Assembly: GCF_033153115.1 (NCBI RefSeq)
Contig: NW_026889772.1
Coordinates: forward strand, 3,286,001-3,350,000
From: Saccostrea echinata
Taxonomy: Eukaryota
DNA length: 64,000 bases
Direction: 5' to 3'
The translations under genes were made by a program, and so were the position numbers. Every line of letters starts with the position of its first letter. Within the stretch, counting starts at the first letter, position 1. Of this stretch, positions 1 through 64,000 are shown piece after piece. Under the pieces are notes generated by a model. That model was given only the letters and a program-made list of their open reading frames with translations. It searched no databases and was not told the origin of the DNA.

Positions 1-3000
1 TCCATTTTTATTGAAAAAGCAGCTGTTAATGATGTCAAAAAGCCTGGACTTTAACTAATCGTGGGGAATGGTTGCATAAAGTGTTAAAAAGTCATACGTT
101 TTGATGTTATTGATTTTGGTAAATTTTTGAGATTTCAAATTTTCTAAAAGTTCCTTAGAATTTTTATTTATTTCTAATTTTGTATATTTATTTTGATTTA
201 CCTTACTTCTATATTCCCTTTGGTAAAACTTAAACTAAGTCGAGAAAAATAGTTTTTGAACGAATGCATTAATTTCTGGATATACATGTATGAACATGAA
301 TGATCTCTCTAACAAAACACAATCTTATCCATTAACATCCGTCTGAAGTAGCAGGAACTTAAGTCTTCATGAAACAAATAAAAACACATTTAATTGTTCT
401 TGATTTTATGTACATATAATGCACAAACACTTTAAGGCATATAATCAGTTAAGAAAAATTCTTTATTCAAATGAAATGATCTCTACATTTAATATTCGAT
501 TGAAATGCAGAAATAAAATAAAATGGAATTTAGTGTTCAGTGCAAGTGCTTTTTCCCCTTATATATGGACAGGAATTTAAAACACATGACTAATTTTCTC
601 TTTCAGACGTAGAATAAAAGAACATTACAGAAAAGAAATCAATTTACAATCTTGTTTTTTTTTTCCGAAAAGCAGTATGGAATTGAAACCTTTCCATCTG
701 ACATTACAATATAGACAAAAATTGTTTAGACCATACATGTACAGCTACTTCATTGAGGACAATAATGACATGAGGGGCTAACTTTTATAGATATCTGTAA
801 ATAAATCTGTTCTCCGTGACTAATGGACTGTTTCAACAATTAAAACACCGAATGGTTAACACTTTTGATTGTAATGAATTATTTTCATTAAATTTGACAC
901 CAATACACTCTGGGGAAAAGTAAATACAATCCATGATCATTATATCCAAAAAACATTTGATCTTGTAATTCCTGATGACACATAAACCCAATTGCTCAAA
1001 AGGGTTCGTGATAGATTAGATTGTAGATATCTAGTAGGTAATTTTATAGCAAAATGAAGTGTCAACTTTCAAGCCAGACAGCCATTAGAAAACAAGTTAC
1101 AGGTTTTCTCAAAACTTCCATCTGAAAAAAATGTATTTTACAACAATGAAATTTTTGGTGGGTATGTGTAACCCTTGGTGGGTATGTGTAAAACACAAAA
1201 CGAGAAACAAGAAACGCGAAACGAAAAACAATGGAATGAGATTCAGCATACAATAACATGTCAACACAGAGGGACAGTTTGTGGTTTTGCTTTCATTTTG
1301 ATACATAACAGATGCAGAGTGAAATGAAAACATCTAACTGAAGTCAGCTTTATCAGCGACCCGCACAGCTATCTCACACAGAAAAAAATATATTGTTGAC
1401 AAATTTAATTAATACAATACTATTGCCTGAAAGAAATTCTTACTCAATTTTTGTTTATAATAATAAATTTGTCATCAAATGATACCTTCAGTGATAAACT
1501 ACTTGAATGTATTTCCGCTGGGGTACTATATAACGGTCCAAATTTCTATGTTAGAACTCTAACTATACCTCTGTCTAAAAAAAGAAGCAATTATTACAGA
1601 TCATTAGCTTTTTACTACCATAATTCCATGAAAATCTTTGTGATTTAGTAATTCTGGTAATATTATAGGTGAAATTTAATGTCGATGTTATAATAATAGC
1701 TTTTCTAATACTACATATGTATTTTTATATTGAAATATATTATTAAATGTTTTGTTTATTCTTTGATTATGTAACAATCAGATAGTAATACTAGTATGAA
1801 GTGAAATGTCTTACCAGTTATTAAATCATGAACTTTTTAGTTTGTTGATATCTTATTAAATCTGTCAAGATTATATCAGTAAGCTGTGCGGACTCGCTGA
1901 TAAATCTGACCTAAGTTAAAAGTTTTAATTTCACTTAGCATCTGTTTTCTAACAAAATAAAATCAAGGCAAAAGCTGTCTCTTGGTTGACATTTTGGGGT
2001 CATTGGTTACTTTTTTATTCCGTTGTTTCTCGTTCTTGTTTCTCGTTTCGTCTGAAAATAATACCCTAAGCTTTGTGTTTTATGAAAAACGGGCCCTTTC
2101 CCTCTATATTTGACAGTGTATTTAATAAAATGATATACCATTACATAGGAAAAATTACTGATAAGTCCTGAAAATATGCCCTGTTCACACGGAGAGTTTA
2201 ATTCGAATTAAACGTAAGTTACTGCAATTAAATATGAATCGCGTTCACACGAAGAATTTAATGCGAATGAGTTTAATTCGAATTAATTTACTTCGTATAA
2301 GCTCCGTGTGAACGCTAATGAAGGCTAATCCGAATTAATGGCAAAATTAAGTCACATGCAACATGTCGGTGGTCAGATATAGGTACTTGTGCTATTTTTG
2401 AGTGAAAACAAAGGAAAATTGTTTTAAAAATGGATCTGCTCTGCATAAGGTGATATTTATTATCAGGCTAATATTATGTGACTAAATTTACCTCCATAAA
2501 AACTCTGTGATCTGGAGAACTCGCGTGTAAAAAAAAAAAAAACTATTGATTTGACATCACAAGTGACAAAAATATGACGTTATATGCCAAAACACTTTTA
2601 CACGTAGTTATATATTGTCAAAAATGGTGACGCTGGACGATAATGTGGAGCACCAACTGTGTTGAGCGGTATATGACTCCTGTCCATGCGGGAAAAGAGA
2701 TGTTAACAATGAAATGATAAAACCATATGTCTCGGACACAGATTTTTACCCCACCTCTGTTGATTTTTGGATGATATCCTGGCTTACGATTGGTTGAAAT
2801 CTGTCACGTGAAGGGGGTGTATTACTTATACCTAGTCGCTTGAAAATCAATACATGGTCGATACGGAGTTATCGTTCTTTTGTCAGAACGAGTTCACGCG
2901 ATTTGCCGAGTGTCTGTTGACAATGTTACAGTTAACTAATGTAAGTAACGAAGATGGAACCTTTTTCTCCCTTTACTGAAAGTCTTCAAAACTGTCAGTA

Positions 3001-3329
3001 CGTTATTAGCCTATAGCACGAAACACTCGCAAAACAACATTACGTCACACAACGTGACGTCATAATAGGCATTGTATGAGTGATGAAACATATATATAGT
3101 GAGAAAAACAATTTTACAAACCACAGACAATGCATAAATATTTTATCGGTGGGGTAAATTCGTTACATAGTTTTTTAGTGACAGGGTACGGGATGATTAA
3201 TAATGCTGTTTAATAATGCAAGCAGTAAGATTTATGATCGGGGATGAGAAATTTTCTATTTAAAAAAAATAATTCCGCGATGTTTTGGTAACGCTAGTAT
3301 TTGAGATGGATAACTTCTAAAAGAAAATT

Positions 3330-3750
3330 AAATACAGTATTCAATTTATGCTTCAAGCGAATTTTATTAGAAGCACGATTCCAGAACAATTTCACAAACA
3401 AGTTGATGAAACAAGAATATCGTTTAAAGTCATCATTTCGTAAGTTCTATGGCCGATACAATGACCTTGTCAGCAAATACAATCTATCAGTAAGTCAAAT
3501 GCTGACTGACTTTTTTTCATACTAATTGTTAGGCCATTATTTACACACTGAATTGTCGACGGATATTTCCCGACCATGACAAGGAGCACACGGCGGGTGT
3601 GACCGGTCGGCAGGGGATGCTCACTCCTCCATGACACCCGATCCCACCTCTGATGTCTTAGAGTTTCGTGTTTGCTCTGCTCTTATTTTGTAATGTTTAA
3701 TGGACTTTTTAGCTCGAATACTGTTCGTTATCTCCATATATTTCATTCAC
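3330..3750 (+). mobile_element. Penelope-like retroelement 3' fragment (RT C-terminus plus conserved GC-rich tail)
   Basis: Encodes NKLMKQEY-RLKSSFRKFYGRYNDLVSKY, followed by GCGGGTGTGACCGGTCGGCAGGGGATGCTCACTCCTCC...ATCCCACCTCTG. Near-identical inverted copy at 4657-5030. Confidence 0.7.
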
Positions 3751-4656
3751 TAATGCCACGAGTTACGTTTTGACGTCGTCAGTGTTGCGCCGACAGCTAT
3801 TTTTTGACATTCGTAAACTTGAGAGAAAAGTTTTATTTATAGAGATATTTTATTTTGTATATATCAAATGGTGAGCAACGTCTTAAAGATCAGTACATAC
3901 ACAAATGTCAAAGCGGTATTTATGATTGTGTTCTTATGAAAAACAAAACCAGCATCAAAACTCAGTCCGGTGTGAGTATATATGTATATTGCACTTCATT
4001 TTCTTACAACGTGGTCCTAATTTTTTTCGTGAACGAAATATGGAAAGGAACTAGCATGAAACTTTCCAAAAGATGTTTCAAACATCAAGTGACAATAAAA
4101 TTTCGTTATCTGACAATGTTTATCGCAAGAACTTGCGAGAACTTGACAGGTATCGCACAGCAGTCGTGACTAAGTAAAATACGTCTCAATAAACAAGAAA
4201 ACATTGATGTTGCCATCAATTGTCGCCCGGGAAATAAATGAAGTAAAATCTTGATCATCAAACCGCTTCGATTTGTGTGATAAAGGACTGAGACTATAGT
4301 CGATAAGATTTACGGAAAGCTTCTAATCGGATTAAAATCGAACAAAAACGATGACGTTTTAAGCTTTTTCATTTCGTCAAGTAACTGTTGGCTACATAAA
4401 ATATAAATTAAAATCAGACATGTGTATCATCTATCATCAAAAATATATTTGACTTAATGAATATAAAACACAAACTGTGTAACGTACGTTTTTATGCAAT
4501 AAGTAAAATTTTATGTTTTAAAAAAGGTCCTGTCGATAGTAAATGATAAGCAACTTTGTATATTATATAAAAAAAAACATTTATTTTTATAGATGTACTT
4601 CATGGAAGTAAATATATTGTGTATCTCTTAATTAATAAAGGGAAAGAACATTCTGA

Positions 4657-5312
4657 TGAAATATATGGAGATAACGAACAGTATTCAAGCTCAAAAGTCC
4701 ATTAATCAATACAAAATAGGAGCAGAGCAAACACGGACCTCCAAAACATCAGAGGTGGGATCAGGTGCCATGGAGGAGTGAGCATCCCCTGCCGACCGGT
4801 CACACCCGCCGTGTGCTCCTTGTCATGATCGGGAAATAACGAAAAAATCCGTCGACAATTCAGTGTGTAAATAATGGCCTAACAATTAGTATGAAAAACG
4901 TCAGTCAGCATTTGACTCAATGATAAACTGTATTTGCTGACAAGGTCATTGTATCGGCCATAGAACTTACGAAATGATGACTTTAAACGAGACTGCTGAT
5001 ATTCTTGTTTCATCAACTTGTTTGGCAATAAATTACCTCGTTTTAGAAATTGTACATACATAGAGCATGCTCTTGCGTATCAAATCAACTGAGAGATATA
5101 AACCCCGTATGCAGGTGATGAAGGTATATTGCTGCGTTTATCATATTAACGACTTTTTCAAGTAAAATATCCAAATATGAAACAGATTTGTCAGACTCTG
5201 TGGTATCTTTTATCTCAAGCTCATCAGGATAAATCGTATCGACATAAGAATGGAGATAACCATTGTTAATTGACAATACGTCGTCGATATATCTAAATGT
5301 CGAGTTGAAGGC
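4657..5312 (-). mobile_element. Penelope-like retroelement 3' fragment including the RT catalytic motif
   Basis: Minus strand reads FNSTFRYIDDVLSINN...IYPDELEIKDTTES..SYLDIL, then after deletions KSSFRKFYGRY and the same GC-rich tail. The ORF ends after the RT thumb with no C-terminal endonuclease. Confidence 0.75.
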
Positions 5313-6305
5313 CTGATGTATAATGTTAACCTTTAATTCTGAATAACTTCTCCCACCTCAATCCCATACACCAAAACTTAAACTTATATGTATCGAGCAG
5401 TCCAGTCCTCCGGGCTGCAATAAACATTCTTGTAGTTGTTCCTATGCAATTTTATATTTATTAATTTTCGGTTGTTTTCAGCAGAAATAACAAATTGAAC
5501 AAGGTAGTTATATTTGCTTCAGTTTGAAAATTTGGAGACACTTGGTATTTTGCCTCTAAGGGGAAAACGTAAGAGTTCGAAGTTGCAAAGGCGATAAAAC
5601 TTTTTATTATTATGCATACCCGATATCCCAAAATTTGTTAGTTATATTTGATAATGTTGTTTACAAGCCATGATCTTGTGATTTATATGCAAAATCTTAT
5701 GAATGAAATAAAAGAAAATCTTATTCATGCAAGATTTTGTTTTCTGTAGGAAACCTTGTGAAGTAGTTTTTCATATTGTTAAACATGTGATTCATATCCG
5801 ATAACTCTTGGATTTATATGCAATGATTTGATGATTTATTTGCGATAATCTTTTGAGGCAAATTGTAAATACATATAAACAACATTATCGAACATGAATC
5901 AAAGTTTTGCATGCGTCAAATAAAATTAAAGAACATGAGTATATAACAATTTAAATATATATATATATATATATAAATCACTGCGTTTCAATTATTTCGC
6001 ATATAAAGCACAAGAAGTCCGCAAAGTTATCAAAAATGAATTACTTGCTTTCTTTTTCATATAAATCACAAGTTTACGAATATATAAAAAAAAAAACTTT
6101 TCGTATATCAATTAAATAACAAGATTTAGAATATGAATTTCAAGCTTTATATAATATAGATAATATAAATTAAATATACAATATAAATAAGCTTTCGAAA
6201 ACTAGAAACTAGAAACAAAAAAAAATCCAAATTTAATAAATCCCTGTTTTATGAAAATAAATCTTTAACAATGATTATATGAACCCTGCGGGATTTATCA
6301 CTTTC

Positions 6306-6345
<40 letters not shown>

Positions 6346-6555
6346 AAAAAAGGCCATTCCTTCGTCGAGTAAAAAAAATGCAAAGAGAGTTACCTCACTT
6401 TTAATTAAAAGAACTGGGAGATTGCATATCGTTATAAGTATTGTGTTATTTTTCCTCCGTCTTCTGAAACAAAATAGTCATAATAAAACATTTCATTTAT
6501 CAATATTCATTGAAGATGTAAATCCGTGTTAAAGAGTACCAACGGAATCTACTAA

Positions 6556-7281
6556 AGAGGGTGTTGCAGAAACTCGTGATTATTCCCTATATCGAGAAGG
6601 ACATTTAAATACCCACGACGCATGAAGAGTTATCTCTAAATATAGATAATGCTACGTAGATGACTTTATTTATACGACGTGTACGTCCAGCTTGTTATAA
6701 CAAAAAATTTAACATTTTACGTTTATTTCACGCATAGTTTTTTCCTATTAGGAAAAAATTAACATAGACTAGTGACCTGTAAGTAAATTTTTTTCACATT
6801 TATGGTCACTATCGCCATATTGCACGAGAAAAGTTAGAACGATAAAAATCACAATTAATGGCAAGTGCACCTCGCACATTATTTTGAAAGATGTATGTAG
6901 ACTGCGTGCGTTAATATTTTTCAATATATAAAAATGTGTACAATAATCAGGCTGTTGATGCAATATCCAAGAAATTCCATTGAGTCATTTCAATTTTAGT
7001 TGTTTCAAGTCAAATCTGAGCCACTAGTTAACAGAACAATAATGAAAGGAAATGCATATGAAAAAAATTGAATTATATTTAAAATGATAGTACTTTATTT
7101 TAGACATCGCAACTAAATAATAACATTAAATATATGTCTTATTAGTTTTAGATCACAATATCAAGGAAGACAATTTAATTCTGCATGCATTTAAAATATT
7201 ACCCATTAATTTTCTAACATTCTCTCCCTCTCTCTTTCTCTCTCAAAAGAAGTGTTACATTGTTCTTCCATTATATAAGAA

Positions 7282-7362
<81 letters not shown>

Positions 7363-7893
7363 ATATATCTATCAGCCATTCCGGGATTCGAACCCATTCT
7401 CAGGTAAAAAGAATCTTTTGCATAGAGTCCACACGCTTTACCACTAGACCAGTTCCAACAGTGATCGAAATATCGTGTGCTATTTTATGTGCACATTTTG
7501 CATTTCGGATGGATAATAATTTTTATTCGATTTTTGTGATTTTCGAAAATATGCCTCTTTTAAACAAAAAATCGGAAATGGCAGTTTTGAAGAAAAATCC
7601 TGTCTCTTTATGCGTATATCAAATTCATTCTGTTTCAAGGAGGCAATTTTTCAGAACAATGGGGATTCCCTACTTGAAAAACAGAAAACTTGACTTATTT
7701 TGCTATGTGACTAATTTACACTTCATTTAATGGCAAATTGGAAGTCGATATGCAGTTTCTAAATATTGTTCTACATTGTGCTGTATATACCGTTGTATCT
7801 GAAAAAATTTAAGACCGTTTTCCGTTACTTAAAATTTTTCTTTTAAACTGCTACAACTTCAGGGAAAATAACAAAAGAACTGCAACACCCTCT
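6556..7893. mobile_element. Non-autonomous DNA transposon with TTAA-type flanks (Kolobok-like), carrying a (TA)n tract and a tRNA-like segment
   Basis: TIRs AGAGGGGTGTTGCAG / CTGCAACACCCTCT flanked by CTAA and TTAA. Confidence 0.65.
7286..7370. repeat. (TA)n microsatellite, about 37 units
   Basis: Read directly from the sequence. Confidence 0.98.
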
Positions 7894-8758
7894 TTAAACC
7901 TCCCCGAAACATCATTATTCCTTACTCATCTTAATTATTTGTATATACAGACATTTTAAAAACCATTTACTGTTGTTTCATTGTGGAAAAGTTGTCGTTT
8001 AGGTTTTAGATATAATTTTGTTTATCCATTTTAGATAACGTGACCCTATAGGTATATATATTTCTAGAGTAAAAAGAAAAAAGAAAAAAAATTATTCCGT
8101 GGTTCAATAACTAGCAAATATCCATGGACATCATTATTTTCCCTTCATCTTCTGAATAAACAATAAAACACAACATGTGAAACCTCTTACCATTTGTTTA
8201 ATTCTATAGATTCTACATAGCTCCAGTACTTTATGAAGTACAAACAAAACTATCTGTGACATATTAGCTCTCTCTCTCTCTCTCTCTCTCTCTTAAATAA
8301 TCATTAATATCCATGAATTCTCAACCATTGGACGGAGTTTTCACAACATACGTACATTAACAAGACATCTGTAAGGAAATGATAGCTGGACAATATAAAA
8401 ATGATTAAAGAAACAAAAAAAAAATATAAATACATAAAAAAAAAAATCATTTATGAAAAAAGCACATTTTTCCTTAATTGAAAGTTATATACTAGTAGTG
8501 TCCCCTTTATCAATGAGTTCTCCTGTAACATTTTATGGCATCAAATTAAATTACAAGCTATGAGGCAACAACTGAATAGTATTTCTAAAAAGTGACAGGA
8601 AAACTGAACATACAATTTTCCTAGTTTTTGTGATAGAAAAGGTGCAATATTGTTTACTCTAGCTTTATTATGTACATAATTCACTACTTCACACCAAAAA
8701 AAAGTCAATATTTTCTCATAAAATAATATAGCACTATCACAGTCTTTATACAACTGCA

Positions 8759-8970
8759 GGGCCCCGTTTTACAAAAGAAGTTACGACTAAGACAAAACTG
8801 CAAATAACTCTTTTTTACATTAATTTGAATACGGTTCAAATCTTTTTAAAAAGAAATTAGAAAGATATTTTTATGCAAACATATTTTAATAGAAATATTA
8901 ATTTTACAAGATTTTACAATCAACTGAAGTTTTTGGTCTCAGTCGTGAGTTCTTTTGTAAAGCGAGCCCC
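8759..8970. mobile_element. MITE with ~35-bp imperfect TIRs
   Basis: GGGGCCCCGTTTTACAAAAGAAGTTACGACTAAGAC / GTCTCAGTCGTGAGTTCTTTTGTAAAGCGAGCCCC. Confidence 0.75.
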
Positions 8971-9809
8971 TGGACTTATAAGTCCGACCTCTGTAAACTG
9001 TTGTACAGTTATCCAGATCATGGCCTTCCCATATATAACATAAAACTTAGTTCTTTATGCTTCTACATGCTTATCACATTTCTTCTCAAACAAAAGGTAA
9101 CTTCATTAGTAATATATACTTTAATATATCTAATATTGAAATCTAACCTTAGGAGACTTCAATAGAGTTTATTGATTAGATAATTACTTGTATGTTAAAA
9201 TTTCTTCAAATTATTCATGTACATTTTTTTTTATTTCTTTACCTAACAAGATAGGAAATCACTGGTAAATTTTGTTAAATTCGTTTAGTGTAAAGAAAAT
9301 GTAACCACTGTATAGCACCTCAATCTCACATACAATTTCTCACCTGGCACAGGGCTACGTACTCACATTAGGAAAAACGATTTTAGTAGTCTTTCTAAAG
9401 AAGCTGTAAAAGATATTCGAAGTATTTTAAAAAAAAATACTAAACGGCAAATATCAAATATAAAATTAGAAATTGAATTATGTGTCCTAAACCTGTACTT
9501 CCATCGAGAAATGGATATACATGTAATATTGTTTCAGATGATGTAGTCGATACATTTAACATCGGGTGTGTGATTTATGATTTAAATGTATGTAATTTTT
9601 CCTGTTTTACATGAAAAGTATTGCAGTTTTGTGATAATTGTGACAATCTATTCTCTATGACAATTAGATAAATGAGAGCAATAAATATCTCTACATGTAG
9701 CTCATTAAATAGAGATCTCCTATGTCTGATTACAATGCCCTAGGTGGAAATCTCAGTTAAGGATATACAAAAACTTGAAGAAACTGCCGAGATTTTTGAA
9801 ATATTATAT

Positions 9810-11995
9810 TCAGAAATCATCTTCATCACTAAAGGTGACATTTTGTTTTTCACTGGAATCAGTAGAATCTTCAAGTTCAGATTTAAAGTTCTCCTCGTCT
9901 GGTGTCTGGGTATCCGTGCTCCAATCTTCCGTTTGAAACACCTCAGGAGCTTCATTAAATGACACCCTTTTGCTGCTGCGAGTCATGTTCTCCAGATCCA
10001 AATTAAGAATATCTACATTTTTAAGACTGTCCTTCTCGGTTTGTGAATTGTTGGATTCATTACTGTTGTCATCTCCATTTTGTTCACTTTCTTTTTTATC
10101 ATTGCCTTTATCATCTTTCAAAGATTCTTCTTTCTCTTCTGTTGATTCATCTTTTTCCTTCGACTTTTCCTCTTCCTTCTGATCACGATCGGTCGATGTT
10201 TGTTCTGAATCAGATTCATCTTCTCTCTGAGAACTCTCGTTAAAATCTAGGTTAAGTTTTTCTATCACAGGACTTTCATCACTATCTTCCGTTTTTTCTC
10301 CCTCAAATTTTGTATTTTCAATTTTATTTAAATTGTCAATTGAATTAAACTGAGTCAAAAACACTTTACTTTCCTCACTCTCTCCTTTCTTCGATTCTTC
10401 ATTTTCAGTTTCTTCACTTTCGGATTTACCTCTGCTACTCTCTGTTTTATCTTTGTTTTCATTTTCCCTTTCGTCTTCTGTCTCTGGTTTAGAGTCGTTA
10501 GCTGGAGGGCTTCCCATTCCTACACAAGTCGCAGGTTCTGGAACATCACTACCCTGTGGCTCAGGTCTCTCTTCACCCTCCAACCTCTCCCAAATCTGCT
10601 CTGCAAAAAGCTTCCTCTGTCTGGAAGCTACATGTTTAGGTACTCCTGCCTCAGCAGGGAAAGGCACTTTAAAAGGATTGGAAGAGTTCTCCTCATTCAT
10701 CACATCTTCCAGTTTAGGAACCACAGCCTGCCGTGGAGATCCTGAGGATTTTTTGGGAGGTGGAACCCTTCCTGCTGGGGCTGTTTGAGGACGCCTGGTA
10801 CCTGTTGGAGGTCGTTTTATTGCCTTACCAGAAACGTTTATTTGACCTCCAGGATTTGGATTTTCAGTCCTGTCCGATTCCAATCGGTAAGAATAACGAA
10901 CATTTTCGCTAGCTTCCGACTCTTTCCTTTCTGAATCAAAATCTGCACCTCCAAATTTCTTATTTAATTTATCATCAATTCTTTTCACTCCAGTATCAAT
11001 TCTCTTTTTCCCTTCCAGAACATTGTGGACTCTTTTTCTTGCAATATCTGGAATAAGTTTGTTAAGATCTGGGTCAGATTTAGACATTTGATCTTGTTTA
11101 TGCTTTTCTTCCAACTCTTTTTTCTTCTGATCTTGTTTCCGTTTCTGTGAAACCCATTGATCATATGACATCCTGTTACCTTCAGCACTTTTGGATCGTG
11201 ATGATGACGCAGTTTTTGGTCGTTCTTGGTCAGATTTTTGGCCATGTGGACTGTTACCATTTACAGCAAGCTTTATTCGTCCTGCTACAGGGCGCTTGTA
11301 AATGAACTTCGAGGTGGGTGGATGTGGAGTGGCCAAGAGCGCAGAGTCATTTGGTGATTTGTTTGATTTCTCTCTTATATTAACATTTGTTTCGGGAGTT
11401 CCTTCCACTTTTATTCCACCAGGCGTAGAAGGATCTTTGCGTCTAAGAGGAGCAGATTCTGGACGGATGTTCTTCTTTTCATTTTTCTCTTCATACTCCT
11501 TCAGAATCCGTTTATGTTCTTTCCTTTCTTTTCTTTTCTGATCTGCAATTTCCTTATTTTTTTGATCGGCCCACTTTTTGTAAATTTTCTGAGCTTCAAG
11601 CCTCTTCTCAAATTTTTCATTGGCTTCCAGCACCATCTGCTCTCGCTCTGCCCTCTTCTTTGCCTTTTCTTCTTTAACTTTCTTTCTGTAGAGTTTATCT
11701 TTCTTTTTTAGCCAGATTCTGAGCTCCTCTTTGCTGGAATACTTCAGGTGGTAGTTCATCCTCTCCTGTTCATCTATATCTCTGGGCGTTGTCACTGCTG
11801 TGCTGCCCGTTTTCTGTGTAGTTGCAGTGTTGTGTGAGTGAAATGATGAATTGTCTATGGTTGACTCGGAATTCTTGCGCTTAGACCTTTTCTTATGTTT
11901 CTTAGAAAGATATTCATGTTTTGGATTTCTGCTGTCTTTGATAATGTTCTGCATGGATCGGTAAGCCATATCCGTGGATTTGTTGGACAGTTCAC
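9810..11995 (-). CDS. Gene 1, last coding exon: charged coiled-coil with W-x-x-x-K motifs (CCDC181/CCDC34/MAP9-like) and a long acidic tail; full CDS 3177 nt, 1058 aa
   Basis: 719-aa ORF 9810..11969 extends upstream to acceptor tttgtAG|GT GAA CTG at 11995. Motifs LRIWLKKK, IYKKWADQK and SYDQWVSQK resemble those of microtubule/cilia-associated coiled-coil proteins. Family assignment is tentative. Confidence 0.85.
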
Positions 11996-12445
11996 CTACA
12001 AAGAAATTCCAGTGTTTAGTTTTTATGTCTAAATGATCATTGATTGTATCTTATGTACATTCATTAGTATATTAATAATATATGAAAGAAATAACTATAA
12101 CGACTGGAAATCAATTTTCGGAAAAATTTCAAACCAATACTATTATAAATATACATGTACATTATTTTGGAAAGTGTTCCAAATTTTGTGGTATCACATG
12201 CAATTTTTTTCTGAATATTTATTTTGCTTCTCAAAGAAGTGTACAAGGCACAAATATATGTTATAAGTTTCTAAAATGCTTCAGCCAATTTTTTTTCGAA
12301 TAAAATCATATTCTGGACCTTAAAATTGGAAAATAAGATTATATAACCCATTTCCCGTGCCCAATGTTAAATACCTTTTTTTTTTTCTTGAGATATCCCG
12401 TTGTTTTCCTAAATTTCACTTTAAGAGAGAAATAAATTACATTAT

Positions 12446-12677
12446 ACCGTATGAGTAAAATTTTTAGCAAGGATTTAATTTTGGCATTATTAGCGAGGGT
12501 ACTGAGATCGCTAAAATTGAATATCGCTAAAAATTAATCGCATTCTATTTGTAATAGCTTCTATAGTTAGCATTTTAAAATCGCTAAAATTACTGGTCGC
12601 TAAAAATAAATATCAATTTTTTAGGATAAATCGCTAAATTTTAGTCTCGCTAAAATTTCCACTTATACATGTACGGT
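12446..12677. mobile_element. TA-flanked Tc1/mariner-type MITE
   Basis: TA-CCGTATGAGTAAAATTTTTAGC ... GCTAAAATTTCCACTTATA[CATGTA]CGG-TA, with internal TCGCTAAA repeats. Confidence 0.75.
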
Positions 12678-25039: not shown

Positions 25040-26458
25040 AACTCGATACTTATTTCATCTTATACTGTATTGAGGATCAGTGCAGACTCTAGTGTGCCAT
25101 TCCTTCTTTCGTATCACTTCTTTATTTTCGAATTCGCGGTCTTTATCTGGACCTTATTTTATTTTGTCCAGTAAACCACTTCAAAGCTAACCAATTTAAA
25201 AAAATGTAAGAATGAATGTATATATTTACGAACGGAATGGTGCACTAATGAAGGACGCCCACCTGCGTCGCTTTTTGGGCAAGAGTGCTAAATCATTTTC
25301 AGTACCTGTGATTATGACGTCATAATACATGGTTATAGACTGTGATATGTTTCTCACTTGGTGACTGAGTGATAGTTGAGTGTGTACATGGTTCTTGTCA
25401 ATATACATGTACCATACCATATATTATACGACTCATATTCTTTTTCTTTGTTTACATGTAGGTGTGAGTTTGAAACCATGTTTTGGAAACGTCGGCCAGA
25501 ATTTTTTATTTTACATAAGCAGTATTTTCACGAACGCCAACCATTTGTAAACAATCACAAAACTATACCAATGTTTGTAAATATCTTTACCAGTATTTTA
25601 TTATATAGCTGTACGATTGCTGACCATTGCTCAGAAGGGGACATCTGTGTACAGCTTACCGTGTTTGTTTTCTAACTAATCACAGTATATTTATTGTTAT
25701 TCATTCTCTTTCTACTTTTGTTGTGCAATCACAAGAAATGGAATAAACCTTTGAAATAATTTTGCCAGTTTGTTTAATCTACCTATAGACATGTACGGAA
25801 TAATGTTTGTAGGTTTCCTTGCACGGGTCCCAGTCCTGAAAGGGGGTCTAAGACAGACTTATGCAATTGCAGTCTTAGAATCACCAAATAGGAAATGATA
25901 ATGAAGAAATGTGTTTGTAAAAATTTCCTAATACTGTAACTGCTTTAGGCAAATATCACTATATTCTACAAATTGGAACATATTGTCCTTCTAGCTGGAC
26001 TCTTTTTTCTGGCAATGAACTTCGGGAAGACTTTTCACGGTCTGTAGAACTGCAACAAAAACATAGTCGTACACAGCACCTGGATATCCAGTAGATATTT
26101 CATCAAAAATATGTTTTAATAGAATATCCACATAAAGTCTTAAGACCATAAATTTACAGGAAACTTAAGTCAAATCTCAAATTAATTAGCATAACTTGAA
26201 TTAGTTTTGAAAATAAAACAAATTTTCACCATGTGTGTGTCATTTATTTGAATATGATACAAACTTGCAACTCTTTAGACATGTTTGTTCAATTATAAAA
26301 GCCAAAGTAATGGAAATTTCGCTGGCCATAATACAATTTCTCAATCTCCCTTGCAGAGTTGTCGTTCGTTCCTCTCTCCGGCACCTCTGCAAATGCAATG
26401 GGCTCTCGTCAAGTTTTTGACGTAAGGTAAAAAAACACGACATTCCAAGGATTATTTC

Positions 26459-27423
26459 TAGGGATGTCAATTTTGTCAATAATTCATATTCGAATATTCA
26501 ATGAAAGTATTCGAATATATTCGAATATTCGATAAGATAAATAAAATCTGGTTTATTTTTAATTGCACATCATCCTACTCTCATGGCAGGTATTGCATCG
26601 GTATTTCGAGGTAAAATATGATGTAGACTTCTGTAGATATACTGTAAGGAATTCTACATTTGATATTTATCAATGTTTAAAATAAATAATTGATTTGAAG
26701 TGTATACAACCAAAATATAATTTTAACAAATGATATAGATATCAAATTGCTCAAATTGACGTACCAGTCGTCTAACCAGGGACAAGATTGTCGTTTACTC
26801 CTCATAAATAGACATAATGAATTACAATAATCTGCTAAATAGGAGATATAATATAATCTTTGATACAATGTTTTGAAAATATAAACAAACACTTCCATAG
26901 ACAATTTTCCTAGGTCATTAATTTCCCGATAATGATTTTGAAATTTTTAAATTCATATTAAACACCAGATAATCAAGTAATTGATGCATTATTCTGAAAT
27001 TAACCCCTTTACAATATTATAAGCTGATTCTATCAAAGATGTAAATCAACGATCAATAAAATTTATTTTCATAAGTACACTCTTCACGTCTCTTAGACAT
27101 TCAAGAAGGGTTTCATTTCATTGTCCTCAATTCTAGATCCGATTATATTAAATTATTGAAAATACTTATTGTATAAAACATTAATAATTCTTGTTTATTT
27201 CTTTTATACCTTACTCAAATTGAAATAGTTTAGAAGATCTATGAGATAAAGAAGTAGGATCACTAGTAAATAAAACGGGGATAATTCTAGCACTGTTCTA
27301 ATTAAAATTTATTACTTTTTTGTGAAATCTGAAAAACACCGAATATTCGAATCTTAAATTCATATTCGAATATCAACTCATCGAATGAATATTCGAATGT
27401 TCGAATATTCGTTGACATCCCTA
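26459..27423. mobile_element. hAT-type non-autonomous element, 8-bp TSD ATTATTTC
   Basis: TIR TAGGGATGTCAA / TTGACATCCCTA. TSD at 26451-26458 and 27424-27431. Subterminal TATTCGAATA arrays at both ends. Confidence 0.9.
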
Positions 27424-27968
27424 ATTATTTCAAATTAAACTAATAGTTCTAGATCTACTTAGTAACTATATACATTAAAAGACAAACTTTAGTGCAGGAA
27501 TTTAATTATAGTGAATTAAAACAAACGCACTATTTCTTGTGCCTAACACCGAGATTTTCGCGAGCCAACGACAGAGGTGATTATATGATCCGATGGTAGA
27601 GAGTGACAATTTCTAACACTAACGCTCGATACTTTACATACAACAAAAAACACAAACCAACAACTGAGTACGTTTATTTTCAACGTGCATATATGTAGTA
27701 TAGATACTGCAATGATAAGCTGTATTTATTCTGTAGGGGTTTCCTTAAGTTTATCTTCAGTGATTGTGCAGTGATAACTCAAGTTCGAATTTCGTCATCC
27801 ATCATGCACGCTCGTGTTACAGATACAAACAAGAAATTGTAGGTGGGCTATATCACCTTGAGCTGAACTGAACATTTCTTTGATACAAAATGCTCGAAAC
27901 CACAGCAGGGGGTTTAAATATACCGTTTTAATAAGTAAATTAGCAATGATATTGTACTTGTGTCTTGA

Positions 27969-28255
27969 GTCGCCCGCGTGGCGCAGTGGTTAGAGCGTCT
28001 GCTCTAGAGTCGCGGAGTAAGTAGTTGAATTTCGAATCCCACTGTGGGATGTGGAGACCGGTCCTTCGGATGAGACCGTATAAACCGAGGTCCCGTGTCG
28101 CAGTAGGTGCTGGGCTGCTGGCACGAAAAATATCCTCGCTGTCCTGAGTGCCGAGAATAGATCAAAATTTGCATCCCTCCACCGGCAAGTGTTGGCATCT
28201 CATGAGTGAAAAATTCTCGAGAGGGACGTTAAACAACACATAAACAAGCAAACAA
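27969..28255 (+). mobile_element. tRNA-derived SINE, same family, 13-bp TSD ACTTGTGTCTTGA
   Basis: Same head and tail as the 19011 copy. TSD at 27956-27968 and 28256-28268. Confidence 0.92.
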
Positions 28256-28269
28256 ACTTGTGTCTTGAA

Positions 28270-28815
28270 TAGAAGACTTTAAAAGATTTTTCTCTACAAT
28301 TTGAAATGTTAAACTTTGATTCCCTAATGTGGCCAAACCCTACCCATGACAAGAAGGCCATGCTTTGAATAAATCTGAAACTGAACTTCTTGGGGATGCC
28401 TGCATATTTACATGTATATCACTGATCATGGCCATGCTGTTCCTCAGAATTAAATTTTGATTCCATATAAATATGGCCTCAGCCTACACCGGGGGACAGT
28501 GATTTGATGTCAAAAAGCTTTGACGTTTTGAATCTTTTCTAGCCCAGTGGTTCGATCTTGAGAAGATTTTTAAATATTGTCTTCTTATATATAATTATCT
28601 CTCTTGGAAGGAGACATGGCCCTTTATTTAAAGAGTTTAATCTTCTTTTCCAAAAGGATATTCTCTGCCAAGTTTGGTTGAAATTGGCCCATTGGTTCTT
28701 CAGAAGGTGATGAAAATGTGAAATGTTTACGCCAATGACGATAATACCACCGACAGACAACGGATAAATATTTTGATCACAAAGCTCCTTTGAACCTTTG
28801 GCTCAGGCGAGCAAA
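28270..28815. mobile_element. Helentron/HINE-like element with satellite-related repeats
   Basis: Collinear similarity to 51600-52590 (TGGCC..ACCCTACCC, AAGTTTGGTTGAAATTGGCCC, GAAAATGTGAAA.GTTTAC, GACAGACA). Terminal hairpin AGCTC..TTGAACCTTTGGCTCAGGCGAGC. Confidence 0.65.
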
Positions 28816-28862
28816 TAATATCACAATAAGAAGTAGCTATCCTCTTCTTTTAGCATTGGCCT

Positions 28863-30059
28863 CTATGTCAAATATTTAATTATCTTGATTTTACCAGTAC
28901 TGAATTCGCACACGTACAAATTGCCGTTTAAGGAATTCACTGCGATATCTCTTGGATCCATGAGGGAGATGTTATCAATATATGTGACAAAATGTCCATC
29001 TATGTCAACAATATGAATGCAGTGAATCTCTGAGTCTGCTATCAAAATTTGACAAAGTTGGTCTGTTGCTACACCCTGTGGTGAAAACTCCCCATCTTTC
29101 CGGGTGTCGTGGGTTCCACGGTAACTAAATCGGAACTCCCCGGCACGGTTCACCACCACCAACGACCTGTGTGCCGTCAGTGATACACAAATATCCCCAT
29201 TTCCATTTTCCGTCATGAAGATATACCCGCCCTGGAAAGAAAACAAGTCTTCTCCTTGTTCATCATACTGAATCTCTTTTTTTATAGACCTGACATCGTA
29301 CTGGATCACTTTGCATTGGTTAAGATGACTGTTAGTCATGCATACCAATAAATCTCCCGAATCCTTCCCACAAATGGCACGTGGTATCCATTCCTGCAAT
29401 CTGATGACAATGTCTAATGTTTTATCATCCATATTGTACTTGCTAACTGTTTTGTCTTTCCAATCACACACATAGAGATCTTTTTCGCCATTTGCAGCTA
29501 TATCGGATGGATATTCACCGGAAGTGACGTTTACACTGTCTTTCACAGCACCAGAAAAGACCATGCACGAAATGGTGCTTTCATACAGGACAGAAATCCA
29601 TATTTTATCTGGCTGACAAATTTCAATGCGGTCTAAATCCGAGTTATTTGTATCTACCTCTAACAGAAGAACAGGGTCACCATTCTCAGTTACTGTACTA
29701 CTCGTATCTTCAATCTCAACAACATCGCTATCTTTCACATCTTCACTGTGGTCAGACAGTTCAATAAAATCATGATTCTTGTGACGCCCAGAAATTATGC
29801 ATTTATTACAAACTGGAGTCTCACATTGTACACATTGAATAGCACATGTGTTACCCTCGTGTGTCTTACACGTTGTAAAGGGCCGCTGAGAATCTTGGCA
29901 TCCAGACTGTACCAGAGACGTATGGCCCTGGTGTACATGGATTGACATGCACGGTTTGCAAAGTTTGACATGACATGTGTTACAGTGTGTCGCAGCAGCT
30001 TCTTTGGAACCAGCGCATGCATCACATCGGACGAGGTCCTGCGCTAGTGAGCTCGCCAT
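28863..30059 (-). CDS. TRIM-like protein with B-box1, B-box2 and an NHL/beta-propeller domain (TRIM2/3/71-like, bivalve-expanded type), 398 aa, single coding exon
   Basis: B-boxes CDAC..HCNTCHVKLCKPC..H and CKTH..CVQCETPVCNKC..H..H. NHL repeats (PSDIA, PRAIC, PQGVATD..ILIAD, PRDIAV..LYVCE). Acceptor tttcAG lies 3 nt upstream of the ATG, so a 5' UTR exon lies further upstream. Confidence 0.9.
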   Translation of the reverse strand: MASSLAQDLVRCDACAGSKEAAATHCNTCHVKLCKPCMSIHVHQGHTSLVQSGCQDSQRPFTTCKTHEGNTCAIQCVQCETPVCNKCIISGRHKNHDFIELSDHSEDVKDSDVVEIEDTSSTVTENGDPVLLLEVDTNNSDLDRIEICQPDKIWISVLYESTISCMVFSGAVKDSVNVTSGEYPSDIAANGEKDLYVCDWKDKTVSKYNMDDKTLDIVIRLQEWIPRAICGKDSGDLLVCMTNSHLNQCKVIQYDVRSIKKEIQYDEQGEDLFSFQGGYIFMTENGNGDICVSLTAHRSLVVVNRAGEFRFSYRGTHDTRKDGEFSPQGVATDQLCQILIADSEIHCIHIVDIDGHFVTYIDNISLMDPRDIAVNSLNGNLYVCEFSTGKIKIIKYLT

Positions 30060-30104
30060 AGCCTGAAATTAAGATCTTTATGCTTAATGCTTAATGAAAT
30101 ATTA

Positions 30105-30251
30105 AGATGACGAACAGTATTCAATCTCGAAAATCCAATAAAACGATACAAATTCGGAGCAGAGCAAACACGGACATCAAAATTTAGAGTTGGGGTCAGG
30201 TGGAGGAGTGAGCATCCCCTACCGACCGGTCACACCCTCCGTGTGCTCCTT
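30105..30251 (-). mobile_element. Short tail fragment of the same Penelope-like family
   Basis: GGAGCAGAGCAAACACGGAC...GGAGGAGTGAGCATCCCCT.CCGACCGGTCACACCC.CCGTGTGCTCCTT matches 4719-4821. Confidence 0.75.
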
Positions 30252-31336
30252 AATAAATAGAATAGATGGACTTTTTCCCATGTCCAAATCTTAGATATGC
30301 TTAATTCATTTACAGATATAGATGCAAATAGTAATTGAATAAAAAATACATGCAGTTCTCAATATTTATAGTTGGTAATAATCGTTTACTAATAAGTTTA
30401 ATTGAATTAAGCCTATCTTTATGAAAGTCACAACACATGCAACAACTAGTATAATATACAAATGTAACAAGTTTCCCTATAGTGGCGGAACTAGGATACC
30501 TTAAAATGGATGGTTGGCATAAGACGGCAGCCTGAGGCACACTTTACGTATAATAACAGCAATATCCAACGATTTTAAAAAATATTCAGCTTTACTAAAT
30601 TTTGGGACACGAAAGGAAAGGGGGCTGTGTCTCACTCTAAACCCGCTTATGCCCTACAAAACAATCAAGTAATCTTGCCACGAAACGTTATTTGTCATAT
30701 AGTATGCCAAACAGAGAAAAAGAGACAAGAGGAAAATAATTCAAAGAACTATTTTTTTAACATCCTTTTTCAACACTACAATCAGCATTTCTAATCAACC
30801 CTATATCTATTTAATCTTCGCCTGTCAATATCAGACTTGTGGAAAATCCACATCTGCATATTAACATCTGTATTGCTCTTCAACTGAAATTTATTTGATA
30901 TTCCGTTTATCTGTCCGCTAAGATGTCATAATAACTTGACACCAATCGTGTGTCTTTTGAATTAAGGGTCATCTATACACTAATGAAAAATATTTTTTGA
31001 GAAATTATATTGACTAATGGTGAAAATATTAAGTTGATCCTTTTTATTTTAATACACGATGCTTTTCATTCAATCCCAAGAAAAATATTCATGCAGACAT
31101 CAAGGTATTGATGAACGGAAATCACTGTTGGTTACTTAATAGTTAAATGGGAAAACCACAATTAATTAAGTAAATATAGTACTAGATAACTTCATCTAGG
31201 TCTAGTATATTGTTAAGAAAACTGGAATTGATTTAATTACGAACTGTGTATTACTCAAATCAAAGGGCAAATCACTGCATAAAAGCACCTTGAAATTGAA
31301 ACTTGTCAGTGTGCAATGTATTTAAAGGGTATTTAA

Positions 31337-31667
31337 GGTCAGACGACACGTTCCTCAATAATATATAATTTTCCCAAGAATTTGTCATATTGAAGTACTG
31401 TTCCTTTAACGAGTTTCCTCACCAAAAATTGAGGTACCTTACCAGGCATTTGTGCAAGATACCTGAGGGTAGTGTTTCCTATATAATCCTACATATAATC
31501 CTACTTGAAATCATTTAAATTGTCAAAATCACAATTTTTGTTGTATTTATTTTCAAAGACTTTTTGAAAACAGTTTAAAAATCACAAGATAATGTTGATA
31601 TTATAAACATTTTTTATATATTACATGGATAAACAAAACGGATATTTGAGGAACATGTCGCCAGACC
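31337..31667. mobile_element. TTAA-TSD MITE (Kolobok-like)
   Basis: TTAA-GGTCAGACGACACGTTCCTCAA ... TTGAGGAACATGTCGCCAGACC-TTAA. Confidence 0.85.
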
Positions 31668-32452
31668 TTAAGAATGCCTTTGTTCGCCACTTAGTGACAC
31701 AGTATCTGGCGTGCATATATAGGTTGATTATAAACATATTTAAAACTAGAGCAGAGCCCGTTGCAAAGCAACGAGTAGGTCTTCCGTTGGAGCTGCGAAC
31801 AGGAAGAAGTGACCTTGAGTCAAGGTCATGCCACATTCTAAGGTTATAAGCAATCTTGTAAGGGGTATCAACTTGCAATGTCTCACCAGTAGAAAGACAG
31901 TTAAGGAATGTTGTTTCTCCGTTGATGACCTTGAACTCGTTCAAATGACCTTGCATCAAACCATGACACACTCTGGTTATAAGCAAACCCCATCTATGTG
32001 TTACCGACTCGACAAGTTAACACATGTTCTTACAGACCATTCATCCAGTCAAAACATTCTTTCCTTAGTGACCCTAAATTTAATCAACATGGCCGTAGGA
32101 ACCGAGGGGGGGGGGGGGGGGCGTGCCCCCCAATAATTTTGCCGATATATAGATTACTATAGTAGACATAGATACTATAGCTTGTGCCACCTCAAAAGAA
32201 ACGTCTGATAACCTTCTTTTTTTTTTGCTTGTCAAGGAATTTTTGGTAGTTGGTGACCTTTTTTTTTGCTTGTCAGGAAATTTATGGTAGTAGTGTCCCC
32301 TCAACTGTCAACTGAAAATGTATGGCTGTGCCCCCCCCCAAAAAAAAACCCCTGAATTTGCTTCCTATGGGCCTGATCAAGGCAATGATACACTGTATGA
32401 TATCAGCGATACCCTTTTGTGTGTTTCGCAATTGACAAGTTCACAGTTTGCA

Positions 32453-33307
32453 TTTATTGCATGATAGTGAGGGAGACATGAAGATTTCTTCGCCCATAAA
32501 AAATCATATTCCCCGAGGGCAACATGAAGATTTCTTCGCCCATGAAAAATCATACTCCCCGAAGGCAACGCCCTAGAGAAATATGATTTTTCATTTGCGA
32601 AGAAATCTTTATGTCTCCCTCACTATTATGCAATAAATTGTTTATAATACCGAATTAACCAAAATGCAGGAATTACAAAGGAGATCCAATGAATAAAGCA
32701 AACATGCATTTGATGAGAACGATATGAAAGAGATGTAAGTTACAGGTACACCAATAGCCTCGTTTCATTAAAAAAAAATTCCTACGGGACAAGTTTGTGT
32801 GATCACACCAGTAACATTCAAACACCATTACATTTTTACACATTTAAATCGACACAATCAATCAACGATAATATGCTGACGGTGCGACCGTTGGGCGAGT
32901 GCATTGTTCACTTAATTTTAAGATCCGCCTCTTCAAACAGCACGAGACATTTGGAACGTCTAGACTGTGACGTCTCATGACGTATGTTAGCTGTATTTCC
33001 ATAAACGAATTTTGAAAAGTGCAAACATTTTAACAAAGCACGTTTAATCTACTATCTGTATGCAATTCCATTAATTAAGGTGATTTTTTGGGGTGAATTT
33101 TTAGTTGTTGTTACCGCGCGAACGAAGTTAGCAGCGTCGCTATAAACAATCTAACTCCTCACTCGTTTAATTGTGACGTCACAATCGTGAAACACGACGT
33201 TTTGTTGCAGGGCAAACATGATGGACACGTGACTTTCTCGGCCAATCAAATTTTATTTTACTAGTGATTTTTCACTTGTAAGCTAGTTTTCACAGAGGTA
33301 TAATAAA
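32453..33307. mobile_element. Non-autonomous element beginning with a ~185-bp hairpin
   Basis: TTTATTGCATGATAGTGAGGGAGACATGAAGATTTCTTCGC ... GCGAAGAAATCTTTATGTCTCCCTCACTATTATGCAATAAA (32453-32637). Ends CCAATCA...GTATAATAA like the 47179 element. Confidence 0.6.
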
Positions 33308-33429
33308 CGTTTTTTTAGACCATACATCGAAATAAATTATCATAATTTCTATAGTCGTAATTTATTAGGTTCAACTCACTGCTTTAAAGGATCATTGTAA
33401 ATGTTTTATGCCCAATTTGGATACTGAAG

Positions 33430-34350
33430 AACGTGTGATTTTTGAAACACTGATGCCCCCTTATGGCATCTTATGGCAAAAGTTAAAAGTTTCTCAAATG
33501 CAAGTCAAACTCCATGGTCAAGATCAAAAGATAAAAAAAAATGTTATTACCCAAATAAAGGTCTTGAACAAAGAATATACTGTGAAATATATACTAGTAT
33601 GAAAGCCACAGCAGCAACAGTTTAAAAGTTATGGCCAAGGTTAATTTCTTTAAAAGGTCAAACTCCAAGGTCAAGGGATCATAATTGTTTGTACTTGAGG
33701 GAAGGTCTTAATTGTTACAAGGAATACACATGTGGTATTAAAAAAGCCTTAGCACCAACTGTTCAAAAGTTAAAACCAAGGTTAAAGTTTTTCAAAAGTA
33801 GGACATAATCAAAGGTCAAGGTAAAATGGTCAAAATTAAAGGTATACAATGACAGGCCTTGTCACAAGAAAATTACCTATGTAATATAAAAGCCCTAGTA
33901 CTAGTCATTCAAAAGTTATTGTCAAGGCAAAAGTTGTTTAAAAGTTGGTCAAACTCCAAGGTCAAGGTCAAATGGTCAAACATATTTATACCCAAGGAGG
34001 AGACTTATCACAAGGGATACAGATGTGAAGTATAAAAGCCATAGCACCAACTGTTCAAAAGTTTTGGCCAAGGTTATAGTTTGGTAAAATTTTGCGAAAG
34101 AGGATCAAACTCCAAGTTCAAGGTCAAGAGCTCAAATATGTTGGTACCTGAAGGAAGTCCTTGTTACTAGGAATACACATGAGAAATATGAAAGCAGTAG
34201 TTCCAACCAATCAAATTTTATGGGCATAGTTAAAGTTTTTGCGGACAAAGAGGCTAACACAGTCTAACAGACAAATAGACAGGTGGACAGGACAAAAACT
34301 GTATGCCCCCCCCCCCCCCCGATCTTCGATTACAGTAGCATAATAAAATA
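33430..34350. mobile_element. Helentron/HINE-like element with about 5 tandem ~150-165-bp satellite units and a (GACA)n end
   Basis: Repeated CAAACTCCAAGGTCAAGGTCA...CTTGTCACAAGGAATACACATGTGAAATATAAAAGCC..GCACC..TTCAAAAGTTATGGCCAAGGTTAAAGTT. The unit array, microsatellite and short terminal stem match described oyster HINEs. Confidence 0.7.
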
Positions 34351-34502
34351 TCGGCGTCTTTGGGTTTTCGCATTGGCCTTAAATCTGAAAATCCAAAGGA
34401 TTACAAGGTGCATTACGATACGCTTTCACATCATGTTCTATAACCCAGAGCATATTGTCTGCAAAGATAAATATTTAATTCAGTATTTAATTAGCTATGC
34501 AT

Positions 34503-34765
34503 AATTATCTATGTTGTTTTAAAAAGGAAATATAAAAAAAATATTTGTTTTATATTTTTCGATGTAGAGATATACAGAAAATGTTTTCCAATTTTAAGTC
34601 CTATGATAATCGCAATACACATTTAAAAAAAAAAATTATCTATGTTGTTTTAAAAAGGAAATATAAAAAAAATATTTGTTTTATATTTTTCGATGTAGAG
34701 ATATACAGAAAATGTTTTCCAATTTTAAGTCCTATGATAATCGCAATACACATTTTAAAAAAAAA
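34503..34765. repeat. Near-perfect ~131-bp direct tandem duplication
   Basis: AATTATCTATGTTGTTTTAAAAAGG...CGCAATACACATTT occurs twice (34503 and 34634). Confidence 0.9.
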
Positions 34766-37700
34766 GTGTGTGTTGGAGGGGGGGGGGTCATTACATTTTT
34801 GCTGGGATTCGCCTATGTATGACCCTAGAGAAACAAAGAGTGGGGAGGGTGCAAGCAGCAACTAAATCAAAATTTACATATTAAAACTACAACAAAAGAC
34901 TATTTTCAGAAGGTCTGCCCCCCCCCCCCCTTACAATCCGTACAACGGACCTGTGAGAAAAATACTGATCCTACATTCAGAGTCCCAGGGCACCAGGAAA
35001 GAGTGGCAAAAAGAGAATATCGGTTTATTTCAGTCTATAAGTCGAATCAAAATATCTTTTCCTCAAGAGTCTTCTTTCTTTGAGTTCTTCCCAGTGATCG
35101 TGTGATTTATTTCATTTAATTTACGTTCTGTACTGGACTTGGAAAATGAGGACATCTTTAGGTTCCTGAGCTGGCCTTGAAGCCCGCAGAACAGATTTTC
35201 TGCTTTATGATAAATTCAAGTGATATGTAATATGGTATTAATTTTGTGTTGATTTTATTAATGTTAATTTCATCAAGAAATATGAAAAATTAATGTTTTA
35301 ACTATACATAGTGAGGCATTATTTGTGTGGAACGATTATTTTGGGGTTTTCAGTGCAATAAATATAATTTGTGGAAAAAATGTCCAACAAGCCCCGGGGT
35401 TGAATATCCGGGGGGGGGGGGTCTGTCCACAAGTACCTGTTGTCAAGCCCGTAGAAAACAATTTCAGTTTTTTTTGGGAAGGGGGGGGGGCAAATAGAAA
35501 TTTCCACAGGTACTTGTACTCGATTTTTTCCTATGGTACACATGATGAATAAGTGTAATAAATATAATTTGTGGAAAAAAATGTCCAACAAACATTGGGG
35601 TTGAATTTGGGGGGGGGGGGATCCTGTCCACAAGTACCTGTGGAAATTTCTTGATACATAAACAGAATTTAAAAGCATGTATTAGACATCTTTTGAAGGG
35701 GAGAGGGCACGGCCGTAATTAAAAGTTATATAGAGACTAGGAAGGAATGAACTGTCATTAAATTTTGGTTAAGAACTATTACCTAAACTCTTCACTTTCA
35801 CATTTTCAATTACAGATTCTTGTTTTTAAAAAGCTATACATGTACATTTATATGCATCTACGAGATGCATAAATTATGTTATTAATCATTTTATCTTAAA
35901 GGAAAAGTAAAAATCTCAATCAAACTTGTTCCGCATATTATGCTCTCTGATTCATTACTCAACAGATGCTTCATATACATGTAAGAAGGGAAGACCGCAG
36001 ACTGCAGGTGTGATAAATTCACAGCATGCAGCTCCAGCCTTAATTCCAACTTTGTTCAAAAATATTATTATTCAACGCGAAAAATTAGAATTAGCCGATA
36101 GAATATTTTGAATCACTTCGGAAATGCTGCCGTAACACCAGACTGAGTTCACAATATCGAGTGATTTTGATTGACAGGTGTAGCGCCGTTGTGCATGGAT
36201 TTCGTGTAACTATACATGTACTGCAGATTGTGGTTGAAAATAATAAACAAACAGATCTAAAGAAAAGATATTGTATACTGTACATATATTTGTTAAGAAC
36301 CAGTTCATTCATGAAACGAATTTAGTCGTATTATGTGGGCCCATGTTAGATTTGACAGGTTGATTAACTAGTAGAAATTCAATGGACCACAGTCATTTAG
36401 GGTATTCCGAATCACCCCGCACATCGCGACTCTCGGTAATTTACCTTACCGCTGTACCTCGCACGACACATGCACAGGTGTGACAACCAAACAGTCATTA
36501 TTAGTAAGGTCTATACTTATTGCATACAACAAATAAAGAGGTAAACATAATGCATTAACTAAAAGAATTAATTATTTTAATTCATTAACTTTCAATCCTT
36601 TTCAAAGAAAATGCCCGTGTAGAAACGTATTTCTCATCGATGTCGTGGCGTTGTTGGTGGATGAAACATGGCATAAAAGGTATCGATAGAACGGCAATTT
36701 TATAAGCTTTTGTGAGTATTATTTGTTTTTTATAACACCTCAAAAATATACTAGTTATGGCCGCATTTGTAGCCCCCTACAGTTTCGAACCACGTGTGTA
36801 CATGCCCCTGGCCAAATAAATTGCACACGCTACATGTATACTTGTTATATGTCAGATTATTATTTTTTTTTTATAACATTGTTTTTCTTAAATGCAAGGG
36901 GTATGAAAGTAATGATTTGACAAAGCAAGAGCTATAATAAGACTATCCCGGGTCCCGGTATACACTTGATCAGTGTTGATCAATGTTCATATGTACGAGT
37001 ACACGTATGCAAATAATTCGATAGCTTTTGAAGATTTCAACATACATTTTTGTAACATGCATATTTTTAATAACCACTTTATATACAAAACAAAATTTCA
37101 TTCTCTTATCTGGTAATATGGACGTCGTAATAGATCTGACTGAATGCTTGACATGCCTGTTTCAAAAACGTTTCCTAAGTTATCTTAAGATATGCCTAAG
37201 TTATAACTTTAGAAGTTCCTAAGATTTATCACAGCTGTATCGCGAAACAATCTTATCTAAAAAAAAATTATAAGTCATTTCTTAAGTTGTGCCTTTAAGG
37301 ACTAATAAAATAACATTCCCGCTCTATATACAACTCTCAGTATGGTATATATTTTTAGATTCAAAAAGGAAGGGTGCGAGGATTGGGGATTGCCCCCACT
37401 TTTAAAGGATTTGGACACAAGTATGCTTAACTTTTATGAAGTGTGTTGCTAGATCTAAGCATTCACAGACACACACTTTCAAGCCATCTTCCCTTCCGAG
37501 CACACGATATTTGTATTTTAATTTTTAAACATTGTTCTAGGTGTTATACATTTACTTTATTTTGTTCTTATAAGGTATCTACATGTAAATAAAATTTTAA
37601 AATGAATGCTTCGTAGCGAACACATGCGAGTTTATATTTTTCAAACAATCTTTGCCAATTACTACACTGCATGTACACGTTAGTTGTTTGTGCGGTGTAG

Positions 37701-38599
37701 AGCAACAATGTATTTCAACATCGAGATGCCTGCGGCTCTCTGTGGCCACGTGTATGTAAACGAGGACTGGACTACAACACTTAAAGACACAAAGCGGCAG
37801 AGATGGATGAAACTGTTTGCTATATTACAAAGACTTGAATTATAGTACATGTATATTTGAAGGAATTTTTATTTATATTAATGTTTATTTAATTCTATAA
37901 ATAATAAATGGACATTCACAAGAGTGATGGTAAAAATAATATGTGCGTAGCATGCGTAGTAATTACAATTATTTACCGAAGCCCCCATTCAATTACAATT
38001 ACAGATGAATTAAAATACAACAACACGGGATAGAGCAATACTTTTTTTTAATTGTATTATTGCGTGAACAGACAAAAACAGCGATTAAAATTCAAAATGA
38101 TTTTTATGCACCAGTGTTTGGAATTAAGATTATAAAAGATTGGTAAAGTAATCTTACTGATTCGATATAATTAAAAACATAACTTTCCATTAATTAATAG
38201 CTCTTTGTACAAAATTGACATTATACGCGATCACAAATACTAGCTTTGTTTATGGCCACAGGTGGCTAGTACACTGGTGACCTCGATCAACAGCGTGGGA
38301 TTCGCGCGTTGGGTTACATAACTAAACATCGAGCTGAACATGGAGACCGTAATATGCATACAGCTAATGATCGTGAATTATTCAATGCATACAGTTTAAA
38401 ATCACTTACAAAGTTTGTTGTAATAATAAACGTAGAAAGATAGATTTAATATTCTCCGCTTTTGAACACTATTAATCTAATTTAAAAAAAAGAAGAAAAG
38501 AAAGACTAGTTGTAATAAATAATTTAATAGTAAACCATAAACCACGTTTTAAACCTTATTAAAAAGAAAATTAACATTAAATACCGCAGGGTATATTAT

Positions 38600-51414: not shown

Positions 51415-52590
51415 TTAAAACCAAGGGCCTTAACAGTCACCAGATTATCATTAGTTTTTCAGGCTATGACCACTTTGGACGAAAGAACTCTTTAATTGTT
51501 ATCAAACTTATGTAGCTTGCCCCTTACTTATTCATGATTGAATAAATGAAATAAGGAACATTGTATAATGACCCCCCACCCCCTCCTTTCATGCAAACAT
51601 TTTTAAAGAAAATTTCCTATTCCTACATAAAACTTTGATCTTCAATTGTGGCCCTACCATGTCTGGAACAAACATGAACCTGATGATCCAATCATGAAGC
51701 TGCTGTTCTTTTAAAAGATTTTTTCCTATGTATTCCTATGTGAAACTTTGATCGCCCATTGTAGCCCCATCCTACCCCAGGGGTTCATGATTTGAACAAA
51801 CATGAATCTACACTACCTGAGGATGCTTCCATATAAACATGACCAATCATGGCTTCGTTGTTCTTGAGAAAATTTTTAAATATTTTTCTCCATTGTGGCC
51901 CCATCCTACTCCAGGGGATCATGATTTGAACAAACAACTACACTGCCTGAAGATGCTTCCATATAGATATAACTATTCATGGCTTTGTTGTTAGAAAACA
52001 TTTTTTAAAGATTTTTCTTATATATTCCTACGTAAAACTTTGGTTGCCCATTCTGTTCCTACCCTATCCCCAGATCTAGAAGTCACGATTTGTACAAACT
52101 TGAACCTGCACTATCTAAGGATGCTTCCATATTAATATGACCAATCATGGCCCTGCTGTTCTTGAGAAGGATTTTTAAAAGATTTCTTCCTATAAATTTC
52201 CAAGTAAACTAGTAAACTTGATCCTCTTCTGTGGCCCCACCCTACCCCAAGGGTAATGATTGAACAAACTTGATTCTACACTGTGCCAGGATGTTTTCAT
52301 AGAAGTTTCAACTCTTCTGGCCCTGTGGTTCTTTAGAAAAAGATTTTTAAATGACACAAACTTATTAATGCTTTTCTTGAGTATCTCCCCTTGGAAGATG
52401 GCACTGCCCTTCTTTTGAACAAATTTGAATCTCCTTCACCCTAGGATACTTTGTGGGAAGTTTGATTGAAATTTTTCTAGTGGTTTTTGAGATGTTGAAA
52501 ATGTGAAAAGTTTACGTAAAACACACAACCATACGATGGCAGACAAAAACCGATAGCAATTGGCCACCTGAATGACTCAGGTCATGAAGT
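51415..52590. mobile_element. Helentron/HINE-like element with Cg170-like satellite units in the E78 exon E-F intron
   Basis: About 5 units of TGGCCCCA.CCTACCCC.GGGG.CATGATTTGAACAAAC.TGAATCTACACTACCTGAGGATGCTTCCATA; terminal hairpin near 52565-52590. Confidence 0.7.
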
Positions 52591-52635
52591 TACCTAGAAA
52601 AGAGTTACTTTTTCTATAGCAGTAAACCTGCTCAC

Positions 52636-52799
52636 CGAGAAGACGACTCCTAATTCCTCTCTTTGTATTATACTACCATCCTCAAACGTGAGACATCCTT
52701 CTGTTTTGTTAAACATCCTCGCCATTCTTGTTAACCAGACCTCAAAGAATCCACATTTGATCAGAATCAGCTGGTCATCTTGATTTAGTTCAGGAAAAC
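52636..52799 (-). CDS. E78: E78 exon E: LBD (GFPELNQDDQLILIKCGFFEVWL...)
   Basis: Within ORF 52594..52809. Carries the F..L...DQ..LIK signature. Flanked by ttacAG and TCG|GTGAGC. Confidence 0.92.
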
Positions 52800-54049
52800 C
52801 TGTAAACAATAATCATATAAATATTACATACCATGTGTACATTATAGACTTTTCTCCCTATCCTTTTATTCAATGACATGTTTCAAACTTGTTAGTCCCC
52901 TACTGGTGAAATGGAAGGGGACTATAGATTTCCTTTTAATAAGTCCACCTTTGTTTGTCAGTCTGTATGTACCACTTGGTATCTTGAGCAGATTTTTGGT
53001 CAGTGAGCATTCACAGAAGCATGTGCACAGTCACTGACTGTGAATCTGATTCCTGTGGTGCCTCAATTCAATGTTAACATCTGTACACATACACATTTAC
53101 CCTTCTATGATACTCATATCCATTTTGATCCTATATCCCAGAGTTTCAATTTACAAGACAAAGCTTAGCATGGAATAGTCAACTTAAACACAAAGGATTT
53201 TCCGTGAATTCTAAAACAGTATTTTTTCACAAAATCAGCATTTTGTATCCCCAATTAAATCCAGGAACCTTCTTTTGAACATTTAGTATGAATCTTACAA
53301 TTCAATCTTGTCAATTCTGGCAAATAGTTCGAGAAAAAAGACTTTTAAATGAAAATATATCCTAACCTACTGAGCTTTCTTTATAGTCATTTCATTAACT
53401 GAGATGGTGATAAAAGAATGCAGATGAGTTTAAATTAAGGAATATCAACTGCATCCTACAAATGAAATTTTAGCTCATAGAAAGAAATCCCATTTTCTTC
53501 TGCAAAAACTGAAAAGGGGGGTGGGGGGTCCTCATACCAATTAAAATGGAATTACGACTCTTAGTGTAAAGGCATTCTTAAATGTACAAAGAGAAATCAT
53601 TATAAAGGATCTAGGGGAACATCATGTTCTTTACAGTGATTTACACCATGTCCTGTGGTCCCCTTGTTATAGTGAGGTCACTGACACTGGTCTTTAACCT
53701 CATTAACAGAGGCAAATTTTACTAATGATCCTAACTACCAACAGAATGACAATATCAAAGGTAAAGATAGTTTTTTTTTCTAAAATAACCAGATAACAGT
53801 GAATAAAGCTACCAGCATTTATCATTGATTTTGTGTAACCTGAACTCTATTTTAACTGAGAGGTTGAATTTAACTACCAGTCTGCAAGGGCATTAAAACA
53901 CTAGGAAATTAAATGCATTCATTCTGTTCCAACCTCTTCTGTCCACTTTCCAAAGAAAACATCTGATGTGTGGAAATCACTTCTACTTTTATTGGTAGTA
54001 AGGAGAATTGCAGTCTTCAAGTCTTTCTTTTATTGATTTTTGAGGTTAA

Positions 54050-54981
54050 CGAGGTTCGCTCCTGAGCTTTTGAGCAGATTTTTGTCTTAACCTATATTTA
54101 AAAAATTCTGCATAATGTTTTAGTTCTAACAATAAATTTGGAATCTACAATACCGATTAAACAATATTCAGTTAAAACTCCATGATTAAGTTCCATACCA
54201 AAAGCATTAAGAGAGGAACTATATCTTGTGGCGGATGGATTTTTAGAAGAAAATGATCATTTTTTCTCTTTCGAAGTATTTGAAATAAGTTTGGATTCCT
54301 ATTTTTCCATGCAGTCTGCACACAGACTTATTCTGTGCCGTGAACTGTTTCATGCTGGTCCTAAATTATATATTAAATAAACTATCATGAATTTTATCAT
54401 CATATTCAATAAATATAGCAAATATATTGCGAAAATACAGAAAAAAATAGCCCTAACTTTTGCTTAAAATTAGCACTATTTTAGTATTATCTAAAAATTA
54501 ACATCACAGGCCCCCACTTTTCATTTTATTTTCTGAATATACAAGATATTTTTAACCATTCTACTTAAATTCAGTAAAATGTCATTACTTTCAAATGATT
54601 TTATTGCTTGTTAAAATTTTTAATGCCAGAAAAATGATATTTTTGAGTGCAAAAAGGTCAAATAATTAAACATGCGAAGTAATTTAAAGAAATTTTTGTT
54701 GTCACAAATTTTAATGTATCTATTCAAAATGAAATAAGACTGTGTTTGTTCCCATAATTTATTTGAATAAAAAAAAATATTGGAAGGAAAACTTTAAAAA
54801 TTCAATCATGTGTATGATGTATTTGCAGTGCAAAAAGGTCAAACTAAGTGCCCTGTAGCGCCAAAAGAAGCGCATTGACCCCCATTTTTTGTTTTCATTT
54901 TAAATTAAGCTACGTGTGTAGATTCTAAAAATATACTTGATAAAAAATTCTAATTACTTTTGATGGCAGGATCCAACCTCC
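54050..54981. mobile_element. TTAA-flanked non-autonomous DNA transposon (Kolobok-like)
   Basis: TTAA-CGAGGTTCGCTCCTG ... CAGGATCCAACCTCC-TTAA, imperfect TIRs. Confidence 0.6.
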
Positions 54982-55589
54982 TTAAGGTGAAGTCTACACT
55001 TCTAACTGGGCTTAGCTTGCCCTGAATGACCTTGACCTCTATTCTATGTGACCATTACTCCATTTGAATATGTGACATTTATTCTATATGACCTTCTGAT
55101 GTATAACCTCTACTACGTATGACCATTTCCATGTGCCTCTCATTTGCTCTATTTTTGACTAGTGGATAAAACACTTTATAAGATTTTTAATCATTATGTC
55201 CTTCTTCCTGAATGATTAATTACTCTCCCTGTGTGACTTCTGTTCTTTACTCTCCAATGAGCTCATGAATACATTAGTAGAACAACAATTTCTCTACTTT
55301 GTAGTTGGGATTAGTTATTGATATCATTGAGCTCATGGAACCAGACTTCCCTTTTTTTTTTAATCAAAATTTCAGTGATTTTTCAAAATCAATTCCTTCA
55401 TCAAAGTAAGAATACTTGTGATTATATCAAAGTATGTATACCTGTGATCATATCAAAGTATCCCCAATTATATCAAAGTATGTATACCTGTGATCATATC
55501 AAAGTATCCCCAATTATATCAAAGTAAGTATACCTTTATCAGTTTTGTTAATCTCTTGACACTGTTTCATGATTCATGGATGAAATTAA

Positions 55590-56208
55590 CTAGACAGACC
55601 ACATGGACTATTTCAATTATTCCTCCAGATCTCTGACCTGTTTTGTAAGCTCCACAACGCTATTGATTGCAGGGTTGATGAAGCCAGCCTGAGAGTGCCA
55701 CAAGGGCTATTCCTATTATTCCACCTTACCTGTGACCCATTTTGCAAACTCCACAACACTGTTAATGGCTGGGGTGATGAAAACCCCCAGATAGTGCCAC
55801 ATGGACAATTTTTATCATTCCACCTTACCTGTGACCCGTTTTGCGAACTCCACAACACTGTTAATGGTGGGGGTGATGAAGATCGCCAGATAGTGCCACA
55901 TGGACAATTTTTATCATTCCTCCTTACCTGTGACCCGTTTTGCGACCTCCACAACACTGTTGATGGTGGGGGGTGATAAAGCCAGCCAGACAGACCACAT
56001 GGACAATTTTTATCATTTCTCCTTACCTGTGACCCCTTTTGCAAACTCCACAACACTGTTAATGGCGGGGGTGATGAAGATCGCCAGATAGTGCCACATG
56101 GACAATTTTTATCATTCCTCCTTACCTGTGACCCGTTTTGCGAACTCCACAACACTGTTAATGGCGGGGGTGATGAAGCCAGCCAGACAATGCCACATGG
56201 ACAATTTC
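55590..56208 (-). repeat. 99-bp tandem repeat, about 6 copies, made of the last ~82 nt of E78 exon D plus ~17 nt of intron
   Basis: CTTACCTGTGACC recurs at 55725, 55824, 55923, 56022 and 56121 (period exactly 99). A degenerate distal copy lies at 55590-55700. Confidence 0.95.
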
Positions 56209-56270
56209 TGGGCCTCGAGTTCCTCGTCACTGAACTGAACGGGTGTGGAAGGAATGGAAATCTGTTGCAT
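56126..56270 (-). CDS. E78: E78 exon D: LBD helix 3 (MWHCLAGFITPAINSVVEFAKRVT)
   Basis: Within ORF 56112..56294. Acceptor tttcAG, donor CAG|GTAAGG. VVEFAK is a nuclear receptor signature. Confidence 0.9.
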
Positions 56271-57029
56271 CTGAAAGAATGAATGACAGTACATGTATTT
56301 AAATCTGTAAGGAATTCTGCTCCAATTTAAAGATAATCAGCAACAACATATGGCACCATAAAGACATATTCTTTAGAGATATTCTATCTTCAATACATAA
56401 ATAAAAATCTCATATTACACATTTTAGTAGGGAAGTGACAATTGTCTGGTTATACACTGAGTTATACCGGTCAATTAACAATGTTCTGTTGTAAATATTT
56501 CTCCATCAGTGTGGTGATGATATTCTAAGTTTTACATAGGTTATATAACTTGTGCAAGTTAGTTCCTGGTTTTCCTCCGACTGGAGTTCCTTAATCTTTT
56601 TAATTGTCAACAGACATGAGGCTTGCTGAGTGTTTACTGACAATTAAAAAGTTCAAGAACAAGAGGAGAAAAAACGGTAACTAAAGAGCAAACATTATGG
56701 AACCCAATTACTGCATGACACAAAACAATATTACATAGCACATTGTGACATCACGGGGTTGTCCCTAAGACAACTTGGGGAAAACCCATATATTTTCCCT
56801 TATAGGCCAGAGAATTTCCCATCCTATGATATAATCCCCAGTTATTCTGGTATTCCCCCTCAACCCTGTTAGGGGAGGAACCCCAGACCCCCCTTCTACT
56901 TTTTTATTGTGCCCTGCTATTTCAATTCTTAGGGACAACCCTGCATCATAATAAGTGTTCTCTAACATATTAGAAAACAAAAAGAGAATCACTGTATGGG
57001 AGTGATGAAACAAAGCCGTAAAGAGAGAA

Positions 57030-57502
57030 ACATATTTCTATCTCAGTCAAGTCAGTGAAGTGACACTAGACAACGTTTTACATATTTCTATATCAGTGAA
57101 GTGACACTAGACAACGTTTTACATATTTCTCTATCAGGGAAGTGACACTAGACAACGATTTACATATTTCTATCTCAGTGAGGTGACAATTGACTATGTT
57201 TTACATATTCCTATCTCAGTGAGGTGACAACTGACTATGTTTTACATATTTCTATCTCAGTGAGGTGACAATTGACTATGTTTTACATATTCCTATCTCA
57301 GTGAGGTTACAACTGACTATGTTTTACATATTCCTATCTCAGTGAGGTGACAACTGACTATGTTTTACATATTCCTATCTCAGTGAGGTGACAATTGACA
57401 ATGTTTTACATATTTCTATCTCAGTGAGGTGACACTGGACAATGTTTTACATATTTCTATCTCACCGAGGTGACACAGACAATGTTTTAAATACCAGTGA
57501 GG
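57030..57502 (-). repeat. 41-bp tandem repeat, about 11 copies, abutting the E78 exon C donor
   Basis: Unit CTCAGTGAGGTGACAATTGACTATGTTTTACATATTYCTAT (57181 to 57222). It shares CAGTGAGG with the exon end. Confidence 0.93.
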
Positions 57503-57703
57503 AGGGCTTTCTTCTGAGGTTCTTTATTCTATCTTCAGTGACCAGGCAGTTTGTGTGGTGGGCCTGGGAGATGTTTAAGATGATGTCGTAGATGGCTAGC
57601 TGTTTATTCTCCAAAGCCGACTGGTCCATATTGCAATCTGTGGAGGTCACGCTACTGTCGTCCTGACTTTTAGACCTCTTTGGAACTCGACCATAACGAA
57701 CAG
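57495..57703 (-). CDS. E78: E78 exon C: hinge (SVRYGRVPKRSKS...AIYDIILNISQAH...RRKPSSL)
   Basis: Overlaps ORF 57462..57650. Acceptor ttacAG. Donor CTG|GTATTT is required for the phase 0 join to exon D. Confidence 0.85.
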
Positions 57704-58021
57704 CTGTAAAATAAAATGTAATTTATTCAAAATAGGCTCATAAGACACTCATTTATAATAAGAAGGAATATTTTTTATTATTTCCAAACAATCTTCTCAC
57801 ATTGTTTACAAATAAAGTTGTCATAGAGAACTTGGTTATTAGAGTAGTGCTCCGTTATGAGGCAGTAAAAACTTCTTATCTTAATGTCACATCTCTGTCT
57901 TAGGACAGAATTTCATCTTATTTCTCAAAGATTACATTTCAATGTTATCATAGCACTATATTTTTCAACTTCCTTAGCATATCTTATTACTGACTTTGAG
58001 TATGTACTACAGTGATTACGG

Positions 58022-58386
58022 CAGGGTTAGAAACTCCCTAAAATTACAACTCACAAATAATTGTGAGTACCAAGAAAGTGAACTCGCATTTTTATAAGAC
58101 TACTCGCAATTTTCATACAAAGTTAAATTTATATAAATTAAATACATGTAACTTAAGGAAAAAGTAACTACTGTACTATACACAAAATACAACTACAGTG
58201 TGACTTTTATTTAAATTACTGATTTAAATCAAAAGTATTGTGTTCTGTCATATTATATAATTTTCTACAGTTTCAATGCAAAAAATATCAACTCGCAAGT
58301 TTTTGCGAGTTACCTAATTTTTAACTCACAATTTGGGAATTCTAACTCGCGTTTTGCGAGTTGTATATAGTGAATTTCGAACCCTG
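58022..58386. mobile_element. CAG...CTG MITE with apparent 5-bp TSD TACGG
   Basis: CAGGGTTAGAAACTC / GAATTTCGAACCCTG termini; internal AACTCGCA repeats. Confidence 0.75.
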
Positions 58387-58728
58387 TACGGGTCATGAAG
58401 AGAATACATTGTCATATGTATACTCCCTCAAATCTACATGAAAACTGTCCTAGTTAATGCACTTTGAAGTACACACTTAAGAATTTGTTTATACAGTTAT
58501 GAAGAACTAATTTTATAAAGTAGTAATTACATGTGTACAAAGATTTTTCTTAATAGGAACAATTGTTTTTCTGTACTAGAACTGGACTGTACTGAATAGC
58601 TAGAAAAAAAATATGTAAACAGTTATAATTTGATAAAAATTATTTTCAGTTACAAAAAAAAAAATTTGATTTTATAATGCCCCTGTTATAGTGTCAGTTT
58701 ACAATATAAAAGATCCCCAGATACTCAC

Positions 58729-58870
58729 AGTCTCTGGACATGCCCACAGCCAAACATTTTTTAAATCGACAATACTGACATCTGTTGCGACTAAGACGTA
58801 TCACCATACATTTCCCGTCGCGTAAACACCTGTATTCAATCTGCTTCTGTATACTACGGCGAAAGAATCC
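58729..58870 (-). CDS. E78: E78 exon B: second zinc finger (GFFRRSIQKQIEYRCLRDGKCMVIRLSRNRCQYCRFKKCLAVGMSRD)
   Basis: The IQKQIEYRCLRDGKC D-box region is characteristic of E78/Eip78C. Flanked by ttttcAG and T|GTGAGT. Confidence 0.92.
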
Positions 58871-59099
58871 CTGAAAAAAAAAAACAGAACATACTTCAAT
58901 CTATTGGTCACTCTATTGTTTACAGTTACGGCTATGAATTCTCTCTGTGAGGGATATGTTTGTACATATGTTTTATTTAAAACATTTCAACAGAGCAGGG
59001 ATTTTTTTTTTAGATATCTATCTAGAAACTGAATAAAGCTGCAAAACATTCAACCATTAACTTTAAAAACACAATCCTGATGATAAAGGAATTTCTTTT

Positions 59100-59420
59100 C
59101 TTTCACCCCTCAGAGGTAGTCTCTGTACAAACATGTTTATAATTTCTTACCCCTCACTCTCCTCCCCCCCCCCCCCTCTTCACAGGAAGTGACTGTAGAC
59201 ACATTTATACCCAGTAATTTCTGATCTGAACCTCACCTTACACCCCTCACAGGAAGTCTCCGTACAACATGTACAAACATGTTTATAATTCTGACCCCTC
59301 ATTTCCTACCCCCCCCCCCCCCCCCCCCCCGCCCCATCTCCAGGGAAGTGATTCTGTAGACACACATATTTATAATTTCTGATCTGGACCTCACCTTACA
59401 CCCCTCACAGGAAGTGACGC
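59100..59420 (-). repeat. Degenerate tandem duplication (about 4 monomers of ~75-80 bp, with poly-C runs) of the E78 exon A end and donor
   Basis: AATTTCTGATCTGRACCTCACCTTACACCCCTCACAGGAAGT occurs at about 59216-59257 and 59374-59415. Further CAGGAAGT..GTAGACAC..TTATA monomers lie between and beyond them. Confidence 0.85.
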
Positions 59421-59522
59421 CATAATGGAAGCCGGAGGCTCGGTCTCCACACACCTTACACGGGACGTACTGTTTCTGGCTGTTGGAGTCAGCGGCAGCC
59501 TGAATGTTCCCAGCCTGCTCCT
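59395..59522 (-). CDS. E78: Nuclear receptor E78 (NR1E) exon A: first zinc finger ([25 protein letters not shown])
   Basis: Hand translation. Acceptor tgtttAG, donor AAG|GTGAGG. The exon starts in phase 1, so an upstream exon exists; none was identified in the window. Confidence 0.9.
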
Positions 59523-60703
59523 CTAAACAAACACAAAATTAGATACTTTGAGAACAGAGACAAAATATTTGAAGAAATCTGAGAGTCTTGTATAATGCAT
59601 GCCAACATTTTACATTCACCAGTGCAAAAAGGGTGATCTCATTTTTTTTATATAAAATTTATGGTTAGTGCATAAATGTTAATTCTGTCTTCAATGGTTG
59701 AAGGTGTCTATCACAAGGATTATATACTGAATTCAAATTGAGCTGAAAGAGAAATAATGGAAAGCTTTTATAACTTACATATTCAATTTAAGATTTTTTT
59801 CTGTTCTGGTACACTGTATTAAATTTCACTCAACTGCTAAAGATAACCTTCTCCTAGCCATAAGACACCTATAGGAAATGACAGTTTTATCTTACAAATG
59901 AAAACTTGGAGTTTAAATGTCCATGTAAATAATGTAGCAGAACTGGAGATTGAAGACTGGGAAGACATTTTCCATTATGGAGATAAATTCTATATTCTTA
60001 AAAATAAAAAGCATATTTTATTTCCTCAGTTAGGATTATTGTGTATCTAAGAAAAGTATTGAAAATGTACTCTCTAAATTTATACATTTCTATGTATGTA
60101 TTGCAATAAGGCAAATGAGCAAGGTCAGTAAACTTTTTTTCAAATCACAATTCTTGAATACATATGTAATAAATACATCAAATTAATATCTCTCTATTTG
60201 TGAATTCACTGTTTACTTTGAGCGCATTATTATTTTATGGAAAGGGAGAGTTGCAAATCACATGGAGAACACAGTTTTTTGTCCCAAGCTTTCACTGAAA
60301 GTGGGGGATATTAATTTCAGTGTCTGTCCGTTCCTCCATCTGTATTTCTGTCTGTCTGTGACACTTTCGTTTCCGTGCGATATCTCAAGAAGCCTTTGGA
60401 CTTTCGCCATGAAATTTTACATAACAACTCCCTATGGCCTAAAGAAGAACCCTATTGATTTTGAGGACAAATGGCAAAGGTCAAGGTCGTAAATTCATAC
60501 ATTTTTTCTGTGTGTAACACTTTCGTTTCGGGGCAATATCTCAAGAAGCTTTTGAGCTTTTGCAATGAAATTTACACCATAACTCCCTATGGCCTCTCTC
60601 TTTCCTTTTTCTGAGAAGTTTGGATTATGCTCGGGCTTAGGATAATTGCCTACTGAAAGAATAAATTTTGCCATCTTTCAATGACTCTAGTGTGTTTGAA
60701 ATA

Positions 60704-60923
60704 CTGTAGATTCCTAAATATATGCGAGGAATTAATTATCACGTAATTTTGCAAGAAGCACCACACACGACATAAAATTATTTGCTTTTATTTTTAGGGT
60801 GCTAAAATTATTGTAAATATTTGATCAACCGTCCACTCGCGAATTATTGCTCACAATTAGACGTCTAAGAGCCATTTCGCGATAATAAGTACTCGCGTAA
60901 AAACTAAAATAAGGAATCTACAG
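60704..60923. mobile_element. TA-flanked Tc1/mariner-type MITE
   Basis: TA-CTGTAGATTCCTAAAT ... AAATAAGGAATCTACAG-TA. Confidence 0.8.
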
Positions 60924-63851
60924 TAAGTACCTCAGTAACAAGCTGAAAATCAAATACAGTGTCCAATTTCTGCTTCTAAGAAATTTACTTTTTAAATCCT
61001 TAAAAACAGATGCACAATTCTTGAACAGATTTACAAATGCCACACACTACATTTTGACGTCTTCTGTGTTGCGACAACAGCCATAATCACATAAATAATG
61101 ATGAATTCTTTTAACTCAGAGAAAAATGTTATAAAGATATTTTATTTAAATTTCTAGGTAGCATTAAAAATTCAAAATATTGAAATGTGTATGTTTTTCT
61201 GGGACAACCCTTGCATATACTTTATATCAAAAGGATTTATCACTGTCTTAATTAACATGATCAACATCATTAAACATAAGCCATGCCTACTGACATCAAG
61301 CAAGCTCACTATCATAATGATGGTACATTATCCACATTAAATAATACTGCCAATACAAAGGCTAACATAAACATAGGAATAGTATGAGCTTGCAGCCCTG
61401 TATGTTCACTTGTTACAAAATCAACTCACAGCTCTAGATGAGAGTAAAAGTAAGAGGAATAAGTTCTAAATGGACAATAAGTATCAATTTTTTTTGTCAG
61501 AGTGGCTATAGGAATTAAACTTTTGTTTATAAGTTTCTGTTTCATAAAAGAATGAATAAACTTGTTATGTGTATGCATGTTCAACTATGGGAATTAAAAC
61601 TTCAGCAATCAGTTTCCGTGTATGCATGTACTAGTGTTTTATTCATTGAGCACTTCACCGATTTTATCCCTTGACAAATCTAACAGGGAAGAATGAAATG
61701 GTTGTTACTTTATATAACTATCTACTTCATGTCAATGACCATTATCCCTGATCATAGTACGTGTACTGTAAGTATAGGGAAGAAATAAAATTAAGGAGCA
61801 AAAAAATAAGAAAAAATGTATTCCTTAAATTATTTTTTCTTTACATTCATCTAGGTCCAAAAGGAAAAAATACACGATACAATGGTATTATTAAATAGAA
61901 ACATAATAAAGAGCTAATAATTCTATTTTTTTTACATTCATGTGAGACCAAAAGGGAAAAAAATATACACGATACAACAGTATTATTTAAAAACATCATA
62001 ATCAAAGATATTAATTCAAATTGGAAGATGGTTCACTTCTGCCCCAAGACATCATTAAGTAAAGTTCAATGTTCTCTTTCGTCAGAGGTTAATGTGTACC
62101 ATAGGTGATTTTTTTTAATGAATGGAAGATAGGGTTATTGATCAACAGTGATTATGCCTGGTGTAATGGTATAGACAAGGACTCACATATAAGTGCAATA
62201 TAATCTACAGATGTATGTCTCTCCATCTGTCATAGTGATCTTTAGCATTTCCCCGCTCTACAGTACATCTAAGTCAATGTATATATAGTAGATATATCAT
62301 GTACTATGTACATTGTATTATATTAAAATATCTGCTGAAATAAAATCAAAGTGCAAGTACATTTAGTGATGTAATTACCTGTCTCTTAATGAGTATTAAA
62401 ATCTATTCTCAGTTCATGCTGTAATATCATTAAATAAATATTAGGGTGTCATATTCTGATAAACCAGTTTTAGGACTGTCAAATACATTTATTAAGCCTG
62501 GGTTGGCCTTCAACTCTTTTTGTTGGTTTTGGCCATATGTGGAATAAAAAGGAAATTTAACTCAACATAAAAGACTTGTTATCTTTGAGTGTTTGATAAC
62601 AATCACTTCCTAGCCAACACGATTTACAAACACTACAACACACCCTAACCTAGTTTTCAGTCAATGTTACGTAAACTCAGTCTCAGTACACAAAGTTCAA
62701 TAACTTCTGCTACCAACCACTCTACCTAATTTACATTAAAACATTTTAATGAGCTTCATTAATTATCCCTGGCTTTACTAAAACTCATAGATCACAATTA
62801 CTCCATATACTGAAATACCAAATTTGCCATACTCATAAAAACTTGATCAATAGATAGGCCACTGAATACAAAAACAGTATTGTATTAAAGAGGAAAAAAA
62901 TGTTTCCTCTTTGTTGTAATCAATTTTTAGGTCAATGTACTAGTAACAGTGAAATTTGTGAGTGCAATGACACAATTATAAATCCTGTCACTACCACCAG
63001 CTAGCTTTCAAATGTCATGTTTTTTAAGCATTGTTTTCATGTTTCAAAAAAATAGACAGGGATATTTATCATAATGGGGAGAAATAATGACTTAATTTGA
63101 AAAAGTACTGTTCACATATTGCAATTCAGAGTTATTTACAGCATTTATCTATCATGGTAATAAGTCTAATCATATTCCATATTTTGTGCCTTCAACAAAG
63201 AACTGAATTTCTCAAAACTTGATATCAAACATTAAATGTTTTGGATTGCATGATTAGAATTACATTTTTTTTTTTAAATAAGACCATACCATCCATATCT
63301 AATTCACAATTTAACTGCTGTTAATATGTAATAACTAGATCTCAAAATATTTAATACTGGTACATACTATAGACAATCACACTAACAGACAGATGGACAC
63401 CATACTATCACAAATAACTGGTGTTAATTTAAGGCTGTACACAAAACCTATATTTCTGACATGAAAATTATTGAGTAAAACAAAAATAAGCTTGAATGTG
63501 TTGGTTACTTTCTAAAACAAAAAACTGTCTAAACCTGGTCACATACTGTAGCAAAAACCATGCTTATGTTAGATGATGGAACAAAAACTTGCTTATATTT
63601 GTCAAAACCTATCTCAGAAACTGTAAGCAAAACCAGGAAATGCTGTCTGATGTAACATAAATATATATAGTCAACAAAAATCAGCCTTCATTGGTCAGAC
63701 TACAAAATAAAATCAGCTCTTTTAAGAAAATCATGATTTAATTGCTTGTCCTCTGAAACCATGCATCATAGAGCTGACATGCTTTAAATACCATTCTCTT
63801 CAAAATATCAATCTGAATCTCTTTAAATTGAACATTCCAGACTATAATCAA

Positions 63852-64000
63852 CTCAGGTTGTTCAGTCTGTAAACAAACCCTAGCTCAGGTTGTTCAGTCT
63901 GTAAACAAACCCTAGCTCAGGTTGTTCAGTCTGTAAACAAACCCTAGCTCAGGTTGTTCAGTCTGTAAACAAACCCTAGCTCAGGTTGTTCAGTCTGTAA
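63852..64000. repeat. 32-bp perfect tandem repeat, at least 4.5 copies, running off the window end
   Basis: Unit CTCAGGTTGTTCAGTCTGTAAACAAACCCTAG at 63852, 63884, 63916, 63948 and 63980. Confidence 0.95.

What the first reader, a model, noticed from the sequence alone, without database searches (positions are those of the whole stretch)
55590..56208. E78 LBD exon D end repeated in 99-bp units, leaving four extra intact CAG|GTAAG donors
Seen: each copy reproduces the helix-3 coding sequence (K L S M W H . L A . F I T P A I N S V V E F A K R V T) and a consensus CAG|GTAAGG donor at 99-bp spacing. There is no polypyrimidine-AG between copies, so these are not cassette exons. In-frame TGA TAA follows the first donor. 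Inference: use of any downstream donor would give an NMD target or a receptor with DBD and hinge but almost no LBD, which could act as a dominant-negative. How four equally strong donors are ignored or used is an open question.
Basis: partly seen in the sequence, partly recalled or inferred. Interest (0 to 1): 0.7.

Follow-up and report, generated by a model that had tools for sequence, protein, structure and literature searches.

The report
Repeated splice donors in oyster E78
The end of one exon of an oyster-type bivalve's E78 receptor gene, splice signal included, is copied head to tail into the next intron, but every assembled transcript seen uses only the first signal, so this is likely a harmless example of a repeat type already described in human, lancelet and chicken genes.

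Summary
Observation confirmed. A 99-bp unit (last 82 nt of E78 exon D plus 17 nt of intron) is repeated on the minus strand, leaving four extra CAG|GTAAGG donors and two decayed distal copies. TGA TAA follows the first donor in frame. The functional reading is not supported. In the 4 of 6 laid runs that bridge exons D and E (3 samples, 2 studies), contigs join only the first donor, 56126, to exon E. The copies carry a frameshift, a stop and radical changes, with no significant sign of coding constraint. A close relative lacks the array. Similar junction repeats lie at two more E78 donors and at 7 splice junctions of neighbouring MCM8. This is the known class of junction-spanning minisatellites: human F7 and lamin B2 (100-bp unit), amphioxus 'mirages', chicken 'exon stuttering'. 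The scan has noted it before on other DNA, including twice in this genome. Rare or stress-induced use of the downstream donors is not excluded, because contigs drop rare forms.

The parts
56126..56270 (-). E78 exon D (145 nt; end of hinge and LBD helix 3), authentic donor CAG|GTAAGG at 56126
   Evidence: RNA contig joints 56270/57495 and 52797/56124 (cut +2); translation aligns to E78 orthologs
56109..56207 (-). Unit u0: last 82 nt of exon D plus first 17 nt of the intron, the source of the repeat
56109..56114 (-). In-frame TGA TAA at intron positions +12 to +17
56010..56108 (-). Copy u1, donor at 56027, 91/99 identical to u0; Arg to Gly in the AKR motif
55911..56009 (-). Copy u2, donor at 55928, 92/100; -1/+1 frameshift pair; Phe to Val
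55812..55910 (-). Copy u3, donor at 55829, 92/99
55713..55811 (-). Copy u4, donor at 55730, 87/99; Arg to Trp
55614..55712 (-). Decayed copy u5, 75/99; stop codon; in-register donor lost; weaker CAG|GTCAGA at 55638
55515..55613 (-). Oldest, strongly decayed copy u6, 60/101, only partly called by TRF
   Evidence: 0 of 500 shuffles reach its score
52636..52799 (-). E78 exon E, the acceptor partner of the first donor
   Evidence: PF00104
57495..57703 (-). E78 exon C (hinge)
57052..57493 (-). 41-bp minisatellite (10.8 copies) starting at the exon C donor; unit resembles the exon's last 8 nt plus the intron start, donor GT lost in the later copies
   Evidence: read from the sequence
58729..58870 (-). 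E78 exon B (second zinc finger)
59395..59522 (-). E78 exon A (first zinc finger)
59100..59260 (-). Copies of exon A's 3' end: one with intact AAG|GTGAGG at 59237, one decayed near 59111
51090..51195 (-). E78 exon F
   Evidence: 106-nt gap between contig pieces
50423..50685 (-). E78 last coding exon G to the stop codon

Best explanation
The array is an intronic minisatellite made of copies of E78 exon D's 3' end and splice donor; the assembled transcripts splice at the first donor and remove all copies with the intron, and the copies are likely a neutral by-product of local tandem duplication. Steps: (1) shown: unit anatomy, four intact donors, decay from proximal to distal; (2) shown in contigs: first-donor splicing; (3) inferred: origin by slippage or unequal exchange across the junction, with later turnover homogenising the proximal copies; (4) inferred from human F7: the spliceosome commits to the most upstream functional donor next to the exon's real acceptor; (5) inferred: any leak to a later donor carries TGA TAA and would likely be removed by NMD, which makes the array cheap to tolerate.
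For: One search lists four joints in 52600-59700, all canonical; D-E is 56126 to 52799 in X1, X5 and X6, and X2 shows the same contiguous pieces (4 of 6 runs laid; X3 and X4 do not bridge). The joining contigs skip the whole array. Copies u1-u4: 16 distinct changes against the exon, 7 synonymous and 9 non-synonymous, not significantly different from neutral (p 0.07 to 0.17 by transition weighting), plus a frameshift pair and a stop. Donor invariance is not significant: 78 of 99 columns are invariant, so nine invariant donor columns have about 0.12 chance, and u5 and u6 have lost the site. Seven unnamed ENA gene% like exon D (P0106-P0108, P0110-P0113) read on into a different intron; P0108 runs about 156 codons in frame with no helix-3 repeat. 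The same arrangement lies at E78 exons A and C, at 7 MCM8 splice junctions and at two exons of a nearby DEAD-box gene. Precedents: PMC1557585, PMC3087553, PMC3902484, PMC12954441.
Against: Logan contigs drop rare variants and depths were low (5-15), so minor or NMD-degraded isoforms would be missed. The RNA comes from other individuals, and none was shown to carry the array; that they do is inferred from its age (distal copies 60-76% alike, against about 2.5% difference in a neighbouring intron stretch, 8 of 322). Synonymous changes are somewhat in excess (7 of 16 against 23-28% expected). All four young copies keep the donor intact. In human IFI6 (6-16) and CBS, proximal pseudo-donors are used (PMC1557585 introduction). 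Scanning was shown in mammalian cells, not in molluscs.
Confidence: 0.86

Rival explanations
1. The downstream donors leak at a low level or under stress, giving stop-containing E78 transcripts that NMD removes, so that copy number would tune E78 dose without having been selected for it.
For: Donors are identical to the real one from -3 to +6. The stop lies 85-382 nt before the D-E junction. Proximal pseudo-donors are used in human 6-16 and CBS. Heat shock activates latent donors in human cells (PMC3510495, abstract only).
Against: No alternative joint (table cut to 15 of 82 rows; table complete, 4 joints). F7, lamin B2 and PDGF use only the first donor.
Confidence: 0.09
2. The array is a selected regulatory device that produces an NMD target or a receptor with DNA-binding domain, hinge and helix 3 only, predicted to act as a dominant negative.
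For: The predicted product keeps both zinc fingers and ends after residue 211 of 384. Four donors are intact.
Against: Not seen in RNA. Absent in a close relative. One extra donor would do the job; four give the same protein. Same arrays in unrelated neighbouring genes. No paper on such an E78 isoform in molluscs appeared in one search listing.
Confidence: 0.03
3. The array is an assembly artefact.
For: No independent DNA run covering it was found.
Against: All copies differ from one another (5 to 39 mismatches of 99 in fixed register) and decay in order. It is single-locus in a 15.9-Mb contig. Contigs of run X4 match the neighbouring 41-bp array at 97% or more.
Confidence: 0.02

Closest known systems
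Human F7 intron 7 37-bp VNTR, with lamin B2 (100-bp unit, 10-15 copies), PDGF (81-bp), CBS and 6-16 minisatellites (Borensztajn et al. 2006, PMC1557585; abstract, introduction and discussion read)
   Same: First unit spans the exon-intron boundary; identical donors follow; only the first is seen in use. Lamin B2's unit is almost the same length.
   Different: Mollusc, not mammal. The unit is mostly exon (82 of 99 nt) and keeps frame; F7's holds 4 exon bases. Copy-number polymorphism and function of the pseudo-donors were not tested here.
Amphioxus 'mirage' repeats in Adh3, globins BflGb6 and BflGb9, troponin C, PGBD5 (PMC3087553 and PMC3902484, passages read; the original Adh3 paper was not held)
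   Same: Long units (150-160 bp in globins) that carry coding sequence and splice signals, 81-100% alike, terminal copies less homogenised, no effect on splicing.
   Different: Bivalve host; haplotype length variation and somatic instability not tested here.
Chicken 'exon stuttering' (Hron et al. 2026, PMC12954441; abstract and passages read; lead from an earlier scan note)
   Same: Exon edge with its splice site copied into the adjacent intron; clustered by gene and region.
   Different: Chicken cases sit on GC-rich dot chromosomes; this region is AT-rich (GC about 0.33-0.37).
Latent 5' splice sites and suppression of splicing (PMC3510495, abstract only)
   Same: Intronic donors preceded by an in-frame stop and normally unused.
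   Different: Here the latent sites are copies of the real site; stress activation untested.
E78 / NR1E nuclear receptor (oyster CgNR1E; PMC4070562, passages read)
   Same: 82% identical to Pecten E78 over 384 aligned residues.
   Different: Thr replaces the Pro of KR[VI]P that all 18 aligned orthologs keep; the array-less relative also has Thr.

Membership tests
Junction-spanning minisatellite (F7-type / mirage / exon stuttering) | Head-to-tail tandem units whose first unit spans an exon-intron boundary | tested here: met
Junction-spanning minisatellite (F7-type / mirage / exon stuttering) | Splice signal reiterated in the intron | tested here: met
   four CAG|GTAAGG copies
Junction-spanning minisatellite (F7-type / mirage / exon stuttering) | Local origin: the unit occurs only beside its own exon | tested here: met
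   one match in the genome, (the tool scores only the best candidates)
Junction-spanning minisatellite (F7-type / mirage / exon stuttering) | Main transcript spliced at the authentic, most upstream donor | tested here: met
   4 of 6 laid runs bridge, all at 56126; contigs only
Junction-spanning minisatellite (F7-type / mirage / exon stuttering) | Copy number varies between alleles or individuals | not testable with these tools
   no DNA run found; absent in an unnamed relative
Junction-spanning minisatellite (F7-type / mirage / exon stuttering) | Pseudo-donors work when the first donor is mutated | not testable with these tools
   needs a minigene
Tandem cassette or mutually exclusive exon array | Each copy has its own acceptor and is included in mRNA | tested here: not met
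   17 nt between donor and next copy; internal CAG is C-rich and T-poor; no inclusion
Regulated alternative 5' splice site coupled to NMD | Alternative donor gives a premature stop more than 50 nt before a later junction | tested here: met
   (rule taken from mammals, recalled)
Regulated alternative 5' splice site coupled to NMD | Alternative junction seen in RNA | tested here: inconclusive
   not seen, but contigs drop rare and degraded forms
Regulated alternative 5' splice site coupled to NMD | Event conserved across related species | tested here: not met
   relative with 98% exon D identity has a different intron start and no array
Recursive splice sites (AG|GT) | Pyrimidine tract before the AG|GT | tested here: not met
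   6-7 of 20 pyrimidines before each copied CAG|GT
E78 / NR1E | C4 zinc-finger DBD, hormone-receptor LBD, best hits named E78 | tested here: met
   no tree was built

The most novel reading that the evidence does not exclude
The extra donors are switched on by stress or stage in the oyster, so that array length tunes E78 output by NMD or yields a DNA-binding-only receptor; with the stop-free 81-bp MCM8 array 35 kb away, this region would then show how an invertebrate chooses among identical donors with and without an in-frame stop.
Probability: 0.07. Interest if true: 0.55.

Novelty: new member of a known kind. Interest (0 to 1): 0.15.

Why it matters
For E78 itself it probably matters little: the normal protein is made. 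Two practical points remain. Such copies mimic coding exons and gave five extra tblastn matches in MCM8, so they can mislead gene models and short-read mapping in oyster genomes. And this neighbourhood offers a natural pair for a test of donor choice outside mammals: the E78 array has a stop before the second donor, while five downstream donors of the MCM8 81-bp array are in frame with no stop. My literature searches (open-access library only) listed no report of such arrays in bivalves.

Tried and rejected
No RNA holder was listed as on record; the laid contigs were taken as RNA because they join exons at GT-AG introns. X3, guessed as DNA, is spliced. Lack of cover on the array in X3 and X4, which do not bridge it, is no evidence. 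A small extra depth in X5 near exon A's copied donor at 90% likeness vanished at 97%. Helix-3 Thr as a product of the array: rejected, since the array-less relative has it. Selection on the copied donors: not significant. The first substitution count used a wrong realignment of u2 and was redone; the 'C-copy' donor row used a wrong coordinate and is not used. Genome-wide enrichment: in 88 loci picked by Pfam match (zf-C4, Ras, Hormone_recep; 88 of 272 matches), arrays overlapped 3 of 176 match ends, in 2 loci; many ends are not splice junctions and some loci overlap or look duplicated, so this shows presence at a low rate, not enrichment. A PDB sequence search with the DEAD-box exon found nothing. 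The original mirage paper could not be read. No supplements were read; those of PMC12954441 and PMC3087553 may list more cases. No structure or complex prediction was run.

Full report
Setting. The window is G000:C23:3286001-3350000 of a 923-Mb assembly. The gene lies on the minus strand. The hinge exon finds molluscan proteins named E78 as its best named hits. Seven exons joined by coordinates give one open frame of 384 residues, 82% identical to Pecten E78, with zf-C4 and Hormone_recep matches. The neighbouring MCM8 exon is 96% identical to Ostrea edulis MCM8, which points to an oyster-type bivalve; earlier scan notes on this genome call it a rock oyster (not checked here).

The observation. 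TRF finds period 99, 6.2 copies, at 55599-56207. The unit is the last 82 nt of exon D plus the first 17 nt of the intron. Donors CAG|GTAAGG stand at 56126 (authentic), 56027, 55928, 55829 and 55730; these are all 5 CAGGTAAG in the window. Identity to the source falls with distance: 91/99, 92/100, 92/99, 87/99, 75/99, 60/101, each above all 500 shuffles; the next 99 nt are at chance. The array is single-locus in the genome search. TGA TAA follows the first donor in frame; any later donor would stop the frame after residue 211, 85 to 382 nt before the D-E junction.

What the RNA shows. Nine runs were listed, none on record as RNA; six were laid. In one search the joint table for 52600-59700 is complete and holds four canonical introns; D-E joins 56126 to 52799 in X1, X5 and X6. 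X3 and X4 do not bridge. So 4 of 6 runs (3 samples, 2 studies) bridge, all at the first donor, skipping the array. Limits: contigs drop rare forms, depth was 5-15, NMD would deplete the alternatives, and the animals sequenced were not shown to carry the array. That they do is inferred: the distal copies are far older than the difference seen in a nearby intron stretch (8 of 322).

How the copies evolve. Against the exon, u1-u4 carry 16 distinct changes, 7 synonymous and 9 non-synonymous; neutral expectation is 23-28% synonymous, p 0.07 to 0.17. This is a mild synonymous excess, not significant, and the copies are not independent. u2 has a frameshift pair, u5 a stop and no in-register donor, and conserved Arg and Phe are hit. 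With 78 of 99 columns invariant, an invariant 9-nt donor has about 0.12 chance. Shared variants are mosaic among copies, as expected from unequal exchange (inference). Seven unnamed ENA gene% like exon D read into a different intron, one for about 156 codons without a helix-3 repeat, so a close relative lacks the array. They are not independent species.

Acceptors. Each young copy has a CAG after 13-14 pyrimidines in 20, 70 nt after the previous donor, which could in principle give a 29-nt micro-exon; but it has 4-5 T against 8-16 in the gene's seven real acceptors, and no inclusion is seen. The copied CAG|GT sites have no pyrimidine tract (6-7 of 20), so they are not recursive sites.

It is not special to this exon. 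In E78, exon A's end is copied with an intact donor at 59237, and a 41-bp array starts at exon C's donor. In MCM8, 13-40 kb beyond the window end, 8 of 17 short-period arrays touch a coding boundary (7 splice junctions, 1 stop codon) against 4.0 expected by random placement (p 0.03); 12 of 17 lie within 30 nt, against 4.9 (p 0.0005). That test is rough: boundaries came from tblastn and some were set by hand. One MCM8 array is an 81-bp unit with seven extra ATG|GTAAGT, five of them in frame without a stop; another has ten extra CAG|GTAAGT. A DEAD-box gene further on has two such arrays (the second assigned to the same gene by its reading frame only). Elsewhere the rate is lower: arrays overlapped 3 of 176 Pfam match ends in 88 loci, and array density was 18.3 per 100 kb here against 5.0 and 6.0 in two 100-kb controls.

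Mechanism. Shown: anatomy, decay gradient, first-donor splicing in contigs. Inferred: a local duplication across the junction grew into a minisatellite; the first donor wins because it is the most upstream functional site after the real acceptor, as shown by mutation for human F7 (PMC1557585); leaks would carry a stop and likely be degraded. I put 0.86 on neutral and silent, 0.09 on unselected leak, 0.03 on a selected device, 0.02 on artefact.

Comparison. It works like, and by the testable features belongs to, the junction-spanning minisatellites. The F7 paper's introduction lists lamin B2 (100-bp unit, first donor only), PDGF (81 bp), and CBS and 6-16, where proximal pseudo-donors are also used. 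Amphioxus 'mirages' carry long exon parts and leave splicing intact. Chicken 'exon stuttering' is the same arrangement. Copy-number variation and pseudo-donor function could not be tested. The scan's index holds 104 findings with these words in at least 37 genomes, and two in this genome; these are unchecked notes, not support. Searches listed no bivalve report in the open-access library.

Verdict. Real, correctly located, and ordinary: a new member of a known kind. Interest 0.15.

Noticed in passing
L004:250-L005:3060 and flanks (G000:C23 about 3362900-3390000): MCM8 gene with arrays at many exon edges, among them an 81-bp unit with seven extra donors, five in frame without a stop (Walker B exon, PF00493), a 62-bp unit with ten extra donors and a 42-bp unit with 38 copies.
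   Followed up: partly
L011:8138-9663 and L009:9478-L010:10 (minus strand): DEAD-box helicase exons followed by 50-bp x30 and 53-bp x10 arrays; in the first the copies read CAG|GTAAGT, a better donor than the exon's own CAT|GTAAGT.
   Followed up: partly
window 56126-56135 (minus strand): E78 has Thr where all 18 aligned orthologs have the Pro of KR[VI]P at the end of helix 3; an array-less relative also has Thr.
   Followed up: partly
window 59100-59420 (minus strand): Exon A's 3' end and donor are copied 158 nt downstream, with a third decayed copy; TRF missed it; no use seen.
   Followed up: partly
window 14447-17278: 75-bp x38 array that begins inside the 3' end of a 303-codon Arg/Ser-rich open frame (18131-17223, minus) and repeats its last codons and stop.
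   Followed up: no
L043:1154-1770: Another nuclear-receptor zinc-finger exon with arrays on both sides: repeated acceptors upstream, repeated AAG|GTAAGG downstream.
   Followed up: partly
L074:1668-3198: 35-bp x44 array overlapping the end of a Ras-family match, unit holds TAG|GTAAT.
   Followed up: no
window 55400-55535: 46-bp and 26-bp repeats directly distal to the 99-bp array, with CAG|GTATAC on the minus strand.
   Followed up: no
window 28866-30068 (minus strand): 401-codon open frame with B-box and NHL matches.
   Followed up: no
window 9813-12050 (minus strand): 746-codon charged open frame with no Pfam match.
   Followed up: no
G000:C23:3286001-3549000: Minisatellite density about three times that of two control regions (18.3 against 5.0 and 6.0 per 100 kb).
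   Followed up: partly
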